A stretch of DNA of 64,000 nt. It comes from a virus. The notes beneath the pieces are model-generated. The model worked only from the letters and a program-made list of their open reading frames with translations. It was not told where the DNA came from and did no database searches. The stretch is taken from positions 1-64,000 of the IMG/VR virus record IMGVR_UViG_3300022689_000130. One strand, written 5' to 3'. The position numbers and the translations under genes are program-made. The number at the start of each line of letters is the position of its first letter. Positions within the stretch are counted from its first letter, which is position 1. Positions 1 through 64,000 of the stretch are shown in pieces.

Positions 1-493
1 TTTTAAACTTGAGCGCCACCACTGCAAATTGCCCTGCCGTACGAAGTCCTTGAAAACTATTAATATTCATGCCGCCCACTGTCGAAAAAATGATGTTCCC
101 TAGACCGCCTTGTTCAAAATAAATTTCATCACCTGCGCTGAATCCTGTAGTTCCGTCAATGGTAATTGTAATGTCGGTCGCGCTATTGGTTTCTTTGTAT
201 TTCCCAGCATCTGTTAAGATAGCCGTGTATAAAGTTCCAGAAATGCTTTCAACAATACCTGTGCTTGACCCAATTCCAGCTAGTTTGCTTTTTTCTGCAT
301 CAGTAAATGCATTAGTATCAGGTTCAGCTTCATATGCAGCTTTGATTTCTGCTCCGGTCTGGTCGGCAGTAGCACCTGCTTCAATTCCGGCTAGTTTAGT
401 CTGCTCTGCATCAGTAAATGCGTTGGTGTTAGCTTCAGCTTCATATGCATCTTTGATAACATTGCCGAGAACGCTCAGTTGGATATCGGGCAT
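1..493 (-). CDS. Tail fibre-like protein, runs off the window edge (not in ORF track)
   Basis: Manual translation from ATG at 493: MPDIQLSVLGNVIKDAYEAEANTNAFTDAEQTKLAGIEAGATADQTGAEIKAAYEAEPDTNAFTDAEKSKLAGIG...LRTAGQFAVVALKFK; two AYEAE.TNAFTDAE..KLAGI repeats typical of phage fibres. Confidence 0.7.
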   Translation of the reverse strand, partial: MPDIQLSVLGNVIKDAYEAEANTNAFTDAEQTKLAGIEAGATADQTGAEIKAAYEAEPDTNAFTDAEKSKLAGIGSSTGIVESISGTLYTAILTDAGKYKETNSATDITITIDGTTGFSAGDEIYFEQGGLGNIIFSTVGGMNINSFQGLRTAGQFAVVALKFK

Positions 494-529
494 ATCATTC
501 CATTCCTCTACTTTTTATTATTTATACGG

Positions 530-571
530 TCAAACAAAAGCCGGGGCAATTTTGCCCCGGCTTTTGTTTGA
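530..571. terminator. Bidirectional intrinsic terminator
   Basis: Inverted repeat TCAAACAAAAGCCGGGGC / GCCCCGGCTTTTGTTTGA. Confidence 0.85.
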
Positions 572-590
572 CTAAACAACTGCTATCTTT

Positions 591-977
591 CTAATTTTGT
601 AATAAATCCTCAGGCGTTAAAATAGGGATACCTTTTTCGTCTGCCTGCTCACACATATTCTTCGTTCCAATACCACCTGGGAATGCCATAACCAAGTCTA
701 CGTCAAACAAATCCAACATCAAACGATTGCGGACGGGTCCTGCTGCTCGATTATATTTGTTCCATGCGGCAGGAACACGACATTGCTCTATTCCAACTTC
801 ACGGCAGACGTCATAAACCAAGGTGTCTGCACCATTTGCATCACCATGCACCACTATCATTCGTTCAAATTGTGCATCAAGTTTTGTAAGGCAATCGAAA
901 ACTGTGCCTACCTCAGCATAGTCCCGCCCGCCTGTTACAAGAACAATCGTTAAGGACTTTTTGTATATGCTGGGCAA
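591..977 (-). CDS. SLOG superfamily (DUF2493/YspA-like) nucleotide-binding protein
   Basis: Motifs VLVTGGRDY, VVHGDANGAD, AGPVRNRLM, AFPGGIGT. Confidence 0.85.
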   Translation of the reverse strand: MPSIYKKSLTIVLVTGGRDYAEVGTVFDCLTKLDAQFERMIVVHGDANGADTLVYDVCREVGIEQCRVPAAWNKYNRAAGPVRNRLMLDLFDVDLVMAFPGGIGTKNMCEQADEKGIPILTPEDLLQN

Positions 978-1152
978 GTATACCTCGAAATTTATCAGAC
1001 GTTAGATACGTCTTTCCATCGTTCAATTGACAGGCACGGATATCTAGTTCATGCACATCATTGTCTACGTGAACAAAGTAGGAAATGGAATCATCTTGCT
1101 CCCATTTCATCGACACAGTGTATTCTGAATCATTTATTTTGATACGCATCAA
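913..1152 (-). CDS. Hypothetical protein
   Basis: 79-aa ORF on the coding strand, overlaps the SLOG gene. Confidence 0.45.
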   Translation of the reverse strand: MMRIKINDSEYTVSMKWEQDDSISYFVHVDNDVHELDIRACQLNDGKTYLTSDKFRGILAQHIQKVLNDCSCNRRAGLC

Positions 1153-1221
1153 ATTTATTTGACTTTGGCCGAATTATCAGGATTACAAGCAACAAAATTA
1201 ATTCTATATGCATAATGTAAA

Positions 1222-1484
1222 TGGAGGATTCTGTTGCTACGCTCCTCCGGGCGCCAAGTCACTTACACTGCGAGAGCGTAAGCCTTAGGTGCAAAGTTAT
1301 CGTTTGCAGTTGTAGTTTTCTTCGCATTAACCGAGCTTAGATCCGGATATCTCTTTTCACCTATCAGCATACGTCGATCCCTGGTCACCCCCATAAAAAA
1401 TATACCTGATTGCAGGTATCTTATTGGTGGAGGTGCGGGGAATTGAACCCCGGTCCGTCCTACGTCATGATGAACGTCATCAAT
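1222..1484 (-). ncRNA. ssrA: Permuted (two-piece) tmRNA, alphaproteobacterial type; tag (A)ANDNFAPKAYALAV
   Basis: On the minus strand the acceptor piece (GGTTCAATTCC T-arm, CACCTCCACCA ending at 1425) precedes a 32-nt intervening hairpin and the coding piece starting GGGGGTGACCAGGGATCGAC at 1392; G3-U70 alanine pair; tag ORF 1307..1263; ends with GCAACAGAA. Outer ends approximate. Confidence 0.95.
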
Positions 1485-1491
1485 ACAACTC

Positions 1492-1522
1492 TATTTATAA
1501 ATTAAAGTAAGGTGTTTGTCAA
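1492..1522 (-). promoter_or_regulatory. Overlapping sigma70-type and T4-type late promoter for tmRNA
   Basis: TTGACA(1522-1517)-N17-TATAAATA(1499-1492). Confidence 0.7.
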
Positions 1523-1674
1523 GTCCGAAAACAGCCTATCACCAACCCACCAGCGTTTGCTACTATTCGATAGTTATGCAAAAAGAGCGAGGCCGAGCAA
1601 AAGGATACCGAACACAATGGCCCAAAATATCAGTTGCCCGAACTCGCTTTTTAATTTCTTGTAGATGCTTGGCC

Positions 1675-1866
1675 TCACTCAGCGCCGTTTTCACTCTTAA
1701 GCAATGTCCATGCGCCATATGCAATTGCCACCCATGCTGCATAAGGCAGAAGCTGCCCAAATACCAGCACAATAACTCCTAGTGCAATAATAACGCCGCC
1801 GTCCCATGTTGTGCGTTCAGCCCAACGTGCTAGAAACCAATTCCAAATGTTTGTGAAAAATTCCAT
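1675..1866 (-). CDS. Small two-TM membrane protein
   Basis: 63 aa, ERTTWDG followed by two hydrophobic segments; GAGGAG SD and TAAATA upstream. Confidence 0.75.
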   Translation of the reverse strand: MEFFTNIWNWFLARWAERTTWDGGVIIALGVIVLVFGQLLPYAAWVAIAYGAWTLLKSENGAE

Positions 1867-1900
1867 GATAGATCTCCTCTGTTACTAAGTATTTATTGAA

Positions 1901-2053
1901 TCAGTAGCAATCTTCGATAATTTCGTTGATTTCCACATATTCAGTATCGCCAAGCATACGTGCTCGAAAAAACACACATTCAGCCTGAATTTCACTAAGG
2001 CAATCCCAAGTTTCATAAGATTTGTCTTTTTTAATGACTGTTACGCCAAACAT
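1901..2053 (-). CDS. Hypothetical 50-aa protein (not in ORF track)
   Basis: MFGVTVIKKDKSYETWDCLSEIQAECVFFRARMLGDTEYVEINEIIEDCY with GGAG SD. Confidence 0.6.
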   Translation of the reverse strand: MFGVTVIKKDKSYETWDCLSEIQAECVFFRARMLGDTEYVEINEIIEDCY

Positions 2054-2094
2054 CACTCGCTCCAGTGTTAACGATTATCAAATATAGCAGGGGT

Positions 2095-2634
2095 TCACTT
2101 AATATCAACTGTCGCTAAAATCTTTTTTGTAGCGGATTTAGCAGCAATATTGATTGCCGATTCCCAACCATCTTCACGGTTTAAATTTTGAAAGAAAAAG
2201 TCAATATCAAAATCCGTAACAAGCCACATTCCCTGGTCAATCTCATTTTGTAGTTGATGTGGTTGCCACACGCAATAGCCTGTTACCAAAACAAATTGAT
2301 GCGGGCCGGTGCCGCGATTGATATCGGTTAAAATAGATTTGCCACTGGTATAACGCAAATCGTCGTTAAGTCTAACACTGGTGTTGTTTACATAGTCTGC
2401 ACTGTGAATGATATATCCGAGATGTTGATCGACTGGACCCCCTAGCAAAATACGCTCTGGATATTGCCAACCAAGGTCTTGTGCAAAGCGATTGGCCATT
2501 TCAGAATCCATTGGACAATTTAAAATTACACCAGCAGCACCTGCTGTGTCATCACTATGTATATAGATAACCGATTTGTAAAACATGTGATTGTTTACTT
2601 TCGGGGTTGCGATCAGAATTTTATTATCACTCAT
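2095..2634 (-). CDS. YqgE/AlgH (DUF179) family protein
   Basis: LIATP, F.KSVIY, GAAGVILN.P, GGPV, GY..W.P.QL.NEI..G.W motifs. Confidence 0.9.
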   Translation of the reverse strand: MSDNKILIATPKVNNHMFYKSVIYIHSDDTAGAAGVILNCPMDSEMANRFAQDLGWQYPERILLGGPVDQHLGYIIHSADYVNNTSVRLNDDLRYTSGKSILTDINRGTGPHQFVLVTGYCVWQPHQLQNEIDQGMWLVTDFDIDFFFQNLNREDGWESAINIAAKSATKKILATVDIK

Positions 2635-2706
2635 TTTCTATCCTTACTGTCTTTCTATTATACTTATCTAGATCAGAACGTCAATAGTTTGAGTGAAGAT
2701 AATAAA

Positions 2707-2826
2707 TTACTCAGTGTCTTGTGCTCGTTTTCTTAGTTTATGGGCTAAGACAACATAGCCTTGTCTCTCTGCTTCATTGGCCGCTCGCAAATAACCAATG
2801 CGCTCGAATGTCTTGATAATTCCCAT
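2707..2826 (-). CDS. Small protein, 39 aa (not in ORF track)
   Basis: MGIIKTFERIGYLRAANEAERQGYVVLAHKLRKRAQDTE; TAATG-coupled to the upstream ORF. Confidence 0.7.
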   Translation of the reverse strand: MGIIKTFERIGYLRAANEAERQGYVVLAHKLRKRAQDTE

Positions 2827-2972
2827 TATAGCTTTCCTTCGCGCTGTAGTTGTCGAATTCGACGCTCAAGATCCTCGTGGCTTGTAGCACGAGAAAGATA
2901 AACATCAATATCATTGTAGCGATAAACATGGCTGACAAAGTCAGCCATGTTTTTTAATGCATTACGAATCAT
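2826..2972 (-). CDS. DUF3563-like small protein, 48 aa (not in ORF track)
   Basis: YLSRATSHEDLERRIRQLQR resembles the DUF3563 pattern YL..A.D..DLE.R.R.L; ATGA-coupled. Confidence 0.65.
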   Translation of the reverse strand: MIRNALKNMADFVSHVYRYNDIDVYLSRATSHEDLERRIRQLQREGKL

Positions 2973-3103
2973 CGAGCGTTCCAATCGCGGGATAATTGCT
3001 CTACCGCCGCATCAAATTCTTCTGGCTTATATTCCAGACGAACATAGCGTTCGATATCTTTGCGGCTGGCGCGGGGGGTTCGGTTGAATAGACGTTTAAA
3101 CAT
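2969..3103 (-). CDS. Small protein, 44 aa (not in ORF track)
   Basis: MFKRLFNRTPRASRKDIERYVRLEYKPEEFDAAVEQLSRDWNAR with AGGAG SD. Confidence 0.7.
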   Translation of the reverse strand: MFKRLFNRTPRASRKDIERYVRLEYKPEEFDAAVEQLSRDWNAR

Positions 3104-3128
3104 TGATATAACTCCTGTTGTAAAAAAG

Positions 3129-3146
3129 TGCAGCAATATTGCTGCA
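3129..3146. promoter_or_regulatory. Perfect 18-bp palindrome, candidate operator
   Basis: TGCAGCAATATTGCTGCA just upstream of the small-protein operon. Confidence 0.55.
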
Positions 3147-3206
3147 ACTGCATAATAATATTTACAATAAAGTCAGGGGTTTTACGATTGTTACCTAGTA
3201 AAGGTC

Positions 3207-3227
3207 GATATGCAGATACCGCATATC
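3207..3227. promoter_or_regulatory. LysR-type box candidate (ATGC-N7-GCAT)
   Basis: GATATGC-agatacc-GCATATC inverted repeat containing T-N11-A. Confidence 0.45.
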
Positions 3228-4611
3228 ACTTTTCAAGCTTGAAGCCTACACGTCCTTTGTTGCCAGTGGCAAAGTAGTTTTTGTTATAGATGAATGGTTT
3301 GTTGTTATCAGGCAGCTTGGCGTAGTATGTGAATGTTACTTGGTTGCCACTCAATCCCACTTTAGTGAGGATCTGTATATATCTGTTCTCACGTAGTGTT
3401 GCATTGATCACGTCAACGAACTCAGGCTCGTTATTAACGCGGCTGATTACAAGATTTACAATGGCTGCAATGAGATGGTTGTAAACGGAATACTCTGGTC
3501 GTGAAAGAGTATTTTTGTCAACACCTTGGTTCGCCAAAATCTGCTTGAGCCTGTTGCTTTGTAACACATCAGGATTTTGCTCGTTACGATCAAGATTTTC
3601 AATCTCTTCGATGTCTTCAGGGCTGATAATCTTCATCTGTCGTGCTAGCACAACAGGACCCAGTGTGCCTGCATTGCGAGGATCCGCTGAGTATGCTGGA
3701 AGTGCCGCCAGGTCTTTTACGATGGTTGCACCCTTTGGGTAACGACGCGCAACATCAGGTGGCATGATTTTGTAGATTCCAAGAAGGCTGCTAGCCGCAC
3801 CTCCTGCTTTGAACATCTTGCTGCTGACGCCAATCTTACGTCCTTCTGACGTTACAAGATAGCTGTCAATCAACATACCAGTTGTGTCTTGTGGGAACAC
3901 GATTTTGCTGCTCTTGAGATCTTTGATGTCGTAACGATCTTCGATTTCTGACACATCGACATTCACGATATTATCACTAAGCAATGCAATAACACCCGCA
4001 TACTCGCCTGCATACTTGGCAATGATGCCTGCTTGGCTGCGCTTTTCGAATGTGATGGGTTGATTGCTGTCTGCTGCATTTTCTAGAACCTGATCAATCA
4101 ATCCAATCATGTTCTCATACGGCGTGCCTTTAAGATTTTTCTTGAGATTGAATTCAATGCTATCGAGTAGTTGATCAACGGTGCGTGGATTTTCATCTGG
4201 CACGAGATCGCTAGGTTTGATAGGAAGGCTTTCAGTTTCGATAGCAGCTTGGAATTTATATCCTGTTGGTGCAGCCCATTTATTGTGAATGCTCATCAGG
4301 TCCTTGACATAGCGAACGTGCGCTTCTCTGCTACCGTCTGGGCGCTCAAATTCAGCCACGATAGCAGCTCTGCTCAAACTGTTAGGAGCATTGTCGTTTA
4401 CACGCTTCATGTCTTGTGGGATGACTTGGTCCAAGGCACCTTCGAGCTCTTCACGAGAGTCAAATGCGTAGTCATTTTCTGGACGAATGAACTTGATTTC
4501 TACCACAGTGAGCGTGTCATCAGGATTGGACGTATTAACATATACGTCTCCTGGTGCTCTTGCGCTTACACCACGCGCTTCATCTAGGTGGAGAAATTCT
4601 TGGGCTCGCAT
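3226..4611 (-). CDS. Hypothetical protein with probable PD-(D/E)xK nuclease-like domain and N-terminal tag
   Basis: IVFP...LIDSYLV...KIGVSSK resembles a restriction-endonuclease core; starts MRAQEFLHLDE; TAAATA 5 nt upstream. Confidence 0.5.
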   Translation of the reverse strand: MRAQEFLHLDEARGVSARAPGDVYVNTSNPDDTLTVVEIKFIRPENDYAFDSREELEGALDQVIPQDMKRVNDNAPNSLSRAAIVAEFERPDGSREAHVRYVKDLMSIHNKWAAPTGYKFQAAIETESLPIKPSDLVPDENPRTVDQLLDSIEFNLKKNLKGTPYENMIGLIDQVLENAADSNQPITFEKRSQAGIIAKYAGEYAGVIALLSDNIVNVDVSEIEDRYDIKDLKSSKIVFPQDTTGMLIDSYLVTSEGRKIGVSSKMFKAGGAASSLLGIYKIMPPDVARRYPKGATIVKDLAALPAYSADPRNAGTLGPVVLARQMKIISPEDIEEIENLDRNEQNPDVLQSNRLKQILANQGVDKNTLSRPEYSVYNHLIAAIVNLVISRVNNEPEFVDVINATLRENRYIQILTKVGLSGNQVTFTYYAKLPDNNKPFIYNKNYFATGNKGRVGFKLEK

Positions 4612-4632
4612 AACGATATTTATGCGAGTTTG

Positions 4633-4938
4633 CTATTCTTCCTCAAGGGTGATTTTGAGGTTCTGGTTTGACAGACTAATCAAAACCATCGCTTCGGAAT
4701 ACTTCTGCTCAGCGATTTCATACGGATAGACGCCTGCGACCCCTTTTCCTTCTGTATGTATTTTGAGCATGAGTTCAGTTGCTTGATCTAAATTGAGCTT
4801 GAAAACATAGTGGAGCAACTCAACAACAAAATCCATTGGCGTAAAATCGTCATTATGAACGATTACTGCCCACTTCTTTGGCTTCTTCAACTTGGTTTTG
4901 TTTTGCGTTCTATCGACGGTTTCAGTATCAGTTGACAT
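4633..4938 (-). CDS. clpS: ATP-dependent Clp protease adaptor ClpS
   Basis: VIVHNDDFTPMDFVVELL, MLKIHTEGKGVAGVYPYEIAE; start reassigned to MSTDTE. Confidence 0.95.
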   Translation of the reverse strand: MSTDTETVDRTQNKTKLKKPKKWAVIVHNDDFTPMDFVVELLHYVFKLNLDQATELMLKIHTEGKGVAGVYPYEIAEQKYSEAMVLISLSNQNLKITLEEE

Positions 4939-4956
4939 AGCATCCCTATTTAGATG

Positions 4957-4981
4957 GGGAGGCAGCGTTCGCTGCCTCCCC
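4957..4981. terminator. GC-rich hairpin between hsp20 and clpS
   Basis: GGGAGGCAGCG-ttc-GCTGCCTCCC inverted repeat. Confidence 0.6.
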
Positions 4982-5012
4982 ACTTACATGATGAAGCATA
5001 ACCTAATAGATT

Positions 5013-5456
5013 TTACTTACCAATCTTCTTGATTTCGATTTGTCGCGGCTTCATCTCTTCAGGAAGCTCGCGGTGAAGTTTGACGAAAAGAACGCCGTCC
5101 TCCATCTCAGCTTCAACAACTTCAACATGTTCTGCAAGTAAGAATTCACGTTCAAATGCACGTGAGCTAATCCCGCGATGCAGATATTTCGCATAATCAT
5201 CCTGGATCTCTGGCTTGTGGCCTTCAATTGAAAGCTTTTTGCCGTCCTGTGTGATTTCAAGGTCGTCAATCTTGAAGCCTGCAAGTGCAACTTCAATAAC
5301 GTAGTCGTCATCACTGACTTTGATGAGGTTGTACGGAGGATATGCCGTTGTTCTTGAGTGCCCCACGGCTTCGTCAAAAAGATCGAACATACGGTCAAAT
5401 CCAATCCCGCGCTCGTTCAAAAAGCTAGGTAGAGTTTGTGTTGTGATATTTTTCAT
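5013..5456 (-). CDS. Small heat shock protein Hsp20 (IbpA-like)
   Basis: IGFDRMF, YPPYNL, IEVALAGF, YLHRGISSRAFEREF.LAEHVEV, GVL. Confidence 0.95.
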   Translation of the reverse strand: MKNITTQTLPSFLNERGIGFDRMFDLFDEAVGHSRTTAYPPYNLIKVSDDDYVIEVALAGFKIDDLEITQDGKKLSIEGHKPEIQDDYAKYLHRGISSRAFEREFLLAEHVEVVEAEMEDGVLFVKLHRELPEEMKPRQIEIKKIGK

Positions 5457-5516
5457 TGGTAATCTCCTTCTTAAGCAAGATTGTTAATGTTATGGACCCG
5501 TCATCGGCATCCACGC
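5457..5516 (-). promoter_or_regulatory. ROSE-like RNA thermometer in hsp20 5' UTR
   Basis: UCUUGCUU-aag-AAGGAGA hairpin sequesters the SD with the U(U/C)GCU bulged-G signature; upstream hairpin GUGGAUGCCG..CGGGUCCAU. Confidence 0.65.
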
Positions 5517-5526
5517 TGGTATTTAT

Positions 5527-5772
5527 CTACCAGTCTTGACGTTTGGCAACTTCTTTTTGCCAACGTTTACGTGCTGCCGCCCGCGCCTTTTTGCGCTTCA
5601 TGCTAGGCTTTTCAAAGTAACGGCGGTCACGTAACTCTTTAAAGACCCCTTCATTTTGAAGGATCTTTTTCAGGCGCCTCATGGCCTGGTTAATGTTGTT
5701 ATCTCGGACTTCGACTCTTGAGCCTCGCGGTCCGTTATACTGATTCTTTTGGTTAGGCGTTTGTCTTGCCAT
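5527..5772 (-). CDS. rpsU: 30S ribosomal protein bS21
   Basis: VEVRDNNINQAMRRLKKILQNEGVFKELRDRRYFEKPSMKRKK. Confidence 0.95.
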   Translation of the reverse strand: MARQTPNQKNQYNGPRGSRVEVRDNNINQAMRRLKKILQNEGVFKELRDRRYFEKPSMKRKKARAAARKRWQKEVAKRQDW

Positions 5773-5867
5773 CTATTCCTCTTATTATTGCTATGGTGCG
5801 TTTGCCTGCAAGCTGCGGCTTACTGTAAGATAGCATACCCTTAATTATATGCGAAAACGCTGTAATG

Positions 5868-6305
5868 TCAAGATATTTTACCGTATTCTTCAAAAAGTTT
5901 TTTTTCAATCTCATCGAGCGATCCGAATACCTCATACTGGTAACTGTTAAGTAAGGCTGCCATGGTTGAGTGTGTTTCCTGTTGCGAAAACCAAAAAACC
6001 ATAGCGCACTTTTCTTGCTCAGCTTGCATTGCAAGAAATACTTCCTCTGTTGTAATGTTGTCAAGGTTGACAAAGATGCTGCTCACCATTCCTGTTGCTG
6101 CACGGAACCAAGGAACATGTTGTGGTCGAAATCCATCCTCGCTAACATAAAAAGTAATTTCAACTTCGGGAAAAATTTTGTCATAAATGTCTGTATAAGG
6201 CTTGCTGTCATCCATAGTGATGCCAAGCAACAAGACACTTGGACCGATCGTGTTGAGTCGTAGATCTGGCGGCGTAACCGTATACACCGTGTTCTTAGCT
6301 TTCAT
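5868..6305 (-). CDS. Hypothetical protein
   Basis: 145-aa ORF coupled to the upstream gene. Confidence 0.7.
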   Translation of the reverse strand: MKAKNTVYTVTPPDLRLNTIGPSVLLLGITMDDSKPYTDIYDKIFPEVEITFYVSEDGFRPQHVPWFRAATGMVSSIFVNLDNITTEEVFLAMQAEQEKCAMVFWFSQQETHSTMAALLNSYQYEVFGSLDEIEKKLFEEYGKIS

Positions 6306-7797
6306 CTACAGGTCCGTTGTTGGATGATAGTCGTTTGACTCGCAAAACGCTTCCGTTGCGCTTGGGCAAGTTTTCTTCAACAGTGTTGCGATCTTGTGGT
6401 CCAGGAGTCAACTGTTCCTCTGCTTGATAAGGGGCAAGTAACCCTTCTGATTCAGTCAAGTCTCCCGGACTTCTAACGTTTGTAGTGGTGTCGACAGGGT
6501 TTACAGACAGGCTTTTATGTTTAACGTCTGAGTCTGTTTTAGCGCCAACCCCGTCGACGTATGGCGGTGGTGTTTCACTTCCATCGTCATTTTCAACATT
6601 ATGTGGTATTTCTGGAGTAATGTCAACAGGTTTTCTATGTAATATACTGAGCCCTGCAATAACAAGGACAATTGCTAAAGGATCAAACACGAAAACTAAC
6701 ACAATAATGACCCAACGCACTGCTTCTTCTAGTAGCTCTGGGCTGGAATCGCCATAAACAAGCTCAGCAATATACTTGACTGGACCTACTTCAACTTCTA
6801 ATATGCGCAGTTCGCCTTCCAAATCAAACTTGCGCTGTAGCAATTCGTCAACTGTTCGATTGGCTTTATCAATGACAGCCTCTTGCTCAGCAATGCCTGC
6901 TGTGTTGTCTGCTGTAGTGACCGAGATCAACTGTGTGCGAAATACATTAATGGCTTCCTGCGCCCTAGCAATCTCTGCGTTCGCTGCCTGTTGCAGTCTT
7001 GTGATTTCTTCACGGGCGGCAATGACCGCAGGATTTTCTGTAGCTGATGCTGTCTCCAAACGATCAATAATTTCTCTTTGCCGGGCATCAAGGGCGGCGG
7101 TGAACTCTGCAATACGTTGGCGTGTATTTGGACCCATCACACCATCCACGTCCGCGCCAACGAGTGCTTGTAGTGTGCGCACATCGCCACTGCTCTGTGC
7201 TACTGACAACTCGTCTCGTTGCACTCTAATGCGTTCTAGTTCGTCTTGTAGTGGTTCCAAGTTACCGCTTTGCTGTGTAATTAGTTGATTTTGCACTGCA
7301 ATGTCGCGATCGAGGCGAGAATTGATGTTTGCGATCAAACGCTCTTGTGCTTCAATACGTGCTTGAATGTTTGTGTCCGCATTGTCGACGCGCTCGTCAA
7401 AGCTGGCAATAGCAAGATTGGCTCGCTCTATCACTTGCTGCTCTCGACGTATTTCGTCGTCTATACGTTCAATCTGTGCTATTAAACTTCCTGAGCTGGC
7501 AGCTTGTTCAATATGTGCTTTGGACAGGAAACCAAAAATACCCATGCTTGTAATTAACATGAGCACCACAACAGCACTAGTCAAATAGGTCTTCACAAGG
7601 ACGCCGGATTCTGACCAAAAACTGTGCAACCAAATGGCTGTAGTGATTTTGGCAACTTCTAATGCAGCGCCCATGATAATGACTGGGACAACAGCCGCAG
7701 CGAAAATAGCAGTTAAGCCAATAATACTATAGTATGCGGCTACTGCGCTGACCGTCAAGGCGACGATCATCGTCCAAATTCCAAAAATAAATCTCAT
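6295..7797 (-). CDS. Membrane protein with long coiled coil and peptidoglycan-binding-like segment
   Basis: Three N-terminal TM helices, coiled coil, LQALVGADVDGVMGPNT (PG_binding_1-like), C-terminal TM VFVFDPLA. Confidence 0.7.
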   Translation of the reverse strand: MRFIFGIWTMIVALTVSAVAAYYSIIGLTAIFAAAVVPVIIMGAALEVAKITTAIWLHSFWSESGVLVKTYLTSAVVVLMLITSMGIFGFLSKAHIEQAASSGSLIAQIERIDDEIRREQQVIERANLAIASFDERVDNADTNIQARIEAQERLIANINSRLDRDIAVQNQLITQQSGNLEPLQDELERIRVQRDELSVAQSSGDVRTLQALVGADVDGVMGPNTRQRIAEFTAALDARQREIIDRLETASATENPAVIAAREEITRLQQAANAEIARAQEAINVFRTQLISVTTADNTAGIAEQEAVIDKANRTVDELLQRKFDLEGELRILEVEVGPVKYIAELVYGDSSPELLEEAVRWVIIVLVFVFDPLAIVLVIAGLSILHRKPVDITPEIPHNVENDDGSETPPPYVDGVGAKTDSDVKHKSLSVNPVDTTTNVRSPGDLTESEGLLAPYQAEEQLTPGPQDRNTVEENLPKRNGSVLRVKRLSSNNGPVDES

Positions 7798-7800
7798 GTG

Positions 7801-8103
7801 TTAATCTGCTTTGGCGAAGCCTTGCCCTATCATCAATTCGTTGATATTTAGCAGGTTTCCTTGCCCATCGTCTGCGAACAGATAAGCAAGAACTCGCCCT
7901 TCGCGCATCTTACGGGTGTTTGCTACCTGGATTTTAAATTCACGAGGTAATATTTGAATCAACTTTTCCATTGATTCAGGACTATCATCAACACCAAAAA
8001 GCCTGATATTCTGTCTAAGTGTTTGCCCAAACCAAAGGTCGATATCAGCTTCAACAGTGTTGCCGTTTACCACACGGATTAAACGACACCAATTTTCATA
8101 CAT
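7801..8103 (-). CDS. Thermonuclease (SNase)-like protein with degenerate active site
   Basis: RVVNGNTVEADIDLWFG, IRLFGVD, GRVLAY, NINELMI..GFA. Confidence 0.8.
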   Translation of the reverse strand: MYENWCRLIRVVNGNTVEADIDLWFGQTLRQNIRLFGVDDSPESMEKLIQILPREFKIQVANTRKMREGRVLAYLFADDGQGNLLNINELMIGQGFAKAD

Positions 8104-8136
8104 TGCCTAGCCTTCTTTTTATTATGTCATCATATT

Positions 8137-8160
8137 TATGCCCTGCAAATGCAGGGCATA
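8137..8160. terminator. Hairpin downstream of cell wall hydrolase
   Basis: TATGCCCTGCA-aa-TGCAGGGCATA. Confidence 0.55.
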
Positions 8161-8184
8161 AGACCAACTAAAGTATAGGAAGGC

Positions 8185-8718
8185 TTAGTTGTGAACGTAG
8201 AATAAATGCTCTCCGACGGTGGCAACCTGTGTGAATTCCGTGCTCCAAGCAGGCTCAACATATTCTGCGTGGTAGTAAGTGCTGCCTTCTGTATTGTCGG
8301 GCGCTTCTCCAGCGAGAACCAGTTCAGCAATCAGTTGCGCCCATTCCCAGGCAACAATCTCAGGCCAGTCGTCGTTCACTGGAGCCTGATCTGGTTTACC
8401 ATCACAATACCAGCTAAACTGGCAACGATGCTTGCTGATCTCAGAGCCATCAAGTGGTCCTTGCCGCACAACTTCACAGACGCTGTCAGGAAAATCAGGA
8501 CTTGCAACACGGTTTAGCGTCACATTAGCAACAGCCGCCATTGCTATTGCGTCCTGGTTGCGAGCCTCAAAATAGACATTCTTAGAGAGGCATTTTAGTT
8601 CTTGTGCATCGAGCTCAACGACTGATTCTGGTGTTATTTCATCTTGTAGTGGTTCTGCGTAAGCCGCTACTGATACAATTCCGATGATTTGTGCCATGAA
8701 TAGCGAAAATCTAATCAT
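8185..8718 (-). CDS. Cell wall hydrolase, SleB/Hydrolase_2 family, with signal peptide
   Basis: CLSKNVYFEAR, AVANVTLNRV, FPDSVCEVV.Q, CQFSWYCDG, YYHA.YV.P.W, GEHLFY. Confidence 0.93.
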   Translation of the reverse strand: MIRFSLFMAQIIGIVSVAAYAEPLQDEITPESVVELDAQELKCLSKNVYFEARNQDAIAMAAVANVTLNRVASPDFPDSVCEVVRQGPLDGSEISKHRCQFSWYCDGKPDQAPVNDDWPEIVAWEWAQLIAELVLAGEAPDNTEGSTYYHAEYVEPAWSTEFTQVATVGEHLFYVHN

Positions 8719-8775
8719 AACTTTCCTGTTTTGTTGTTACTGACAGGTTAGTTCTAAATGCTTGCTTTGTCTATG

Positions 8776-9213
8776 TCAAGGCAGTTCTTGGACTTCTGGC
8801 ACACCAATAAACTTTTGACCAGCAATCATGTTGCTATATTGCCACGGCCCCAAGTCATCGGCGAGATTGTCACGTGTGCGACACATGCGAATCATTACGG
8901 TTTGCGGAACAACCGTTGTGCGATCTTCAATCTGCACACATTCACGAAAGTTGCTTTGAAACTCTGCTGTTCCGTTGATACCCAATGCCAAGGCAAAGAA
9001 GAGACCAAAGACAAAAAACGGCAATGCAAGAAAGCTAACCAGCTTGCCTGCTCTTCCGTTCAAAGCAAGGTATAGCGGAATGCACATGATCGCTGTCCCC
9101 AAGATAACCGCAGTGAGAACCAACCATAGCTCTGCACTTGGCGCACCTGCAAACGCCCAAAGAAAAAAGTTAGCGTAAGCTTCTGCCATGGGCTGAACGA
9201 TGTCATACAGCAT
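8776..9213 (-). CDS. Hypothetical membrane protein
   Basis: Two to three hydrophobic segments. Confidence 0.7.
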   Translation of the reverse strand: MLYDIVQPMAEAYANFFLWAFAGAPSAELWLVLTAVILGTAIMCIPLYLALNGRAGKLVSFLALPFFVFGLFFALALGINGTAEFQSNFRECVQIEDRTTVVPQTVMIRMCRTRDNLADDLGPWQYSNMIAGQKFIGVPEVQELP

Positions 9214-9535
9214 TTCGCACCTTTAGGTAGTTGTTGAGATAGTTTTCGATATTGGCTTTACCAATGGGGTTTTGACTGTGCACATAGAAGTCAAACTCCA
9301 CAGGCAGAGCAAAATCGTCATCACCGTCCATGTCGAGATCGACAAGAAACTTAGCAATGTCGTAACCAGTATAGTTGTCTTCCCCGAGGTCATGATCAAA
9401 GCTGATGTATCCAGGCATGCCGTGAATCCGCAGACACATCTTAACCGCCTCCCAATCACGAGCCACGACCCAATAACGGTCGTCGTTACGGGGCGGGGCA
9501 CGTTCATCATCAATGAAGAGGCTGTAGCGGCTCAT
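9203..9535 (-). CDS. Cyclic-phosphate-processing receiver-like domain protein
   Basis: LFIDDER.P, ISFDHDLG, TGYD, VHSQNPIG motifs; start reassigned to MSRYSLF. Confidence 0.8.
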   Translation of the reverse strand: MSRYSLFIDDERAPPRNDDRYWVVARDWEAVKMCLRIHGMPGYISFDHDLGEDNYTGYDIAKFLVDLDMDGDDDFALPVEFDFYVHSQNPIGKANIENYLNNYLKVRNAV

Positions 9536-9657
9536 TTGTTTGCTCTCGTTGCATCCCATGCCATACGCATGAGACCTTTTACATAGGTAGGTGTTTGGTT
9601 GATCTTTGTATCACTACTCTTCACATATTCAGCAAGATAACATTCTTCAAAAGTCAT
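9532..9657 (-). CDS. Hypothetical 41-aa protein (not in ORF track)
   Basis: MTFEECYLAEYVKSSDTKINQTPTYVKGLMRMAWDATRANK; coupled on both sides (TAATG, ATGA). Confidence 0.65.
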   Translation of the reverse strand: MTFEECYLAEYVKSSDTKINQTPTYVKGLMRMAWDATRANK

Positions 9658-9863
9658 TAATCTGATCTACATACGTCGCAAAGAGCAGCAAAACGCTCTT
9701 CGTCCCATCCAAGAATATAGCGAAAGGACTCGAGTGCGTCAATTGCTTTTACACCTCCATGAATTTCATCCATGTCTGCTGCCCAAACAAGGAACGGCAT
9801 GATATCCATGAGACAATCCCCGAGTGAACGGGCGTTGGCAAAATCTTCAGTTGTCCTCTGCAT
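9657..9863 (-). CDS. Hypothetical protein
   Basis: 68-aa ORF with GGAG SD. Confidence 0.7.
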   Translation of the reverse strand: MQRTTEDFANARSLGDCLMDIMPFLVWAADMDEIHGGVKAIDALESFRYILGWDEERFAALCDVCRSD

Positions 9864-9906
9864 CAGAACAACTCCAGAATAAGGGCCAGACCGGATTCTG
9901 TTAGCA

Positions 9907-10209
9907 TCAATTGACCTCCGGAAAAAGCATCACTACATGCTTGTAAGCGCGGTCGATTTGACGTGGTGTCCAGTGTTCCTTAGCCAATCTGTCAGCGAGT
10001 TCGAGAGAATCGCCACGCAGAGCCACTGACTCTTTCGCGACGTTGAATAGCTGACGCTTATTGAGGTTTTCGAAGCTGTTCATGGCTTCTTCATCGTCAT
10101 GGAATACAGGATTTGCCAATGCAAATGTGGTGATCTCGGTGACCCCCATTGGCACAACAACCTTTGCGATGATGCGAAGCTTGCCGTCGTCACAGAGTTT
10201 AGATCTCAT
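9907..10209 (-). CDS. Hypothetical protein
   Basis: 100-aa ORF with AAGGA SD and upstream TTGACA promoter. Confidence 0.75.
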   Translation of the reverse strand: MRSKLCDDGKLRIIAKVVVPMGVTEITTFALANPVFHDDEEAMNSFENLNKRQLFNVAKESVALRGDSLELADRLAKEHWTPRQIDRAYKHVVMLFPEVN

Positions 10210-10282
10210 GATTTAAGTCCTTTAGTTACGTTATGTCAATATAATATGGCAAGACACTTCGCTTGTCAACCAAAAAGTTTTA

Positions 10283-11992
10283 CTAAGCCTCGATATAATC
10301 TAGCTTAACAGTCCAATCAACAGTGTGTGCAGTTTCTCCTGTAACTTGGACGCGGAAATCTGTCCCGCCCACCACATCAACCGTGAGATCATAATTTGCT
10401 GTGGCAGGCGTGCTGTTGTAAACGGTTTTATTACCACTGGTGCCAACAACAGTAACGGTTCCGTTTCTATTATCAACCAATCCTTCTATCTTGATCGCTG
10501 TGGTATCTGATGTTCCTTGGCGGTTTGCAACCGCTGTAATCTCAATAAACCAGACTGTGTTGACTTCAGGTGTTCTACGCGATACTGGAGTGCCAAACAG
10601 AACTTCTGTAGCTGAATTATTTGTCGTTTGCACCGTGCCGCGCCATGCAGTTTGTGCAGGCGCGGCGGCGCTGCCTACAACAAAGTAATCAGCCAGTGTG
10701 CCAGTCGTGCCTCCATTGTTAAGATAAGTGACTCCGTTATCGGTTCGGTAAACCATCTGGCCCAGAGAGCTGTTGCTGATAAGCAGGGCCTGTTCGCTAT
10801 TGACAATCAGTGTAGGACTTTCAACATTTGTGATGTTGTTAACTGTATCGTTGCTAGCACTATTTGCTTCTTCACGTGCTTCGGTAATAGGATTGGTAGT
10901 AAGTCCTCCAGCATTCCAACCTGGTTGGTTGACTGGCTCTGGCACATTACCAACACTGGTTTCTGGGTTTTCTTGGCTTACAACACGAGTGAATCCAATG
11001 ATCTCGCCACAGTAATTGTATACTGGTTGTTGCTCTGAAATATCTGGAGTTGGGTTTGGTGTGCGTCGTAGAATACGCAATAAATCTTCATCACAAAATG
11101 TTTCGAAAATATTGTTATAGACATTGCCGTCACTATCTTGAACTTGGTAACTTCCTAGCTGTTGATAGGCGGCCCAAAGGCTGCTACCATTTCGTACCGC
11201 CCCTTGAATACCTTCATCGTTTGCATTATAAAGAACCCCAATTCCGTCATTGACTGGGCGAGGCTTTTCAGCAAGATCACTACCGCCGTTGTCATATGTT
11301 CCAACGATATTATTCTCGCGACCAATAAGATCGTCAATATCTGCGACTACTCGATTGATATCAGCAATGAGACTGTCTTCAACGGCACTAAGATCGTCGA
11401 TGTTATCCCAAACTTTTTTGAGGATCCCTCCAGAAAAAATGGCGCCGTTAAACTCTCCGTCAATCAAACAACCGCCAATCTCGTCTGGAATGATTTGTCC
11501 GATTGCATCAACGATTGCACGACCTGCTCCAAGAAAACTGTCCATGGCATTTTCAAGAACGTTAGGTATTTGAATAGGATCAAGCGGTGCAGAGCAAAAA
11601 TTAATCATATTTGCGATGCTAGTGATCTCGGCAATCATGTTATTGATTCGCCCTAGAACTTCGTCCAACTTGAGATGATCTAGGAATCGGTCAAATGCCT
11701 GATCCATTTCTTCCAAAGCACTATACAGCGCATCTGTAACATTGCCAACAATTCCTCCGAGCAACTCTTTAAGATTGAGACTGATACAAATTTGAATATT
11801 TGGAAGCTTGAGACCGAGTCCTGCCAGCAAACTACAAATGATTTCTTTGAGTGTGAAATCATATTCAGCACTGATAACTAAGCGCCCAACATCTGCAACA
11901 CTTCCTGATAATTCGGCATTGATAGAATTTTGTGCATTCAGATAGTCATTGAGATCACGAAGCCCGTTCGGAAAATCAGTATATTCCACCAT
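10283..11992 (-). CDS. Probable virion structural (baseplate/tail) protein
   Basis: 569 aa, adjacent to PAAR gene, Thr/Gly-rich beta-type C-terminus. Confidence 0.5.
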   Translation of the reverse strand: MVEYTDFPNGLRDLNDYLNAQNSINAELSGSVADVGRLVISAEYDFTLKEIICSLLAGLGLKLPNIQICISLNLKELLGGIVGNVTDALYSALEEMDQAFDRFLDHLKLDEVLGRINNMIAEITSIANMINFCSAPLDPIQIPNVLENAMDSFLGAGRAIVDAIGQIIPDEIGGCLIDGEFNGAIFSGGILKKVWDNIDDLSAVEDSLIADINRVVADIDDLIGRENNIVGTYDNGGSDLAEKPRPVNDGIGVLYNANDEGIQGAVRNGSSLWAAYQQLGSYQVQDSDGNVYNNIFETFCDEDLLRILRRTPNPTPDISEQQPVYNYCGEIIGFTRVVSQENPETSVGNVPEPVNQPGWNAGGLTTNPITEAREEANSASNDTVNNITNVESPTLIVNSEQALLISNSSLGQMVYRTDNGVTYLNNGGTTGTLADYFVVGSAAAPAQTAWRGTVQTTNNSATEVLFGTPVSRRTPEVNTVWFIEITAVANRQGTSDTTAIKIEGLVDNRNGTVTVVGTSGNKTVYNSTPATANYDLTVDVVGGTDFRVQVTGETAHTVDWTVKLDYIEA

Positions 11993-12016
11993 TAATCACA
12001 TTTCCTATAATCTTGA

Positions 12017-12355
12017 TCATCCACCAGTTCCACCACCTGCAACGCCATTGCAAGCAAATACATTGGGACTAGCGCCAACACTTACTGGGTTACAGTGTGG
12101 AGAGCCGCGCGCCCGCGCGCGGCCAGAACAGAAAGTGTCAGGAGCGGCTTCGCTGCCTTTTAACACCACTTTGATGTTATTGATAAACACTGTACCATCA
12201 TTTACATTTGCAGAAAGCGCGCCGCCACCGTGAGTATTCGGATCGCCTTGGACACTAGCTAGCTGATTGTTTACATAAACGGTACCTTGACCTCTAACGG
12301 TAGTGGTTGCGCCGCAGGCGCGGCCGTCATTATTGCGATGCACTGGAACGTTCAT
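12017..12355 (-). CDS. PAAR-repeat baseplate spike protein (gp5.4-like)
   Basis: PVHRNND..CG, GTVYVNN, TVFINN, H-C...SPNVF. Confidence 0.85.
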   Translation of the reverse strand: MNVPVHRNNDGRACGATTTVRGQGTVYVNNQLASVQGDPNTHGGGALSANVNDGTVFINNIKVVLKGSEAAPDTFCSGRARARGSPHCNPVSVGASPNVFACNGVAGGGTGG

Positions 12356-12375
12356 ATATACTCCTTATAAAGTAT

Positions 12376-12711
12376 TTATGGTGTGATTAAGCCTGGATTA
12401 CTTGTTGAAAGATCAAGACCGCCAGTCTGCTGCAAATATGCATCAGCAAATTGCTTATTGGTTAACATAGGGCTGATAATCATAGTATCTTTGTTAAATT
12501 TGATTTCATTGTTGGTATCACTATGCAAGTAATCGCATGACATCACAAATGGCGCAAGTCCCATTGACTGCTGACCGGCTGGAACCGGCACAACTGGCTT
12601 ACGAAGAGTGATACTTGTAGTATCTTCTTGAACAAACCGCCCAATGACTTCTTCACCTGAGACTAGCTTGATAGTTACTACGTCGTTTGTTTTGATTTTT
12701 GTTTGTAACAT
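12376..12711 (-). CDS. Hypothetical protein, possible Sm-like fold
   Basis: VVTIKLVSGEEVIGRF....SITLRKP resembles the Sm1 motif. Confidence 0.5.
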   Translation of the reverse strand: MLQTKIKTNDVVTIKLVSGEEVIGRFVQEDTTSITLRKPVVPVPAGQQSMGLAPFVMSCDYLHSDTNNEIKFNKDTMIISPMLTNKQFADAYLQQTGGLDLSTSNPGLITP

Positions 12712-12987
12712 TTAGGCTCCTGAGTTTCCTGACCACATATTGTGGTCTTCGTAGTATTGACAGAGGGCGAGATAGTCACCAACGAATTCACCATGAACCC
12801 AGATTTGCGGAACCGTCTTGGGTGCTCCAGGATTTACTTGGTCAAGAGTTTCAAGCAATGTCTCTCTTAACTCTGGGCTTTCGCTAATGTTGCGCTCTTC
12901 GTATTTGATTCCGCTGCGATCGAGCATTTCTTTTGCTTGGTCACAATATGGGCAACCGTTCTTGCTCCATACAATTGTTTCTGCCAT
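12712..12987 (-). CDS. Glutaredoxin
   Basis: CPYC active site, TVPQIW..GEFVG. Confidence 0.93.
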   Translation of the reverse strand: MAETIVWSKNGCPYCDQAKEMLDRSGIKYEERNISESPELRETLLETLDQVNPGAPKTVPQIWVHGEFVGDYLALCQYYEDHNMWSGNSGA

Positions 12988-12995
12988 TGTCTTTC

Positions 12996-13427
12996 CTATA
13001 GTTCATAAACGTAGACCTCGTGGTCTTCAAATAGTCCCTCGACTAGAACACTTACTTGATCCCAGTCAAGGCCGCCAAGGCCGCAGCCAATTTTAGGCAT
13101 AGCGATGCTTACCAATTCGTTTGCTTCCATATAATCAGCAATGTCAGCAAGACAGTAACCTACGGCTGTAAGGTCAGCATACTGTTTTCCATCACGTCCG
13201 TATTTTTGTTGAGTAAAAGCATTTACCCAAATGCGATCAGCATGTGGGACATACTGGCAAGTTCCCAATGTTTTGGGTTCGTGCTTGAGATATGCCTCAC
13301 GCACTGCTGGGTATTTGCGTCGTATGGCTCCGGCGACTCCGCTTCCAAAGCCGCCGGAACAATTACATCCATGAGCGATGACCTGTTGCTGCGCATCGGT
13401 TACATCTCCCTTAACGTAGTGGATCAT
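12996..13427 (-). CDS. Macrodomain protein (TARG1/DarG/T4 Tk.4-like)
   Basis: YVKGDV, IAHGCNC.GGFGSGVA, IAMPKIGCGLGGLDW; start reassigned to MIHYVKG. Confidence 0.9.
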   Translation of the reverse strand: MIHYVKGDVTDAQQQVIAHGCNCSGGFGSGVAGAIRRKYPAVREAYLKHEPKTLGTCQYVPHADRIWVNAFTQQKYGRDGKQYADLTAVGYCLADIADYMEANELVSIAMPKIGCGLGGLDWDQVSVLVEGLFEDHEVYVYEL

Positions 13428-13508
13428 TTGAATACCTTTTATAAATAATATTGTGGTTCGCGGCGCGCTAACACCCAACCACTCTATAATACATGAGGAT
13501 ATTACAGC

Positions 13509-14153
13509 ATGAATACTTATCAACCCTACACCTATCTGATCGGATGGTCTAATCTTGACCGCTGGTATTATGGTGTCAGATACGCACAAGGTTGCCATCC
13601 GTCTGATCTTTGGGTCTCTTACTTTACATCTTCCAAACATGTATCTCTTTTTCGTGAAGAGCATGGTGAACCTGACGTTATTCAAGTTCGCCGACTTTTT
13701 AAAACTGCACAAGACGCAGTTCTTTGGGAAGACAAAGTCTTACGTCGCACTGACGCTATTTACAATGACTGTTGGATAAATCGCTCCAATGCAGGTCATT
13801 GGGATACAACGTTATCTAATCCGAATCCTCTTGCTGGAAAAACATATGAAGAGGTTTATGGTGAAAAAGGGTTGCGATGGCTTGAGCGAAAACGGCAAGG
13901 AAATATTGACTGGTGGGATTCTGCCAAATCTGACAACTGGCGAAAAGAACTATCGATTCGATCCAAACAAAATACCAAATTTACCACTAAAGGTCTTGTT
14001 CCACATAATAAAGTTTTTGATACCTTTGATTTTACTTGTGAGTTCTGTGGATGTCAAGAAACTCGTCGCGATACCGCTACGCAACGAAAGAAGAAAACTT
14101 GCGGATCCAAATCGTGTGCGCAGAAATGGACCCGCAAGTATCGCCCTCGTTAG
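13509..14153 (+). mobile_element. Free-standing GIY-YIG (Seg-like) homing endonuclease, inverted orientation
   Basis: PYTYLIGW...WYYGVR, YFTSS, WE.KVL, WIN; GKTYEEVYG and C-terminal CxxC...CxxxxC; own TATAAATA at 13440. Confidence 0.8.
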
Positions 14154-16363
14154 ATTTCGCACCCCCCAGCATAGCAGGCTTGAGCTCCAGTCTGATCAAT
14201 ATCAACATAGGTCTTCTTGCTGAGTCCTGTTAAGAAATTAATTGGCTGCATATTTTGCTGAATCTTAGTCCACTTATGAAGCAGGAACACATCCTTCAAA
14301 CAGTATTCTGCTGTCTTCTCGTCACCATCAAAATAGTTCTTTGCAAACTTCTTGAAACGACGGACCCACTCAGCACCAAGGTCAGCTTGTTCACCACGCT
14401 GCTCATCAGGTTGCTGTGCCGCAAATGTAGCTGACCACAGATCACCAAAGCCTTTGGTTGACTCAACAATCAAGCCGCTAGCAAACATTGCTGCACGACC
14501 ATATTTGTCGACAATCTGCTGCTCAGTTAGGACCTCAGTGAATGGTGCTTGGTCGAAGTCCTTGTCGCCGCTTGCGCTAATAAAGCTGATACCTGCAAAG
14601 CTATCACGGTTATTGAACAGATACTCTTCTACCTCTTCCCACTGGTCAGGCCCAACCTGAACTGTGTTAGAAACGTTGTGACGAACTGTTGGGTCTACGC
14701 ATAGCTCTTTGTCTGTGCCATACTCAACCCAGCTATTCTGCACAAGTTTGACCTTTTCAAGTAGATTAACACCGTAAAGATCACGCTTGAATAGACTTTC
14801 TTTTGGTGCGATTACCGGGAAAGCAATCTGGTAGTCGGTGCCGTTTGTTGACCATACGCTCTCTTCAACCATGTAAGGATTGCTTGCTGCGAATAGCTGT
14901 GCAACTTCCTGGTCCTTGTTCATTTGAACGTGACGTAGGTAGCGTGGGCTGTGGTCACCGTGAATACCGCTTGATGTGCCCAGTAGAACGCTTGCGTTGC
15001 CGCTTGGCTTAACGCAGGTTGTGCGAGCTGCTGGGTTGATGTCAATAAGCTTGGCAACTTGCTTGTTAACACGCTTTACTAGCTCTGCGCCTTCACGTAG
15101 TGTATCCTCGTTGAACAGGATTTCTGGGTTGTTCATCCAACCTGTCAAGCTGACACCAATCAATGCTTCGCGGTCGAAGATTTTCTTGCTGACATCACCA
15201 AGGAATTTGAAGTCTGTGTAACCAGCTTGTAAGGTTCCTAGGATAGCACCAGCACGGCAAACCTTGAGGAATTCCTCTTTCGTCGTGCACTTCGCACCGT
15301 TGCCTTCGCTGAGGTTACAACCCTGCCAACCTGAAATCTTTGAGCCATCCTCTTCAATCCAAACAGGATACTTGCCGATTTCAACACAAGGGTTGTATGT
15401 GTGTTCAGTGCTTTCGGTGAACACAAAACCTGGCTCGCCGAACTGGCGAATACTCTTCATTATGTCAGCAAACTGCTCGCGGTCAGCTTCCTTGCGAACA
15501 ATCACTGCTGAGTTGTTTGAACGTCCACGCTGTGGGTTTTTGATATACCAATCACCAGTTTTGGCTTCAATCATTTCCTTGTCATCTGGGCTGAACAAGC
15601 AGATGGTAGCTGAACGACGAACACCGCCAGCTAGAACAGCGTCGGCGGCGTGCATACAAATATCGTAGACTTCGATTGGCTTGAGTGTGGCGCGGCCTGC
15701 AAGAACTACGCCCTGCACAAGATGTTCGATCTTGTCAAGTGCACGACGTAGGGGCTCTGGACCTGGGGCTTTGAATCCACCAGAAATCATAGCGCCTTTG
15801 GGACGGACTTTATTGAGGTCAAAGTATACGCGCCGCCCCTGATATTCTGGGTGCTTTCCACCATCTTCAAAGAAACTTGACATCAAAACATCAAGTGCTG
15901 TTGCCCAGCCTTCAATGCTATCTTCTACTTCATGGATCTTGGCTTGGCCTTTGCGTTGCACCACTTTTGGCAACTTCGCAACGTGATGTTTCTGAACTGA
16001 GAAGCCAGCACCAGCACCACATAGGAGAACGTAGAACAACTCGCCAAAGAAGGCTGGGCGGTCTGCATAACTAGAGGTACAGTTGAACATACGCATATGA
16101 TGCTTCATCAACTGCTCACCACCAAATTGTAGAGCTCGCTGAGCACCGAGGACATACTTGAGTTTGTAGAGTGCTTCTGCTTCGTCAATCAACAGGGACA
16201 GTTCTTCATTCATCTTGTCCTTGTAAAATTCACGGTGCATGTTCATCACACGCGAGACACTTTCTTCCCAGGTTTCGTATCTACCTAGTTTATCATCCCA
16301 ACGGCTATATCCTTCGTAAAATTTAGCCTCTCCCATAAGGGCGCGGGTATCGATATCTTTCAT
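14150..16363 (-). CDS. nrdJ: Class II (adenosylcobalamin-dependent) ribonucleotide reductase
   Basis: FNCT, GGVRRSA, NPCVEI thiyl-radical loop, CNLSE, TTCVKPSG, C-terminal ACYAGGCEI; no beta subunit nearby. Confidence 0.9.
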   Translation of the reverse strand: MKDIDTRALMGEAKFYEGYSRWDDKLGRYETWEESVSRVMNMHREFYKDKMNEELSLLIDEAEALYKLKYVLGAQRALQFGGEQLMKHHMRMFNCTSSYADRPAFFGELFYVLLCGAGAGFSVQKHHVAKLPKVVQRKGQAKIHEVEDSIEGWATALDVLMSSFFEDGGKHPEYQGRRVYFDLNKVRPKGAMISGGFKAPGPEPLRRALDKIEHLVQGVVLAGRATLKPIEVYDICMHAADAVLAGGVRRSATICLFSPDDKEMIEAKTGDWYIKNPQRGRSNNSAVIVRKEADREQFADIMKSIRQFGEPGFVFTESTEHTYNPCVEIGKYPVWIEEDGSKISGWQGCNLSEGNGAKCTTKEEFLKVCRAGAILGTLQAGYTDFKFLGDVSKKIFDREALIGVSLTGWMNNPEILFNEDTLREGAELVKRVNKQVAKLIDINPAARTTCVKPSGNASVLLGTSSGIHGDHSPRYLRHVQMNKDQEVAQLFAASNPYMVEESVWSTNGTDYQIAFPVIAPKESLFKRDLYGVNLLEKVKLVQNSWVEYGTDKELCVDPTVRHNVSNTVQVGPDQWEEVEEYLFNNRDSFAGISFISASGDKDFDQAPFTEVLTEQQIVDKYGRAAMFASGLIVESTKGFGDLWSATFAAQQPDEQRGEQADLGAEWVRRFKKFAKNYFDGDEKTAEYCLKDVFLLHKWTKIQQNMQPINFLTGLSKKTYVDIDQTGAQACYAGGCEI

Positions 16364-16379
16364 TGCGTTCTCCTGCTTG

Positions 16380-16892
16380 TTAATATTGATTTTCTAGGAG
16401 AGCTCGTTGTATATCCCACGACTCTCTTGTTTCTAAAGAATCAACACTGGGATTGATGATTTTTCCGTGGAGTGAGTTGAGAGCATAAAGACCGCCAAAG
16501 TTGGCAATCATATATTCATCACCGTAAGTGTGATCGCGGACGCGATCTAGGGTGACCTTTACGTCTGGATCCATATAATGCATGTTATACGCCATCGCTA
16601 GGCCCCTGCTATACTTACAGCATTCACCTTGATGGATGATTTCCCAGACAGTTGGCCAAGATTCAGGATTGTATGGGTCTATAGCTACATTCACCGCTGG
16701 GGTTTGTTCCCACCAGGTGCTGATAGCTTCAAGGCAACTCATGAGAATTGCTTGATCCGCATCGCTTCCGTTAGCCTCGTAATGATTATACGAGGATTGA
16801 AGCTCAATCCTAAACTCTCTCCAACTTGCTAGACGTTCATCGGGTGAACGCAACCACAAATTTCGTAACTGACTAGTGTTCAGTTGTTCCAA
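16380..16892 (-). CDS. Hypothetical protein
   Basis: 170 aa, RL.SWREFR, DPYNPESWPTVWE; TTG start. Confidence 0.7.
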   Translation of the reverse strand: MEQLNTSQLRNLWLRSPDERLASWREFRIELQSSYNHYEANGSDADQAILMSCLEAISTWWEQTPAVNVAIDPYNPESWPTVWEIIHQGECCKYSRGLAMAYNMHYMDPDVKVTLDRVRDHTYGDEYMIANFGGLYALNSLHGKIINPSVDSLETRESWDIQRALLENQY

Positions 16893-17078
16893 AGTGTTGA
16901 CTATATTTTGTTTTCACAACGTATAGTGCGCTGATATCTTATACTAGATATAGTTGCGTCTATCCCGTCTTCAATGTTTATTTAGCTACTTGCTAAGTTT
17001 CATCATTAAAAATAGCATATATCTTATTGATTGTAAAAGGTTTTTTGTATCTGAATTAGTAACTTTAAAAACCCACAA

Positions 17079-17750
17079 TCAAAGCTGATAATATTGTGCA
17101 ACCCTACTCGCTGCCTCATTAACATAAAAGTTATACTCATCACCAGTAATTTCAAACATTTGAAATTCACAATCTCTTGAACACATAAAAATAGCAACTG
17201 TTTTTATGTCTGTTCCGAACAAATAATTGTGTGCTTCTGCGTAAAGACATCCTTGAGCAAAATAATCAGTTATCCATTCTTTCTTTTTTGGTTTGTTGGT
17301 TTGTTTGAAATCAAAAATAGCTGGTGATCCTTTCCACACTCCGGCTCCATCAGCCGTGCCAGCATAAAGTCCTGGATTATATAAAGAGACTTCTGATCCC
17401 CAAGCTTCATCTAGGTGTGATTCAATGTTTTCAACCACAGTTTCTGCCATGCGATTGGCAGTAATATTGAGCATGTTCTTACCAGGTGTCCATCCGCCCT
17501 TCAACAGCCAGTCTTCGAGAAACCCGTGCATAAGTGTCCCTACATTGGCTGCTTCTTTCGTGATACGTGCTGCTTCTTCATGCCCAACACGATTGCGCCA
17601 CTCGTTCAACTTTTCAACGGCTTCGGCTGGCTTGGTCTTATCAAGGATGGTTGTTACGCTGGGGAGAAATCCGCTCTCGGTGTCATAGAGCCGCTTTCCT
17701 TCAACGCGAGTGCGTTTTATTTCCTGGTAAGGATATCTTTCAATGATCAT
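17079..17750 (-). CDS. PD-(D/E)xK exonuclease (Cas4/RecB-like)
   Basis: LPSVTTIL, GTLMH, E..L...YAGTAD, IFDFKQT, Q...Y. Confidence 0.88.
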   Translation of the reverse strand: MIIERYPYQEIKRTRVEGKRLYDTESGFLPSVTTILDKTKPAEAVEKLNEWRNRVGHEEAARITKEAANVGTLMHGFLEDWLLKGGWTPGKNMLNITANRMAETVVENIESHLDEAWGSEVSLYNPGLYAGTADGAGVWKGSPAIFDFKQTNKPKKKEWITDYFAQGCLYAEAHNYLFGTDIKTVAIFMCSRDCEFQMFEITGDEYNFYVNEAASRVAQYYQL

Positions 17751-17798
17751 AATCGTGATAATACACTGAAATCATTGAAGTGTCTAGAGATTTTTACG

Positions 17799-18239
17799 TT
17801 ATCTTCTAAATGGCGAGCGCTGTCCTGGATACCAAAATTCGCCATTGAGGATATCTTCGATATATTCCTCGAGCTGCTCCTGTTTCATATCGAGTTCTTG
17901 TGACAAAATATAGTCAGCAATCATCTTACTATATTTTTGACTTTTACCCAAATGGCCCAGGTGTGCTGAGACAAGCATTCTTACATATTTCTCGTCTTGG
18001 TTGGTAAAATACTTTTGCTCATAAGCTTCATCCATAAATGCTGATTCAGCTAATTCTTTAATCTGGCCCATAGCTGCCATGATCGCTGATTGAACACCTT
18101 CTTCAACGTCATCATCTAGTCTCATACCTGGAATTTGTTCAAGCAATCCTTCAAGATGTTCTATAATATCACTTACATCATTACCTGTTGATTCTTGAAC
18201 TTTTGTTCCAGCTAGTTGTCGTAGTCTGTTAATGTCCAT
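17799..18239 (-). CDS. Acidic protein with RLxxLAG leader (putative internal head protein)
   Basis: Starts MDINRLRQLAGTKVQE. Confidence 0.7.
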   Translation of the reverse strand: MDINRLRQLAGTKVQESTGNDVSDIIEHLEGLLEQIPGMRLDDDVEEGVQSAIMAAMGQIKELAESAFMDEAYEQKYFTNQDEKYVRMLVSAHLGHLGKSQKYSKMIADYILSQELDMKQEQLEEYIEDILNGEFWYPGQRSPFRR

Positions 18240-18243
18240 TTGG

Positions 18244-18555
18244 TTACTCCGGGTTATGTGGAATGCTCGTATTCGCTTTTGGTCTTATTTCATAATCAGT
18301 ACAGCCAGCCAATACGCTATTGTTACGAAATTTCTTATCATAACGTCCGACTCGCTTAGATCTAAGCATGACACGATCGACGTATGCTCTGGCTGCTTCT
18401 TCACTATCAAACGTAGCTACCACTTGTTCATCTGTGTTTGTTTCACCAGTATAACCACCATAGCCATATTCGGGTTCGTCAGTGATTCCAACCAGCTCAT
18501 AAATCTCTCCACTTTCACGAATGCCAGAAAGTGATTTTAGTCTACCAATATCCAC
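18244..18555 (-). CDS. Protein with RLxxLSG leader (putative internal head protein)
   Basis: Starts MDIGRLKSLSGIRE (GTG start). Confidence 0.7.
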   Translation of the reverse strand: MDIGRLKSLSGIRESGEIYELVGITDEPEYGYGGYTGETNTDEQVVATFDSEEAARAYVDRVMLRSKRVGRYDKKFRNNSVLAGCTDYEIRPKANTSIPHNPE

Positions 18556-18556
18556 C

Positions 18557-18889
18557 TTACCATCCTCTACGTAGATCTGAACGACGATCCATTTCAGTGT
18601 CGCCAGCGTCTAGATCGTCGAAATAATCAGGATCTAGGTCATCGTCCTCATCTTCATCTTCGTCACCATATAGATCATCTTCACCTGTTGGTAGCTCGTT
18701 TGCGTGGGCCATGTCACGAACATCATCTTTACTCATATATTTGAGGCAAGCATCTGCGACTGTGCGTGGATCAAGAATGCCTTCATCCATCATGGTGTGT
18801 AGTGCATTGGTTACCTGACGTACGTCTTCTTCAATCTCGACCGATTCGTTGAGTATACCTGCTAGTTGTTGTAGTCTGTTAATATCCAT
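18557..18889 (-). CDS. Acidic protein with RLxxLAG leader (putative internal head protein)
   Basis: Starts MDINRLQQLAGILNE. Confidence 0.7.
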   Translation of the reverse strand: MDINRLQQLAGILNESVEIEEDVRQVTNALHTMMDEGILDPRTVADACLKYMSKDDVRDMAHANELPTGEDDLYGDEDEDEDDDLDPDYFDDLDAGDTEMDRRSDLRRGW

Positions 18890-18904
18890 ATCTTTTCTCT
18901 CTAA

Positions 18905-19216
18905 TTACACTGATTCAACACTACCGAGCGTATCAATTGCTTCATCTGGCAAGAAAAACTCTTCTTTTTCTCCAATGAGAGTGTTATAAATCAAAATAGT
19001 CATACCACCAGCTGCTCGTACGCCAATAATATTTCCTCTATCATTTAATACAATGGTATCGGGTATTTCATTTTCTTGTGGTCCAAGAACAGGCTGGCCT
19101 CTGCGTCCTTTATTACGCTCGATCCCTGCTTCAGTGCTTGCGTCAAAACCCTCAAAAAGATTGGTTTTGTGTGTATCATTCATTCCAGAAAGTTGTCTTA
19201 ATCTATCGATATCCAT
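18905..19216 (-). CDS. Protein with RLxxLSG leader (putative internal head protein)
   Basis: Start reassigned to MDIDRLRQLSG...NLFE. Confidence 0.7.
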   Translation of the reverse strand: MDIDRLRQLSGMNDTHKTNLFEGFDASTEAGIERNKGRRGQPVLGPQENEIPDTIVLNDRGNIIGVRAAGGMTILIYNTLIGEKEEFFLPDEAIDTLGSVESV

Positions 19217-19224
19217 TAATTTCC

Positions 19225-19845
19225 CTACCAGTAAATTTCCCACTTGATAACTGATGTGTCACTGTCAGTGTTTTTCTTTGCCAGGATGCTGTAACCAAGT
19301 CCTTGAAAATGATTAACAACCTGTGACAATTCATATGATTTCTTACGATCTTCATTTACACCTAACCAAACCTGATAGTATTCAACTGATTCTGGGTTGG
19401 TTGCATCGTAGGTCTGTGCTGTTATACCAACAGTTGCATTAGCAGAATCTGCACTAACAATAAGGTTCCATCCATTCTGTGGAGTTTCGTATGTGAGGAC
19501 TAGTTGATTGCTCGCGTTTTTGCTGGCTACTAAGCCTGCTGGACCATCATCGTTTATGATTCCGATAATTTGATTTAAGTCAGAGTTTGCTGGCAATGAT
19601 ATAGTAGTGGCTGCAATTGTCAATGATTCACCCGTGACACCAACAGTTGGATTAGCTTCTGTGCCAGTAATAGTAATGACTGGTGTGCTTTCTGTCATCG
19701 TTGTACCGTTATCAACAGTAGCAGTTAGGTTTCCTAACAGCGCCTGTTCCATGATTTTACGCTGGATTGCGTCAATCTCGTTGTAAATTACAAGATCTGA
19801 TGTTGATAACTGTCGCGCCTCAGGCCCTGTTAGCTCATATGTCAT
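19225..19845 (-). CDS. Probable virion structural protein
   Basis: 206 aa, Thr/Ala-rich insert, in late gene cluster. Confidence 0.55.
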   Translation of the reverse strand: MTYELTGPEARQLSTSDLVIYNEIDAIQRKIMEQALLGNLTATVDNGTTMTESTPVITITGTEANPTVGVTGESLTIAATTISLPANSDLNQIIGIINDDGPAGLVASKNASNQLVLTYETPQNGWNLIVSADSANATVGITAQTYDATNPESVEYYQVWLGVNEDRKKSYELSQVVNHFQGLGYSILAKKNTDSDTSVIKWEIYW

Positions 19846-20180
19846 TGATCATCCCCTAGGTCTTTTGTTGCTTGGTCAGTAGCTAGATTATCGACACGGT
19901 CTTGTTCAATCTCATCTGCGTCCTGGCCTACCATTTGGTCAGCATCGCTAGTTGCAATTAAAATTTCATCTTCAGTTGCAGTACTCACAATTTCTATTGT
20001 TTGAAGTAGTTCTAGTAAGCTCTGCTTGTCAACTGCAAAACCTTGTAATTCTAAATCACGTAGCAAATTATTAGTGCCAACATTTTTGATACCTTCTGCG
20101 CTTATGGCTGTAAGCAGAGTGATTACCTCTGAACGGAGATCATCATTGTATTCACTCTCTATCAGGTCTCTTAGGCGCAT
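19842..20180 (-). CDS. Acidic protein with N-terminal tag
   Basis: Starts MRLRDLIESE. Confidence 0.7.
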   Translation of the reverse strand: MRLRDLIESEYNDDLRSEVITLLTAISAEGIKNVGTNNLLRDLELQGFAVDKQSLLELLQTIEIVSTATEDEILIATSDADQMVGQDADEIEQDRVDNLATDQATKDLGDDQ

Positions 20181-20923
20181 TAGATCTCGTCTTTTATCTC
20201 GCGGCCTGTTGGCTCATCACCGCCTATAGCAGTATCATCTCCAGCAAACTCATCATCAGCATCATCGTCGACACTGTCCATGTCACTCATGTCACTCATG
20301 TCATCCATGTCAGGCTCATTGCCCATGTCATCCATATCGCCACCTTCAAGGTCGTCACCGTCCATGTCGAAGTTGTCCATGTCTGTAGCTGGTTCATGGC
20401 CCTGCGCTGCGCTGATTGCATCATCATATTGGTCTTTTGCATTCTTGAGTGCGTCAACAAGACCTGCGAGTGCCATGTCTGCCGCGTCAGAATATGCTTC
20501 AGCTTCGTCTGCACCAAGTTCACTCTTCATTGCATCCACAATTGGTATTAGATCCTGCACTTGCATCTTTGCAGCATCTTCAATCATGCCCTGGATTTTG
20601 TCACTTAGTTCTTTGGCAGCAAGGATAACTTTTGCCTCTTCCATACTATCGTCATCGAGACCTTCAGCAACCATGTTAGTTAGCTCAGTCTGAATATTTG
20701 CCTCAAACCAAAGGTCGAGACTTTCTGCAATCATGCTAAGTTTGATACGTTTGTTGATATCTTTATTTTCTTCAACCATTTCGCGCGCTCTTGCAGCCAT
20801 AAGCTTTGCACGATCAGCAGTCATGTCGTCGAAATTAAGATTATAGTCATAATTTTCTTTAAGTGCTTGGGTTAACTTGTCAAGCTTTGTTGACCCGCGT
20901 GTAGTAAATTCGTTCAGAATCAT
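20180..20923 (-). CDS. Probable prohead core/scaffold-like protein
   Basis: Helical, very acidic DM-rich C-terminus, starts MILNE. Confidence 0.5.
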   Translation of the reverse strand: MILNEFTTRGSTKLDKLTQALKENYDYNLNFDDMTADRAKLMAARAREMVEENKDINKRIKLSMIAESLDLWFEANIQTELTNMVAEGLDDDSMEEAKVILAAKELSDKIQGMIEDAAKMQVQDLIPIVDAMKSELGADEAEAYSDAADMALAGLVDALKNAKDQYDDAISAAQGHEPATDMDNFDMDGDDLEGGDMDDMGNEPDMDDMSDMSDMDSVDDDADDEFAGDDTAIGGDEPTGREIKDEI

Positions 20924-20969
20924 GTCAGATCTCCGTATTGTCTGTCCTGTATTTATGCGAAACTTTGTT

Positions 20970-21593
20970 TTACAAAGCCTTTAGTAATTTGAGCTTTGCT
21001 GCGCCCAGCTTGGTTTTTGCATTTGAATATTTTGCTGTAATGACGTCGTATTGAACTTCGCTCTCATCTAGACGTGCTAAACGTTGTTTATGACTATATA
21101 TTTCCATCATAGCGCCAACATACTCTTGGTCTAGGTCAAGAATGCGTTTCACCTTTCGCTCGTCTTCAGTAAAAAGCATGTGCTTAACAACGCCCATGGC
21201 TGTTTCAAATAGTCCGAGGTCTTCGTGCACCATTTCCCCCGTTCGGTTATCAACAATATAGTAAAATGTCTTCTTGATTCCTTCTTGCATCGGTTTCTTT
21301 TCGGTTCGAATATCGTAGCGGCTGACGCTTACGCCATTATCCGTGCGTTGTGTGTTTATTGCAACACCTAGATCTGGGTTTTTCTTGCTTTCTGATACGA
21401 TCGTTTCTGAGAATACTCCTGTTGCCTCTTGCAACCTTGCTAGCACATCGTGCATTGCGGCTGTTTCTGAATTTGATGATTCGGAATTTTGTGTAAGAGT
21501 CGATTCTTCTCTGTCGTCTGTCATTTCATTTGTAGCAGCATTCATCTTGCCAAGAATCGCTGCCATTGCGTCAGTTTGATCTTGGTTTGTCAT
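20970..21593 (-). CDS. Hypothetical protein
   Basis: 207 aa; repeated AM..IL.(K/R) helices; GGAGG SD. Confidence 0.75.
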   Translation of the reverse strand: MTNQDQTDAMAAILGKMNAATNEMTDDREESTLTQNSESSNSETAAMHDVLARLQEATGVFSETIVSESKKNPDLGVAINTQRTDNGVSVSRYDIRTEKKPMQEGIKKTFYYIVDNRTGEMVHEDLGLFETAMGVVKHMLFTEDERKVKRILDLDQEYVGAMMEIYSHKQRLARLDESEVQYDVITAKYSNAKTKLGAAKLKLLKAL

Positions 21594-21753
21594 TGGTTTC
21601 TTCCTCCTGATAATACATTTGGTTCATTGCTGCTAATGTCTCTAATAGAGACTGTTCGGTTAAGTCCATGCAGCTTGTACAAGGTAACCCTACGATATCG
21701 CTTCCCATGAATCTGCTACCGCACTTGGGGCAAGTCTGTTCGACCGGTATCAT
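21571..21753 (-). CDS. Small zinc-ribbon-like protein
   Basis: CPKC...CTSC. Confidence 0.55.
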   Translation of the reverse strand: MIPVEQTCPKCGSRFMGSDIVGLPCTSCMDLTEQSLLETLAAMNQMYYQEEETNDKPRSN

Positions 21754-21999
21754 TTAGAATCCTTGGTTGATGTTGCGCTTGTAGTAAATTCCGCGATCAC
21801 CGTCACTGAATCTTTGTAGAATACCTCTACTAGTTAGCACTTTGGCCATCTCTGCTTGGCGTTCATCCATCTCATCCTTGTAGGCAGTCTCGTTAATTGT
21901 GTTAAGGAAATTGTATTCCTCGCTGGATACAAAAGTTGGTATACCGCCTTTTGTTACAACAGATCTCATTATGCTATTCCTGCCCGGCGCTTGAGCCAC
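21754..21999 (-). CDS. Hypothetical protein
   Basis: ORF in operon; true start probably MRSVVTK at 21969. Confidence 0.7.
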   Translation of the reverse strand: MAQAPGRNSIMRSVVTKGGIPTFVSSEEYNFLNTINETAYKDEMDERQAEMAKVLTSRGILQRFSDGDRGIYYKRNINQGF

Positions 22000-23762
22000 T
22001 CTTGCATTTGGATGACTTTTTGTTCCGGATTTTCGTAACGATGTTCGAAATACATGTCCAAATCAACGCCATATTCTTTAGCTAGCTCTTTTGCTTGAGA
22101 TAGGATTTCCCATTCGTCTTCATGGCTCATACCAGCCATAGCTGCTTGGTAGCGGTCGGCCATGTCGCGGATAATTGATTCAGCACCACTTTTGTCTAGC
22201 TTTTCTTCATACATGTCCTTGAATCCAGCGGCACCCAAAGCATAGTCTACATCTTCACGGTTGGTGGCGCGCATGTCAGGCTCACGTAGTATGTCCTCAA
22301 TATCACTCATGTCCACACTGTCTGGATAGCTCTGGCGGATGCGGTTTGCAAGGCGCTCAAGTGATGCTAGGTGTTCATCGTCTGCTATCTGTAGCAATGC
22401 ACGAATGACTTCTTTTGAGTTCCACTGCTCACCTGATCCTTCGTTTATTGATTCATCTTTGTAACCCAAATCGTCATGCAAGTGATCATATTCGTCATCG
22501 CCATAATGGCGACGTAGATCATTCTCTTCTTCGTCACTGTCAGCATAGTCGTTGAGATCAAGTTCATGTGGTTCAAAGTCCATTGCGAAATCATGATTGT
22601 AAAGGCGAACAGTTACACTATTAGGACGTGCTGACATAACTATACCGGTTTCGCCTTCCCATTCGCCGCTCGTAACAATGACGTCATCATTATGATCAAA
22701 GGAACCCTTCTTTGCTTCATGGACCGGATCCATGCCATGTTCCTTAGCAATGTCAATTGTGGTTTTGATAAGTTCATCCATGGTGCGGTAAACGTTGTCT
22801 TTGTTTTGACGGAGAGCTCTGTCGGCTTCGGCAAGGACACTTTCAACATCATTCAAATCAACGTCCCACAAGTCAACAATTCGATCATAAACGAAAACAA
22901 CCGCTGATGTCATGAACCCGTCATACACATAGCTGAATCCATATTCTGTGTTTTTCCAGTTGTCAAACAGTGGTCCCCAGCCAGCCTTTTCCATTGCTTG
23001 CTTAAAGACTTGGTAAGGCTTCTTTTTCTTGTGCATTGAATAATCAAGTGGGCCCTCTTTAAGAGGATAGCCAGCTAGTTCAGCAATACGATTAATTTCT
23101 GCAATTGATTCGTCTTTATACATTAGTTTTGCGTTTGCTGCGTCAGCTTCATCATCATAAACGTCATCATATGAATCAATCTCAGACTGTGCATGAGCAT
23201 ATCCATCATTCCACTCTTCATGTTCTTCAGTACCCTCAGGGTATGGATTTAAATCATCAAATCCATTACCAGTATAAGCACGGTGACCTTCCCAGTAAGG
23301 CCCTTCCATTCCATCTGATTCTTCAACGGGTTGATCATCTTGCATCACTGCATCTGGATCGTCTTCACTGTCAACGTTCTGTGTGCTTACGCCGTTTTGC
23401 ACACCGCCACTGTAATTGCTGCTCTGTGCTGTCTTTGATTGGCTCGACTGATCTCTTGCTGGTGCTTTTTTGGTTTTATTAGGGGCAGGGCGGGTTGCGG
23501 CGGCGCTGGTTGGTTTACGTGGCGAACTGTTACCCATGCTATATTCTAATTGTGGCAGCGGACCAAGTATTGCACTTACCTCGGCGCGATCGCCTGCTGT
23601 ATATGCATCGTTAAGAGCCAGAATATCGCTTAAACTCAAACGATCAACAATCTCATCAAGCTGAGGTTCATCAAGCTCTTCATGAAACATCGTATTTACC
23701 ATGTTTTGAATTGCGTCATGTAACGTGCTGTTTGTTTTGTCTATTGATTCAAAAAGTTTCAT
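21969..23762 (-). CDS. Modular acidic polyprotein-like protein with RMF-like and KOW modules
   Basis: MKLFE start; modules separated by hydrophobic-x-E sites; internal RIAELAG and C-terminal WLKRRAGI. Confidence 0.6.
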   Translation of the reverse strand: MKLFESIDKTNSTLHDAIQNMVNTMFHEELDEPQLDEIVDRLSLSDILALNDAYTAGDRAEVSAILGPLPQLEYSMGNSSPRKPTSAAATRPAPNKTKKAPARDQSSQSKTAQSSNYSGGVQNGVSTQNVDSEDDPDAVMQDDQPVEESDGMEGPYWEGHRAYTGNGFDDLNPYPEGTEEHEEWNDGYAHAQSEIDSYDDVYDDEADAANAKLMYKDESIAEINRIAELAGYPLKEGPLDYSMHKKKKPYQVFKQAMEKAGWGPLFDNWKNTEYGFSYVYDGFMTSAVVFVYDRIVDLWDVDLNDVESVLAEADRALRQNKDNVYRTMDELIKTTIDIAKEHGMDPVHEAKKGSFDHNDDVIVTSGEWEGETGIVMSARPNSVTVRLYNHDFAMDFEPHELDLNDYADSDEEENDLRRHYGDDEYDHLHDDLGYKDESINEGSGEQWNSKEVIRALLQIADDEHLASLERLANRIRQSYPDSVDMSDIEDILREPDMRATNREDVDYALGAAGFKDMYEEKLDKSGAESIIRDMADRYQAAMAGMSHEDEWEILSQAKELAKEYGVDLDMYFEHRYENPEQKVIQMQEWLKRRAGIA

Positions 23763-24043
23763 TTGTTGAGTGCCTTTACCATTTTGCTCGCCGGATTTGT
23801 ACGTTTGGTCCTTTGGGCTTTTCGCGCCATACGGCTGCCTTTCTGAGCCTTTGTTCTACGCAAAGTAAAGCGTTTTTTCATATCTACCGGTTTACTGCAT
23901 TGACTCGGATCACTTACTACGCGGCCTTTTCTTTTGCCGAATGTGCAACGATATTTTCGAGCGATTTTTCCACCCTTACGTGCCCAAACCATTTTGGTCT
24001 CAACCAAGCTGTCGCCCTCATTTAAGATTTCATACATCTTCAT
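23759..24043 (-). CDS. Highly basic protein with N-terminal tag
   Basis: Start reassigned to MKMYEILNEG; K/R-rich; RC..GKRKGRVVS...C. Confidence 0.75.
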   Translation of the reverse strand: MKMYEILNEGDSLVETKMVWARKGGKIARKYRCTFGKRKGRVVSDPSQCSKPVDMKKRFTLRRTKAQKGSRMARKAQRTKRTNPASKMVKALNK

Positions 24044-24132
24044 CGCAAATCCTTCTGAATATTTATGCGCGTTACACACAAAGTAAGCTCTATCATTCCA
24101 ACACAACAAATCTCCAATGTTGTAGTCGACAA

Positions 24133-24429
24133 TCAGATAACAGCGATAAGAAGAACCACAATGGTACTGAGCAGCCCACCAACGATAGTTGCAGCGGCGC
24201 CAACGAAAAGATTATGCGTTCCTTTTGTATTGAGAGCATTTTCTTCGCGAATTGTCTGCATATTTTCGGCATGTTCTTTGCGAAACTCTTCCAGATTAAC
24301 AATAACAGCATCAATGCGCCCATCAATTATATCAACCTTTTCAGATATTATCTCGTAACGCTGACGATTCATCTCAACGTGAACTTCAAGGTTAGTTTTT
24401 TCCAGTTCGCTTGAAATAAGTTTCGTCAT
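24133..24429 (-). CDS. Coiled-coil protein with one C-terminal TM helix
   Basis: LEVHVE...RY coiled coil then VGAAATIVGGLLSTIVVLLI. Confidence 0.7.
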   Translation of the reverse strand: MTKLISSELEKTNLEVHVEMNRQRYEIISEKVDIIDGRIDAVIVNLEEFRKEHAENMQTIREENALNTKGTHNLFVGAAATIVGGLLSTIVVLLIAVI

Positions 24430-24483
24430 CTCTCTTCCTTCTTACCATATTTATTGTGTATATGTCCAGAAATATATAAGCAG

Positions 24484-24894
24484 TTATTTAAAAAAATAGA
24501 GATTTACATTATCTTTAGTGTCAAACACATTTATAGGAAATTCCACCGTGTTTTTAAGATCGCTTGTGATAGCCACGTTGTTTGATTCTTCAATCAATAA
24601 TCCAAACTCATTCTTACCATCATTCCACACATTTTCTCTTTCAATCCAAAACTTCAGTGACCAAACTGTTTGAGGCTCACTACCGTAAAATGTCCCAAAG
24701 TGTAAGTTTGTGAGAGGAACATTATGATGAATTACCACAGTAGGATCCATAACCTGTGTGCGTAGGCCAATCGTCTGTAGCAATACGTTAAGGTTTTGCT
24801 GCTGATGATATTCGATAGTATTATTAAGGTTGCTTTGTCTGACATTTGTATTGGTAATATCAACCAATGTCATTGCTGTGATTTGTTGCGTCAT
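24484..24894 (-). CDS. Hypothetical protein
   Basis: TLVDITNT, QQQNLN.LLQTIGLR.Q. Confidence 0.75.
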   Translation of the reverse strand: MTQQITAMTLVDITNTNVRQSNLNNTIEYHQQQNLNVLLQTIGLRTQVMDPTVVIHHNVPLTNLHFGTFYGSEPQTVWSLKFWIERENVWNDGKNEFGLLIEESNNVAITSDLKNTVEFPINVFDTKDNVNLYFFK

Positions 24895-25607
24895 TTAGTA
24901 AGTGCATCGCCTATTCGACTGCCCAAAGCATAACCTCCCATTGTTGCTGCTGTTGCGACGGCTGCTGCGCCTGCAATTTTAGCAGCACGAGACTCGGGAT
25001 TTGATGCATTGCTGTCAATGAGATCATGATTTCTAGCTAGAGAATTAACATACTGATACATTTCACTACGTCGAGCATGTGTCCGATAAAAGAATATCAT
25101 TCGTGTAAGCACAATGCGTTTTTGTCCTGTTGATAAATTTGGCCAGCCTTGTGCTAATCGTCGAATACTGCGATAGTTTGAGTTTTGTATATGCAATGCA
25201 AATTCTAAACGCTGTAATGTTTGCCGTGCCATGCCTTGACTGAGGTTGTTTTGGTGTGCCATACGAAGATAACGCAAAATTTGTTGCTCATTGGGTTGAA
25301 TTCGATCTAGCAGGGTTACATCAGCATCAGTCCCTAATAAGTCAGTTCGATTTTGCGTAATTACATGTAAATTGAGATAAAGATCAGTGCTCATCTGGCG
25401 GAAGTTATTGAAGCTATTGAAGGTTGCTGTTCTTCCAGCATATTCACGACTGGCCGGCGCGCTTTCAAACTCATTATATAAAATCCATATAGCAATCATG
25501 TCCATGAATGCCATGTCAGCCACTTCACGTGCGGTTATGCGCTTGAACGCTTGCTTGCTGCGATACATGCGACTTTCTGTCAAATCATTTACAAGTTTCA
25601 AGTCCAT
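24891..25607 (-). CDS. Hypothetical protein with N-terminal LTE site
   Basis: MDLKLVNDLTESRMYR; GGAG SD. Confidence 0.75.
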   Translation of the reverse strand: MDLKLVNDLTESRMYRSKQAFKRITAREVADMAFMDMIAIWILYNEFESAPASREYAGRTATFNSFNNFRQMSTDLYLNLHVITQNRTDLLGTDADVTLLDRIQPNEQQILRYLRMAHQNNLSQGMARQTLQRLEFALHIQNSNYRSIRRLAQGWPNLSTGQKRIVLTRMIFFYRTHARRSEMYQYVNSLARNHDLIDSNASNPESRAAKIAGAAAVATAATMGGYALGSRIGDALTK

Positions 25608-25619
25608 ATTATTATCTCC

Positions 25620-26723
25620 TTAGCTCGGTTTCCAGCGGTGGCGCGGAACCAACTTTACTTTGTGCTTGAGGCTCACGTATCCTTCGCCCCCTGCTTGCCC
25701 ATTTGTTGATGCTTTGATATCTGTCGTGGCAGCTTCCATCTGATCAATGATGTTGTTCTTGGTTTTTGCTACTGCACGAACTAAATCAAATAGTGCCGGA
25801 AACGCTCGAGGATTCTCTTCATTGATTGCTGCTAACTTTGCTTGCTTATTGGCACTAACTTTACTAGTTGGTAACCAATCAAAGAAAGCCTTGGTTGATA
25901 CCTCGTTCGATTTGCCTGCACGAGTCATTTGGTTATTGAACGTGTAGATAATATTAGGTATGTCGCTTAGCCCTGGCTTTTTTTCAATCAGCTGATCTAA
26001 CATGGGACCGTTTTTGCGAATCTCTGCTTCGAGTTTATTAAGAATGCTCGAGTCAATGTGTGGTTTTTTCGGTGCATATGTTTGTCCAAGTGCTAGCACT
26101 TGGTTACTGTTGAGTTGCTTGACTGTGTCTTGTCCGATCACCGCTTTGTTTGGACTGTTCCAAGCATCAAACTTGAGGTGCAGAGCAATGCCTACTTGTG
26201 TTTGTGCAACACGCTTACCGAGCTCGCTCGCAGGGTCGACAGTGTATGTAACTTGGTTACTCTTGAACTGGATGCCAGCGTCTGATTGTTGCTTGGGTGC
26301 TAGCAATGGTGAGTAAATCAAGTCACCAGTCACATAGCCTGAAAAGTTTGGCGGAACGCTGGCTTCTAGCATAGGGAAGATCTGGACAAAGTCCTGACCC
26401 ATTACTTGACGCCAATCCTCGCCCTTGCCTGCTGTTGTGATGTATTCAAACGCTGCGTCTGGGCTGGTGAGCGGATTGTTCTTTGCCCAGTTGCCCTTAG
26501 TTCCCATCCCAAATACGCCGTTCTCATCACGTCCGTAAAACAGTGCAACCTTGCCATCCCATTTGATGCTGAGATCATGCTGGTCATCGTCTGTAAGGTC
26601 ACGTAGAATGTCTAGCGCCTCTTGTGCACCTTCGCTACCATAGAAAAATACCAGGTCCTCAATGTGATTGAGGTCCCTGCCCATCTTTTTGCGTTCAGCT
26701 TCTATCAGGTGACGTAGTCTCAT
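25620..26723 (-). CDS. KxDG ligase-like nucleotidyltransferase (DUF6267-like)
   Basis: HIEDL, SIKWDG, GDL, EGYV, KLVPR match ligase/capping-superfamily motifs; starts MRLRHLIEAE. Confidence 0.65.
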   Translation of the reverse strand: MRLRHLIEAERKKMGRDLNHIEDLVFFYGSEGAQEALDILRDLTDDDQHDLSIKWDGKVALFYGRDENGVFGMGTKGNWAKNNPLTSPDAAFEYITTAGKGEDWRQVMGQDFVQIFPMLEASVPPNFSGYVTGDLIYSPLLAPKQQSDAGIQFKSNQVTYTVDPASELGKRVAQTQVGIALHLKFDAWNSPNKAVIGQDTVKQLNSNQVLALGQTYAPKKPHIDSSILNKLEAEIRKNGPMLDQLIEKKPGLSDIPNIIYTFNNQMTRAGKSNEVSTKAFFDWLPTSKVSANKQAKLAAINEENPRAFPALFDLVRAVAKTKNNIIDQMEAATTDIKASTNGQAGGEGYVSLKHKVKLVPRHRWKPS

Positions 26724-27628
26724 AGATATTTCTGAATCTCTTCTGGCATACCCAAGTCTTGGATAGTCTTGTCTGCTGCAATTGCTCGTGCAAATGGTTC
26801 TACCAACTCGGGGTGATTCTTTTCGATCGCTGCTAGGATTGTCTCAAAGCTATTGAGGTCTTTTGATGTTCCTAGTCGCAACACCTTTGCAATCTCGTCA
26901 CCGCGCTTCCATGGCCCACCAATCACTTCGTTTTCCCAAGCCTTAGTGTAGCCCTTGCCGTCCTTGCGTGGCTTGAGTCTGCGCACAACGCGCACCAAGC
27001 CTTTTGAACTGCTGAACATGTAACGCTCTACTTCAACTGGTCGGCCATCTGGGGTTCGTTTACTTCCCTCTTTTCGATCCACGAACTGACTTAGTGCACC
27101 AATTGCAATGTTGCGGTGTGCACCCTTATACTGGCTTTCTTTTTCGCTTGGTGCGTGATAGAATGTCTTGAGCCACTCAGGATCTTCATCCATCATGTAG
27201 TCAACCTGCACATAGCCTGTGCGCTTTTTGTTGGTTTCGAGTTCTGGGTTGTAGCCTTGAATTTCGACACGGCTCATTAGCACAAGTGGACCTTTTACAG
27301 TGTGGTCCACGATCGATGACTTTTCAACTTGTGCTTTAAACTCTTTGAATTTCTCAGGAGAAATATTGATTGCGACGTCGATATCACCGCTGAATTCTTT
27401 CTTGCCAACGCTACCTAAAACGTTGTTTTGCAAATCAATACCAATGTCGCGCTCAAGGCGCTGTAGCGTTGGCTTGATTTCACTTTTGTGAATAGCGCCA
27501 ACGCCTTCCATATGTCCGCCCTCGCGCAACTTGATTGGCGCGAGCTCGATACCTTTGATTCTACCTTTTCTGGGGCCTCGTCTCCGGCGACGCTTGTGAC
27601 CTCCACTTAGAATATCTTCAACTTTCAT
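26720..27628 (-). CDS. Pol-beta superfamily nucleotidyltransferase
   Basis: LGSVGKKEFSGDIDVAI (GS...DxD) and third Asp in VQVDYM; Arg-rich leader ending LRE-GG. Confidence 0.75.
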   Translation of the reverse strand: MKVEDILSGGHKRRRRRGPRKGRIKGIELAPIKLREGGHMEGVGAIHKSEIKPTLQRLERDIGIDLQNNVLGSVGKKEFSGDIDVAINISPEKFKEFKAQVEKSSIVDHTVKGPLVLMSRVEIQGYNPELETNKKRTGYVQVDYMMDEDPEWLKTFYHAPSEKESQYKGAHRNIAIGALSQFVDRKEGSKRTPDGRPVEVERYMFSSSKGLVRVVRRLKPRKDGKGYTKAWENEVIGGPWKRGDEIAKVLRLGTSKDLNSFETILAAIEKNHPELVEPFARAIAADKTIQDLGMPEEIQKYL

Positions 27629-27711
27629 AATAAAAACCCATGCTCGTATTTATGAATAACAAGCATGGTTCAACATCTCAGCCAAATTGCGGATAGAATG
27701 AGAAAACGTAA

Positions 27712-27966
27712 TTAACGCTTTCGACCTTCATTAATTTTTCTTATCCCTCGTTGAAACTTTTTAGGGTCTTGTGTGCGAATAGCATTTAGCAGTCTTTTGG
27801 ACAAATCACGAGCCATGTCTTCATCGTAGGTTTCGTTAATGAGGCTTAACAAATTCTCTGTACCAGCAATAATGTTCACAGCTTTACTTTCGATAAAATG
27901 TTCTTTATCTTTGCGTATATCAATGCGACTAATTTCTTCAAGTATGCTTCGAGTATGCTTTTTCAC
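27712..27966 (-). CDS. Hypothetical protein
   Basis: 84 aa, TAAATA upstream. Confidence 0.75.
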   Translation of the reverse strand: MKKHTRSILEEISRIDIRKDKEHFIESKAVNIIAGTENLLSLINETYDEDMARDLSKRLLNAIRTQDPKKFQRGIRKINEGRKR

Positions 27967-28001
27967 TATAACTAGATCCCTTATAATCTTATTTATCTGT
28001 A

Positions 28002-29378
28002 TTATTCAGATTTTCGAAGTATAGCCTTAAGCTTGTCGGCACTGTTAATCGCTTTCTCTGTGTTATTACTCTTTTCAGTTGTATTGGCGCGGCGCTTGCT
28101 AAGTTTGTCGTATAGTGCATTGCTAGTTGCGGTTTCAGAATCATCTTCGTCTTCGTCAAGGTCAGTGATTCTCAAGCTATCAATATCGAACGCCAGATCG
28201 AGCTTTTGTCCCACGCCCGAACTTGAACGTGTTTTCATGAATTGCACTTGCACCCGCCCGCGCTCCCGCATCGCACGACTAGAAAAGATACCGATTAGGT
28301 TGTCTGCTGTATTGATTTTACTGATACCACCAGCAATGTGGCTGTGATCAAACTCTACTTCGTCAACAGCGCCACGATTAAGTTGGCTTGCTGTTGCAAA
28401 CAGATAGTCGCCCTCAATAGACAGGTTGCGCAGTTCTTCCGAAACGTGCTTGTCCTTGAGAAATACATTATCTGCGCTAACCTTGGCTTTGGCTGGCGTC
28501 ATAAGGTCTAGATAGTCCACAAGTATAGCATCAACTTTGAGGTCATGCTGAATTTGAAATTCTTTGACATATGCTCTAATATCGTTGACATCAATGCCGC
28601 TGGGCATCTGGATGATTTGCAGCTTGCCTGACTTTTTGGCCTTCATGCTAACTTTGAGCGCGACATCTTCAATGTTCTTGAACAGCTCTTTTGTACTCTT
28701 GCCCGTGAGCATACTGTCCAGACGCATAGAGCAGAGATCTTCACTAAGTTCTAGGCTGATGTAGAGAACATTGAACCCTTTTTCAACCCAGTTAAGGGCA
28801 AGGTTTTGAAGGAAAAGTGATTTACCTGCACCACTACCACCAGCAAAGATGTTTAGCTCTCCGCGGTTAAAGCCACCGTATAGATGGAAGTCAATGTCGC
28901 GCCAGCCCGTGCTAGTGCCGCCCTTTTTATCCATGATACGCTGAAGGCGTTCTGCAGGATTTTCCCAATAGTTTGTGCCAAGTTCTTTTGCAAGACCAAT
29001 TTGTACGGCGTTCTTGATTAAGTCTTCAACTGCACCATATTCCTGTTTCTCAAGCATATCAGTTGACTTGAGGATTGCTGCTTCGATTGCTTTATGCCTA
29101 CAAAAGCGTTCAAAGTCATTGAGAAACCATTTGCGGTGATCCTCACTCGCCCGGCCGATATCTTGTAACTCTAGTCCAGTTTTCGCCTTAATTTGCTTGA
29201 GCTCAGGAACCGAACCATATTCGTCAGCATACTCCCGAACAAACTTGACACTATCACGTATGCTACGATCAAAAAAATCTTCATTCAAAATGTTGTTACA
29301 ACGCACGAACAGTTCATGATCGCTCACCAAAAATTCCAAGTAAAGCTGTTGTAATTCTGTATTATACTCTTCAGCCAT
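28002..29378 (-). CDS. Replicative DnaB-like helicase (T4 gp41-like)
   Basis: Walker A GGSGAGKS, ISLEL, VDYLDLM, TASQLNR, KTR. Confidence 0.95.
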   Translation of the reverse strand: MAEEYNTELQQLYLEFLVSDHELFVRCNNILNEDFFDRSIRDSVKFVREYADEYGSVPELKQIKAKTGLELQDIGRASEDHRKWFLNDFERFCRHKAIEAAILKSTDMLEKQEYGAVEDLIKNAVQIGLAKELGTNYWENPAERLQRIMDKKGGTSTGWRDIDFHLYGGFNRGELNIFAGGSGAGKSLFLQNLALNWVEKGFNVLYISLELSEDLCSMRLDSMLTGKSTKELFKNIEDVALKVSMKAKKSGKLQIIQMPSGIDVNDIRAYVKEFQIQHDLKVDAILVDYLDLMTPAKAKVSADNVFLKDKHVSEELRNLSIEGDYLFATASQLNRGAVDEVEFDHSHIAGGISKINTADNLIGIFSSRAMRERGRVQVQFMKTRSSSGVGQKLDLAFDIDSLRITDLDEDEDDSETATSNALYDKLSKRRANTTEKSNNTEKAINSADKLKAILRKSE

Positions 29379-29686
29379 TAGCCGTATATGATTCCTCTTG
29401 CCCGTAGCATCCTGATATCGTATTCACCTTCGTGTTCTTTATTCATTAGCTTAAACATAACATATTCTTCTGGTGTAAAATAGATACGGTAGTTTCCTAT
29501 ATCTAGTAGCGGTACCGTAGAGATCATGCCGCCACCTGTGTTTGAAAACGAGTTGATGACAGATGCAGACGCTGCGTCGACGAAACGTATGTCTACCTGA
29601 ACTGCAACCTGCTCCCATAATGGGGTCTTAAACCATGACCATCTTGGTTCTATAATCCACACTTCATTTATTTCAACCGCTTGCAT
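29378..29686 (-). CDS. Hypothetical protein
   Basis: 102-aa ORF coupled between primase and helicase. Confidence 0.65.
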   Translation of the reverse strand: MQAVEINEVWIIEPRWSWFKTPLWEQVAVQVDIRFVDAASASVINSFSNTGGGMISTVPLLDIGNYRIYFTPEEYVMFKLMNKEHEGEYDIRMLRARGIIYG

Positions 29687-30697
29687 TTACTTCAAAAATT
29701 TCTTTGACAAGACCCTAATCCTTGTTGGGTTATCAGTAGCACTTGAAAGTGCCGACTTGAGCACAAATGATCTGCCATATGCTTGTGCTGCTGCATTTGC
29801 ATCCTTGTGTTCGAGTAACCACTCTGGAAAGCTTACAAACCAGCCTTGTTTAATGGCTGGCTCTATCAATGCACGGCCTGGGCGATCACCATCAGGAAGC
29901 AAAACGGTCTTTCGCCTAAGCTGGTTGATCAAGCTTGCTTGTTCATCACTAAGGCTGTTACTTCCCAATGCTACTGCGTCAATACTTATAGCATCGAAAT
30001 CACCTTCCACTACGACCACAGCATTTCGGTCAGGTATTTGTCGATCAAGATTGAATACATAGTGAGGTGGCTTACGCACCAGATATTTGGGCGTTCCTTC
30101 TGGTGGATTACCAATAAATCTAGCATTATGTCCGACCACTTTTCCTGCATAACGATATGGCAAAATGATGCGCTTGCGATATCTGAAGTCAGCACTGGTA
30201 TATGCCCAATCATGCCAGTGCAGTAAATCTCTGTCGCTCAACATCAACAATGCTTTTTCAAAGTTGGCGTGCATTTGGGCAGGCGCGACTTCAGTCAAAA
30301 ATTCTATCCCGTCTGGTAATGCTACTGTAGGCCATTTAGGCTCAAACGGTGGTGGCTCAGCAGCAACAGGATTGAGCAACCGTGCTGTTTCTTCTTCGCG
30401 TAGTAGCTCTAAGCTTGCTCGCTGTAGGTCAGCTTCCTCACATCCAAATTGCTTGAGCAACTTCTTGACTTTACCGCCCATGTGACTGCCTGCTTTCCAT
30501 CCAGTCTTGTAGCCACAATTGAAGCAGTGATATACCCACTCATCATCACTAAAATGAAACCCGCCACGTCGCTTGCGGTCAGGTCTGCTTTCTCCATTGA
30601 TTACGCACACAGGACAGTTTCCAGAAACCCAGCCTGTACTGTTCTGGCGCCAGTCTGAAGGCAGACGTGATCGTACGAAATCTACGAAAAAATGCAT
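29687..30697 (-). CDS. DNA primase (gp61/DnaG-like)
   Basis: Zn finger CPVC...HCFNC, TOPRIM VVEGDFDA, PDGD, KDAN; start reassigned to MHFFVD. Confidence 0.92.
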   Translation of the reverse strand: MHFFVDFVRSRLPSDWRQNSTGWVSGNCPVCVINGESRPDRKRRGGFHFSDDEWVYHCFNCGYKTGWKAGSHMGGKVKKLLKQFGCEEADLQRASLELLREEETARLLNPVAAEPPPFEPKWPTVALPDGIEFLTEVAPAQMHANFEKALLMLSDRDLLHWHDWAYTSADFRYRKRIILPYRYAGKVVGHNARFIGNPPEGTPKYLVRKPPHYVFNLDRQIPDRNAVVVVEGDFDAISIDAVALGSNSLSDEQASLINQLRRKTVLLPDGDRPGRALIEPAIKQGWFVSFPEWLLEHKDANAAAQAYGRSFVLKSALSSATDNPTRIRVLSKKFLK

Positions 30698-30704
30698 TGT
30701 TACA

Positions 30705-30733
30705 AGTATATTATAATCAAATGCTTCAGTCAA
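30705..30733 (-). promoter_or_regulatory. Sigma70-type promoter, leaderless primase transcript
   Basis: TTGACT-N17-TATACT-N7-ATG. Confidence 0.7.
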
Positions 30734-30875
30734 TAGTAAGCTTTTCTAAAAGCATATAAGCAACGTGTATAATACAAGGAAATTAGTAATGCCTGAAAGA
30801 TTACAAACGATTCAAGGGTGATTGGATTGGTGTCCTAAGAACGTCCTCTTACGTTGGGCACAGATTAATATCATT

Positions 30876-31313
30876 TCAAATATTAAGACTAATTGTCGTA
30901 GTATCTAATACTTCTAACACAAAACGTGGCTTGCTACGGATGGTCTGCGCTAGGATAATGCGTCCGCGATCGTCTGTCACCTCGATGACTAGGCTGTATA
31001 GCCCAGGCTCAAATGCGCTGTTAGCTGCGGCATTAATTACCAAGCTAGCTGCACCGTCTGTGAGCGGATCAGCTACCATTGTGCCGTTCCACACTTCCAC
31101 GTTTTCAGTGTTGTAGATACGTGCGGTGATAGTTTGGCCAATAGTGAGATATGCTCGCTGACGATGATCGCGGAATGCAAAGTATAGAATTGAATCCCAG
31201 CCTTTTGTGATCTGTATAGGATCTGGGTTATCGCTACCTACACGATATGTACCGCTACGTTGGTCATTGACAGGACTGGCAATGTATGGTGTATAATAAG
31301 CGTAAACTGTCAT
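30876..31313 (-). CDS. Probable virion structural protein (beta-sandwich)
   Basis: Start at MTVYAY 5 nt after TAAATA; PGLYSLVIEV. Confidence 0.55.
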   Translation of the reverse strand: MTVYAYYTPYIASPVNDQRSGTYRVGSDNPDPIQITKGWDSILYFAFRDHRQRAYLTIGQTITARIYNTENVEVWNGTMVADPLTDGAASLVINAAANSAFEPGLYSLVIEVTDDRGRIILAQTIRSKPRFVLEVLDTTTISLNI

Positions 31314-31360
31314 ACCAATATTTATCAATCTGTCAAGATGTCTTGTGCATAAATATCCGC

Positions 31361-31741
31361 ATGGCAGAAAACAATAAACTAGAAAAATTGCTTGACGAGT
31401 ATCCTTTTTTGACCGTGGCAGTATATGGCAAAAATGAATATCTTGGCATTATACAAAATCAGGACGGGAACCTGATCTCAATGTATGTATTTGAAGAAAT
31501 CAAAACACCAGAGCTTCGTAGGAAGTTCTTAGAGTATGGGGCTGAGTGGTGGTGGGAAACAAATCGTTTGATTCCGATTAACATTATTCTTGGAAAACGA
31601 TTTGAGCCATTTAAGAATTGCTTACGTACATTCAATATCAAGGATTTTGAGATCAAATACGGACCTAGTGTATGTCTCAAAGACATTATGCAGAAGCGCG
31701 TAAAAAGAAAAAACGTTCAGCTAATTAGAAAAATAGATTAG
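31361..31741 (+). CDS. Hypothetical protein (divergent, late promoter)
   Basis: MAENNKLEK..., YPFLT, EYLGIIQN, WWWETNRLIPI; TAAATA at 31350-31355. Confidence 0.8.
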   Translation: MAENNKLEKLLDEYPFLTVAVYGKNEYLGIIQNQDGNLISMYVFEEIKTPELRRKFLEYGAEWWWETNRLIPINIILGKRFEPFKNCLRTFNIKDFEIKYGPSVCLKDIMQKRVKRKNVQLIRKID

Positions 31742-32436
31742 ACGTGTCCTCCGAACTGGGCGGTCTCATATTGCATCACGTCATTGACGACTCGTCGATC
31801 AATGTAGTTCATCAGTAACATGTATCTTTTGGTGGCAGTTATATTTGGCATTTGGCTATGTAATGTTCGTGCATCCCACATCAACATATCACCAAAATGA
31901 ACCACTGGCTGAATTGCCTCTTGTATAAACTGCTCGGTATATTCGCCACGATAACAACGATCGATCTCCCAAACACGTTTATGACTTCCTGGCAAAAATG
32001 CAGTAGAGCCGCTGTTTTCCGTAAATTCGTGCAGCGGTATAGCAATCTGTATGCCGAGAAGTCGCCGGTCACGATTCCAGGGTGCATGACGATGTGGTGT
32101 ATCTACATGAGGGCGTGGGCCGGAACTTAGCGGTGTTAATACGCTGCAATCTGCGTGATAGAAAACAGGGTCGTCCATAAACTCTTCCACAAACTGATCA
32201 GTTACTTCTCTAACATTAGAAATTTGATTATGATCATTCAGCGGCAGAGTCCAGTAGTTTGACCACTCAACGTTTTCATGGTATGTGGCATAGTAATTTC
32301 CGTCGCGGTCGTGTCCTCGCTGTGGAATGTCCCAGCTAATCTTGGTATGAGAGATGTCATACAATAACATCTGATCGAATTTTTGTCTGAACACTGTAAA
32401 CCCTTGTTCGACCATATTTTTGTGATACTCAGCCAT
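31738..32436 (-). CDS. Phytanoyl-CoA dioxygenase-like 2OG-Fe(II) oxygenase
   Basis: PHVD, NSGST.FLPGSH, GDMLMWDARTLH, N.T..KR. Confidence 0.88.
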   Translation of the reverse strand: MAEYHKNMVEQGFTVFRQKFDQMLLYDISHTKISWDIPQRGHDRDGNYYATYHENVEWSNYWTLPLNDHNQISNVREVTDQFVEEFMDDPVFYHADCSVLTPLSSGPRPHVDTPHRHAPWNRDRRLLGIQIAIPLHEFTENSGSTAFLPGSHKRVWEIDRCYRGEYTEQFIQEAIQPVVHFGDMLMWDARTLHSQMPNITATKRYMLLMNYIDRRVVNDVMQYETAQFGGHV

Positions 32437-32565
32437 ATCTTTTGATTTCTTCTAACAATTCATTAACCGTTAATTCGCTATTAGCCCATTTTTACTGTTG
32501 CGCAACCTTACGACATTTACGAGCATACGATCGATAATCTTTAGCATCTTTAGCTGTTATTAAAA

Positions 32566-33147
32566 TCACAAGCTATCGTTTTGTATCTGTTCAACAAGCA
32601 AATTCATATGTAATTTCACTGACAATGCATAAGCCGTAGCATGAGAACGTTTGAACGCATAAGTTCCATCTTTTGGCCGTGTCCAAACATGTTGCATCAC
32701 ATAGTCCCAATCCTTGCCTATTAAATGTCGTTTGGCTGGGCGAATCATAGCTAGCACGGCTGCTAGCTGTGGCAGGCTTCTTGGCTTCATCTGTTTGCAT
32801 ATATCATGATGCCCGCTCATATGAAATACCATGTCACAGAAGTCCTTTTCTTCAAGCAACTCCCAAACAGGCTCGCGCTCTAGCAATTCGTTCTGATGTG
32901 CTTCGTCACGAACGCCCTTGTAAATACTTAAGTTGAGCACATCAATCTTAAAGTACCCCATGTCTTCAGCTTCTTGATAGTCGATGGTGCAACGCCCAGT
33001 GAATGGATCAGATGGCACGTCGTGAAAATAGACACCGGTGTTGTGTTTTCGGTCGCCATTCTTAGCGACTACATGCGGGAATAGTTTGAGAACCTGATCT
33101 CTGTCAGGCACGTCAATGTCAATGTCAGTTACTGTCTTCATAGCCAT
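32566..33147 (-). CDS. Miniature DNA polymerase III alpha (DnaE)-like protein
   Basis: DIDID, KHNTGVY, FKIDVL, LAMIRP, YAFKRSHATAY. Confidence 0.85.
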   Translation of the reverse strand: MAMKTVTDIDIDVPDRDQVLKLFPHVVAKNGDRKHNTGVYFHDVPSDPFTGRCTIDYQEAEDMGYFKIDVLNLSIYKGVRDEAHQNELLEREPVWELLEEKDFCDMVFHMSGHHDICKQMKPRSLPQLAAVLAMIRPAKRHLIGKDWDYVMQHVWTRPKDGTYAFKRSHATAYALSVKLHMNLLVEQIQNDSL

Positions 33148-33452
33148 GTTAACTTAAATAGTATGTAAGTTTTTTTGTCCTTAAAAACCAAATATGTATT
33201 ATGCATTTCGACATCATGTTCTTGGCACCAGTTTACCAACTCACAAAAAAACATTGTGCGAGGTAAATGACTCCTAATGAACACCTTAACACTACCGTTT
33301 TCGGTAAGTTCTGGACGAAAAAAAGATGGAGTCTGAGGTAGGTTATAGTAGCTGTTAGGCCTCAACTGGCTTCCACATCCTTGCAAACTTGAGCACGTTG
33401 GGACGTTCGTCGTCATCCATTGGCAACACAACCGCGCAACTCTTTTCAGCAT
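33138..33452 (-). CDS. Hypothetical protein (start uncertain)
   Basis: C-terminal LVFKDKKTYILFKLTWL resembles ends of small jumbo-phage ORFs; overlaps upstream gene. Confidence 0.45.
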   Translation of the reverse strand: MLKRVARLCCQWMTTNVPTCSSLQGCGSQLRPNSYYNLPQTPSFFRPELTENGSVKVFIRSHLPRTMFFCELVNWCQEHDVEMHNTYLVFKDKKTYILFKLTWL

Positions 33453-33702
33453 TGAGCGTGGTGTTTTCGTGTCCTAACCAACATGGCAGCTCGCTAATCT
33501 TGGCAAACTCCTTGCGATTGACTCGCAGTGTTACCTTTTTGTAGCTGTTCTCGAGCCAGTCTTGATAGTCATCAAATTCGTCAGTGCCTAGCTTTTCTAT
33601 ATCAGCAAAATACATATGAGCATTAATCACACTGTGCGCAACAAGAGTAGGCACTATAAAATCTGGCACCTCGTCTAGCACTGCGATATACATCTTCTTC
33701 AT
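33355..33702 (-). CDS. Peptidyl-tRNA hydrolase (PTH2)-like protein
   Basis: KMYIAV, VAHSV, WL..SYKKVTLRV, CAVVLP follow the PTH2 layout. Confidence 0.55.
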   Translation of the reverse strand: MKKMYIAVLDEVPDFIVPTLVAHSVINAHMYFADIEKLGTDEFDDYQDWLENSYKKVTLRVNRKEFAKISELPCWLGHENTTLNAEKSCAVVLPMDDDERPNVLKFARMWKPVEA

Positions 33703-34364
33703 CCGCTTGCTCCTAATATCTCTTCTATCCAGTCAACGTCTCTGCGGCTTAATTCAATCTTGCGCTGCCAGTATGAGAGATCAATTGTGTTGGCAATATC
33801 TTCTAATAATTCTATAGGAAGCTCGTCTAACGCCCGTTTGGCTTGACTGTATCCTAAGAATACCCAGGGCGAAATCTTACCCATCTTGATATCATTCACC
33901 AGAGTGTGGGGCTTAGCACCGACCCAATACTCACTCCAGTGATACCCTGTGCGTTGGCTCCATGCGTCTGCATGTATAACGAACCGTTCAAGTGCCCGCT
34001 CGGCTGTTTCTCGCTTGCTCTGCTCGGCTAGATACTGGTTATATACGCTGTCTTTGCACCAACGGTCAACGGGGACTTTTTTCTTGATTAACCAATCAAG
34101 ATAGCGTTCTGGCGCAAGGACGCGGGTCTCTAGCACATACATACCAAAGCGAACGAACGCCCCATAATATTGACTTTTCATGAACTCACGATAGTCACGT
34201 TGCTTACTTGCCCCCATAGCGATGCGATACCAGTCGTTAAAGAATTTATGACCAAGACGAACATGCTTCTCGTCTTTTTGCAGCCACCTTTTCTTGTCAC
34301 GACACATGTGAGCACTCAAAGCACTCTCACGTTTGAATACCTTGTTACAGTATTCACATTTCAT
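33699..34364 (-). CDS. Zinc-finger protein
   Basis: N-terminal CEYC..F..E..L..H.C; GKISPW. Confidence 0.75.
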   Translation of the reverse strand: MKCEYCNKVFKRESALSAHMCRDKKRWLQKDEKHVRLGHKFFNDWYRIAMGASKQRDYREFMKSQYYGAFVRFGMYVLETRVLAPERYLDWLIKKKVPVDRWCKDSVYNQYLAEQSKRETAERALERFVIHADAWSQRTGYHWSEYWVGAKPHTLVNDIKMGKISPWVFLGYSQAKRALDELPIELLEDIANTIDLSYWQRKIELSRRDVDWIEEILGASG

Positions 34365-34831
34365 TTGAGCATTTCTTTTATTTGCTTATCGCTCAAACCG
34401 CTGTCTTGCAAGTTCTGCTTGACGGCGTCACGGTCCATGCTGTCTAGCAGCATATCAATCTCATCGTCGTTAAGATGAGGATAGCGTGTCACGAACACAT
34501 CATATAACTTTTGATTGGCTTTGTTTGAGTCGCGCCGACGTTTGCCTGGTTTGATCCAGGCATGGAATTGATTGGTGCCAATGCCTACACATTGCATAAG
34601 GCGCATCTGCAATTCGGGATGATGCCTCAAGTCGTTGAAGTGCACATTGACGAGCTCGTTAGTCATCGTCAAATAGTGGTGGTTGATCTCTTCTACTTTA
34701 CTGCTCGTGCTAGAACAGTATCGCATGAGAACCCACATACTTAGAGACTTTCGCTCCTCGTCAGTGAGTGATGCATACCATCCAAATTTGCGACGATCAA
34801 TCGCAGCCATTTCTTCTTTAATTGTTGGCAT
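34361..34831 (-). CDS. Probable clamp loader small subunit (gp62-like)
   Basis: WVLMRY.S, NELVN, HPELQ, F(H)AWIK, late helical region as in gp62. Confidence 0.55.
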   Translation of the reverse strand: MPTIKEEMAAIDRRKFGWYASLTDEERKSLSMWVLMRYCSSTSSKVEEINHHYLTMTNELVNVHFNDLRHHPELQMRLMQCVGIGTNQFHAWIKPGKRRRDSNKANQKLYDVFVTRYPHLNDDEIDMLLDSMDRDAVKQNLQDSGLSDKQIKEMLK

Positions 34832-34970
34832 CGTTCTCTCTCGCTGTGTAGTAGACCCGACATGTTCAGTATATACATGAACGGGCGATTATCATAGTAT
34901 GTTGTGCCATCCAAAGTTGGTAGCTGGCCCGGAAATAGTGGCAGGCAGGGTGCGTATACGATTACACCAT

Positions 34971-35471
34971 TTACCATAGCTCGCTTATGTCGAGGACATC
35001 AGGGATCTTGTTTGTCTCCTTGACAAAGAATGCGCAGTGGCTTCTTGGCTCATCGCTTAGCGGGACCGCTAGCAGATGCCCTTGTTTGAGTTTGGGGAAG
35101 TGCCATTTGACTTCGCTGTAGATGTTCGTAATCTCGATCGGTTGATATCTTGGCATATAGCTCGAGATAGGATTGATGGTGAACGCTGAGAACCCTCTGT
35201 CATTGAGTGACGTGATAGGTATAACCTCAGGATCGCCAATCTCGCTGTCGCATATGATAAGGCTCCAGTCGATCGGCATTTTGAATGAATAGTCTCCTAC
35301 TTTCAACACTGCTGCTGGTGCGTTGAAGATCTCAAGGAACACTAGTGGCATGAAGTAATAATCAGGATTACTCTTGTCACTGTAGTCTAAGACGCAATAG
35401 CGAATGTCATCAATCTCTTCAGGTACAAAGTCGAGTTCGTACGGAGTATTGTCAGAAGTCAATATGCGCAT
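34971..35471 (-). CDS. Hypothetical protein
   Basis: 166 aa, PLVFLE, MPIDW, WHFPKL. Confidence 0.8.
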   Translation of the reverse strand: MRILTSDNTPYELDFVPEEIDDIRYCVLDYSDKSNPDYYFMPLVFLEIFNAPAAVLKVGDYSFKMPIDWSLIICDSEIGDPEVIPITSLNDRGFSAFTINPISSYMPRYQPIEITNIYSEVKWHFPKLKQGHLLAVPLSDEPRSHCAFFVKETNKIPDVLDISELW

Positions 35472-36073
35472 AATTCATCCCATTCATTCTCCCAAATCTC
35501 AATTAACTGAAATCCTGCACTTTGTATTTTTTTACGTTTTTGTTGAGTCATTTCATATAATTCCTCGAATAATTTTCCATTCTTTCCATTACGATCATTT
35601 AAATTAAAAATTTTTGGATTACCATGCCAAAAATCTCCCCAAAACTCATATACAACATTCCCAACTAAAGCATCAACTATAAATCTTTGTCCATCAATAT
35701 ATATCACTTTCTGTCTATTTTCAAAACCGACATTCATTGAATCCAGCCAAGAAATTTCTTTCCAAGAACGATTTCCAGAAAAACAATATGGACATCCCCT
35801 TTGGTAGGTAATATGCGATTTAGGAGAAATATGAAATGCTCCATGGATCTTACATTTTACAATCACGTCCGAATAATTATTAATATAATCAACCTTTGTA
35901 TAGTCATACCGATTTTTATGAATGACGTTTGCTTCAGAAATGAATTTATCATTTGATTTTCGTAATGTTTTATAACCACTCTATGTAATTAACGTGTGAA
36001 ACATCCAAGCCTAATTTATCAGGATATTTTTCAATAAATCTTCTAAGAAAAGTTTTAGTATTTAATTTTTCAT
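35459..36073 (-). pseudogene. Degenerate homing endonuclease (DUF723 repeat plus Vsr-like nuclease)
   Basis: AT-rich; ATG at 36073 stops after 3 codons; other frames give KLNTKTFL... and HKNRYDYTKVDY...CKIHG...GCPYC...VDAL...EFWGDFWHG...IWE. Confidence 0.7.
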
Positions 36074-36092
36074 TATATTTCCAAATTGTCTA

Positions 36093-37616
36093 CTAAAACC
36101 TATTATCTTTCCAATCTACCTTTTTCATTGAAAATGGATATTGTGCCTTTCGATAATATTTTTTACGTTCAGTTAAATGACGTTTTGAAAATTTAGCATT
36201 GCTACAAAGATCGATAATTCGAACGAAGTCTTTGTCTTTTGCGCGGCGCAAGCCACGCCCTATACTTTGGATCACGCGAACGAAGCTCTTGCCTGGTTCG
36301 ATAAGCATGAGGTTGAAGATACGCGGCACGTTGATGCCCACGGCTGCAACACCGTAGGTAGCGATGATGATCTTGTCGTTATTGCTTGAGATGTCTTTGT
36401 AGTGCTCACGGCGCTCTTCGTTTTTCATCTCACCACTGATGAACACAGTGCGGTCTTCTGGCAGTCGTTCAAGCAAGCCTTTGCCTGACTTAACACGGTC
36501 AACCAACACAAGAGTATTGCCGCTCTCAGCCGCTGCCAAGATCAACTTTGCCATGTAGTCCAATCTATCGCTATCTGTGGTGAGGTATGACAACTCTGTC
36601 TGATAGTTGTCGTAATGGACACTGTCTTGCATCTGTATGATGTCGACGTGGCAGTTTGCAAGTATGCCGTCTGCCTGTAGTGTCTGCGCTGCTAGTTCGC
36701 CCACTGTGGGTCCAACGCCTACCTTGAGGCTAACCGCAGCATGTTCTTCTGGCGGCACTGTTCCTGTTAGACCCCATCTAATTGGTATGTTGCGGAACGG
36801 TCCAATCAGCATTTTGCGCAAAATTTCAGCTTGTGCCCCGTGACACTCATCAACAATCACAGCCATAACACCACGTGTGAAGTCCTCTAGGCTCATGTCG
36901 CTCTTGCCGCTCTTGTGATTCTTCTGGATCACTTCCAAACTTTGCCAAGTGCAGATGGTATGAGTGCGGTCGAGCTCTTTGCGGTCTCCGTAATACACCC
37001 CGACGTCTAGGCCAAGGTTCTTGTAATCGTCTTCTGTCTGTGTGACGAGGCCTTTGTTGGGCACAATGACGATTGTGCGGGCGCCGCCATCCAAGCCAGT
37101 AGCCATCTTATACATCACCAGCTTCTCGTCCGTGAGACTGCGCTGAACAAGGTCGCTCAGCGCAGCCGTTACCAACGTTTTTCCGGCGCCGGTCCCTACC
37201 TCCTGCACACCAACTTGATTTTCAATAAACCGATTTACAATATTCAGCTGGTAGTCTCGCAGTATGATAGGCTCGCCTGCAACAGGATGGCCTTCAGGCC
37301 ATACGCGATCGCTGAAATGATCGACATCGATTGGTTGTAGGTCGATGTCGTATCTTATGCGGTTGTCTGTCAGAGACACTTCATATCCCTCGTCAACTAG
37401 AACAGGGAGAATGTCTTCAAGTAGATTGACGTATGTTTTGCCGCCTATAGCGAAGAAGTTGATCTTGCCGTCCCAACGGCCCATTCGATAAGCGGGTGTG
37501 TGCCTGGCGTATGGCAAAATAAAACTAAACTTGTCATGTAACTTTCTTCTAGTAGATGTGCTGAGACCGTGAATTTTGCAATTCACTTCATCGAGCAGTT
37601 CGATTTTTGCTTGCAT
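36093..37616 (-). CDS. uvsW: SF2 DNA helicase UvsW
   Basis: WDGKI, LRDYQ, TGAGKT, VDECH, GLTGT, QSIGRGLR; start reassigned to MQAKIE. Confidence 0.95.
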   Translation of the reverse strand: MQAKIELLDEVNCKIHGLSTSTRRKLHDKFSFILPYARHTPAYRMGRWDGKINFFAIGGKTYVNLLEDILPVLVDEGYEVSLTDNRIRYDIDLQPIDVDHFSDRVWPEGHPVAGEPIILRDYQLNIVNRFIENQVGVQEVGTGAGKTLVTAALSDLVQRSLTDEKLVMYKMATGLDGGARTIVIVPNKGLVTQTEDDYKNLGLDVGVYYGDRKELDRTHTICTWQSLEVIQKNHKSGKSDMSLEDFTRGVMAVIVDECHGAQAEILRKMLIGPFRNIPIRWGLTGTVPPEEHAAVSLKVGVGPTVGELAAQTLQADGILANCHVDIIQMQDSVHYDNYQTELSYLTTDSDRLDYMAKLILAAAESGNTLVLVDRVKSGKGLLERLPEDRTVFISGEMKNEERREHYKDISSNNDKIIIATYGVAAVGINVPRIFNLMLIEPGKSFVRVIQSIGRGLRRAKDKDFVRIIDLCSNAKFSKRHLTERKKYYRKAQYPFSMKKVDWKDNRF

Positions 37617-37623
37617 GTTGATA

Positions 37624-37652
37624 ATAATACACTTTTTGTCTAAGAATGTCAA
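37624..37652 (-). promoter_or_regulatory. Sigma70-type promoter, leaderless uvsW transcript
   Basis: TTGACA-N17-TATTAT-N7-ATG. Confidence 0.75.
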
Positions 37653-37669
37653 CTACTTATTCATAGACA

Positions 37670-37700
37670 ATTGCAGGTCGGGCTTAGCCCGACCTGCAAT
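37670..37700. terminator. 14-bp hairpin, probable terminator
   Basis: ATTGCAGGTCGGGC-tta-GCCCGACCTGCAAT. Confidence 0.7.
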
Positions 37701-37765
37701 ACCAACCAGGGGTGCAATGATGGAAAGGAGATGATACTGGCTGGTGTTCCTAAACTATAATGGAA

Positions 37766-38092
37766 TTATTCGTTTATGTCAAGAAGATATTTTGGGTCGC
37801 AAAATTCTTCAACTGATACTTCGAGCTTTCCGCATTCGTGGCCGCTCTGACCCCAGTCTTCGTAATAATGGATAAACAAAGTGCTAGCATCGCCACCGAT
37901 GAACTCGACATGATCAAGATACACCTTGGGTGTATACCGCCATGCAGCTTGATGGAAGTTTTTGGGCTTGAGTTCGACACGCTTCTTGATGATGCAGGAG
38001 GCAATATACTCAACCTCCTCCTGCATATCAGCATACGCTTGAATTCGGGAAGGTGTCATCTTAACTCCCTTTGATGCAGGTTTGATCAGCAA
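37766..38092 (-). CDS. Hypothetical protein
   Basis: True start probably MTPSRI after GGGAG SD. Confidence 0.65.
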   Translation of the reverse strand: MLIKPASKGVKMTPSRIQAYADMQEEVEYIASCIIKKRVELKPKNFHQAAWRYTPKVYLDHVEFIGGDASTLFIHYYEDWGQSGHECGKLEVSVEEFCDPKYLLDINE

Positions 38093-39092
38093 ACATTTGC
38101 CAGCCTTTAGGCTTCATCTTGGCAAGGTCAGCGATTTTACTCACCATCCGCAAGCTGAGCTCTCGCAAATTGTGCTTGTTTTCGTCGATGTATGTCAAGA
38201 TTTCGTCTACTTGAGCGTCATCAAAGTTGTAACTATCGAGCATACCGTCATTGACGATTTGCTTACAGCGGAGGAATTTTTCGCGCAGGTCATGGATACC
38301 AACGTCCAGGTAGTGACAGCGACTCACAATGGCCTTCAGGTGTTCGCCAATCTTTCCTCGTGCGTTTTCAAAATCAAGGTTGGTGACAAAGATAATACTG
38401 CCCTCGAAATCGAATTCAGTGTCGATGGCTCGATCTTCAAGCACCTTGCTTTCGGTGCGCCACGAGATCCGGCGCCGCTTGCCGCTATCTGTTGCAGCCT
38501 TGAGCATGTTGATGGTAGTCTCGTCGTAGAGGACAGTGTCGCTATCGTCTAGAACCAGCAGCGAACCAGGATACCTGTATTCCCACAGAAGCTGGTAAAG
38601 TCCGAGCGGACTTGAGTTAGCAATCTTCTCCAAGCTTTTAGGAGCGTCATTGTTTATGTCTATGTCGCCAACGAGGTCAATCTTGCGCATGACTTCCAGA
38701 CTGTTGATCACTTGCTCAATGCCAAAACTTTTGCCGACGCCCGGAGGCCCTGTGACAATCATTGCCCGCACATCGCCGTCGATCGCTGCAAGCGTCATGT
38801 GGTCCAAAATTTGGAACTTTTGACGCATACGATCCATGATCTCTTCATCGGTCTCGGCGGCAACTTCTTCAGTGATTTCCTCCGCGGTGGTGTCCTCGTC
38901 ATGCAAAAACTTGATGTCGTTTTCTTTATCGAGCATGATACGGATCTTGCGATCAGCATAGCCTAGCGGGGCACCCTCAACAGTAACATACAATCCCTTC
39001 TTGCCCATCTGGGGAGGGATAGTCATCTTGAAACGCATGTTACGGACAGCTTTTTTGGCGTAAACGCCCTTCTGAACAACGATATCGGTCAT
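38061..39092 (-). CDS. AAA+ P-loop ATPase
   Basis: Walker A GPPGVGKS, Walker B LLVLDDSD, IIFVTN, SRC. Confidence 0.85.
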   Translation of the reverse strand: MTDIVVQKGVYAKKAVRNMRFKMTIPPQMGKKGLYVTVEGAPLGYADRKIRIMLDKENDIKFLHDEDTTAEEITEEVAAETDEEIMDRMRQKFQILDHMTLAAIDGDVRAMIVTGPPGVGKSFGIEQVINSLEVMRKIDLVGDIDINNDAPKSLEKIANSSPLGLYQLLWEYRYPGSLLVLDDSDTVLYDETTINMLKAATDSGKRRRISWRTESKVLEDRAIDTEFDFEGSIIFVTNLDFENARGKIGEHLKAIVSRCHYLDVGIHDLREKFLRCKQIVNDGMLDSYNFDDAQVDEILTYIDENKHNLRELSLRMVSKIADLAKMKPKGWQMFADQTCIKGS

Positions 39093-39197
39093 TGTGTCCT
39101 CTTTGTTGCTTACCCATATAACCTAGCAAAACATCTTGGTATAGTCAACAAAAAAGACGCCCTTGGGCGCCTTTTGTTTTTGTTTGAGATCAGTGGT

Positions 39198-39986
39198 TTA
39201 CTCGAACTTAACGCGGTTGAACATAGTCTCTTGGCATTTTGTGTGTTCATTCACTTCCTGCTTCTTGACTGTGCCAATAAACGTGATTTCCTCGCCGTTG
39301 ATTTTTTTGGCGATGTCGCTCAGCTTGTCGTTCATGAAGAATTTGGCGATCCGGCCTTCATCAGTTACAAGCGTTGCAAGGTGGATCGAGTGGCGTGGGA
39401 TAAATTTGACATCCATCACCTTCCCAGTGATTTTGAGACGCTGCCTGATCTCGCCAATGTATCCGTTGTGACGATGGCTCGCGTAGAACTTGTCCATCGC
39501 ATCCCGGTTTTCTGCAATGCGGCGGCTGTTAGGCAGACTAACAATCATTGCAAGGTCGCGGTTGATGTCAACGGTGCCGAGGCCAAAGATGCGAGCCATG
39601 TCCTCGTCAAAACGGTTGACAGAGCCATCCTTGCCGAATTTGACGAGCTCGTCTGCCATCTTGGCCATGAGCAGCTTCTGATCAAAGAAATCATAAATCT
39701 CGCCGGCATCTTTGCGGTCATCTTCCGTGGGACGGAACACTTCGAGCTCATTGCCCTCTTTGTCGACAGATTCAAGCTTTCCGTTGAGAACACGAAGTGT
39801 TTGTAATGCGGCAGTGCGGTTGTCATTTACACTCTTGCCAGATTCATTATCGAAAAAGCCATTCTGACTCTTGATAAAGCCTTGGGCTCGGTCCACTGCA
39901 ACTGCAACAGCCAATGCCTCCAAAAGCGGATATTTCTCCGTGGTAGGACGATAAGTGCCCGGGCGGCCCATTCCAAAAATACTCAT
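39198..39986 (-). CDS. Hypothetical protein with C-terminal OB-fold-like domain
   Basis: YIGEI.QR, ITFIGTVK, ETMFNRVK; start reassigned to MSIFGM. Confidence 0.7.
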   Translation of the reverse strand: MSIFGMGRPGTYRPTTEKYPLLEALAVAVAVDRAQGFIKSQNGFFDNESGKSVNDNRTAALQTLRVLNGKLESVDKEGNELEVFRPTEDDRKDAGEIYDFFDQKLLMAKMADELVKFGKDGSVNRFDEDMARIFGLGTVDINRDLAMIVSLPNSRRIAENRDAMDKFYASHRHNGYIGEIRQRLKITGKVMDVKFIPRHSIHLATLVTDEGRIAKFFMNDKLSDIAKKINGEEITFIGTVKKQEVNEHTKCQETMFNRVKFE

Positions 39987-40267
39987 TGCACTGCCTCGAG
40001 AAGCGAGCCGGCGACTCGCCACAGGCCGCCACCTTCGGCGCGGACGGTTACGGTTTTGCGGTTGACTTTTTCCACGGTGCCGGTGACAACAACGCCACGG
40101 CGGCCAGTGAACTTGACACGAGCGCCACGCCGGAGGGTGGCTGTGTTCATACGCCCGATCGAGTCGCGGCGGGCTTTGAGAAGGTTGACGACAAGAGTGA
40201 GGTCATCGTTGTCGCACTTTTCAAGGACGGTGCGAAGCGACTGGACGTCTTTTGCAGTGAGGGACAT
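39983..40267 (-). CDS. Small SH3/KOW-like protein (early)
   Basis: GARVKF...GTVEKVNRKTVTV...WRV; AGGAG SD and TTGACA promoter upstream. Confidence 0.7.
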   Translation of the reverse strand: MSLTAKDVQSLRTVLEKCDNDDLTLVVNLLKARRDSIGRMNTATLRRGARVKFTGRRGVVVTGTVEKVNRKTVTVRAEGGGLWRVAGSLLEAVQ

Positions 40268-40323
40268 TTCTTACTCCTTGGGTTTCTAACTATGCTATCA
40301 GTATAGCAAGGCAGGTTGCAGTG

Positions 40324-40437
40324 TCAAGTGATTTTGTCGTATTCGGGGCGGTGATGTGCGCCATGGCGGAGAGTATATGCATATCCTATGCCAAAAGCCG
40401 AAAAGATGATGATGACGAGTGTAATGAGAATTTCCAT
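40324..40437 (-). CDS. Small single-TM protein, 37 aa (not in ORF track)
   Basis: MEILITLVIIIFSAFGIGYAYTLRHGAHHRPEYDKIT with AAGGA SD. Confidence 0.6.
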   Translation of the reverse strand: MEILITLVIIIFSAFGIGYAYTLRHGAHHRPEYDKIT

Positions 40438-40448
40438 TTTGAGGTCCT

Positions 40449-40691
40449 TTAGTCGTTGAACACAACAGCACTGAGGCCTTGGCCCGGGCTGATGTAGTGG
40501 AAGGCGAGGATGTCTTCGCCGCTTGCGTCACGCTCTATTTTCTGGAGCAGGAAAAGGCGGGTGGCGCCAGTGCGGGCGCTGCGAATGTAAAAGCTACCCA
40601 TGTCACAAATCTGGAGATCGCTGGCTTCGGCACTGAACAGGTTCTGGCTCTTATCAAAGCTGAACTTCTGGCTGCTGATATATGCGGGCAT
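40449..40691 (-). CDS. Hypothetical protein (early)
   Basis: AAGGAG SD; TTGACA-N17-TATATT-type promoter upstream. Confidence 0.75.
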   Translation of the reverse strand: MPAYISSQKFSFDKSQNLFSAEASDLQICDMGSFYIRSARTGATRLFLLQKIERDASGEDILAFHYISPGQGLSAVVFND

Positions 40692-40870
40692 GTCCGTCTC
40701 CTTTGCTTACATGTTCAATATAAGCAAAGTGCTTTGGTTTGTCAACAACTTTCTTGCCTTATCCAGTAATTTTTTCTAGGATAAGGTAGATCACGAAGCA
40801 AACCGCCACGATAGCGATGATCCAAATAATGAAGTGTAAGAGCAGGATTTATGCTCCATACCTGCCGTTC

Positions 40871-41332
40871 TTAGTCTAAGTGAAGATCATCAAGACCAGC
40901 ACAACGCAATTTTGTGATATTGTTGATTTGAAAGCTTTTGTTATCTAGACCTTTCATGATGGCTAGATATTTGTTGCGGACAAGCGCAAACTCGTTAACC
41001 AGGTGCTCCATGTCAATGTAGTCCTGGTCGCCCTCCGCAAACTTGTCAGCATCGCGGCTGCTGAGTGCTTTGTTGTAGTGCTCAAGATACTTGCGATACT
41101 TGGCACGATGTATCTTGCGCAGTTCGATGTTGAGATACTCAAGGATAGCTTCAACCTCTTGCAGTTGCCCAAAACGATAAGCGACATCGCCTGGAATGCG
41201 CTTGCTGTTCTCTTCGAGGTTGCCCTTCAAGTATGTTTCTTGTCGGGCGGCGCCAAGCTCTTTCTCATAGTAACTGATAGCTGGCACGATGTTTGCCAGG
41301 TTATCTTTTACCTTGTTATACCACCCAGACAT
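40871..41332 (-). CDS. uvsY: Recombination mediator UvsY
   Basis: Helical; KYLEHY, ADKFAEGD, KGLDNKSFQINNI; close to uvsX. Confidence 0.75.
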   Translation of the reverse strand: MSGWYNKVKDNLANIVPAISYYEKELGAARQETYLKGNLEENSKRIPGDVAYRFGQLQEVEAILEYLNIELRKIHRAKYRKYLEHYNKALSSRDADKFAEGDQDYIDMEHLVNEFALVRNKYLAIMKGLDNKSFQINNITKLRCAGLDDLHLD

Positions 41333-41581
41333 TTATACCTCAAACATGTCCTCAGTTACTGGTCGCAAAACATAGTCGACACCATATCGTAAGTGTGTCA
41401 GACCTAGTTCTTCATCGCTTTCTAGTTCATCTATCAATGAATCAATATCGGCCTGTGTGGTTGGTTCTGGATATCCGACTATATGCAAACAAACCGCATA
41501 CCCATCTTCTCTTATATTTCCAAATGCGCCTACAAAATGGTTAAATCCATGTTCGCGCAAATAATTTAGTTCATTCAGCAT
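41333..41581 (-). CDS. Hypothetical protein
   Basis: 82-aa coupled ORF, EL.SDEELGL. Confidence 0.65.
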   Translation of the reverse strand: MLNELNYLREHGFNHFVGAFGNIREDGYAVCLHIVGYPEPTTQADIDSLIDELESDEELGLTHLRYGVDYVLRPVTEDMFEV

Positions 41582-41838
41582 TACTCATCCCAGTCGTCAA
41601 GGTCGTCATCAACTTCATCCAACCCATTCTCCTGGACATATGTGCGCAATGCTTTATCAAACGTATCACATACTCCGTAAAGCTCTGTGCTAGCAATGCT
41701 GAGGTCAACAAGTCCTGCATCGTCAATAGATGTGATGAAGTGTTCTGCTGCGCTGCGCTGGTCCTTGGCAGGTACATAGTTTTTGATGCCCGCCCAGATT
41801 TCAACCAACGCGATTGCTTCATTTGCATGTAGCGTCAT
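41581..41838 (-). CDS. Hypothetical acidic protein
   Basis: 85 aa, GAGG SD. Confidence 0.75.
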   Translation of the reverse strand: MTLHANEAIALVEIWAGIKNYVPAKDQRSAAEHFITSIDDAGLVDLSIASTELYGVCDTFDKALRTYVQENGLDEVDDDLDDWDE

Positions 41839-41847
41839 AGTTACCTC

Positions 41848-42948
41848 TTACTCTGAAGTTTGTTCTTCGGCGTTATTTAGTTCGTCGCCGTCATTTTCGT
41901 CATCTAGCTTGATGTTGTGTTTGTCAAACTCAGCCATGATGGTGTCGAGGCAACCATCTTCGTTGCGTTCCCAATACTTGCGAAACTCTTTAGTGACTTC
42001 GCCAGTGACTGGACTGATGTATTCTAGCTTGTTGCCGGTCTTCTTGAGCAGTTCCTGTGCTTCAAAGAACTCGACAAGACCACTGTATGGGTCCATACCT
42101 GTGTCCCAAGGGATCGCAACCTGAACGCTTTCAAACGGCTTGCTGTAGCGGCTCTTGACGACCTTACATCCTGCACGAATGCCGTGCACTTGTGAGGTCT
42201 TGTTACCATCAGCGTCAACCTTTAGCTTGAGCTTCTTGATAGCGACTACGATACTAGCTGCATAGATCATGCCACTTCCACCTGAGATCTTGTCATCAGG
42301 GTCGAACATGTCTTGGCTTGCATATGTGTGGTTGGTGCACACCATACCAATATTGAGGTCACCAAACATGTTGACGCAGTTGGTGACAAGTGCTTTCAAC
42401 TGACGCGCTTTGCGGCCCATGTCGCCTTTCATGTCACCCTTCTCAAACTGATTGATGTCAGTTGGTGTAAGCAACATTCCCAAACTGTCCACAACGAACA
42501 GAATCTTAGGACGCTCATCTTCGTCTGCGCTGCCATACTCCGCACGGTAGTCTTTGACGAAGTCGCTGATGACTTTTGCAACGTCGTCAATCATTGCCAT
42601 GTTAAGCTTGAGTAGCTTGTTTTCGTCAGTGTCAACACCGAGTGCATGTAACCAGCTTTCGTCCAGTGCATTTTCACTGTCAATAAGCACAACATAGATG
42701 CCTTGCTCTTGAGCGTGGCGCACAAGGTTGCCTGCTGCGATAAAGCTCTTGCCTGCGCCGCTTTCGCCGGCGAGCATGGTAACTTTACCAAGCGGAACGC
42801 CTTTGTGGAAGTCGTTGCTGATGAGTTTGTTGAGTGTGTAGTTACCTGTTGAAATCCAGGTGTCGGGATCACGGAAGCCTACACTTAGTCCCGTGACGCT
42901 TTTTGTAATGCTCTTACGAAATTTGCTGACGTCAAAAGCACGTGCCAT
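41848..42948 (-). CDS. uvsX: RecA-like recombinase UvsX
   Basis: ISTG..LN, GESGAGKS, IDSENALD, VVDSLG, TNHTY, SGG, KSR. Confidence 0.95.
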   Translation of the reverse strand: MARAFDVSKFRKSITKSVTGLSVGFRDPDTWISTGNYTLNKLISNDFHKGVPLGKVTMLAGESGAGKSFIAAGNLVRHAQEQGIYVVLIDSENALDESWLHALGVDTDENKLLKLNMAMIDDVAKVISDFVKDYRAEYGSADEDERPKILFVVDSLGMLLTPTDINQFEKGDMKGDMGRKARQLKALVTNCVNMFGDLNIGMVCTNHTYASQDMFDPDDKISGGSGMIYAASIVVAIKKLKLKVDADGNKTSQVHGIRAGCKVVKSRYSKPFESVQVAIPWDTGMDPYSGLVEFFEAQELLKKTGNKLEYISPVTGEVTKEFRKYWERNEDGCLDTIMAEFDKHNIKLDDENDGDELNNAEEQTSE

Positions 42949-43525
42949 TATTCTTTTCCTTTACGTTTGTTCTGCGCATCCCTGCGAGCTTGCGACCAAG
43001 GAATACCTTTTTTAGTTTTACTCATGTTTTCTCGATGTTCGTCTGAAAATTTCATGCCTTTCCTTGCTTCTGATAATTTACGCCGACTATCTGGTCGTTT
43101 CATTGCATTGTTGCGAGACATTTTTAACTTTGTCTCTTCAGTATGCTTCAATCCCAATGTCCATTGGAATTGAATTTGCCCTTTTTAGCCTGAGATACCT
43201 TTGCTGCAACTTCTGGTCTTTTCATTGGATGATCATCGCCTGATAATCTATTACCTTCAAAATTATCTGAAGCTGTATTAATTAGATTGTATGATTTATT
43301 CGATTTGGCTGCATCAAACTCAGTTAAGAGTTTTCTTTCTTCATCCAGATAATTTGGACCTTGGTAGAGAATTTCTCGTTCAAAATTCTCTATGCCATGT
43401 TTTTCAAATGATTGTCGGATTAGAACACCGCTAGCAGTGTAGCCATCATCAGGACTACCTTTGTGTGATCCAATATAACATTTACCGTTTAGTTTATTGG
43501 TCCAGCGATATACAAATCCAGCCAT
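42948..43525 (-). pseudogene. GIY-YIG/NUMOD3 homing endonuclease split by a one-base frameshift
   Basis: 43148..43525 has GFVY...YIGSH, E, YN; 42948..43157 has NUMOD3 repeats (KHTEETKLKMS, KFSDEHRENMS); frames join at CAT-TGG-GAT-TGA. Confidence 0.75.
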
Positions 43526-43546
43526 AATTTCTCCTCACTGCCAAAA

Positions 43547-43570
43547 GGACCGGGCCATTAGGCCCGGTCT
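43547..43570. terminator. Hairpin after gp32
   Basis: GGACCGGGCC-atta-GGCCCGGTCT. Confidence 0.65.
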
Positions 43571-43586
43571 AGGTTTGAGTGTGAAG

Positions 43587-44588
43587 TTAGCCGGCTTCTT
43601 TACGAGCTCGGATTGCTGCAAGAATATCTTTTGCATCCTTGCTGCCCCCAGAAGAGTCAGTTGACGTGTCCACTGGCTGGCTAGCAGTCGTGGTGTCTTC
43701 CTGATCTTCTGAGTCTTCTTCTACGCTTTTAGCCGCGGCAGGTTCAGCCTTGGGGGTGGAATGTACTGAGCGTTCGCTAGCACCTGCATTAGGTGCATCC
43801 ATGCCATATGGACGGTAATAATCTGCAAAACGATCTGGGTCGTAAAGTTCTCCGTCAATGCTTGCTTCAAACATCTGAAAAATAATTTCGAGTTCGTCGG
43901 TCGTAGGTTGCTTTGGTAAGAAGTCGCTAAGTTTGAACAAACCATGTTCGGCAATCGCCTCACGCTCTTCCTGGTCGAGGCTGCGTTCTCTTCGGGCCCA
44001 GGATGAAGTCGTATAATCAGCATACTGTCCCTTTTTGGTCTTTGTGATACGAAAGTCAACACCTTTATCATAATCTGTTGGCATATCATCGCCAAAGTCA
44101 GGATCCATTAATGCATTCTTGATAATGCCATGGATTTGTGTGCTCATTACAAAACGACGAATAGGGTTTTCAGGAGTCTCCTCTTCGGTAAACGCACTGT
44201 TGACAACTAGGCCCTGATAAAGATAGCTGCGCTTCTTCCAGTATTTACGTGCCATATCTTCCATACTTGGATCTTTGAACCAAGGGCGAATTTCTTCGTG
44301 AATCGGACACTTTTGGTTTCCGAACATTTCTATGCAAGGAACCTTAATAGTGATAGGTTTGGATTCATCTCCTCCTTTGATTCCTGAGAAGGATAGATTG
44401 ATCATTTGGCGTTCAACCCAGAAAAAGTCGTTGTTCGGGTCTTCATCTGGAAGGAAACGAACTATTGATGTTTCATTTTCAGGGGTGTTCCAGTGCGGAT
44501 AAATGGCATTATCTTTGGTGTAGTTTTTTCCGCTCTTCCGTTGTTCTTGTTCGAGCAGCTTTGCACGAATTTCTGCGAGTGTTGGCAT
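43587..44588 (-). CDS. Single-stranded DNA-binding protein (T4 gp32-like)
   Basis: VRFLP, PC..MFG..CPI, YWKKRSY, G.DF.I.K, YADY..S.W, acidic tail. Confidence 0.9.
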   Translation of the reverse strand: MPTLAEIRAKLLEQEQRKSGKNYTKDNAIYPHWNTPENETSIVRFLPDEDPNNDFFWVERQMINLSFSGIKGGDESKPITIKVPCIEMFGNQKCPIHEEIRPWFKDPSMEDMARKYWKKRSYLYQGLVVNSAFTEEETPENPIRRFVMSTQIHGIIKNALMDPDFGDDMPTDYDKGVDFRITKTKKGQYADYTTSSWARRERSLDQEEREAIAEHGLFKLSDFLPKQPTTDELEIIFQMFEASIDGELYDPDRFADYYRPYGMDAPNAGASERSVHSTPKAEPAAAKSVEEDSEDQEDTTTASQPVDTSTDSSGGSKDAKDILAAIRARKEAG

Positions 44589-44597
44589 AATTTATCT

Positions 44598-44668
44598 CCT
44601 ATATTAGTTACTGGATAATCCAGCTCATATTAGCCTATATTAGTTACCGGTAATCCGGTTCATGTTAG
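44598..44668 (-). repeat. Tandem 36/35-nt repeat with hairpins in gp32 leader
   Basis: CCTATATTAGTTACTGGATAATCCAGCTCATATTAG followed by CCTATATTAGTTACCGGTAATCCGGTTCATGTTAG. Confidence 0.9.
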
Positions 44669-44921
44669 TTTTGAGACAAGTAAGCTAAAGCTAACTACTT
44701 GAATATACAAAGGAAACCTCCAAGTGTCAATAACTCATTGATTTCATTGCAATATTATTTATCAATAAGACTCCTTGAACAGCGGATGAATTGTGCCCAT
44801 CGCGATGTTTTTTACACCAAGGTTTTATGGATGTTATCAGCTAGCGGTTGTTCTGTATTTGTTCAATCGCATGTCTAACACGAAGGCTGTGATTCACAGC
44901 CTTCGTGTAAATGCTGATGCT

Positions 44922-47447
44922 TTATATGTCGAAAAGACGTTTGATATTACTATATTGATTAAGGGTTTCGTTGATATTAGTAATTTCTTCTTCATCTATT
45001 CCATTATCTTCGTCAACGGCGTGTTCTTCTGCTACGCGACTCTTCTGACGGATCACGTTGATTGCTGCCGCAGCCATGTTGAGATGCTTTCTACCAACCT
45101 CATGAACGAGGTCGCTGGTCTCCATCATCTTGTTGGCAAGGACGTCATCCTTCATCTTGGGTGCTAGGTAGTTGACCCATGCTGCAATCGCTGTTGCTGG
45201 ATCACGGAATTTACGAGCACCTGGGTTTTCAGGATCGTCTCCGTCGATTGGACGATTAAGAGTGATGTTGTCCTTGTTGTCCATCACATACTTGGCAAAG
45301 TCTATGATGGTTGCTTCCTTGGCTTGTCGTCCGCGCATATTTTCAATTACCCTTGCTACATATGGAAGACTATCTGAGATGCTTTCATCAAAGTAGCTGA
45401 CTGTAACATTGTTTTTCAGTTCGTCAAGCTTTTCTTTATCAACTTGTGCTCTTTCACGGGTGAAAGATTCAAGGTGATGTGCATAGCCTTTGGGACCTGC
45501 AATTTGTTTGAGGTTGGTGCGTAGTTGTGTGACACGGCTGTTAATCTCTTCACCAATCTTTACATCTTCAAAAAAATCGTTGCGGCGATTATGCCGCTGA
45601 AATTTCTTGAGTTCATTTAGCTCGTCCATGGTCTCGTAAATGTATTGACCAAAATCATCATATGGCGTTCCTCCTTCTTTTACGTGACGCGTCATCGCTT
45701 TTGCAGCCGTGATGTTATTAGAAGGAAACTTGAAACGTTCACGATCATGATTTTCGATGTAGATACTCTCGATTTGTCGTGTGCGGGCACCACGCTTTTC
45801 TTCGTCTACGCTGCGTTTGTGACGAACGATCATACGAGCATCTCCTAGTTCGTTAACGCTTTTGCGCTTAGATCCATGCCAGCCCGAAAAACCTTCTTTT
45901 ACTTGCTCAGGGAGTTTTCCAATTGGATATCCTTGGTTGCGCTTCTTATAACGATCCAATGTGTTATACTTATTAGGTTTCACGTGCGGGTGGTTACCTT
46001 TTCGTGATTGCATGGCGTTCTTTCTTTTTTCTCGACTTGCTTGCCCTGCTTTAACACCTTTATCAAAATCGTATTGTGTGCCCATCTGTCTAGGTGATGA
46101 AATAACTTTCTTGGCGCGTTCAATTCCAGATTCTTTATCATGTTGACTAGGGTCAAGACCATAAACCTCTTTATCAATCTTGTCCTGTTTCATCCAGTTT
46201 TTAACATTTTTGGCAGTAGGTTCAGCATTGCCGCGCGCAACCGATGGTTTCGTCATTGCACCCTGTTTCATTGATTTTTGTCTAGGATTTAATTCAGTTA
46301 GTTGCTCATTTTCCCAAATTGATGGAGGATTAGACATACTATAATGGAAAACCATATATCCTGTACCATCAGGCAATTTGCCTTGGTTCACAACATTCCA
46401 ACCGTTTCTTTTCAACATTTTTAATTTATCAAATGCTTCTTGTCCTTTAAGAAGTAACTGATCACCATCTTGTGGCGTTTCTGGAATTTTTCTGAGCATC
46501 CTTGACTCTTTAACCATGATCTGAATCTTCTTTCCATTTGTAGTGTTACGAATCTCACAGTGCTTGCCTGGCTTGACATCCTGATATGCTTCCCACTCGC
46601 CGTCGTTGATCTTTTTCATGATCGCTGCTCGCGTCATCTCTCGTGCTTCATTCATTCCTCTTGATGTGTTACTTCTAATTTCATTACGCATTTGACGAAC
46701 AAATTTTCTTCCTTTATCAGTCAATGAATAGTTTATAAAGTCGTCGAGAGTATTATATGAATCAATTGTTACATATCCATCACGTTCCAAATTATCTACG
46801 ATGTGACGATATTCTGGTTGTGCAGTTCCACCAAATGGATGTGCTGCAAACAATGCATCCAATCTTTTATTGCCGTCTGATGATTCGTTTGTTTTTTGTT
46901 TTCCTGCACCGCGGAAAGGCTTCCCATCGAAGCCAGCATTGTAGAATTTTTTACTAATACCGCCGCCAACTTTAGCTGCATTTCTTTCATATCCACGGGC
47001 AGCGTCTTGTTTACCAATCTTATATGCCCTTTGGTTTTTGCTATCATTATCAGCTAGTGTATTTTCATAATCAGAGGCACTTGATCTTGCTACTGTTTCA
47101 TTTGTTTTTTGTTTTGCCATAAACGCGAAATCCTTTGGTTTTATAGTTTTGCCAAACGTTTTAACCTCAAATTCAATGATGTAACGAGTTGCAACTATGC
47201 GCAATGCGTCAAGCATAGGCTTAATTTCATCAATTTCAGTATTCTTTGATAAGTTAACGATTATTTTGCTGTCAGTCTCATTGACATCAAAATTAACCAT
47301 CATAGAAATATCCTTTACAAAAAAGCGTTGGGCTTCGTCGAGTTTTACTGTCTTTTTTCCTTCGGCAGTAAACAAAACGACAGTATGCCCAAATCCTTTT
47401 AGGATATCGAAAATTTGCTCTGAAACAATTTCAACTGAAGTTACCAT
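44922..47447 (-). CDS. Large late protein with about 400 aa of inserted modules (polyprotein-like)
   Basis: Start reassigned to MVTSVE 5 nt after TAAATA; modules bounded by TNE/MNE/VKE/LTE. Confidence 0.65.
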   Translation of the reverse strand: MVTSVEIVSEQIFDILKGFGHTVVLFTAEGKKTVKLDEAQRFFVKDISMMVNFDVNETDSKIIVNLSKNTEIDEIKPMLDALRIVATRYIIEFEVKTFGKTIKPKDFAFMAKQKTNETVARSSASDYENTLADNDSKNQRAYKIGKQDAARGYERNAAKVGGGISKKFYNAGFDGKPFRGAGKQKTNESSDGNKRLDALFAAHPFGGTAQPEYRHIVDNLERDGYVTIDSYNTLDDFINYSLTDKGRKFVRQMRNEIRSNTSRGMNEAREMTRAAIMKKINDGEWEAYQDVKPGKHCEIRNTTNGKKIQIMVKESRMLRKIPETPQDGDQLLLKGQEAFDKLKMLKRNGWNVVNQGKLPDGTGYMVFHYSMSNPPSIWENEQLTELNPRQKSMKQGAMTKPSVARGNAEPTAKNVKNWMKQDKIDKEVYGLDPSQHDKESGIERAKKVISSPRQMGTQYDFDKGVKAGQASREKRKNAMQSRKGNHPHVKPNKYNTLDRYKKRNQGYPIGKLPEQVKEGFSGWHGSKRKSVNELGDARMIVRHKRSVDEEKRGARTRQIESIYIENHDRERFKFPSNNITAAKAMTRHVKEGGTPYDDFGQYIYETMDELNELKKFQRHNRRNDFFEDVKIGEEINSRVTQLRTNLKQIAGPKGYAHHLESFTRERAQVDKEKLDELKNNVTVSYFDESISDSLPYVARVIENMRGRQAKEATIIDFAKYVMDNKDNITLNRPIDGDDPENPGARKFRDPATAIAAWVNYLAPKMKDDVLANKMMETSDLVHEVGRKHLNMAAAAINVIRQKSRVAEEHAVDEDNGIDEEEITNINETLNQYSNIKRLFDI

Positions 47448-47451
47448 ATTA

Positions 47452-47895
47452 CTATTTATTCCATTCGCGTATTTCAACATCAAAATTTTTCGCCTTGATG
47501 CGATCGACTACATGCGACAGGTATTTTTGTCCCATCACAGTTGAACTACTACGCTTAATTGCTTTATTTTGATTTCTAGCATAGTCAACCGCAGCTTGAT
47601 AGAGTTCACTAGCTAATCCGCGATTACGATAATCTTCGTCTACTATAACGTGTTTAAGCCAAAATTCTCTATCGTCATACGGATTCAGCTCTAATGCAAG
47701 ACTAGAAACAACACGCCGTCCATCAAAATGTACCAAATGTATTTCGTTATTCATATCTCCTGGATTCAGATATTGAAGACGATTGAATACATCCGGATTT
47801 GCATCTTCGTTACGATTGATGAACAAATGCAAATCAGCGCCTGCTAGCATGTTCAGACGCAAATCATCATTTTCAAACAGATGGCGATATCTCAT
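47452..47895 (-). CDS. GNAT acetyltransferase with N-terminal tag
   Basis: Motif A VDEDYRNRGLASELY; starts MRYRHLFE. Confidence 0.88.
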   Translation of the reverse strand: MRYRHLFENDDLRLNMLAGADLHLFINRNEDANPDVFNRLQYLNPGDMNNEIHLVHFDGRRVVSSLALELNPYDDREFWLKHVIVDEDYRNRGLASELYQAAVDYARNQNKAIKRSSSTVMGQKYLSHVVDRIKAKNFDVEIREWNK

Positions 47896-48983
47896 TACAA
47901 GAATCCTACCGGCATAGGACGTCTTAGATCGGTATCGTCAAAGCTGTCTTTTAAATCATCAAATGCATCCGGATCATAACGTGCTACCTGCATAGCCATT
48001 CGGACTGCTAACAGAGTCGACATAACCAAATCGTCCGTTTCTCCTTCTTTAGCCTTATAGCTATTTCCTTGAGCGACGAATGTTTTAAGTTCACGGGTAA
48101 GATTTTTACTGCGAATTTTCATAGTTCCTTCTTCAACCCATCGTTTTAGTTTTGAGCAGGCAGCAAGCTTTGTTGAATGCGTTGTGTTAAATCCTTTGCG
48201 GAAGCGTCTTACATTACCACGACGTCTTGGTTCGCTAAGAAAGATACCTGGCAAGTTCTCTTCACCCATTTCATCAATAGAAACCAAAGCTGCTTCTCCC
48301 AATGTATTATTTTCTACCGAGTAATAAATTTCACTATTTGGTGCTGCCTCTTCGATTTCTTCCAGTATACTTTTCAAAATTTTAATTTGTCCTTGAATCG
48401 GCGTCTTGTTATGCTGCCACTCACCAATCTGACGCATACTGGGCAGAGCAAAAATTTCGATTGCGGCCGGGTCGCCTCCTGTTCCTAAACTAGGATCAAG
48501 TGCTACCAAATAAGTTTGGTTATCCTGTAGTGTATCATACCATCTAATCTGTCCGGAGCGCCGCATTGGTTCCATTCCCAAATCCATTTCAGAAAGAAAA
48601 ATTGGATTAATAAGCGTTTCATCGAATGCAATGAACTCACAGTTCGAAACAAGAATGTCGTTTCCATAAAATCGATTGCCGTCATCTACTCCAATTAAGT
48701 CGTATACCGGTTCAATTCTTCCTGTATAATCTGCAGATGTAACAGTAAGAGGTTCGCCTAATGCTGAAACTTGATCACCAACAACAAACGTGTCTGCAAA
48801 GCGTTTATTACCATCTACGTCGTAGATTCCATGATTGTCTGTGCATTCAATAAAAGTTCCATTATCAAATTCAATTCGATATATAGGCCGATCACCCATA
48901 GATGCAACACCTTTAAAGTGTTGATATCCATTAGGCGTTAATACTTTTAAATTTTTCTTGTTCTCTTTGAAAATCTGCGTCAT
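47895..48983 (-). CDS. Terminase large subunit C-terminal half preceded by 114-aa split intein C fragment
   Basis: IntC MTQIFK...CTDNH...VYDL...ILVSN then extein CEFIAFD; nuclease motifs LDPSLGTGGD, VENN, TDDLVM. Confidence 0.92.
   Translation of the reverse strand: MTQIFKENKKNLKVLTPNGYQHFKGVASMGDRPIYRIEFDNGTFIECTDNHGIYDVDGNKRFADTFVVGDQVSALGEPLTVTSADYTGRIEPVYDLIGVDDGNRFYGNDILVSNCEFIAFDETLINPIFLSEMDLGMEPMRRSGQIRWYDTLQDNQTYLVALDPSLGTGGDPAAIEIFALPSMRQIGEWQHNKTPIQGQIKILKSILEEIEEAAPNSEIYYSVENNTLGEAALVSIDEMGEENLPGIFLSEPRRRGNVRRFRKGFNTTHSTKLAACSKLKRWVEEGTMKIRSKNLTRELKTFVAQGNSYKAKEGETDDLVMSTLLAVRMAMQVARYDPDAFDDLKDSFDDTDLRRPMPVGFL
48642..48983 (-). mobile_element. Split intein C fragment (114 aa)
   Basis: Block B TxxH (TDNH), block F VYDL, terminal SN followed by +1 Cys. 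Confidence 0.9.
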
Positions 48984-50010
48984 CTTCTAGTATCCTATAC
49001 GTATATTTATTTTCAAAGAGCCATAATTGAAATCTATAACCTTGATCAATTACTGCATCGCGCTTGCGAAAATTATTGGTTAGTCTTGATTCATATCTCG
49101 GATCTAAGTTGCCATTCCACCACCATACACTTTTCACTTCAATGATTAAGTTTTCAGTTGGAATATAGATGTCTGGGTAATATTTCCATTTGTGTTGATT
49201 GACATTAATATATTCAAATAATGGTAAATTATATTTTGTTTTTCTTTGTCGATTATCAATAATCAATTCATCTTCATTATATTTTTTTAATAATTCATCT
49301 AATACTAGATTTTCATATCCACGAATACCAATTACTTTTCCAGATGGCAGTATGTAATCGCGTCCTTCATTATTTTTCTTTGCTGCTAATTTCTGAGTTT
49401 CTTTGTTAAATGTATTTTCAACTCCATATCGTTTAAAAGTTGTTTTGCGGCGCTTATCATTTATTTCATTCTGCTCTTGAATTGATTTGTTTCGATTCTT
49501 TTCTGCAGATTTTTCCCAACCTGCATAATATTCATTACCATATTTTGCTAATTTCGTTTGTCGCGACTTTTCTTTGTATTCACTTGACTGTGTCGCCCAG
49601 GGCACCCCATATTTTTCTTGAAAAGTTTTTGATGCTTTTTTCTTTTGCCGTTCAATTTGTTCTGGTGTTCGTTTAGCTGCGGCTTTGATCTTATTGATAC
49701 TGTCTTGTTGGCGTTGTTCGTCTGTCCAACCTTGCTTTGTAGCAGCTACAGAAGTGCCTACACATTTGGGATCACCACAGCTATTAGCATATGATTCACT
49801 TTTTTGATAAAATGTCAGAGGCTTCAAACATGAACACAGAGGAGTGATTTGTTTTTCATATATCTCATAATAGTCTTTATATGTGAGATCATGTTTGCGT
49901 AGATGTCTAGTAAATTGTCCGTTTGTTTTGCAGTATGATTGATTGTCAATTTTGCTTGTAATATAGATTGTTTGTTTCATAGTGCTTTCATTTAAATGTT
50001 TCTTCTCCAA
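48931..50010 (-). mobile_element. Free-standing homing endonuclease between terminase halves
   Basis: AT-rich; KYG/RYG repeats, CxC...CxxxxC, YYPDIY...IIEVKS PD-(D/E)xK core. Confidence 0.85.
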
Positions 50011-50916
50011 CTATTTATCTATTGTTTCAAACAAATCTCCAATTTCTATTTCATATTCTGTATTTCCGTCACTTATTTTCAAAAGTGTTGCGCTGTTACA
50101 ACACTCGTGCTCACGGCGAAATCTCTCGTCACCAATTTTAGCACGTTCGTTATCAGCCCATTCTTGGTCGCGCTCTGGATGTTGATCCCATTTGACCAAA
50201 TATGGACGAAATCCATTGATGCCTAGTTCTGTTTCATTTCCAAATTCATCAACATTCTTGTTAGCCTGCTTCCAAATCTGAGCAAATTGGTCGTCATCTT
50301 GGTTTGGGGTTGAAGTGATAATACATTTACCACCAGTTGATAATGTTGGTGAAATAGAAGTCCAAAATTCTTGTGCGACACGAGGCGGCACAAATGCAAA
50401 TTCGTCCAAGTAAACTAGTGAAAGCGACAAACCACGGCCAGTATTTTCGGTTGTGGCTTGTGCAACAATTTTGCTGCCGTTATCGAACTCGATGGAGCCT
50501 TTGTTATATGCTGTCACGCCCGCCCTGACATAGTCAGGACAACTCTCATACATATAACGCAGGCGTGTCATGATTTCCTGCGCGCCCTCACGCTTGTGTG
50601 CTGCTACAAGAATTGTGCTGTCTGGCTTGAACATCGCAAACCATAATAGATATGCTGCCGCGCAAGTTGACTTACCTGTCTGACGACTAAGCAAACTGAT
50701 TGAGTATCGATAATCGTTGTAGCTGTTGATCAAGCCTTCTTGATAGTCGAACAGCTTAAAAGGCATGCGACCTTTGGTAGGGTGCTGAATAAAACAGTGG
50801 TTACGGATAAAATGCAGTGGATTAATTGTACAGAGCGCTAACTCCTGCAACTCCGTCTGTGACATCTTTTCCGTTGTATACGGGCGTTTGACTAAGTCTG
50901 TGTTTACAGTATTCAC
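50011..50916 (-). CDS. Terminase large subunit N-terminal ATPase half ending in a 30-aa split intein N fragment
   Basis: LFDYQ, SRQTGKS, YLDEFAF, ITSTPN; ends FRREHE then CCNSATLLKISDGNTEYEIEIGDLFETIDK. Confidence 0.93.
   Translation of the reverse strand: MNTVNTDLVKRPYTTEKMSQTELQELALCTINPLHFIRNHCFIQHPTKGRMPFKLFDYQEGLINSYNDYRYSISLLSRQTGKSTCAAAYLLWFAMFKPDSTILVAAHKREGAQEIMTRLRYMYESCPDYVRAGVTAYNKGSIEFDNGSKIVAQATTENTGRGLSLSLVYLDEFAFVPPRVAQEFWTSISPTLSTGGKCIITSTPNQDDDQFAQIWKQANKNVDEFGNETELGINGFRPYLVKWDQHPERDQEWADNERAKIGDERFRREHECCNSATLLKISDGNTEYEIEIGDLFETIDK
50014..50103 (-). mobile_element. Split intein N fragment (30 aa)
   Basis: Block A C-x4-T and I.I.DL motif. Confidence 0.88.
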
Positions 50917-50919
50917 ACC

Positions 50920-51459
50920 TTACTCCTGAGGAAGGTGGACCCTCGCATAATAGTCTGCTTCTTCAAGAGCACGATAAAGATCTTCAAGTGCCTTGCGGAC
51001 TTCATGCAAGCCTGATGGATCTCCACCAATTGACTTGATTGACTTCTCCATAAACCCACCACGCTTGTAGGTATTTTCTAGACGCTCAACCAATTCCATG
51101 TGCTTACCCATATGCTGTTGAATGCCTTCGCCAGTAGCTTCATTTACACGGTTTTCTGGAAATGCCTCTGATACTTTGTGTTGTGGATCATGACGATCTT
51201 CCATACCTGGCTTAAATTCAAATTCATCACCATCGTCACCTACTGCATACCAAGCACCTTCAGTCCAATCACCACTGTCAGTTAGTGGTTTTCCTTCTTC
51301 CCATTCAAGATTCCAACCAAGGCCACGATAGGTAATACTGTCACCTTCAGTGTAAGTGCCATCTGTCCATTTATCATCAACCATTTGTGCTCGAGACATT
51401 TTTTCACAGATTGCTACTCGAGGCAATCCAGCTAGTTCACGTAGACGACGACTTGACAT
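50920..51459 (-). CDS. Protein with RLxxLAG leader (putative internal head protein)
   Basis: Starts MSSRRLRELAG; internal ICE, VSE, VNE sites. Confidence 0.7.
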   Translation of the reverse strand: MSSRRLRELAGLPRVAICEKMSRAQMVDDKWTDGTYTEGDSITYRGLGWNLEWEEGKPLTDSGDWTEGAWYAVGDDGDEFEFKPGMEDRHDPQHKVSEAFPENRVNEATGEGIQQHMGKHMELVERLENTYKRGGFMEKSIKSIGGDPSGLHEVRKALEDLYRALEEADYYARVHLPQE

Positions 51460-52154
51460 TATTTCTTCCCCTTGAAGTTTTTGTATTCACGGAGCATACT
51501 TTCTTCAGTGTGGTCTTCTTCGATTTTTACTGGCATCGCGTCCGCATCCAAATAACGACGAAGGCTGAGATCTACTGTTTCACCGTCTGGCTGCTCTTGA
51601 TAGTGTCCACGATCATCATATTGCTTATAGATCGAATTGGCCCACTCACGCATTGTCTGTGCTTCAGTATTGCTTGCTTCGTCTGCCTTTTCTTTGTCCT
51701 TAGCAGCTTTTTTCATGCTTTCTTTTTCATCACCATCGCCATCAATGTCAGCAAAATCCGGTTTGCTTTCTTCAAGACTTTGTTCGCTTATCTGCATGAT
51801 CTCTGGCTTTGCATTTGCAGTTGGATCTTTGAACCGACTGAAAATTGCACGAGCAATTGCGCGAGCTTCATTTTTTGAACTGGTAGTAACAATCAGCTCT
51901 TCATTAGCCCAACCAATATCATCATATTTAAATCCCTGGCTTGAAAGGTAATCATAAACCTTGTCACTCACGTCACGCAATGTGCGCATAGTGACTTTCC
52001 ATCCTTCGCTTTCAGTTAATGTGCGATTTGATTCCATAAGACTATTACGAATCTCATACATATTCTTTCGTGATTGGTCTGCAACATATTGCAGAGCAGG
52101 CGCATTACCTGCTAGCTGACGCAGTCTATCTAATGTATTCTTATCCATTGTCAT
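51459..52154 (-). CDS. Protein with RLxxLAG leader (putative prohead core protein)
   Basis: DRLRQLAG; LME/LTE/LEE sites; KPDFADIDGDGDEKESMKKA motif. Confidence 0.7.
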   Translation of the reverse strand: MTMDKNTLDRLRQLAGNAPALQYVADQSRKNMYEIRNSLMESNRTLTESEGWKVTMRTLRDVSDKVYDYLSSQGFKYDDIGWANEELIVTTSSKNEARAIARAIFSRFKDPTANAKPEIMQISEQSLEESKPDFADIDGDGDEKESMKKAAKDKEKADEASNTEAQTMREWANSIYKQYDDRGHYQEQPDGETVDLSLRRYLDADAMPVKIEEDHTEESMLREYKNFKGKK

Positions 52155-52662
52155 CTACCTTTTTCAAGTGCTCTGCACGCTCTTTGGAAATTCCCTTAAG
52201 GAATGAATCCTTGAACTTTTCACCATAATAGTCATCAACGTTTGGCTGATCTACTTCACTATAGTCAGCATCTATTAAGCGCGGTTTGTAATTTTCTTCT
52301 GGCATCTCTTCAGCTTCAGCTTCATCCTCGATGTGTAGAGGCTCTAGCTTGTTGCGAACGATTAGAAAACGTTCGTGAATGCCCATTTTTTGTGATAGTT
52401 CTGCTAGCAACTGTAGTGGGCTGGCTGGCTGGCGTGTCTTGAAGTCAATCATGTAAACCTCTGCTGCACCAATGCTGCGGAAGTCACGTGGGTTGCGCTG
52501 GATGATTGTCTTTTTTGGCGTTGTGATATCAAAGCCGTCATATTTTCTTAGGTGCAACTCCATAGCGTCGAGCTGCTCATCAGTTGGCTCCATTGCAATC
52601 TTTACACGAAACTCGTGGATTGCTTCATTTTCTGCCAAATATTGCCCTAGATTCTTCGTCAT
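52141..52662 (-). CDS. Hypothetical late protein
   Basis: QYLAE, FRVKIA, P.KT.IQ..P.DF. Confidence 0.75.
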   Translation of the reverse strand: MTKNLGQYLAENEAIHEFRVKIAMEPTDEQLDAMELHLRKYDGFDITTPKKTIIQRNPRDFRSIGAAEVYMIDFKTRQPASPLQLLAELSQKMGIHERFLIVRNKLEPLHIEDEAEAEEMPEENYKPRLIDADYSEVDQPNVDDYYGEKFKDSFLKGISKERAEHLKKVDDNG

Positions 52663-52686
52663 AGGAGTCTCCTGCTTGCTATGTAT

Positions 52687-53211
52687 TTATGAGTTATTGT
52701 CTTTTTTTATGCCGGCAATAATGTCGTTGAGTACATCGTTACGTGTGGCAATAATACGGCCTTCTGTTTCTAACGTGTCTTCGTTTGGTTTTTTAAGGTG
52801 GCGGCGCTTGAGATATTCTAGCTTCTCTTGTTCGTGTTCAAGCTTTGCTTTTTGTATTTGCAGCTTGACCATTTCTAGCTTCTTTTGGGCTTTGTTGGTT
52901 TTAGCGTTAAGAGCATTACTCATCATACTGCTCGCTGCATTGGCGATGTCTGCTGCATGGCGATCTTCAACATTTTTGCTCAGTTCAAATAGATCATCAA
53001 ATGCCTCGATTGCTTTGTCAGCATAATTGTCATAATCAGAATCGATGCGGTCTAGGCCGCTCACTTCTGGTAGAGCAGCATCGATTTTGTCTGCTCGTTC
53101 CATAAGATGGCGCATGTCTTCTGCTGTATATTCTTCTACTTCATTTACCTCTTCGGCTTTTGGCAGATCCATTGAAGGTAAATTAAACGTCTCGCACAAT
53201 TTCTTCGTCAT
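52687..53211 (-). CDS. Helical protein, possible terminase small subunit
   Basis: Size, helical composition and position upstream of terminase large subunit. Confidence 0.4.
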   Translation of the reverse strand: MTKKLCETFNLPSMDLPKAEEVNEVEEYTAEDMRHLMERADKIDAALPEVSGLDRIDSDYDNYADKAIEAFDDLFELSKNVEDRHAADIANAASSMMSNALNAKTNKAQKKLEMVKLQIQKAKLEHEQEKLEYLKRRHLKKPNEDTLETEGRIIATRNDVLNDIIAGIKKDNNS

Positions 53212-53315
53212 TAAGCATCGCCTTTATCGAACCATTTTCTCCTGCCATTTACAAGACGAGAACCATAATAGTGACGCTCAGTAAGAATGTGGTAAAGGTG
53301 ATAGGTATATGGCAT
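53211..53315 (-). pseudogene. Internally deleted GIY-YIG homing endonuclease remnant (34 aa, not in ORF track)
   Basis: MPYTYHLYHILTERHYYGSR-LVNGRRKWFDKGDA; N-terminus matches PYTY...YYGVR of 13509..14153. Confidence 0.65.
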
Positions 53316-53350
53316 ATGCTTATTTATGACTTCAAGTTTAATAGTCATAG

Positions 53351-53731
53351 TCATTGTGGATCCCAAGAACGAGTGTTAATCACAACCAATTTGATACCAA
53401 ATGATTCAAAATTTAATCCATTGCCAAAGTCCAGTTCGTCCTCGTTGCGCGCTAACAACACACATACTGGTATTTTACCGCTTTCTTGCGCATAAACAAG
53501 GCTCTGTCCGATACACTCGTATGATTTCATTCGTGTAGCCCAGTCAAACTCGATAATTACAAATTCTGTTTGACAATCTGGACGCAAACCTGATGGTAAC
53601 TGTTCCTCATATCCATTGTATCGTTCAGCACAGATGCGATCTGAGTAATAGCTCTCACGTTCTGCTGCAAAACTTGCTACGGCTGCTAACATTCCCAATG
53701 CTAATGAAGCAAAAAAGATCACGGTTTTCAT
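53351..53731 (-). CDS. Signal-peptide protein with PD-(D/E)xK-like fold
   Basis: Signal peptide ending SFA-A; LPSGLRPDC...IIEFDW...IGQSLVYA. Confidence 0.55.
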   Translation of the reverse strand: MKTVIFFASLALGMLAAVASFAAERESYYSDRICAERYNGYEEQLPSGLRPDCQTEFVIIEFDWATRMKSYECIGQSLVYAQESGKIPVCVLLARNEDELDFGNGLNFESFGIKLVVINTRSWDPQ

Positions 53732-53952
53732 ATTCTACTCACCCTATAATTTCCTCGTATATCGCTATGCCAAAATTTACCTTTACTTGGCGCCTGTAAC
53801 CATTGGCGGAATATACCTTCTGGCAACCCAAGTATACGATAACGGCGGCCGTTATTCAGTGTCATAAATGTAACATTGTGGTCACGGTCTAAGTCTGCAA
53901 TCCAGCTAGACATGACTCCAACTTCGTCTAGCTGTAATTCGTCGATTTTCAT
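53728..53952 (-). CDS. KTSC domain protein with N-terminal tag
   Basis: SSWI, NGRRY, APSKGKFW..IRG.Y; starts MKIDELQLDE. Confidence 0.85.
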   Translation of the reverse strand: MKIDELQLDEVGVMSSWIADLDRDHNVTFMTLNNGRRYRILGLPEGIFRQWLQAPSKGKFWHSDIRGNYRVSRI

Positions 53953-54416
53953 TTCGTTCTCTTCACTTTACGTGGTCGACGGCTTGTCGGCTTTTGTGGT
54001 CGGTTGAAAATTTCGTTCTCTGTGATAATACGGAACCCTATACCTTGCTGTCTTGCCCATTGCTGAGCATAATCCCACTTGGACTTATTGATTACTGCCA
54101 TCGCTTTATCATATTGTCCTTTTGCATTTCCTATTATTTGAGTGCTCGGCTTGATTTCGACAATCTCGGCATGTTTTTTGCCTTCTTTGTCTACATAGAT
54201 GACAAAGAAGTCTGGCACGTATGTTGAACGCTTGCCTGTAATTGGATGAATGTATGGAATACGGTGGCTTTCGCTAGCCCAGGCTAGCACATTGGGATGG
54301 TTATCACACATTCTACAAAAGCTCAATTCCCATCCACTGCGATAATGCGGAATATGCTTACCAATGTATTTTTCTCGGTTTTTAGGTTGGTATTTGCCCT
54401 GCTGGTATGTTGCCAT
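53949..54416 (-). CDS. Head completion nuclease (T4 gp4-like, TnsA-like)
   Basis: GKY.PKN.EKY.G, YRSGWE, WASE, YVPDF, VEIKP, KW..A, FRIITE. Confidence 0.9.
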   Translation of the reverse strand: MATYQQGKYQPKNREKYIGKHIPHYRSGWELSFCRMCDNHPNVLAWASESHRIPYIHPITGKRSTYVPDFFVIYVDKEGKKHAEIVEIKPSTQIIGNAKGQYDKAMAVINKSKWDYAQQWARQQGIGFRIITENEIFNRPQKPTSRRPRKVKRTK

Positions 54417-54427
54417 ACCGATATTTA

Positions 54428-55078
54428 TTAGTCACGCCAAGGAAGAGGTGGACCATTTGAAGCCCGCTCAATGCCATCTTCTGACGGTGCAGGAATTGCA
54501 TCTAGTCGAATGCTTTCAGGCTGGAATGTAATTGACCATTCAACAGGATTGCTGTCGCTGTAAGCTAAAGTATCTCCTTGAATACTGGTGATAATCGGAT
54601 TGATTAACTGTGTGCTACGAACCGTTCCGTTGTAGTAACCAGCTTGTTCAATAATGATCTGACGGAAGAAGTAACGTCCTGCATTAAGAGTAAACCCTAA
54701 ATCTGTTTCAAAGTTTATGTTTACAGTGCTGTCACCTTCTAATCCCCGCGGGTTCAATACACCACGGCCATCATTGTAGTAAAACGCCAGGTAATTTTGC
54801 ATCAAATTGAACCAAGCATTGTCGTGTGTATCAATGAATACAACTGTAACTGGTTCATAAATGAGCCGAGTTTGCACATAACGCTTTTTGTTATATTGGT
54901 TCATTATTGAACCTTCAACTGAAAAACTTGCGGTAGTTGCACTTCTCACAGTGTTAAAGTATTGCGGCTGTTCTTCTGTCGGATAGACACTCAATGTAAA
55001 ATTGAAGCGTTGTCTCGGGGCGAGGGCGCCGCCACCGCCCGATCCATATACTTCATGTCCAAAGTTTACAATCCCCAT
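54428..55078 (-). CDS. Tail tube-like baseplate protein (gp54/gp48-like)
   Basis: NQYNKKR, YEPVTV.F.D, L.NPIIT, L.YSDS, ITFQPE parallel the adjacent tube protein. Confidence 0.65.
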   Translation of the reverse strand: MGIVNFGHEVYGSGGGGALAPRQRFNFTLSVYPTEEQPQYFNTVRSATTASFSVEGSIMNQYNKKRYVQTRLIYEPVTVVFIDTHDNAWFNLMQNYLAFYYNDGRGVLNPRGLEGDSTVNINFETDLGFTLNAGRYFFRQIIIEQAGYYNGTVRSTQLINPIITSIQGDTLAYSDSNPVEWSITFQPESIRLDAIPAPSEDGIERASNGPPLPWRD

Positions 55079-55111
55079 TATTTTCCTAACCCATATCCAT
55101 TCTTTATTCGA

Positions 55112-55154
55112 AAAGTTAGCTGAAGTCGGCAGTTAAATTACTTCAGCTAACTTT
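55112..55154. terminator. 15-bp hairpin after tail tube gene
   Basis: AAAGTTAGCTGAAGT ... ACTTCAGCTAACTTT. Confidence 0.7.
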
Positions 55155-55162
55155 CAACAAAA

Positions 55163-55768
55163 TTATTCTGTTGCGTTAGATTGCGTGTTTGGATCAACTT
55201 GATAACTTGGACCACTGAGGTTATCAATATTGTTGACTACATGCTGGGCGTTATCGTAACGAACCTGGATGCTAATAGTTTGATATTCACCACCGCTAGC
55301 ATAGTTGGTTTCGTTGTAGGTCAAGTTTGAAATATAACAACCGCTCAGGCGCCATACATCAAGAACACGCGGATCAGGATTGCCGCCGTTGAGGTTTTCA
55401 ATGTCCATTTGAAATTTGTAGCTTACACCGCTGCGAGGTGAGCTTTGGTTAGCCATATCAATTTGCTTTGCAACCTGCTGGTCAAGTAGTGTGCTTGTTC
55501 GTGAATTGATATCATCACGTAGCTCTACGGTAATTGGTTCCCAAGAATGCTTGCCAGCCAAATAAATTCGTGAGTTATATGTATCCACTGTAACTTCTTC
55601 ATGGGTAAGATTTGGACGTGTAACACTGACAACGTTATTTGTTACAACTTTAGTATCCTCAGCACCCAGGTTAATGAAGTTGACGCGAAAGCGAAACTGT
55701 AGCTTGGGCATCAAAGTGCCCTGGCTTTCGCCTTCCACTGGAACACTTAATCTATCAAGAACTGCCAT
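55163..55768 (-). CDS. Tail tube protein (gp19-like)
   Basis: PKLQFRFRV, RP.L, YLAGK.SWEPIT, YKF, W.L.GC, I...RYD. Confidence 0.85.
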   Translation of the reverse strand: MAVLDRLSVPVEGESQGTLMPKLQFRFRVNFINLGAEDTKVVTNNVVSVTRPNLTHEEVTVDTYNSRIYLAGKHSWEPITVELRDDINSRTSTLLDQQVAKQIDMANQSSPRSGVSYKFQMDIENLNGGNPDPRVLDVWRLSGCYISNLTYNETNYASGGEYQTISIQVRYDNAQHVVNNIDNLSGPSYQVDPNTQSNATE

Positions 55769-55883
55769 TCGTTTATCTCCTTATGTGCGATCTCTGCTTA
55801 AAGTATTTATCATTTAGAAATTTTTTTCTTGACTGCTAGAAGGTTGTATTGTATGTTATAGTCGCTATCAAAGGAGATATGAA

Positions 55884-55967
55884 ATGCTAAATCAAGAAAA
55901 CCTTGTCATCATGGTGACTTTGCAGCTTGTTGACTTTGTCAACCTCTACGGTGCTGTATTTTTCTAA
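55884..55967 (+). CDS. 27-aa hydrophobic peptide (not in ORF track)
   Basis: MLNQENLVIMVTLQLVDFVNLYGAVFF; AAAGGAGA SD; TTGACT(55829)-N17-TATGTT promoter. Confidence 0.55.
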   Translation: MLNQENLVIMVTLQLVDFVNLYGAVFF

Positions 55968-55971
55968 GCGC

Positions 55972-56400
55972 CTATGGCTTGAGAAGATTTTGATTAGGGA
56001 CAGTGATCGGCGCTAATTGGTCGCCGTCGCTACGTTCGCCAAAAATCATAATTTGGCCTGGTCTTCCGTCCATAACACCCAGCCGTTGTTCTTCCAACTT
56101 GGCTGCTTCATCTCGATCATAGTCGTAAATATAGATACGGTTTCCTTTTTCACTCGTTGTCCAAATGATAATTTTGGACTCTGGTGTAATCACGTGCCAC
56201 ACATAGCCATGTTCTCCCTCTGGCCGAGATGGTATTGGCGCGCCTAGCTGTTCTACATATACGTTGAACGCGAACATTCCTATTAAAAGAAAACCCAACA
56301 GAGCTGATAGTTTGACAATGTAGTGTGCACGACTCGCATACATCATAAAAGCTATAGTAAGTGCTGTAATAACGCCTGTTAGAATTAATGCTGTTACCAT
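55972..56400 (-). CDS. Two-TM membrane protein, third gene of motor-like module
   Basis: Two N-terminal hydrophobic helices, LG.P, soluble tail. Confidence 0.75.
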   Translation of the reverse strand: MVTALILTGVITALTIAFMMYASRAHYIVKLSALLGFLLIGMFAFNVYVEQLGAPIPSRPEGEHGYVWHVITPESKIIIWTTSEKGNRIYIYDYDRDEAAKLEEQRLGVMDGRPGQIMIFGERSDGDQLAPITVPNQNLLKP

Positions 56401-57017
56401 TCTTCTTCCTGTCCTGAAGGCAAGGTTGTTTCGTCAGCACCTAAAGTAACATGTGGTAATTGAATGTCGGTTCTCAAATCAACAACCTGTCCAGTTTCAT
56501 CTACAACGAATGAAACTACTGTAGTTTCTTGGTGTGGCTCTAAATTAACTTTACCAGAAAACAATGTGCTGTAAGGGTCTAGATGCGTGAGCAAGATCTC
56601 AACTTCTTCAGTTGGACCAAGTGAACTAAAATAGTGAACATTAACAAAATACTCGCCTGGTGGCAACACAGTGAAGCGAATATTTTCATAGTTGCGTTTA
56701 ATTGTCACAGGCTCATTGTTAATTTCGATAGTATCGTTCTGTGTGCCTCGATCGTCTCGTTCCAAAACAAAGTAGCTTCCATCTTTACGTCTAAAACCTA
56801 CCCAGTCGCCATCCTTACCACGAACCCAGAGATCAATATCCACACGGCTTTCTGAATCCCAAACCATTTCCACCATAAACTTGATTGGTGGATCTATTTT
56901 TCCACCCTGAGTAGGTGGATTAACCATAAGAAATGCAATGATGAACATTGTTGTGATGCCTAATAACAAATTAAACACAAGGTCCAGAAATGCTAATCTC
57001 ATCGGGCCACTGGTCAT
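56394..57017 (-). CDS. ExbD/TolR/MotB-like single-TM protein with beta-sandwich periplasmic domain
   Basis: AFLDLVFNLLLG with TM Asp; DIDLWV, RDDRG, NYENI, PGEYFVNVHY (YfaP/DUF2135-like). Confidence 0.7.
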   Translation of the reverse strand: MTSGPMRLAFLDLVFNLLLGITTMFIIAFLMVNPPTQGGKIDPPIKFMVEMVWDSESRVDIDLWVRGKDGDWVGFRRKDGSYFVLERDDRGTQNDTIEINNEPVTIKRNYENIRFTVLPPGEYFVNVHYFSSLGPTEEVEILLTHLDPYSTLFSGKVNLEPHQETTVVSFVVDETGQVVDLRTDIQLPHVTLGADETTLPSGQEEEW

Positions 57018-57466
57018 TCTTCAAGCACCACCAATTGAAAACCTATAATTGCTGAAGTCACGATACCACTAAGAGAGGTGAGCAATGCAGCCGCCATTCC
57101 TCCCGCCATGTCTGTAAGTGCTTGAGTCATGACGGTTGTATCTGTTGGATCTAACACAACCCCTGGCCCAAACACACTCCAAAGAACTATCATGAATCCG
57201 ATTAACGTTCCAACAAGACCAATCGCCACGGAAGTTTCTCCCATATAACGAACCATTTGGTGTCTGTTCTCTTCATACTGCCCTTGCCAATGGTACTTGA
57301 ACATCATCAGATGAGATGCTACAAGAATAGCGAGGTTAGCAAAGGTAAGATAGGTCTTGTCGTTGGCTAAAATAAAATCAAATAACCCAAAGTAGACTTG
57401 TCCGGTTATTAGTGCGAAGACAATCATTACCAATATTGTCCAAAACTTCCAAAACTTCATATCCAT
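57014..57466 (-). CDS. MotA/TolQ/ExbB proton channel family protein
   Basis: IGLVGTLIGF and GMAAALLTSLSG helices; four hydrophobic segments. Confidence 0.85.
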   Translation of the reverse strand: MDMKFWKFWTILVMIVFALITGQVYFGLFDFILANDKTYLTFANLAILVASHLMMFKYHWQGQYEENRHQMVRYMGETSVAIGLVGTLIGFMIVLWSVFGPGVVLDPTDTTVMTQALTDMAGGMAAALLTSLSGIVTSAIIGFQLVVLEE

Positions 57467-57477
57467 ATGACTGCCCT

Positions 57478-59112
57478 TTAATAATGTATGTGGTTATTTA
57501 TCCATACATATTTGGCATTTCCACAGTCCCAGATTCGATTCCATCCTTCTTGGTCTCGTAGTTGAAATTCAGTGAGAATTGAATCAGCTGGCTTTTTCAA
57601 TGAGAACCTATGTCTTCTTTTTGTCGCATCAATATACCAATAGTTTATTGGAGATACTGATTTAAATTTAAATCCAAGAGACTCATAAACTTTTCCGTTG
57701 TTCCATCTCAAATCAGAAAATGTAATTACATTAGATGGATTAAAATCTTTAACAAATCTCTTGAACAATTTTGATGCGCCGCCAACCACCACGACATCAG
57801 TCTGTGAACAAAATCTAGAAAGTTCCCATCCCTTTTGTTTTTTGCTTGCATCTCCATTACGAAAAGTCATGACCGAAACAATCCTGCCTTGATCGAATAA
57901 TCCGTAATTCACACTGGCGTTATGATAACCTTGAATATGAAACTGATCACAGAAACTCCTAGCCTGTGCTGCACTGATTGGTTTACATATGGTTTTTCTG
58001 GCATAGATTTTGTCGCCAATTAGTCCTAATTTATGTAATAATCTAGCCTTTACAATATCACGTTTGTGAAGCCATTCATCTTCAAATATAGTAATCAAGT
58101 CGTATCCGTTTTCTTTGCATTTGGCAAGCTTTTCACTGTGATATTCTCGCGCAACTCTTTTGTCATTATGCCAATATAGTCCACAATACTCGATTGCTAA
58201 CTTACGATCTTTGATTACGATATCAAGTTCTTGAGGTGCAATCAAGGTTCGGTTGTTTCTATCCACATCAACATAATGTTCAAGAAAATCTGCAATTTGG
58301 TTTTCAGCAATGCTACCTTTGTTATTAACGCCCAGACATCTGCTACAAATTTCACCAAATGTACGCAACCTGTATTTGATTGTTTCGGTAGTTAGTATTT
58401 CCTCTTTATGGCATTCCTGGCATCGAATTTCAATACGGCAATTTGGATTTTTATATGCAGCTTGTAAATCCAGGCTTGGAGTATGTATCTTCACAATGTC
58501 AGCATGTGAGTTTACCAGAATCGAAAATGTATTGCATTGCCGTTGTCGTTGTTTTTCTCTCCACTCGTCGCTTTCAAAATAATTGTCAACTCCGTAATTT
58601 TTCCGCAATGTTGCTTTGCATTTCTCCCTATGATTTTCAATTTGACTTGGGTTTGAAACTCCATACCGATTTTGTAATGTTTCCCTCCCTTTTGTATTCA
58701 ACACTAGTGCCCGTTCACGAGCTGATTCAATGGCGGTCGGACTGACTTTTTGCCCATATTTTTTGATATTTGTAGCAATACGTTTTTTTTGAGTTTCCTC
58801 CATTTTAGCTGGATTATCAACTCCATAAAGTTCAATCATTGATTTGCGCATCTTATCAATTGCTGATTCGCCTATTTGTTTCTTTAATTTTTCTCGGCAT
58901 TTTCTTGAACAAGTTGTTTTCCCTCGATCAGGTAAATTGCCACATACAGCACATTTAGGAATTGGATCATCGCTGAGTATAAGATAACATTGATATGAAA
59001 AGTCTTTGTCAGGAAACTGTAATTCAAGCCATTCAATCATTTCTTTAGTTAGATGTTTGCGCCTGCTGTTTCGAGGGCAAGATTGTAGTATTTGTCGTAT
59101 TTGTTGTTTCAT
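57478..59112 (-). mobile_element. Hef-like free-standing homing endonuclease
   Basis: YGV.NP repeats, CxxC motifs, ELDI...AIEYCGLYWH...IFEDEW nuclease, C-terminal IYARK...ELSRFC...YESLGF domain. Confidence 0.85.
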
Positions 59113-59155
59113 GCTTTTATTTATCACACACTACTGCGAAATTTTTTACATATTC

Positions 59156-59187
59156 AAAAATATAGGCGGCTAACCGCCTATATTTTT
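59156..59187. terminator. Intrinsic terminator after tail sheath
   Basis: AAAAATATAGGCGG-ctaa-CCGCCTATATTTTT. Confidence 0.85.
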
Positions 59188-59192
59188 ATTAG

Positions 59193-61664
59193 TTAAAGTG
59201 CGCCAGTATTGACAATACGAATTGGTATGTAAATAAATTCCACTGCTTTTGTGGGCGAAATTGCCACATCAATATACAACTCGTTACGATCAATTCGAAT
59301 AGGTGTGTTATTACTTTCGTCACAGACAACTGCGAAATCTGTAAGTGCCCGCTTGCTTAGTAAGTCACTAAGGAAACTATCAAACAACTGAACCGCGCGG
59401 GCTCGTGTTAGCGAATCGTTCTGTTCGAATAGCAACGGGCGCGCAATTTCATCGAATCGCTCACGTAGATAAGCAACAAGACGAACAACGTTTACACGGT
59501 CAAGCGCGCTGGTAAATGGGTGCAATGTTTTTTGACCAAACACAACCACGCCCTCTAGAGGGAATTGTGCAATCGGATTCATTTTGTTCAAATATAGTGA
59601 ATCGCGCTGCCCTTGGCTTAGCGAGACTGCCTTAAACTCTTCTTCAGCTGTGATATAACCAACTGCGCTACCATTCTGCACAACGCCACGTGTCAACCCT
59701 GCTGGAGCGAACCACGGGAAGCTGATGTTGTCGTTGTAAGCGTAGGTGTAAAGAACTACGTGGCTTGCTGGAACGGTGACTGTTTCGCCGTCTGGTGTGG
59801 TTGAACGTGCTGGTGGGTAGTAAACTGCACTGTAGGTGTTCTTTGTAACAAGGCCTTCGTCACCGTTTTCTGATGCCCCAACTCCTTGGACCCACTGTAC
59901 CGCTTCAGTTGGGCTGAGACGCATTGGAGTGTCAATAATAATAAACCCTGTCTCACCACGATCAGAGTTTAGTGTAACCAATTCGTCTGTAAGTTCTGGA
60001 AAGTTCGGTGCTGCTAACAATGTAAAGTTTCGGTTTGGATCTCGAAGATCTTCGTTACCTGCAACCGCTGCCTGCATTGCAGTTGCGATGATTTTACGCT
60101 GAGCAAGTCGACCAAATACGCCACTACCGTTTGCGTTATTAAGAGCGCCGTTAACCCAACCATCAACTGTGCTTGCCCCGTCGTTGACTGACATACCTTC
60201 AGCCCAAACACGAACAGTATTGCTTGATCCGGCCATATTGACCGCTAGCATATCCGTCGGGTATAGTTGAGCATTAGGTGCAGAATCTAGTAGATTAGCA
60301 CCAGTGACTGCACCGCTTGGGAGTGCAGTTCGATCAGCAACTGTAAAATCATCAAAGATAACACCTCGTTCAGTGGTCTGATCAGTGTTGTCGTAGAGCA
60401 ACCAACTTGAGCTACCACTGTCGTAACGGTAGATACGCGGATACTGAGATTCTGTACCATCAGTTTCAACCCAGATGTCATCATCACTTGGAGTGAGTGG
60501 CTCGGTAGTTGAGTAAGTGATATTTGCCTCTTCAACTCGAACCCAATCACTGCCGTCATGCAATAGAATGTCTAAATCGGTCTCAGTTGGATCAAACCAA
60601 TAAGATCCAACTACTGGCGTACCTGTTGGTTCATCATTCTGTGCATAGACCACTTCGTTGATTGCAGTTGGTGAACTACTTTCAATACGTTCAAGTTCAA
60701 ACCCGGCGTTTGCCGCAGTTATGTTGATAGCTACATTATTATCGTCCATATCTGCGACAATGTCAGTAACACTTGTTCCATCCTGAGCCACATAAGTTGT
60801 ACCGCCATCGTTTGAAACACCTTCTACTTCAAGAAGCGTGAACACGCCCAAGCTATTTGATTGATAGACTACAAGGTTAAGGCCATTACCTGGTCGCGTT
60901 GTTTTAACCCAAATATCTCCGTCAGCAGGAGCGGTCGGGCTTGCATAATGTGGTGCATATGTAACGGTGGTTGCTAGTAGATTGGCTACATTTGCTTGAT
61001 CAACACTCTGCCATGCTGCGCCATCGCTTTCAAAATAACCAATCGCGACACCTGTTGGACTTGCAACGCCATCATTTAAGATAGCGACTAGATAGCTGCC
61101 TGCTGCGCCAACTGGTTCAGATGGAACATAAGTCTTAGGATCTGCAACTTCACCTGCTGTTGCTTCAAGTGCAACTTCAACGGTGACTGTTTGAAGTACC
61201 CAGGCTGCGCTTGCTGCTACGTAACGATGAAGACCGAATGAACTTGCATCAGTGTCAATCCAGATCTGGTTTCCGTTTGCTGGACCTGCTGGCGCTGTTT
61301 CACTTGATACTAATTCATCTAGGTCAATGTCTGCTCTTACAATGTAAGCCTGTGATCCCTGTCCAAGATAACTGTATGCTGCTAATAACCCATACTCGCT
61401 TGTTTCTGCGCCTTGGACGCCGGTTACAAACTGCGGGTCTCCGAAGAATTGTGTAATCTCTCGCTGTGATGTTACTGGAACAACCAAGCCAGCATTGCTT
61501 GGCTTAGTAAACCGCGCAATCCCATCAGTTTCGGTACCTGTTGGGTCGATTTTATTTGCAGCGGTTGCAACAATAATGAGAGGAATAGTGCCAGCACCAG
61601 GGCTAGCATATGCGCTTTCGTCAATGACTGTAACGTCAACGCCTGGTGATACTAAAGTAGCCAT
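59193..61664 (-). CDS. Tail sheath protein (gp18-like)
   Basis: LVSPGVDVTVIDES, FG.P, WFAPAG.TRG, VFGQKTL, RVNV.RL, CDESNNTP, EFIYI. Confidence 0.96.
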   Translation of the reverse strand: MATLVSPGVDVTVIDESAYASPGAGTIPLIIVATAANKIDPTGTETDGIARFTKPSNAGLVVPVTSQREITQFFGDPQFVTGVQGAETSEYGLLAAYSYLGQGSQAYIVRADIDLDELVSSETAPAGPANGNQIWIDTDASSFGLHRYVAASAAWVLQTVTVEVALEATAGEVADPKTYVPSEPVGAAGSYLVAILNDGVASPTGVAIGYFESDGAAWQSVDQANVANLLATTVTYAPHYASPTAPADGDIWVKTTRPGNGLNLVVYQSNSLGVFTLLEVEGVSNDGGTTYVAQDGTSVTDIVADMDDNNVAINITAANAGFELERIESSSPTAINEVVYAQNDEPTGTPVVGSYWFDPTETDLDILLHDGSDWVRVEEANITYSTTEPLTPSDDDIWVETDGTESQYPRIYRYDSGSSSWLLYDNTDQTTERGVIFDDFTVADRTALPSGAVTGANLLDSAPNAQLYPTDMLAVNMAGSSNTVRVWAEGMSVNDGASTVDGWVNGALNNANGSGVFGRLAQRKIIATAMQAAVAGNEDLRDPNRNFTLLAAPNFPELTDELVTLNSDRGETGFIIIDTPMRLSPTEAVQWVQGVGASENGDEGLVTKNTYSAVYYPPARSTTPDGETVTVPASHVVLYTYAYNDNISFPWFAPAGLTRGVVQNGSAVGYITAEEEFKAVSLSQGQRDSLYLNKMNPIAQFPLEGVVVFGQKTLHPFTSALDRVNVVRLVAYLRERFDEIARPLLFEQNDSLTRARAVQLFDSFLSDLLSKRALTDFAVVCDESNNTPIRIDRNELYIDVAISPTKAVEFIYIPIRIVNTGAL

Positions 61665-61756
61665 GTATAATCTCCTGTCAAAGCTTATTAAAAATGCTCT
61701 AACAGTATTTAGCGAAAAGCTACTTATCTGGTGTGGTTATAGGGATAACTACGCGG

Positions 61757-62383
61757 TTAATCTTTCATGATGCGATCTACATGAAAACGCAGATTATCAA
61801 TGCTATCATCATTTAAAATAGTTCTATCAAATTCAGTAGGATAGTCAAGCCAGCGCCATTCGCTTTCATGTATTTCAGGATGTTCTTTCATCCATTGAGT
61901 GTCGTAACGATTATCTGAGATTGCCTTTTGTGTCCACTCTGGGTCTGAGCCTTTCTTGACTCGCCATACTTCTCCACCCATGTTACGCAAAAGATCTCGC
62001 TCGTTGAAAAAACGAACGTCAGGAATTACAAACTTGGTATCAGGATTGTCTTCCAGCTGCTTTTTGACAATTAAGACCCAAACGTTGTCGTCCAGACCTT
62101 GTCTCATGCAGTCTGTTCCTACACGCTGCATTGCTAGTCTTGGAGTAAAGTCATAACCGAGTTCTTCGCTCCACCACTCGTCAGGAGTTTCTCGCCATGC
62201 TCTGCTCGCAGGTTTATTGCCTTCAATCATGCCGCGGTCCCAGTTGAATATGGTTGCAACAGTATCTTTAAGTCGATCTGAGTAGCTGATTTTTGTGTAA
62301 CCGTATTCTTCGACAAGGATATCACCTACTGTGTCTTTACCACAGCCGATAAACCCACAGATTCCAATTATTCTTTTCTCCAT
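61757..62383 (-). CDS. Deoxynucleoside monophosphate kinase
   Basis: IIGICGFIGCGKDT, TPR..MQ..GT, IPDVRF.NE, HESE. Confidence 0.92.
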   Translation of the reverse strand: MEKRIIGICGFIGCGKDTVGDILVEEYGYTKISYSDRLKDTVATIFNWDRGMIEGNKPASRAWRETPDEWWSEELGYDFTPRLAMQRVGTDCMRQGLDDNVWVLIVKKQLEDNPDTKFVIPDVRFFNERDLLRNMGGEVWRVKKGSDPEWTQKAISDNRYDTQWMKEHPEIHESEWRWLDYPTEFDRTILNDDSIDNLRFHVDRIMKD

Positions 62384-62436
62384 AATTACTCCAACGCTCC
62401 ACAATCATAACATGAAACGTCAACAATATCAAGTAG

Positions 62437-62688
62437 TTATTGCTCTAACTTTTTGAGGAGTGCTTTTTGATTATATTCGTCAAATTTACCAATCAAATAG
62501 TCGACTTCGCTTTCGGTACCAGACCGAATGTCGCGGCGCAATCCCATAAAAACAATCTGATCATCAACTTTCATGCTCCCCGATGACTGTTGATGCCAAC
62601 TTTTAAACTGGTCAAGCAACTTGTAAGCGTGGCCACGCTTACGATTCATACGTTCAAGATCGATGCTATTTTGTTCTTCTTGATTCAT
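62437..62688 (-). CDS. Hypothetical protein
   Basis: 83-aa coupled ORF. Confidence 0.65.
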   Translation of the reverse strand: MNQEEQNSIDLERMNRKRGHAYKLLDQFKSWHQQSSGSMKVDDQIVFMGLRRDIRSGTESEVDYLIGKFDEYNQKALLKKLEQ

Positions 62689-63035
62689 ACGTCTGTCAAT
62701 TTCCTCAAGAGCTTCATTTCAAGTGCAATACTATAATAGAAGTTGGGTTCAAATTCACTACAAGGAGGGTCTACAGGCTGTCTCCCGATCATGACACGGT
62801 CTCCGGATCGTCTCCCGATCGTGACACGATCAGTGCATCTATCTCGGCATATGCGGTATTCATCTGGATGTATACACAAGGATAGGTCATATTCTTTTGG
62901 GCATATACCTCTCTTCATCCATTTACTGCATTTAGCGCATCGACGATCAGAAATGAAGGCGTCAAGCTTACGATCTGGCCATGAAGAAAGAAGGTCGATA
63001 TATTTATCCCGCTCCTTTTGCATGTCTTTCTTCAT
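62685..63035 (-). CDS. Hypothetical Cys-rich protein
   Basis: CxxC...CP...C; internal DRV.IGR repeat. Confidence 0.6.
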   Translation of the reverse strand: MKKDMQKERDKYIDLLSSWPDRKLDAFISDRRCAKCSKWMKRGICPKEYDLSLCIHPDEYRICRDRCTDRVTIGRRSGDRVMIGRQPVDPPCSEFEPNFYYSIALEMKLLRKLTDV

Positions 63036-63289
63036 GATTCCAACTTCAACATTACTTCTTTTTCACCGATTTCTTCGATCATACGTTCCAATGCCTCAGG
63101 AAAGTGATCAACAAGCATAGAGTCGTCTGGCAGACTGGTATAGAGTGAGTTAAGGAAGTAATGCACGAACCCATCACGCATTGCTCCAGCAAAAACATCT
63201 GGAGAACGCTCGTTGACCATCTTGACTTCTTCGTGCAACCGGCCAATCAGGTTGCGAACGCGAACAGCACGGGGATCAAGATAGTCCAT
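63032..63289 (-). CDS. Hypothetical protein
   Basis: Start reassigned to MDYLDP after AAGGA. Confidence 0.65.
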   Translation of the reverse strand: MDYLDPRAVRVRNLIGRLHEEVKMVNERSPDVFAGAMRDGFVHYFLNSLYTSLPDDSMLVDHFPEALERMIEEIGEKEVMLKLES

Positions 63290-63422
63290 CGAGAGGTTTT
63301 CCTTTGTATTTACGCTTGCGGTCAAGCTTTTGGACTTGTTTGCCAGGAATCGTCCTCTGGATAAATCCGCTGCTAGGATCGCGCAAAATGGCCGCAACTT
63401 TTGAATGCGGATAATTTGCCAT
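63276..63422 (-). CDS. Small basic protein resembling ArfA
   Basis: MANYPHSKVAAILRDPSSGFIQRTIPGKQVQKLDRKRKYKGK...; no clear SD, overlaps neighbours. Confidence 0.4.
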   Translation of the reverse strand: MANYPHSKVAAILRDPSSGFIQRTIPGKQVQKLDRKRKYKGKPLDGLS

Positions 63423-63633
63423 GTTTGAGTGTTGCGATTGCTTGATTTTTCGCAAATTCGAAGTCTTTGGCAGTGACACTGAACATAGCCACTCTATTTG
63501 TGTAACCAACATGATACCACTCGTCAATCAATGCGATAATACTGATTACCACTGCCCCGTTAACAACGTGAACATCGTATTCTAAACGATACGTATTAGA
63601 ACACCAATTCCGAGAACCAGATACTCTTGTCAT
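63373..63633 (-). CDS. Hypothetical protein
   Basis: 86 aa with GAGG SD. Confidence 0.6.
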   Translation of the reverse strand: MTRVSGSRNWCSNTYRLEYDVHVVNGAVVISIIALIDEWYHVGYTNRVAMFSVTAKDFEFAKNQAIATLKHGKLSAFKSCGHFARS

Positions 63634-63641
63634 TATCTACC

Positions 63642-64000
63642 TCACATATAAAGCGGGCCTGTCCAACGGATGGTATAACCACCAGTGAGGATGTTGCCAC
63701 GACTGTGGTTCTTTGCGGGCGCAGACCAGCTAGCAGCTTTGAGGATCGTGCCTTTGGGGAACTTGCCGCCGTCTTCAGCAACAATGAAACCCCAAACCGA
63801 ACGGTTCGAGATGATCTTGATATACTTCTTGCCCTTGCGGACTTCGAAGCCGCCGTTGAACTCAGCAACCATCTTCTGGTTGATCTCACTCAATCCTTCA
63901 AGATCAAAATTGCGGCTACTACCCTTGCGTGTTGCGTCACGCTGACGAGCGGCGGCTCCTTGCAGAGTGTAGGTCAAGTAGTCGTCCTTGATGGCTTCAA
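63642..64000 (-). CDS. Conserved T4-like phage hypothetical protein, probably 5'-truncated by the window edge
   Basis: GKKYIKI, SVWGFI, KGTILKAASW.APAKN..RGN; frame open to window end. Confidence 0.75.
   Translation of the reverse strand, partial: EAIKDDYLTYTLQGAAARQRDATRKGSSRNFDLEGLSEINQKMVAEFNGGFEVRKGKKYIKIISNRSVWGFIVAEDGGKFPKGTILKAASWSAPAKNHSRGNILTGGYTIRWTGPLYM

What the first reader, a model, noticed from the sequence alone, without database searches (positions are those of the whole stretch)
17799..19216. Tandem array of four unrelated genes sharing an 11-aa MDIxRLxxL[AS]G leader (tag class 2)
Seen: MDINRLRQLAG, MDIGRLKSLSG, MDINRLQQLAG and MDIDRLRQLSG, each followed within 3-10 aa by hydrophobic-x-E (VQE, IRE, LNE, LFE) and then an unrelated body. 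The leader DNA is near-identical in two copies (ATGGA[CT]ATTAACAGACTAC[GA]ACAACTAGC). The motif recurs at 51459 (RRLRELAG), near 52154 (DRLRQLAG) and inside the 597-aa protein (RIAELAG; C-terminal WLKRRAGI). Inference: a second, amphipathic-helix docking tag that binds the capsid or scaffold interior; the shared leader DNA could also act as a recombination handle for swapping cargo cassettes. I do not know of a functional description of this motif.
Basis: partly seen in the sequence, partly recalled or inferred. Interest (0 to 1): 0.8.

Follow-up and report, generated by a model that had tools for sequence, protein, structure and literature searches.

The report
Capsid-loading leader copied from scaffold tail
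Four neighbouring small genes of an uncultured giant T4-like phage begin with the same 11-residue peptide, which copies the conserved tail of the phage's own scaffolding protein and is followed by a head-protease cutting site, so it is most likely an address label that loads swappable cargo proteins into the virus head.

Summary
Four tandem minus-strand genes (17799-19216) start with MDIxRLxxL[AS]G followed by a (L/I/V)-x-E site, and their bodies show no detectable similarity. The window is part of a 145-kb fragment of a jumbo T4-like phage of the RaK2/PA5oct/GAP32 group, which encodes a gp21-family prohead protease.

The main new result is that the leader matches the C-terminal tail of the phage's own scaffolding protein (…ELKKLAGLS*). 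That tail is kept in 68 of 68 metagenomic relatives, in about two thirds of 150 distant representatives, and in PA5oct, RaK2, 121Q, GAP32, Atu_ph07 and Vibrio phage 2.275.O.

In PA5oct, GAP32 and 121Q, proteins that carry the motif are recorded as virion proteins (by ESI-MS/MS in PA5oct).

The locus between a conserved virion gene and an exonuclease holds 0, 1, 2, 3, 4 or 6 leader genes in different relatives, in shuffled order. DNA homology blocks break inside the leader.

Best reading (about 0.7): this is a second kind of T4-style capsid-targeting sequence that borrows the scaffold's docking helix and is removed by the prohead protease, on a cassette-swapping cargo locus. Packaging, cleavage and the binding partner are all untested.

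The scan has noted CTS-like leaders in other jumbo phages, and the scaffold-tail resemblance once in this genome (e1-5783200).

The parts
18905..19216 (-). Cassette D: leader (codons 1-11), putative cut after E22 (L-F-E), 81-aa body
   Evidence: Orthologue at 62% identity in G001. Body weakly like Salicola phage SCTP-2 gene 68, which carries a different, class-1-like leader. Weak hit to phrog_4363 'internal virion protein'.
18557..18889 (-). Cassette C: leader, putative cut after E15 (L-N-E), three-helix body, acidic tract, conserved C-terminal tail
   Evidence: 23 homologues were found. Some lack the leader, and others share the leader and tail but have a different middle part.
18244..18555 (-). 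Cassette B (GTG start): leader, putative cut after E14 (I-R-E), 89-aa body
   Evidence: A 90%-identical orthologue in L242 lies at a different position in the array.
17799..18239 (-). Cassette A: leader, putative cut after E16 (V-Q-E), a unique helical module of about 64 aa fused to the body of a shorter cassette found in relatives
   Evidence: Only residues 60-133 match the 93-94-aa 'A-short' genes of L239 and L242.
18205..18238 (-). Leader DNA repeat, copy 1 of 4 (others at 18521-18554, 18855-18888, 19182-19215)
   Evidence: The conserved Arg uses codon AGA in 9 of 10 leaders, against 16% genome usage.
19225..19845 (-). Upstream anchor gene (206 aa), likely virion protein
   Evidence: Aligns with PA5oct EST35_0239, an ESI-MS/MS virion protein. 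It is conserved next to the array in all relatives.
17079..17750 (-). Downstream anchor gene, exonuclease
   Evidence: phrog_298, E 9e-48. Conserved flank in G001, G002, G004, L239, L242, PA5oct and Vibrio phage 2.275.O.
50920..51459 (-). Further leader gene E (179 aa), directly upstream of the terminase large subunit
   Evidence: Same position as the leader genes PA5oct EST35_0203 and Atu_ph07 gp111.
51459..52154 (-). Further leader gene F (231 aa); motif starts at residue 10
   Evidence: Leader-bearing counterpart in G001.
21969..23762 (-). 597-aa protein with one internal copy of the motif between two x-x-E sites and a scaffold-like C-terminal tail (…KRRAGIA*)
   Evidence: The tail variant RAG[IL] also occurs in true scaffold homologues (P0030, P0146, P0148).
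47452..47895 (-). GNAT-like protein with a class-1 leader followed by a degenerate copy of the motif (weak member)

Best explanation
The 11-residue leader is a prohead-targeting peptide. It is a transposed copy of the short amphipathic helix that ends the phage's gp22-like scaffolding protein.

Proposed mechanism:
- During prohead assembly the leader occupies the same docking site as the scaffold tail. That site is on the inner face of the gp23-like capsid protein or on the scaffolding core.
- The attached small protein is therefore built into the core.
- The gp21-family prohead protease then cuts at the (L/I/V)-x-E site a few residues after the leader. This frees the body inside the head, from where it is probably ejected with the DNA, as T4 internal proteins are.
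- The four genes form a cassette array. The shared roughly 35-nt leader DNA marks, and probably mediates, the crossovers that add, remove and reorder cassettes.

Shown: the motif, its N-terminal restriction, the adjacent cut-site-like motif, the match to the scaffold tail, the protease gene, the locus variability and the breakpoints.

Inferred: binding, packaging, cleavage, ejection and the role of the bodies.
For: - Four tandem leaders, and seven N-terminal copies in 145 kb.
- The strict motif is absent from protein interiors, and a cut-site motif follows in 26 of 35 leaders against a 9.7% background.
- The genome encodes Peptidase_S77/gp21 (E 5e-23), a gp23 capsid protein and a 374-aa scaffold between them.
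- The scaffold ends in φxxφ[RK]xLAG[LI]. This tail is present in 68 of 68 IMG/VR relatives, in 101 of 150 representatives at 31-76% identity with near-variants among the rest, and in six isolates.
- In Vibrio phage 2.275.O the tail reads almost exactly like the leader.
- AF2 models agree. The scaffold has a 38-residue disordered linker and then a terminal helix at 361-370. Cassette C has a leader helix at 3-9, a disordered stretch at 10-19 holding the cut site, and then a folded body.
- Virion records in isolates: PA5oct EST35_0203 (N-terminal copy followed by V-K-E, plus two internal copies) and EST35_0235 (internal copy) are ESI-MS/MS virion proteins. GAP32_207 and 121Q gp560, each with two copies, are annotated as structural proteins (PMC7318152).
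- Atu_ph07 gp111 has the N-terminal leader.
- The flanking genes are orthologues of PA5oct virion proteins.
- The locus holds 0 to 6 cassettes in shuffled order, and homology blocks end in the leader.
- Some homologues of C lack the leader, so leader and body are separable modules.
- Precedent: the T4 capsid-targeting sequence and its diverse internal proteins (PMC9958956, PMC3012670, PMC9026906).
Against: - There are no virion, N-terminal or binding data for this phage or for any protein of the array.
- The specificity of this group's protease is assumed from T4.
- A few leaders lack a canonical site nearby: the A-short genes have K-T-E, one L239 gene has none within 12 residues, and F has its site at +18.
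- Leader and scaffold tail share a core of only about 7 positions, and they do not co-vary. The scaffold tail is invariant in the clade while the leaders vary.
- E and F show no homology to PA5oct EST35_0203 beyond the motif.
- BLAST alignments run into the next leader whatever mechanism moved the cassettes, so the breakpoints do not prove leader-mediated recombination.
Confidence: 0.7

Rival explanations
1. The leader does target the proteins to the prohead, but the small proteins are auxiliary core or scaffold components, like T4 gp67 and gp68. The protease degrades them and they are expelled. They are not delivered cargo.
For: C has a long acidic tract and many x-x-E sites, like T4 core proteins. 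Several cassettes in relatives are 60-80-aa helical hairpins. No body has any enzymatic or defence-related signature.
Against: Core components should be conserved, yet the locus is empty in PA5oct and in Vibrio phage 2.275.O and differs in every relative. Motif-bearing proteins of PA5oct, GAP32 and 121Q persist in mature virions.
Confidence: 0.15
2. The motif is a general-purpose amphipathic interaction or localisation helix, for example for oligomerisation, membrane binding or chaperone binding. Its likeness to the scaffold tail would then be coincidental, and the proteins are not encapsidated.
For: The shared core is short. The bodies are unknown. No packaging data exist for this phage.
Against: The motif is restricted to N-termini, scaffold-type C-termini and virion-module proteins. 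It is followed by a protease-site motif far above background. Carriers are virion proteins in three isolates. The array sits in an operon-like run directly after two virion-protein genes.
Confidence: 0.07
3. The four genes are fast-diverged tandem paralogues. On this view the leader is conserved for a nucleic-acid-level reason, such as a translation-initiation region or RNA element, and not as a peptide signal.
For: The same codons recur: AGA for Arg in 9 of 10 leaders, and A-rich Leu codons. The genes are tightly packed with short spacers.
Against: Synonymous differences are tolerated while the peptide is kept. The same peptide occurs internally and C-terminally in other proteins. Bodies are conserved at 62-90% between genomes yet unalignable with each other. 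Predicted architectures also differ.
Confidence: 0.05

Closest known systems
Phage T4 capsid-targeting sequence (CTS) and internal proteins IPI, IPII, IPIII and Alt, with the polymorphic IP loci of T-even phages
   Same: A short N-terminal leader sits on otherwise unrelated small proteins and ends at a gp21-type (L/I)-x-E site. The phage has a gp21-family protease. The locus varies in number, identity and order of genes between relatives (PMC9958956, PMC3012670, PMC9026906; Repoila et al. 1994, pmid 8076614, recalled from memory because the paper is not held).
   Different: The peptide is unrelated in sequence to the T4 CTS. Here it has an identifiable source, the scaffold's own C-terminal tail, which the T4 reviews do not report for the CTS. 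A T4-like 'class 1' leader coexists in the same genome. The motif also works as an internal or C-terminal element in related phages.
Herpesvirus scaffold (pre-VP22a / UL26.5) and protease precursor (UL26) sharing one C-terminal capsid-protein-binding tail
   Same: A second protein is carried into the procapsid because it bears the scaffold's terminal docking helix, and the maturation protease then releases it (own knowledge, not tested here).
   Different: In herpesviruses the sharing comes from nested in-frame genes and concerns one protein. Here the peptide is transposed to the N-terminus of many unrelated genes.
P22 scaffolding-protein C-terminal coat-binding domain, also used as an engineered encapsulation tag
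   Same: A tethered terminal helical element of a scaffold binds the coat interior, and a fusion to it loads foreign cargo (own knowledge).
   Different: In P22 it is a helix-turn-helix of about 30 residues, there is no proteolysis, and cargo loading is man-made, not natural.
Encapsulin cargo-loading peptides
   Same: A short conserved terminal peptide on diverse cargo docks on the inner face of an HK97-fold shell (own knowledge).
   Different: The peptides are usually C-terminal, they are not removed, and the cellular nanocompartments have no scaffold or protease.
Propeptides of phiKZ/SPN3US head and ejection proteins
   Same: Jumbo-phage head proteins are processed by a gp21-related protease at x-x-E motifs (PMC5694885, PMC7411985).
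   Different: Those propeptides are long and heterogeneous. No short shared leader matching a scaffold tail has been described for them.

Membership tests
T4-type CTS / internal-protein system | Short conserved N-terminal leader on otherwise unrelated proteins | tested here: met
T4-type CTS / internal-protein system | Leader ends at a prohead-protease (L/I)-x-E site | tested here: met
   Met at the sequence level only: 26 of 35 leaders against a 9.7% background. Actual cleavage cannot be tested here.
T4-type CTS / internal-protein system | Genome encodes a gp21-family prohead protease with gp22/gp23-type head genes | tested here: met
   PF03420 E 5e-23 and PF07068 E 3e-86.
T4-type CTS / internal-protein system | Leader sequence homologous to the T4 CTS | tested here: not met
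   The class-2 leader shows no likeness to the T4 CTS as I recall it (M-K-T-Y-Q-E-F-I-A-E, from memory). So it works like a CTS but is not the same peptide.
T4-type CTS / internal-protein system | Proteins are packaged in the head and ejected | not testable with these tools
   Indirect only: motif carriers in PA5oct, GAP32 and 121Q are recorded as virion proteins.
T4-type CTS / internal-protein system | Locus polymorphic in number, order and identity of genes among relatives | tested here: met
   0, 1, 2, 3, 4 or 6 cassettes, in shuffled order.
Scaffold C-terminal docking element (P22 / herpesvirus type) | Conserved terminal element of the scaffolding protein, tethered by a flexible linker | tested here: met
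Scaffold C-terminal docking element (P22 / herpesvirus type) | Element binds the major capsid protein | not testable with these tools
   No complex prediction or experiment was available.

The most novel reading that the evidence does not exclude
In the whole RaK2/PA5oct/GAP32/Atu_ph07 supergroup of jumbo T4-like phages, one short helix (φxxφ+xL[AS]Gφ) is a portable capsid address that works regardless of its position in the protein. It is the scaffold's own docking tail, and it has been copied to N-termini, interiors and C-termini of cargo proteins. This would give the first sequence-level explanation of how proteins are sorted into a T4-type scaffolding core. In the window's clade the address has seeded a rapidly shuffling array of ejected effector cassettes, possibly anti-defence proteins.
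Probability: 0.4. Interest if true: 0.75.

Novelty: new variant of a known kind. Interest (0 to 1): 0.62.

Why it matters
[quoted passage not shown] Here the targeting peptide can be traced to a specific conserved element of the scaffold. That gives a concrete, testable model: cargo competes with, or sits alongside, the scaffold tail at one docking site and is released by the same protease.

It also defines a short natural tag that could be used to load proteins into the very large heads of cultivable relatives (PA5oct, Atu_ph07, RaK2, 121Q).

Finally, it marks a hypervariable locus whose small proteins are good candidates for early-acting, injected host-takeover or anti-defence factors.

Tried and rejected
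- Megablast of the region against GenBank phages gave no match.
- Pfam gave nothing for the four proteins. PHROGs gave only a weak 'internal virion protein' hit for D.
- Relatives fetched through the exonuclease (about 50% identity) lack the leader, so they are too distant to be informative.
- A single-protein search with the 206-aa anchor found only one locus.
- My first DNA pattern for a collection scan had too few fixed bases. The stricter pattern found eight contigs.
- My first motif scans of PA5oct missed EST35_0203 because its copy is shifted by one residue relative to my regular expression. A looser scan and the synteny found it.
- T4 late-promoter and sigma-70/terminator scans were uninformative.
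- ESM Atlas gave no usable function for B or D.
- tblastn of C against phages found nothing, and D gave only a marginal SCTP-2 hit.
- No paper in the library holds the motif strings.
- PA5oct supplementary tables and Repoila et al. 1994 are not held.
- I looked for co-variation between leader and scaffold tail and found none, because the tail is identical in the three clade genomes that hold it.
- I considered and rejected homology of E or F to PA5oct EST35_0203.

Full report
**What the window is.** All long ORFs lie on the minus strand. The window is the first 64 kb of a 144,664-bp IMG/VR virus record that CheckV estimates to be 39% complete. The record encodes a T4-type head module outside the window:
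- portal;
- a gp21-family protease (PF03420, E 5e-23, record 73473-74108);
- a 374-aa scaffold (record 72346-73470);
- a gp23-type capsid protein (PF07068, E 3e-86, record 71170-72333).

The capsid protein is 68-70% identical to those of Vibrio phage 2.275.O, Sinorhizobium phage Phosso, Pseudomonas phage PA5oct and Cronobacter phage GAP32. The phage is therefore an uncultured member of the RaK2-like jumbo T4-related supergroup.

**The observation.** Genes A (17799-18239), B (18244-18555), C (18557-18889) and D (18905-19216) each begin M-D-I-x-R-L-x-x-L-[AS]-G. A hydrophobic-x-E follows, ending at residue 16, 14, 15 and 22 respectively.
- The leader DNA is a 34-nt direct repeat in four copies.
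- The bodies are not alignable with each other (best BLASTP E 0.06) and have no Pfam match.
- The longer GTG frame of D only re-reads the 3' end of the upstream gene, as the relatives show.
- Further N-terminal copies lie at 51459, 52154 and, more weakly, 47895. The 597-aa protein has an internal copy and a related C-terminal tail.
- In four related genome fragments the strict motif never occurs beyond residue 25 in 136,018 residues.
- 26 of 35 distinct leaders have [LIVMF]-x-E ending 3-7 residues after the Gly, against 9.7% at random positions. The residue after the E is most often Ser.

**The scaffold tail.** A note on this genome (e1-5783200) pointed to the scaffold C-terminus. I confirmed that the scaffold ends …I-I-E-L-K-K-L-A-G-L-S* and then tested how general this is.
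- All 68 scaffolds found upstream of capsid genes in IMG/VR relatives end in φ-x-[RK]-[RK]-L-A-G-[LI] plus 0-2 residues.
- Of 150 representatives of 50%-identity clusters (31-76% identical to the query; 737 clusters at E ≤ 0.001), 101 fit a strict tail pattern. Most of the rest are fragments or near-variants such as R-A-G-I.
- The tail is present in PA5oct, Vibrio phage 2.275.O, RaK2, 121Q, GAP32 and Atu_ph07.
- In the Vibrio phage it reads M-D-L-D-R-L-T-K-I-A-G-I, which is practically the leader itself.
- Among GenBank phages this scaffold family is confined to 96 jumbo records.
- L370, A371 and G372 are among the few nearly invariant columns of a 60-sequence alignment.
- AF2 gives a very long helix, a 38-residue disordered linker and a terminal helix at 361-370. 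For cassette C it gives a leader helix at 3-9, a disordered stretch at 10-19 with the cut site, a three-helix body and a disordered acidic tail.

Leader and tail are therefore the same kind of object: a short amphipathic helix capped by A-G on a flexible tether.

**Virion association in cultured relatives.**
- PA5oct EST35_0203 starts with a copy of the motif followed by V-K-E-S and has two internal copies.
- PA5oct EST35_0235 has one internal copy followed by V-D-E.
- Both carry the ESI-MS/MS virion note. The paper reports 93 gene products linked to virion particles by that method (PMC7318152).
- GAP32_207 and 121Q gp560 are acidic proteins with two copies each and are annotated as structural proteins. 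The Vibrio phage orthologue has three copies.
- Atu_ph07 gp111 begins M-D-I-E-R-L-K-I-L-A-G and lies just upstream of the terminase, as do window gene E and PA5oct EST35_0203.
- The genes flanking the array (302, 136, 247, 112 and 206 aa) correspond to PA5oct EST35_0231, 0234, 0237, 0238 and 0239, all virion proteins.
- RaK2's capsid protein migrates below its predicted mass, which fits proteolytic maturation in this group (PMC3622015).

**The locus is a cassette array.** The region between the 206-aa gene and the exonuclease holds different contents in each genome:

| Genome | Contents |
|---|---|
| Window | D-C-B-A |
| G001 | D'-x73-x83-x80-C'-x84 |
| L239 | A-short, C, y94 |
| L242 (346-kb contig) | B', C'', a 63-aa duplicate of the anchor gene's 3' end, A-short, z69 |
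| G002 | two other genes |
| G004 | one gene |
| PA5oct, Vibrio phage 2.275.O | none |

- Orthologous bodies are 62-90% identical, whereas non-orthologous ones share only the leader.
- In blastn, seven block ends that abut a different downstream cassette fall 8-41 nt into the next gene. Blocks for C and B start at, or within 10 nt upstream of, their start codons.
- Window A is a fusion: leader, a unique module of about 64 aa, then the A-short body.
- Some homologues of C lack the leader. Others keep C's leader and C-terminal tail around a different middle part.
- Elsewhere in IMG/VR the exact leader heads proline-rich repeat proteins and other bodies.
- The conserved Arg is AGA in 9 of 10 leaders against 16% genome usage. 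This fits common descent of the leader DNA, although A-rich codons near start codons are also expected on translational grounds.

**Interpretation.** The closest established system is the T4 capsid-targeting sequence. That is a roughly 10-residue N-terminal peptide sufficient to load proteins into the scaffolding core, removed by gp21, and attached to a diverse set of internal proteins that vary between T-even phages (PMC9958956, PMC3012670, PMC9026906). The present leader works like a CTS on every feature testable in silico, but it is a different peptide.

Unlike the T4 CTS, it has an evident origin in the scaffold's terminal helix. By analogy with P22, phi29 and herpesvirus scaffolds (own knowledge), that helix is the likely contact with the capsid shell or core. 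I commit to this model at about 0.7.

What the bodies do after packaging is unknown. They could be ejected effectors, as in T4, or expendable core components.

**Limits.** Nothing physical has been measured for this phage. The protease specificity is borrowed from T4, the binding partner is inferred, and the breakpoints are compatible with leader-mediated recombination but do not prove it.

**Earlier notes in this scan.** The scan has already described CTS-like leaders in several other jumbo phages. The new point here is the link to the scaffold tail and its breadth.

Noticed in passing
window 18557-18889; alignment A1: The C family has a second conserved module, a roughly 22-residue C-terminal tail after an acidic tract. 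Six homologues (P0016-P0020, P0023) share both the leader and this tail but have a different middle part. So cassettes may have conserved elements at both ends.
   Followed up: partly
L242:6395-6586: A 63-aa ORF between two cassettes duplicates the 3' end of the upstream 206-aa anchor gene. It looks like a footprint of the recombination event that brought in the next cassette.
   Followed up: partly
window 47895-50916: The terminase large subunit is split into two ORFs (50011-50916 and 47895-48983), with a 359-aa ORF (48931-50010) between or overlapping them. PA5oct has one continuous gene (EST35_0204). This may be an intron, intein or homing-endonuclease insertion.
   Followed up: no
record G000 72346-73470 (outside the window): The scaffold's N-terminus (short helix 3-10, then I-L-T-E) resembles the genome's 'class 1' T4-like leaders, while its C-terminus matches the class-2 leader. 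Both tag classes may therefore imitate the two ends of the scaffold.
   Followed up: partly
GenBank records listed: The scaffold of this phage group is annotated variously as hypothetical protein, Rad50 ATPase, tape-measure protein, kinectin or sigma-1. Only a few records call it a scaffolding protein.
   Followed up: no
Vibrio phage 2.275.O (MG592671.1), ORF starting at 17071: A 111-aa ORF in the syntenic virion module ends with a scaffold-like tail (…I-S-R-L-A-G-V plus five residues). This is another case of the motif at a C-terminus outside the scaffold.
   Followed up: no
L245:3929-4207 (Salicola phage SCTP-2 gene 68): Its body is about 30% identical over 66 residues to cassette D, but it starts with a class-1-like leader ending L-I-K-E. 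If the homology is real, the two leader classes are interchangeable on one body.
   Followed up: partly
window 18244-18555: Cassette B starts with GTG here, but its 90%-identical orthologue in L242 starts with ATG.
   Followed up: no

Follow-up and report, generated by a model that had tools for sequence, protein, structure and literature searches.

P0001, a 597-aa protein of a T4-core jumbo phage, is probably a cargo polyprotein of the head interior, which would be loaded by tags and cut by a gp21-type protease. We put the probability of this reading, which is drawn from sequence, at roughly 0.6. Because its glutamate junctions fit the rule of the protease and its C-terminus copies the tail of the scaffold, P0001 is most likely loaded into the head and cut. 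The protein is modular: in its positional orthologues, cassettes have been added, lost, or rearranged, and the changes fall exactly on conserved hydrophobic-x-Glu junctions.

P0001 is encoded by the ORF at 21969..23762 on the minus strand of the window (the whole stretch of 64,000 nucleotides that was analysed). The sequence-only reading had described this ORF as a candidate polyprotein; the ORF was confirmed, and every motif listed for it is present. The architecture is N1-N2-A-tag-B-K-C1-C2-T. All modules are acidic (pI 4.1-5.1). The parts are as follows, where a slash marks a junction.

23544..23762 (-), N1, residues 1-73: helical bundle with the invariant start MKLFE and the conserved end QLE73/YSMG; pLDDT 79-90
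23319..23543 (-), N2, residues 74-148: conserved disordered segment that ends in E-P-[IV]-x-E148
23097..23318 (-), cassette A, residues 149-222: acidic RMF/CrpP-like helix-loop-helix followed by the linker ...LMYKDESIAE222
23187-23300 (-), core of cassette A, residues 155-192
23055..23096 (-), internal class-2 tag, residues 223-236: INRIAELAGYPLKE, between IAE222/ and LKE236/, found by motif scan
22716..23054 (-), cassette B, residues 237-349: no fold assigned, ends in VHE349; low confidence (pLDDT 50-60)
22440..22715 (-), cassette K, residues 350-441: KOW/SH3-like beta-barrel, acidic helices, and the linker ...LGYKDESINE441
22548-22703 (-), KOW barrel of cassette K, residues 354-405
22206..22439 (-), cassette C1, residues 442-519: small helical domain that ends in ...DMYE519
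22038..22205 (-), cassette C2, residues 520-575: helical domain
21972..22037 (-), T, residues 576-597: C-terminal tag ...VIQMQEWLKRRAGIA, a peptide of the type found at the tail of the scaffold-position protein

Genome context and tagged neighbours

The source of P0001 is a fragment of about 145 kb from an uncultured jumbo phage of the T4-type PA5oct/RaK2/Atu_ph07 group. Its prohead protease, encoded at 73473-74108 of the contig on the minus strand, is of the T4 gp21 type (Peptidase_S77, 77.9 bits) and also matches phrog_207 (E 9e-57). The head genes are in T4-like order, which is portal, core protein, protease, a 374-aa scaffold-position protein, and a Gp23-type major capsid protein (MCP). 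The propeptide of the MCP bears ...MLRE/SATVG at the cut position of T4 gp23. With a gp21-family prohead protease and a T4-type head module, the genome has the setting in which T4-type CTS cargo is found.

The P0001 gene lies about 50 kb away from the head module and is single-copy, with no paralogue of the N-module or of a cassette elsewhere in the contig. The PHROG and Pfam searches placed P0001 in no family. Its assignment to the scaffolding family phrog_10922 was considered and rejected. In the PA5oct/RaK2 group, that scaffolding type is a coiled-coil protein of about 370 aa encoded between the protease and the MCP, and P0001 has no PHROG match, is in the wrong location, and has only the C-terminal peptide in common with it. 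The T4 late-promoter motif TATAAATA has three matches in the window (2.7 expected), none of them close to the P0001 gene. The scans for sigma-70 promoters and terminators around the gene were uninformative.

The neighbours of P0001 match PHROG families of virion structural proteins. Several genes of the window carry leaders that resemble the T4 CTS or the class-2 tag.

23759..24043 (-), 94-aa gene upstream of P0001: T4-CTS-like leader MKMYEILNE/G and a very basic body
19842..20180 (-), 112-aa gene: class-1 leader MRLRDLIESEYN...
51459..52154 (-), 231-aa gene: class-2 leader MTMDKNTLDRLRQLAG...
17799..19216 (-), gene array: class-2 leader MDI[ND]RL[RQ]QL[AS]G with a hydrophobic-x-E site after it

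The stop codon of the 94-aa gene overlaps the start codon of P0001 (ATGA), and its orthologues occupy the same position at the syntenic loci. The array gene at 18905-19216 has a weak PHROG match to "internal virion protein". The leaders of the neighbours are clearer than that of P0001 and very CTS-like (MKMYEILNE/G and MRLRDLIE/S). The N-terminus of P0001 has the invariant MKLFE (L3 and E5), and these five residues are far shorter than the 10-residue T4 CTS.

Other carrier genes with tags also contain cassettes K, C1, and A. The homologues of the 112-aa gene in other phages, P0060 and P0079 (58% identity, E 8e-41), have an extra K cassette and an R-x-LAGL tag. The homologue of the 231-aa gene, P0059, has cassettes including C1 inserted between conserved ends. 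An RMF-like module and a KOW module also occur together in P0073, an unrelated polyprotein.

The proteins of the contig contain eight copies of the class-2 tag motif [RW][LI]xx[LR][AS]G (0.5 expected), two of them in P0001 (225-231 and 589-595). The tail of P0001 reads ...LKRRAGI-x, and that of the scaffold-position protein of its own genome reads ...LKKLAGLS. The same peptide closes the scaffold-position protein in the P0001 phage, PA5oct (where it reads ...EELRRLAGIK), Atu_ph07, Vibrio phage 2.275.O, and RaK2. In PA5oct, 93 of the 461 CDS are virion-associated (PMC7318152). The structural proteins EST35_0203 and EST35_0235 of that phage carry the tag motif and were detected by MS; the copies in EST35_0203 are N-terminal and internal, each followed by V-x-E/S. 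The PA5oct scaffold-position protein is not among the MS-detected virion proteins. The link to PA5oct consists of a few motif matches, two of which (ClpA and an ATPase) are probably due to chance.

Cassette shuffling and glutamate junctions

A total of 74 representative relatives of P0001 were collected, all of them metagenomic. The INPHARED phage collection has no match to the P0001 protein or to the DNA of its locus, which leaves metagenomes as the sole source of known family members. Most relatives consist of the N-module (residues 1-148), variable cassettes, and the C-terminal peptide ...WLKRRAGI-x. N1 is found in nearly all family members; the conserved motifs of N2 are YSMG, RPAP, and NYSGGVQNGV. 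The P0001-type C-terminal tag closes 52 of the collected sequences.

The cassettes differ in number and order. P0001 has the order N-A-B-K-C1-C2-T, and relatives have N-K-B-T, N-C1-K-T, or N-T. Cassette B is placed after K in P0002, not before it. The internal tag of P0001 stands before other cassettes in P0003 and P0004, and C1 is the most widespread cargo cassette of the family. The smallest members consist of N and T only (P0028, 162 aa), and lengths at this one locus range from 162 to 818 aa. At four syntenic loci, the flanking genes are constant in length and the gene at the P0001 position encodes 359, 404, 437, or 597 aa. The P0001 locus fits the pattern of hypervariable cargo at a conserved position. 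The sequence-only reading had suggested a comparison of orthologues for gain and loss of modules at x-x-E junctions. Both were seen there, and the opposite outcome, colinear orthologues without indels, was not.

The six proposed sites QLE73, VEE148, IAE222, LKE236, VHE349, and INE441 are all present. The duplicated linker YKDESI.E is also real, with YKDESIAE at 215-222 and YKDESINE at 434-441, and corresponds at the DNA level to a 17-nt repeat with 88% identity. P0001 is Glu-rich, and its 14 [LIVM]-x-E sites are at the chance level (11.9 +/- 3.0 in shuffles). Enrichment of x-x-E sites was therefore dropped as evidence for cleavage. The positions of the sites are informative. Among 19 homologues, 12 homology breakpoints fall exactly on [LIVM]xE (2.9 expected) and 49 fall at most three residues from it (19.8 expected).

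The residue at P1 of the aligned junctions is Glu in 29/31 sequences at E148, 7/7 at E441, and 15/17 at E519, whatever module comes next. P3 is hydrophobic in 27/31 at E148, and at E441 all seven sequences combine Glu at P1 with a hydrophobic P3. The junction at E519 had been overlooked in the sequence-only reading. QLE73 is non-canonical in that its hydrophobic residue is at P2, not P3, and its E-Y pair is nearly invariant. No canonical site was found in P0001 between C2 and the C-terminal tag. The conserved linkers could also be flexible spacers instead of cut sites.

Folds of the RMF-like and KOW-like cassettes

Two segments of P0001 had been likened to known domains, residues 155-192 to RMF/CrpP and residues 355-402 to KOW, and the nucleotide ranges agree with both. 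Structure prediction and fold searches returned matches for both modules, so the outcome of no fold match did not arise. N1, B, C1, and C2 received no fold assignment, and KOW matches filled the structure searches with the whole model. The search with C1 gave nothing informative, only generic helical matches from the Atlas.

The likeness of residues 355-402 to KOW is clear at the fold level. In the predicted model, cassette K forms a five-stranded SH3-like barrel that is superposable on KOW domains (barrel pLDDT 87-89), and the top Foldseek matches are all Spt5/NusG KOW domains. The best VIA match of the barrel has Z 8.7 and an rmsd of 1.3 A over 53 residues. The VIA matches to Spt5 have Z 8.7, 8.2, and 8.0 and that to NusG has Z 7.3 (rmsd 1.0-2.8); other SH3-like and Tudor barrels score slightly lower (Z 6-7). 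Cassette K shares with the KOW domains of Spt5/NusG and of ribosomal proteins the same small five-stranded barrel and a KOW-like DDVIVTSGEWEGETGIV stretch. It differs from them in that it is below the Pfam threshold (KOW2_Spt5, E 3.3e-4 and 20.9 bits, where the cut-off is 28.9), has Glu at Lys positions, and has a strongly acidic surface. The barrel has about 12 acidic and 2 basic residues (net charge about -10) and the whole cassette has a net charge of -20. No NGN domain or ribosomal-protein context was found for the barrel in P0001.

The likeness of residues 155-192 to RMF/CrpP appears to hold at the fold level, where the evidence is weak but concordant, and fails every curated cut-off. RMF is a small, strongly basic protein that binds 16S rRNA and, in translational hibernation, induces 100S ribosome dimers. 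Cassette A appears to share with RMF a helix-loop-helix and the pattern G-[YH]-x-A ... [NC]-P-Y ... W-x-G-[WY]. Cassette A is 50% identical over 48 aa to the free-standing P0076, which matches Pfam RMF (PF04957) at E 3.1e-5 with 24.4 bits (cut-off 27.9) and NF011162 with 15.9 bits (cut-off 40). The cassette A segment has no Pfam or NCBIfam RMF match at E <= 10, and a six-frame scan of the genome for such matches was likewise empty. The core folds alone with pLDDT 68-89. The top structural match of the RMF-like module in the Atlas is an RMF cluster (TM 0.81/0.77), and its three Foldseek PDB matches are RMF chains only, weak at E 1.3-4.2. VIA gives RMF (4v8g) Z 4.4, tied with unrelated rows. The hhalign alignment of the module to E. 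coli RMF has the right register and is not significant (E 0.25). Profiles of two or three RMF-like modules matched no RMF chain among the PDB sequences, and a word-indexed search from P0076 gave no more relatives. Cassette A differs from RMF in that it is embedded in a polyprotein and is acidic, not strongly basic. Its core has a net charge of -8 and pI 4.2, P0076 has pI 4.1, and E. coli RMF is rich in Lys and Arg.

Proposed role and comparison with known systems

The N-module and the scaffold-like C-terminal peptide would bring P0001 into the assembling prohead, and its tag would probably bind where the scaffold tail binds. The ...LAGI peptide may bind the MCP, given that it forms the conserved scaffold tail. 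The gp21-type protease would cut P0001 after E148, E222, E236, E349, E441, and E519, and perhaps after E73. Cleavage would strip the tags and free five small acidic domains (the RMF-fold domain, cassette B, the KOW-type barrel, and two helical domains). The cassettes appear to be interchangeable, with other sets or orders at the same locus in related phages and the same cassettes in other tagged carriers. The freed pieces may enter the host together with the DNA and act against it, or they may leave the head while the DNA is being packaged. We infer the packaging, the cleavage, and the fate of the pieces, including injection, with CTS-directed loading and gp21 cleavage after Glu in T4 as the precedent (PMC3012670, PMC5694885, PMC9026906). 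The release of effectors for injection is the weakest step of this model because all modules are acidic, as in scaffold and core proteins that leave the head.

That acidity would also suit an accessory scaffold or core protein in the role of T4 gp67, gp68, or gp22. Such a protein would join the scaffold during assembly by way of the common tail and would then be chopped and its acidic fragments expelled, the cassettes being bulk or spacers. The T4 core proteins are likewise cut and leave the head (PMC5694885), the P0001 gene is single-copy and strictly syntenic with a conserved N-module, and its C-terminus matches the tail of a scaffold whose PA5oct counterpart is absent from virions. We nevertheless regard this role as unlikely. 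Independently folded KOW and RMF-fold domains that are shuffled among at least three unrelated carriers are hard to see as filler, and the turnover from 162 to 818 aa resembles the hypervariable internal-protein loci of T-even phages (PMC3012670, PMC9026906). It is quite improbable that P0001 stays in the cytoplasm as an unpackaged multi-domain protein, with the Glu linkers as acidic spacers and ...LAGI as an interaction motif of another kind. The chance-level count of [LIVM]xE and the lack of an assignable PHROG or Pfam family are compatible with such a protein. However, Glu at P1 and a hydrophobic P3 are kept at the junctions whatever the neighbour, the tail peptide is common to the scaffold-position protein across the whole phage group, tag-bearing PA5oct proteins occur in virions, and the gene sits among virion-protein PHROG matches and CTS-like leaders.

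The sequence-only reading had gone on to suggest that, once injected, the freed RMF-like and KOW-like pieces target the ribosomes or RNA polymerase of the host, which would amount to control of hibernation or elongation. Both folds are supported, and their pairing in the unrelated P0073 suggests that their functions may be linked. In true RMF and KOW domains, the surfaces that bind rRNA, RNA polymerase, or ribosomes are basic or neutral. Binding of this kind is unlikely for P0001 because both modules are strongly acidic (-8 and pI 4.2 for the RMF-like core, -20 for cassette K, and about -10 for its barrel). Together with the failed RMF cut-offs, the hhalign E of 0.25, and the missing NGN or ribosomal-protein context, this leaves the step from fold to effector unsupported and such an action highly improbable.

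The preferred reading of P0001 as packaged cargo was compared with known systems. The textbook route of head loading is the T4 capsid targeting sequence, which is known as a single tag on a single protein. T4 internal proteins are loaded via the CTS, as Mullaney and Black reportedly described in 1996. For phiKZ, 201phi2-1, and SPN3US, Thomas and colleagues are said to have described, in 2010 and 2012, head and ejection proteins that undergo proteolytic processing. The T4 proteins IPI, IPII, IPIII, and Alt are CTS-loaded and processed by gp21 (PMC3012670, PMC9026906). The P0001 phage shares with T4 the protease type, the head-gene order, short neighbour leaders that end in hydrophobic-x-Glu, and a conserved, putative targeting element that is joined to diverse cargo with rapid turnover. 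In T4, each gene supplies a single cargo protein with a single tag at its N-terminus, and this cargo is mostly basic, whereas P0001 has several unrelated acidic domains with candidate internal sites. What is conserved in P0001 is the 148-aa module together with a putative tag of a second type, C-terminal and also internal.

The phages phiKZ, 201phi2-1, and SPN3US package many proteins and have a gp21-related protease that makes several cuts after Glu per substrate (PMC5694885, PMC7411985, PMC10052503). They resemble the P0001 phage in being giant and in multi-site cleavage after Glu, including within propeptides. They differ in lineage, in the S/A/G-x-E motif, in the S80 protease, and in that their substrates lose propeptides; shuffled cassette arrays and a scaffold-tail tag are not described there. 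In the literature covered, to which subscription journals are mostly external, the scaffold-tail tag, cassette polyproteins in the PA5oct/RaK2-type group, and virion RMF-like proteins are undescribed.

Judging from the P0001 locus, large T4-core phages may extend the CTS idea with a second tag type copied from the scaffold tail, several cargo domains per chain with protease sites, and exchange between genes and phages. It is conceivable, at somewhat less than even odds, that the C-terminal peptide of the scaffold was co-opted as a portable encapsidation signal (N-terminal, internal, or C-terminal) and serves, with the mobile site-flanked cassettes, in combinatorial payload loading. If so, the set of proteins that uncultured jumbo phages package, and possibly inject, would be predictable from sequence, the cassettes would be candidate first-wave anti-host or anti-defence factors, and the scaffold-tail peptide would be a ready-made tag to load foreign proteins into jumbo-phage heads. 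PA5oct, a cultured relative with the same tag on virion proteins, would be a practical system to study the mechanism.

Phage scaffolding proteins such as P22 gp8 have C-terminal coat-binding peptides, and encapsulins have cargo-loading peptides; both are short terminal peptides that dock inside an HK97-fold shell. The ...LAGI peptide has no sequence similarity to these, and its MCP binding is putative. The P0001-type tag resembles the encapsulin loading peptides in that it is found on unrelated cargo and at either end of a protein.

Modular architecture and junctions of the 597-aa protein

The 597-aa ORF lies at 21969-23762, as the sequence-only reading had stated, on the minus strand, and the sites it listed in the encoded protein P0001 (QLE73, VEE148, IAE222, LKE236, VHE349, and INE441) were all found at their claimed positions. 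The duplicated YKDESI-x-E linker was located at residues 215-222 and 434-441, where the duplication in DNA is nothing beyond a 17-nt repeat with 88% identity. Glu and Asp are abundant in P0001. Its [LIVM]-x-E sites show no excess (14 vs 11.9 +/- 3.0 in shuffles), so the motif count by itself is no evidence.

The word-indexed search identified 18 homologues of P0001, and the exhaustive HMMER search identified 74 representative relatives, all from metagenomes. Residues 1-148 (N) are common to 57 of the 74 relatives, with M1, K2, L3, E5, E73, Y74, and E148 invariant. The C-terminal end ...[NV][IV][IV]-x-M-x-x-W-L-K-R-R-A-G-I-x (T) is present in 52 collected sequences. The modules between them are A (RMF-like, 149-222), B (237-349), K (KOW-like, 350-441), C1 (442-519), and C2 (520-575).

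Architectures obtained by mapping the P0001 modules onto all family members
N-A-B-K-C1-C2-T: P0001
N-K-B-T: P0002, with K and B in the opposite order to P0001
N-K-C1-C2-T: P0003
N-C1-K-T: P0008
N-C2-T: P0021
N-C1-T: P0022
N-T without cassettes: P0028, 162 aa

Four loci are strictly syntenic with the window. The family member is preceded by an NTase-like gene (302-306 aa), DUF6267 (365-369 aa), and genes of 145, ~235, 137, 98, and 94 aa, and is followed by genes of 71-81, ~60, ~200, ~242, and 112 aa. Length varies in the family member alone (359, 404, 437, and 597 aa), so the orthologues are not colinear: cassettes were gained, lost, or reordered at the syntenic locus. The reading of P0001 as a putative polyprotein built of cassettes is well supported by this comparative evidence.

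A comparison of orthologues for module gain and loss at x-x-E junctions had been suggested as a check. Among 19 homologues, BLAST breakpoints backed by at least two HSP ends fell exactly on [LIVM]-x-E in 12 cases (2.9 expected) and within 3 residues of it in 49 cases (19.8 expected).

Residues at three junctions, among homologues with an alignment reaching that junction
E148: P1 is Glu in 29/31, P3 hydrophobic in 27/31
E441: P1 is Glu in 7/7, P3 hydrophobic in 7/7
E519: P1 is Glu in 15/17, P3 hydrophobic in 15/17

This conservation is independent of the downstream neighbour, and P1' is mainly S, G, T, A, or E. E519 (...DMYE/E, where the slash denotes the predicted cut) is a further junction that had not been listed before. 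QLE73/Y is kept across the family, but its hydrophobic residue is at P2, so it could be a variant site or an element of another kind. Many members carry a site a few residues ahead of the C-terminal tag (...KDES[IV]-x-E/ or ...EQVEE/T), and P0001 has none there. For the T4 prohead protease gp21 and the related enzymes of giant phages, the published rule is a cut on the C-terminal side of a Glu that closes a short motif, often at multiple sites per substrate (PMC5694885, PMC9026906). The predicted junctions of P0001 match this rule.

Head genes and the scaffold-like tag

The window covers the opening 64 kb of a viral contig 144,664 bp long. CheckV puts this contig at 39% completeness, so it derives from a jumbo phage. 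The contig codes for a prohead protease of the T4 gp21 family (Peptidase_S77, 77.9 bits; phrog_207, E 9e-57). The head module has the T4 order of portal, 68-aa protein, acidic 277-aa protein, protease, 374-aa helical protein (phrog_10922, at the gene-22 position), and Gp23-type MCP.

Genes of the whole contig (G000:C1) outside the window
72346-73470 (also L001:236-1360), minus strand: 374-aa scaffold-position protein, between protease and MCP
71170-72333, minus strand: MCP

The MCP N-terminus reads ...MLRE/SATVGATSAGN, an L-x-E site where T4 gp23 sheds its propeptide. The MCPs of this phage and PA5oct (L009:4627-5814) both begin with M-x-x-x-LFE[NS]-W, and this L-F-E is that of the invariant MKLFE start of the P0001 family; this could be an early site for the protease or a common targeting element. 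The acidic 277-aa protein contains DADMDADMDADMD...

The scaffold-position protein matches 94 cultured phages. PA5oct-like Pseudomonas phages rank first (44% identity); next come Atu_ph07, a Vibrio jumbo phage, GAP32, and RaK2. In one record the protein bears the annotation "scaffolding protein".

The class-2 tag motif [RW][LI]xx[LR][AS]G has 8 copies in the proteins of the contig (0.5 expected). Six copies are N-terminal or no more than a dozen residues away from an N-terminus (MDINRLRQLAG..., MSSRRLRELAG..., and MTMDKNTLDRLRQLAG...), and most of these are followed by hydrophobic-x-E 3-12 residues later. The remaining two are in P0001: INRIAELAG at 223-231, between IAE222/ and LKE236/, and the C-terminal WLKRRAG.

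C-terminal tails of scaffold-position proteins
This phage: ...DIIELKKLAGLS
PA5oct: ...EELRRLAGIK
Atu_ph07: ...NDLKRLAGIKK
Vibrio phage 2.275.O: ...LDRLTKIAGIRK
RaK2: ...EELSILSGIIKK

In several of the four relatives, this protein is labelled "hypothetical" or "Rad50 ATPase". Because the same peptide ends these proteins and remoter P0001 relatives terminate almost identically (e.g., ...DDLKKKAGIK and ...RIKKLAGL), we read the class-2 tag as a putative tail of the scaffold. Binding to the coat protein is common among scaffold C-termini, as in P22 gp8, so scaffold mimicry would be the likely mechanism by which the tag leads to encapsidation.

PA5oct ties the tag to virion proteins, in a small sample. 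In its genome, 93 of 461 CDS are annotated as virion-detected by ESI-MS/MS (PMC7318152). The degenerate scan for [KRQ]-L-A-G-I gave 7 matches vs 0 in the reversed control. In-frame matches include the scaffold-position protein, which lacks MS detection in virions as expected for a scaffold, and two MS-detected structural proteins. EST35_0203 (L015:522-2018) starts with MFNINDILRLAGVQAVKE/S and has a second, internal copy, ...EISKLAGISNVEE/S; V-x-E/S follows each copy, so this protein of a cultured phage may represent a cargo polyprotein of two parts. EST35_0235 (L016:822-1448) contains ...DRIKKLAGIS... Matches within ClpA and an ATPase were set aside as probable chance.

Genes neighbouring P0001
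23759-24043, minus strand: 94-aa gene, adjacent on the upstream side; it overlaps the start codon of P0001 (ATGA)
21571-21753 and 21754-21969, minus strand: ~71-aa protein and 60-aa protein, immediately downstream
20180-20923, minus strand: 247-aa protein, phrog_14154 "virion structural protein", E 1.4e-16

The 94-aa gene has a leader, MKMYEILNE/GDSLVE/, that is closely like the T4 capsid targeting sequence (CTS), and an extremely basic body (KGGKIARKYR...KGRV...RRTKAQKGSRMARKAQRTKR). Its product looks like a basic internal protein of the T4 IPII/IPIII type, and orthologues, also of 94 aa, occupy the equivalent place in three related contigs. The ~71-aa protein matches phrog_16215 "virion structural protein" (E 2.5e-14) and the 60-aa protein is a CxxC...CxxC zinc-ribbon; both genes are kept in the syntenic loci. 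The 247-aa protein has a helical N-half and an extremely acidic, Asp/Met-rich tail (DMDDMSDMSDMD...), and is similar to the acidic 277-aa protein adjoining the protease.

The predicted packaging and cleavage of P0001 are plausible, with a probability of about 0.6. The system would be a new variation on the principle of the T4 CTS and internal proteins, and no published account of such a system was found in the literature searched.

Folds and acidity of the modules

The KOW-like call was borne out as a fold. Pfam KOW2_Spt5 matches P0001 350-441 at E 3.3e-4 (20.9 bits, under the 28.9-bit cut-off), and AlphaFold predicts a beta-barrel at 354-405 (pLDDT 87-89) whose best Foldseek matches are Spt5/NusG KOW domains throughout. 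VIA-align gave Z 8.7, 8.2, and 8.0 for Spt5 KOWs and 7.3 for NusG (rmsd 1.0-2.8 A), compared with 6-7 for other SH3-like barrels. The predicted KOW fold of cassette K is right.

The RMF/CrpP-like call stood in part. The segment has no RMF match in Pfam or NCBIfam, is disordered in the full-length P0001 model, and aligns with E. coli RMF by hhalign in the expected register at E 0.25. Four weak lines are concordant with the call. The segment shares 50% identity across 48 residues with P0076, a free-standing 88-aa phage protein (pairwise E 3e-14), which matches Pfam RMF at E 3.1e-5 (24.4 bits, under the 27.9 cut-off). The first ESM Atlas match of residues 149-200 is an RMF cluster (TM 0.81/0.77). 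Modelled alone, the module is a helix-loop-helix (core pLDDT 68-89). Its three Foldseek PDB matches are all RMF chains, at E 1.3-4.2; VIA placed RMF 4v8g third (Z 4.4), level with unrelated rows. A remote RMF/CrpP-type fold is quite probable.

The step from these folds to ribosome hibernation or RNA polymerase contact is not supported. RMF binds rRNA and is strongly basic, whereas every P0001 module is acidic (pI 4.1-5.1), with net charges of -8 for the RMF-like core, -20 for cassette K, and about -10 for the KOW barrel. The acidic domains may act as protein-binding decoys or as factors against host defence that are delivered along with the DNA; they may also be fragments merely expelled, like T4 core peptides. 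P0076 shows that acidic proteins of the presumed RMF fold occur as independent phage genes too. Its loci (L004:5001-5267 and L005:1686-1952) are on phage-like contigs with small unknown genes, and the neighbours include SprT-like and Pyr_excise.

Cassettes in other carriers

Cassette traffic extends beyond the 597-aa gene, since homologues of two other tagged window genes have acquired a K or a C1 cassette. The 112-aa gene at 19842-20180, minus strand, has the homologues P0079 and P0060 (58% identity, E 8e-41), each carrying an extra K cassette together with an R-x-LAGL tag. In P0059, which is homologous to the gene at 51459-52154, minus strand, cassettes including C1 are inserted between conserved ends. 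In P0071, K comes after a class-2 leader. P0073 (501 aa, metagenomic) is an unrelated polyprotein with the QGVAE/ linker repeated thrice, and has an RMF-like module at residues ~30-80 as well as a KOW cassette at 376-435. The RMF-like and KOW pairing recurs in P0001 and P0073.
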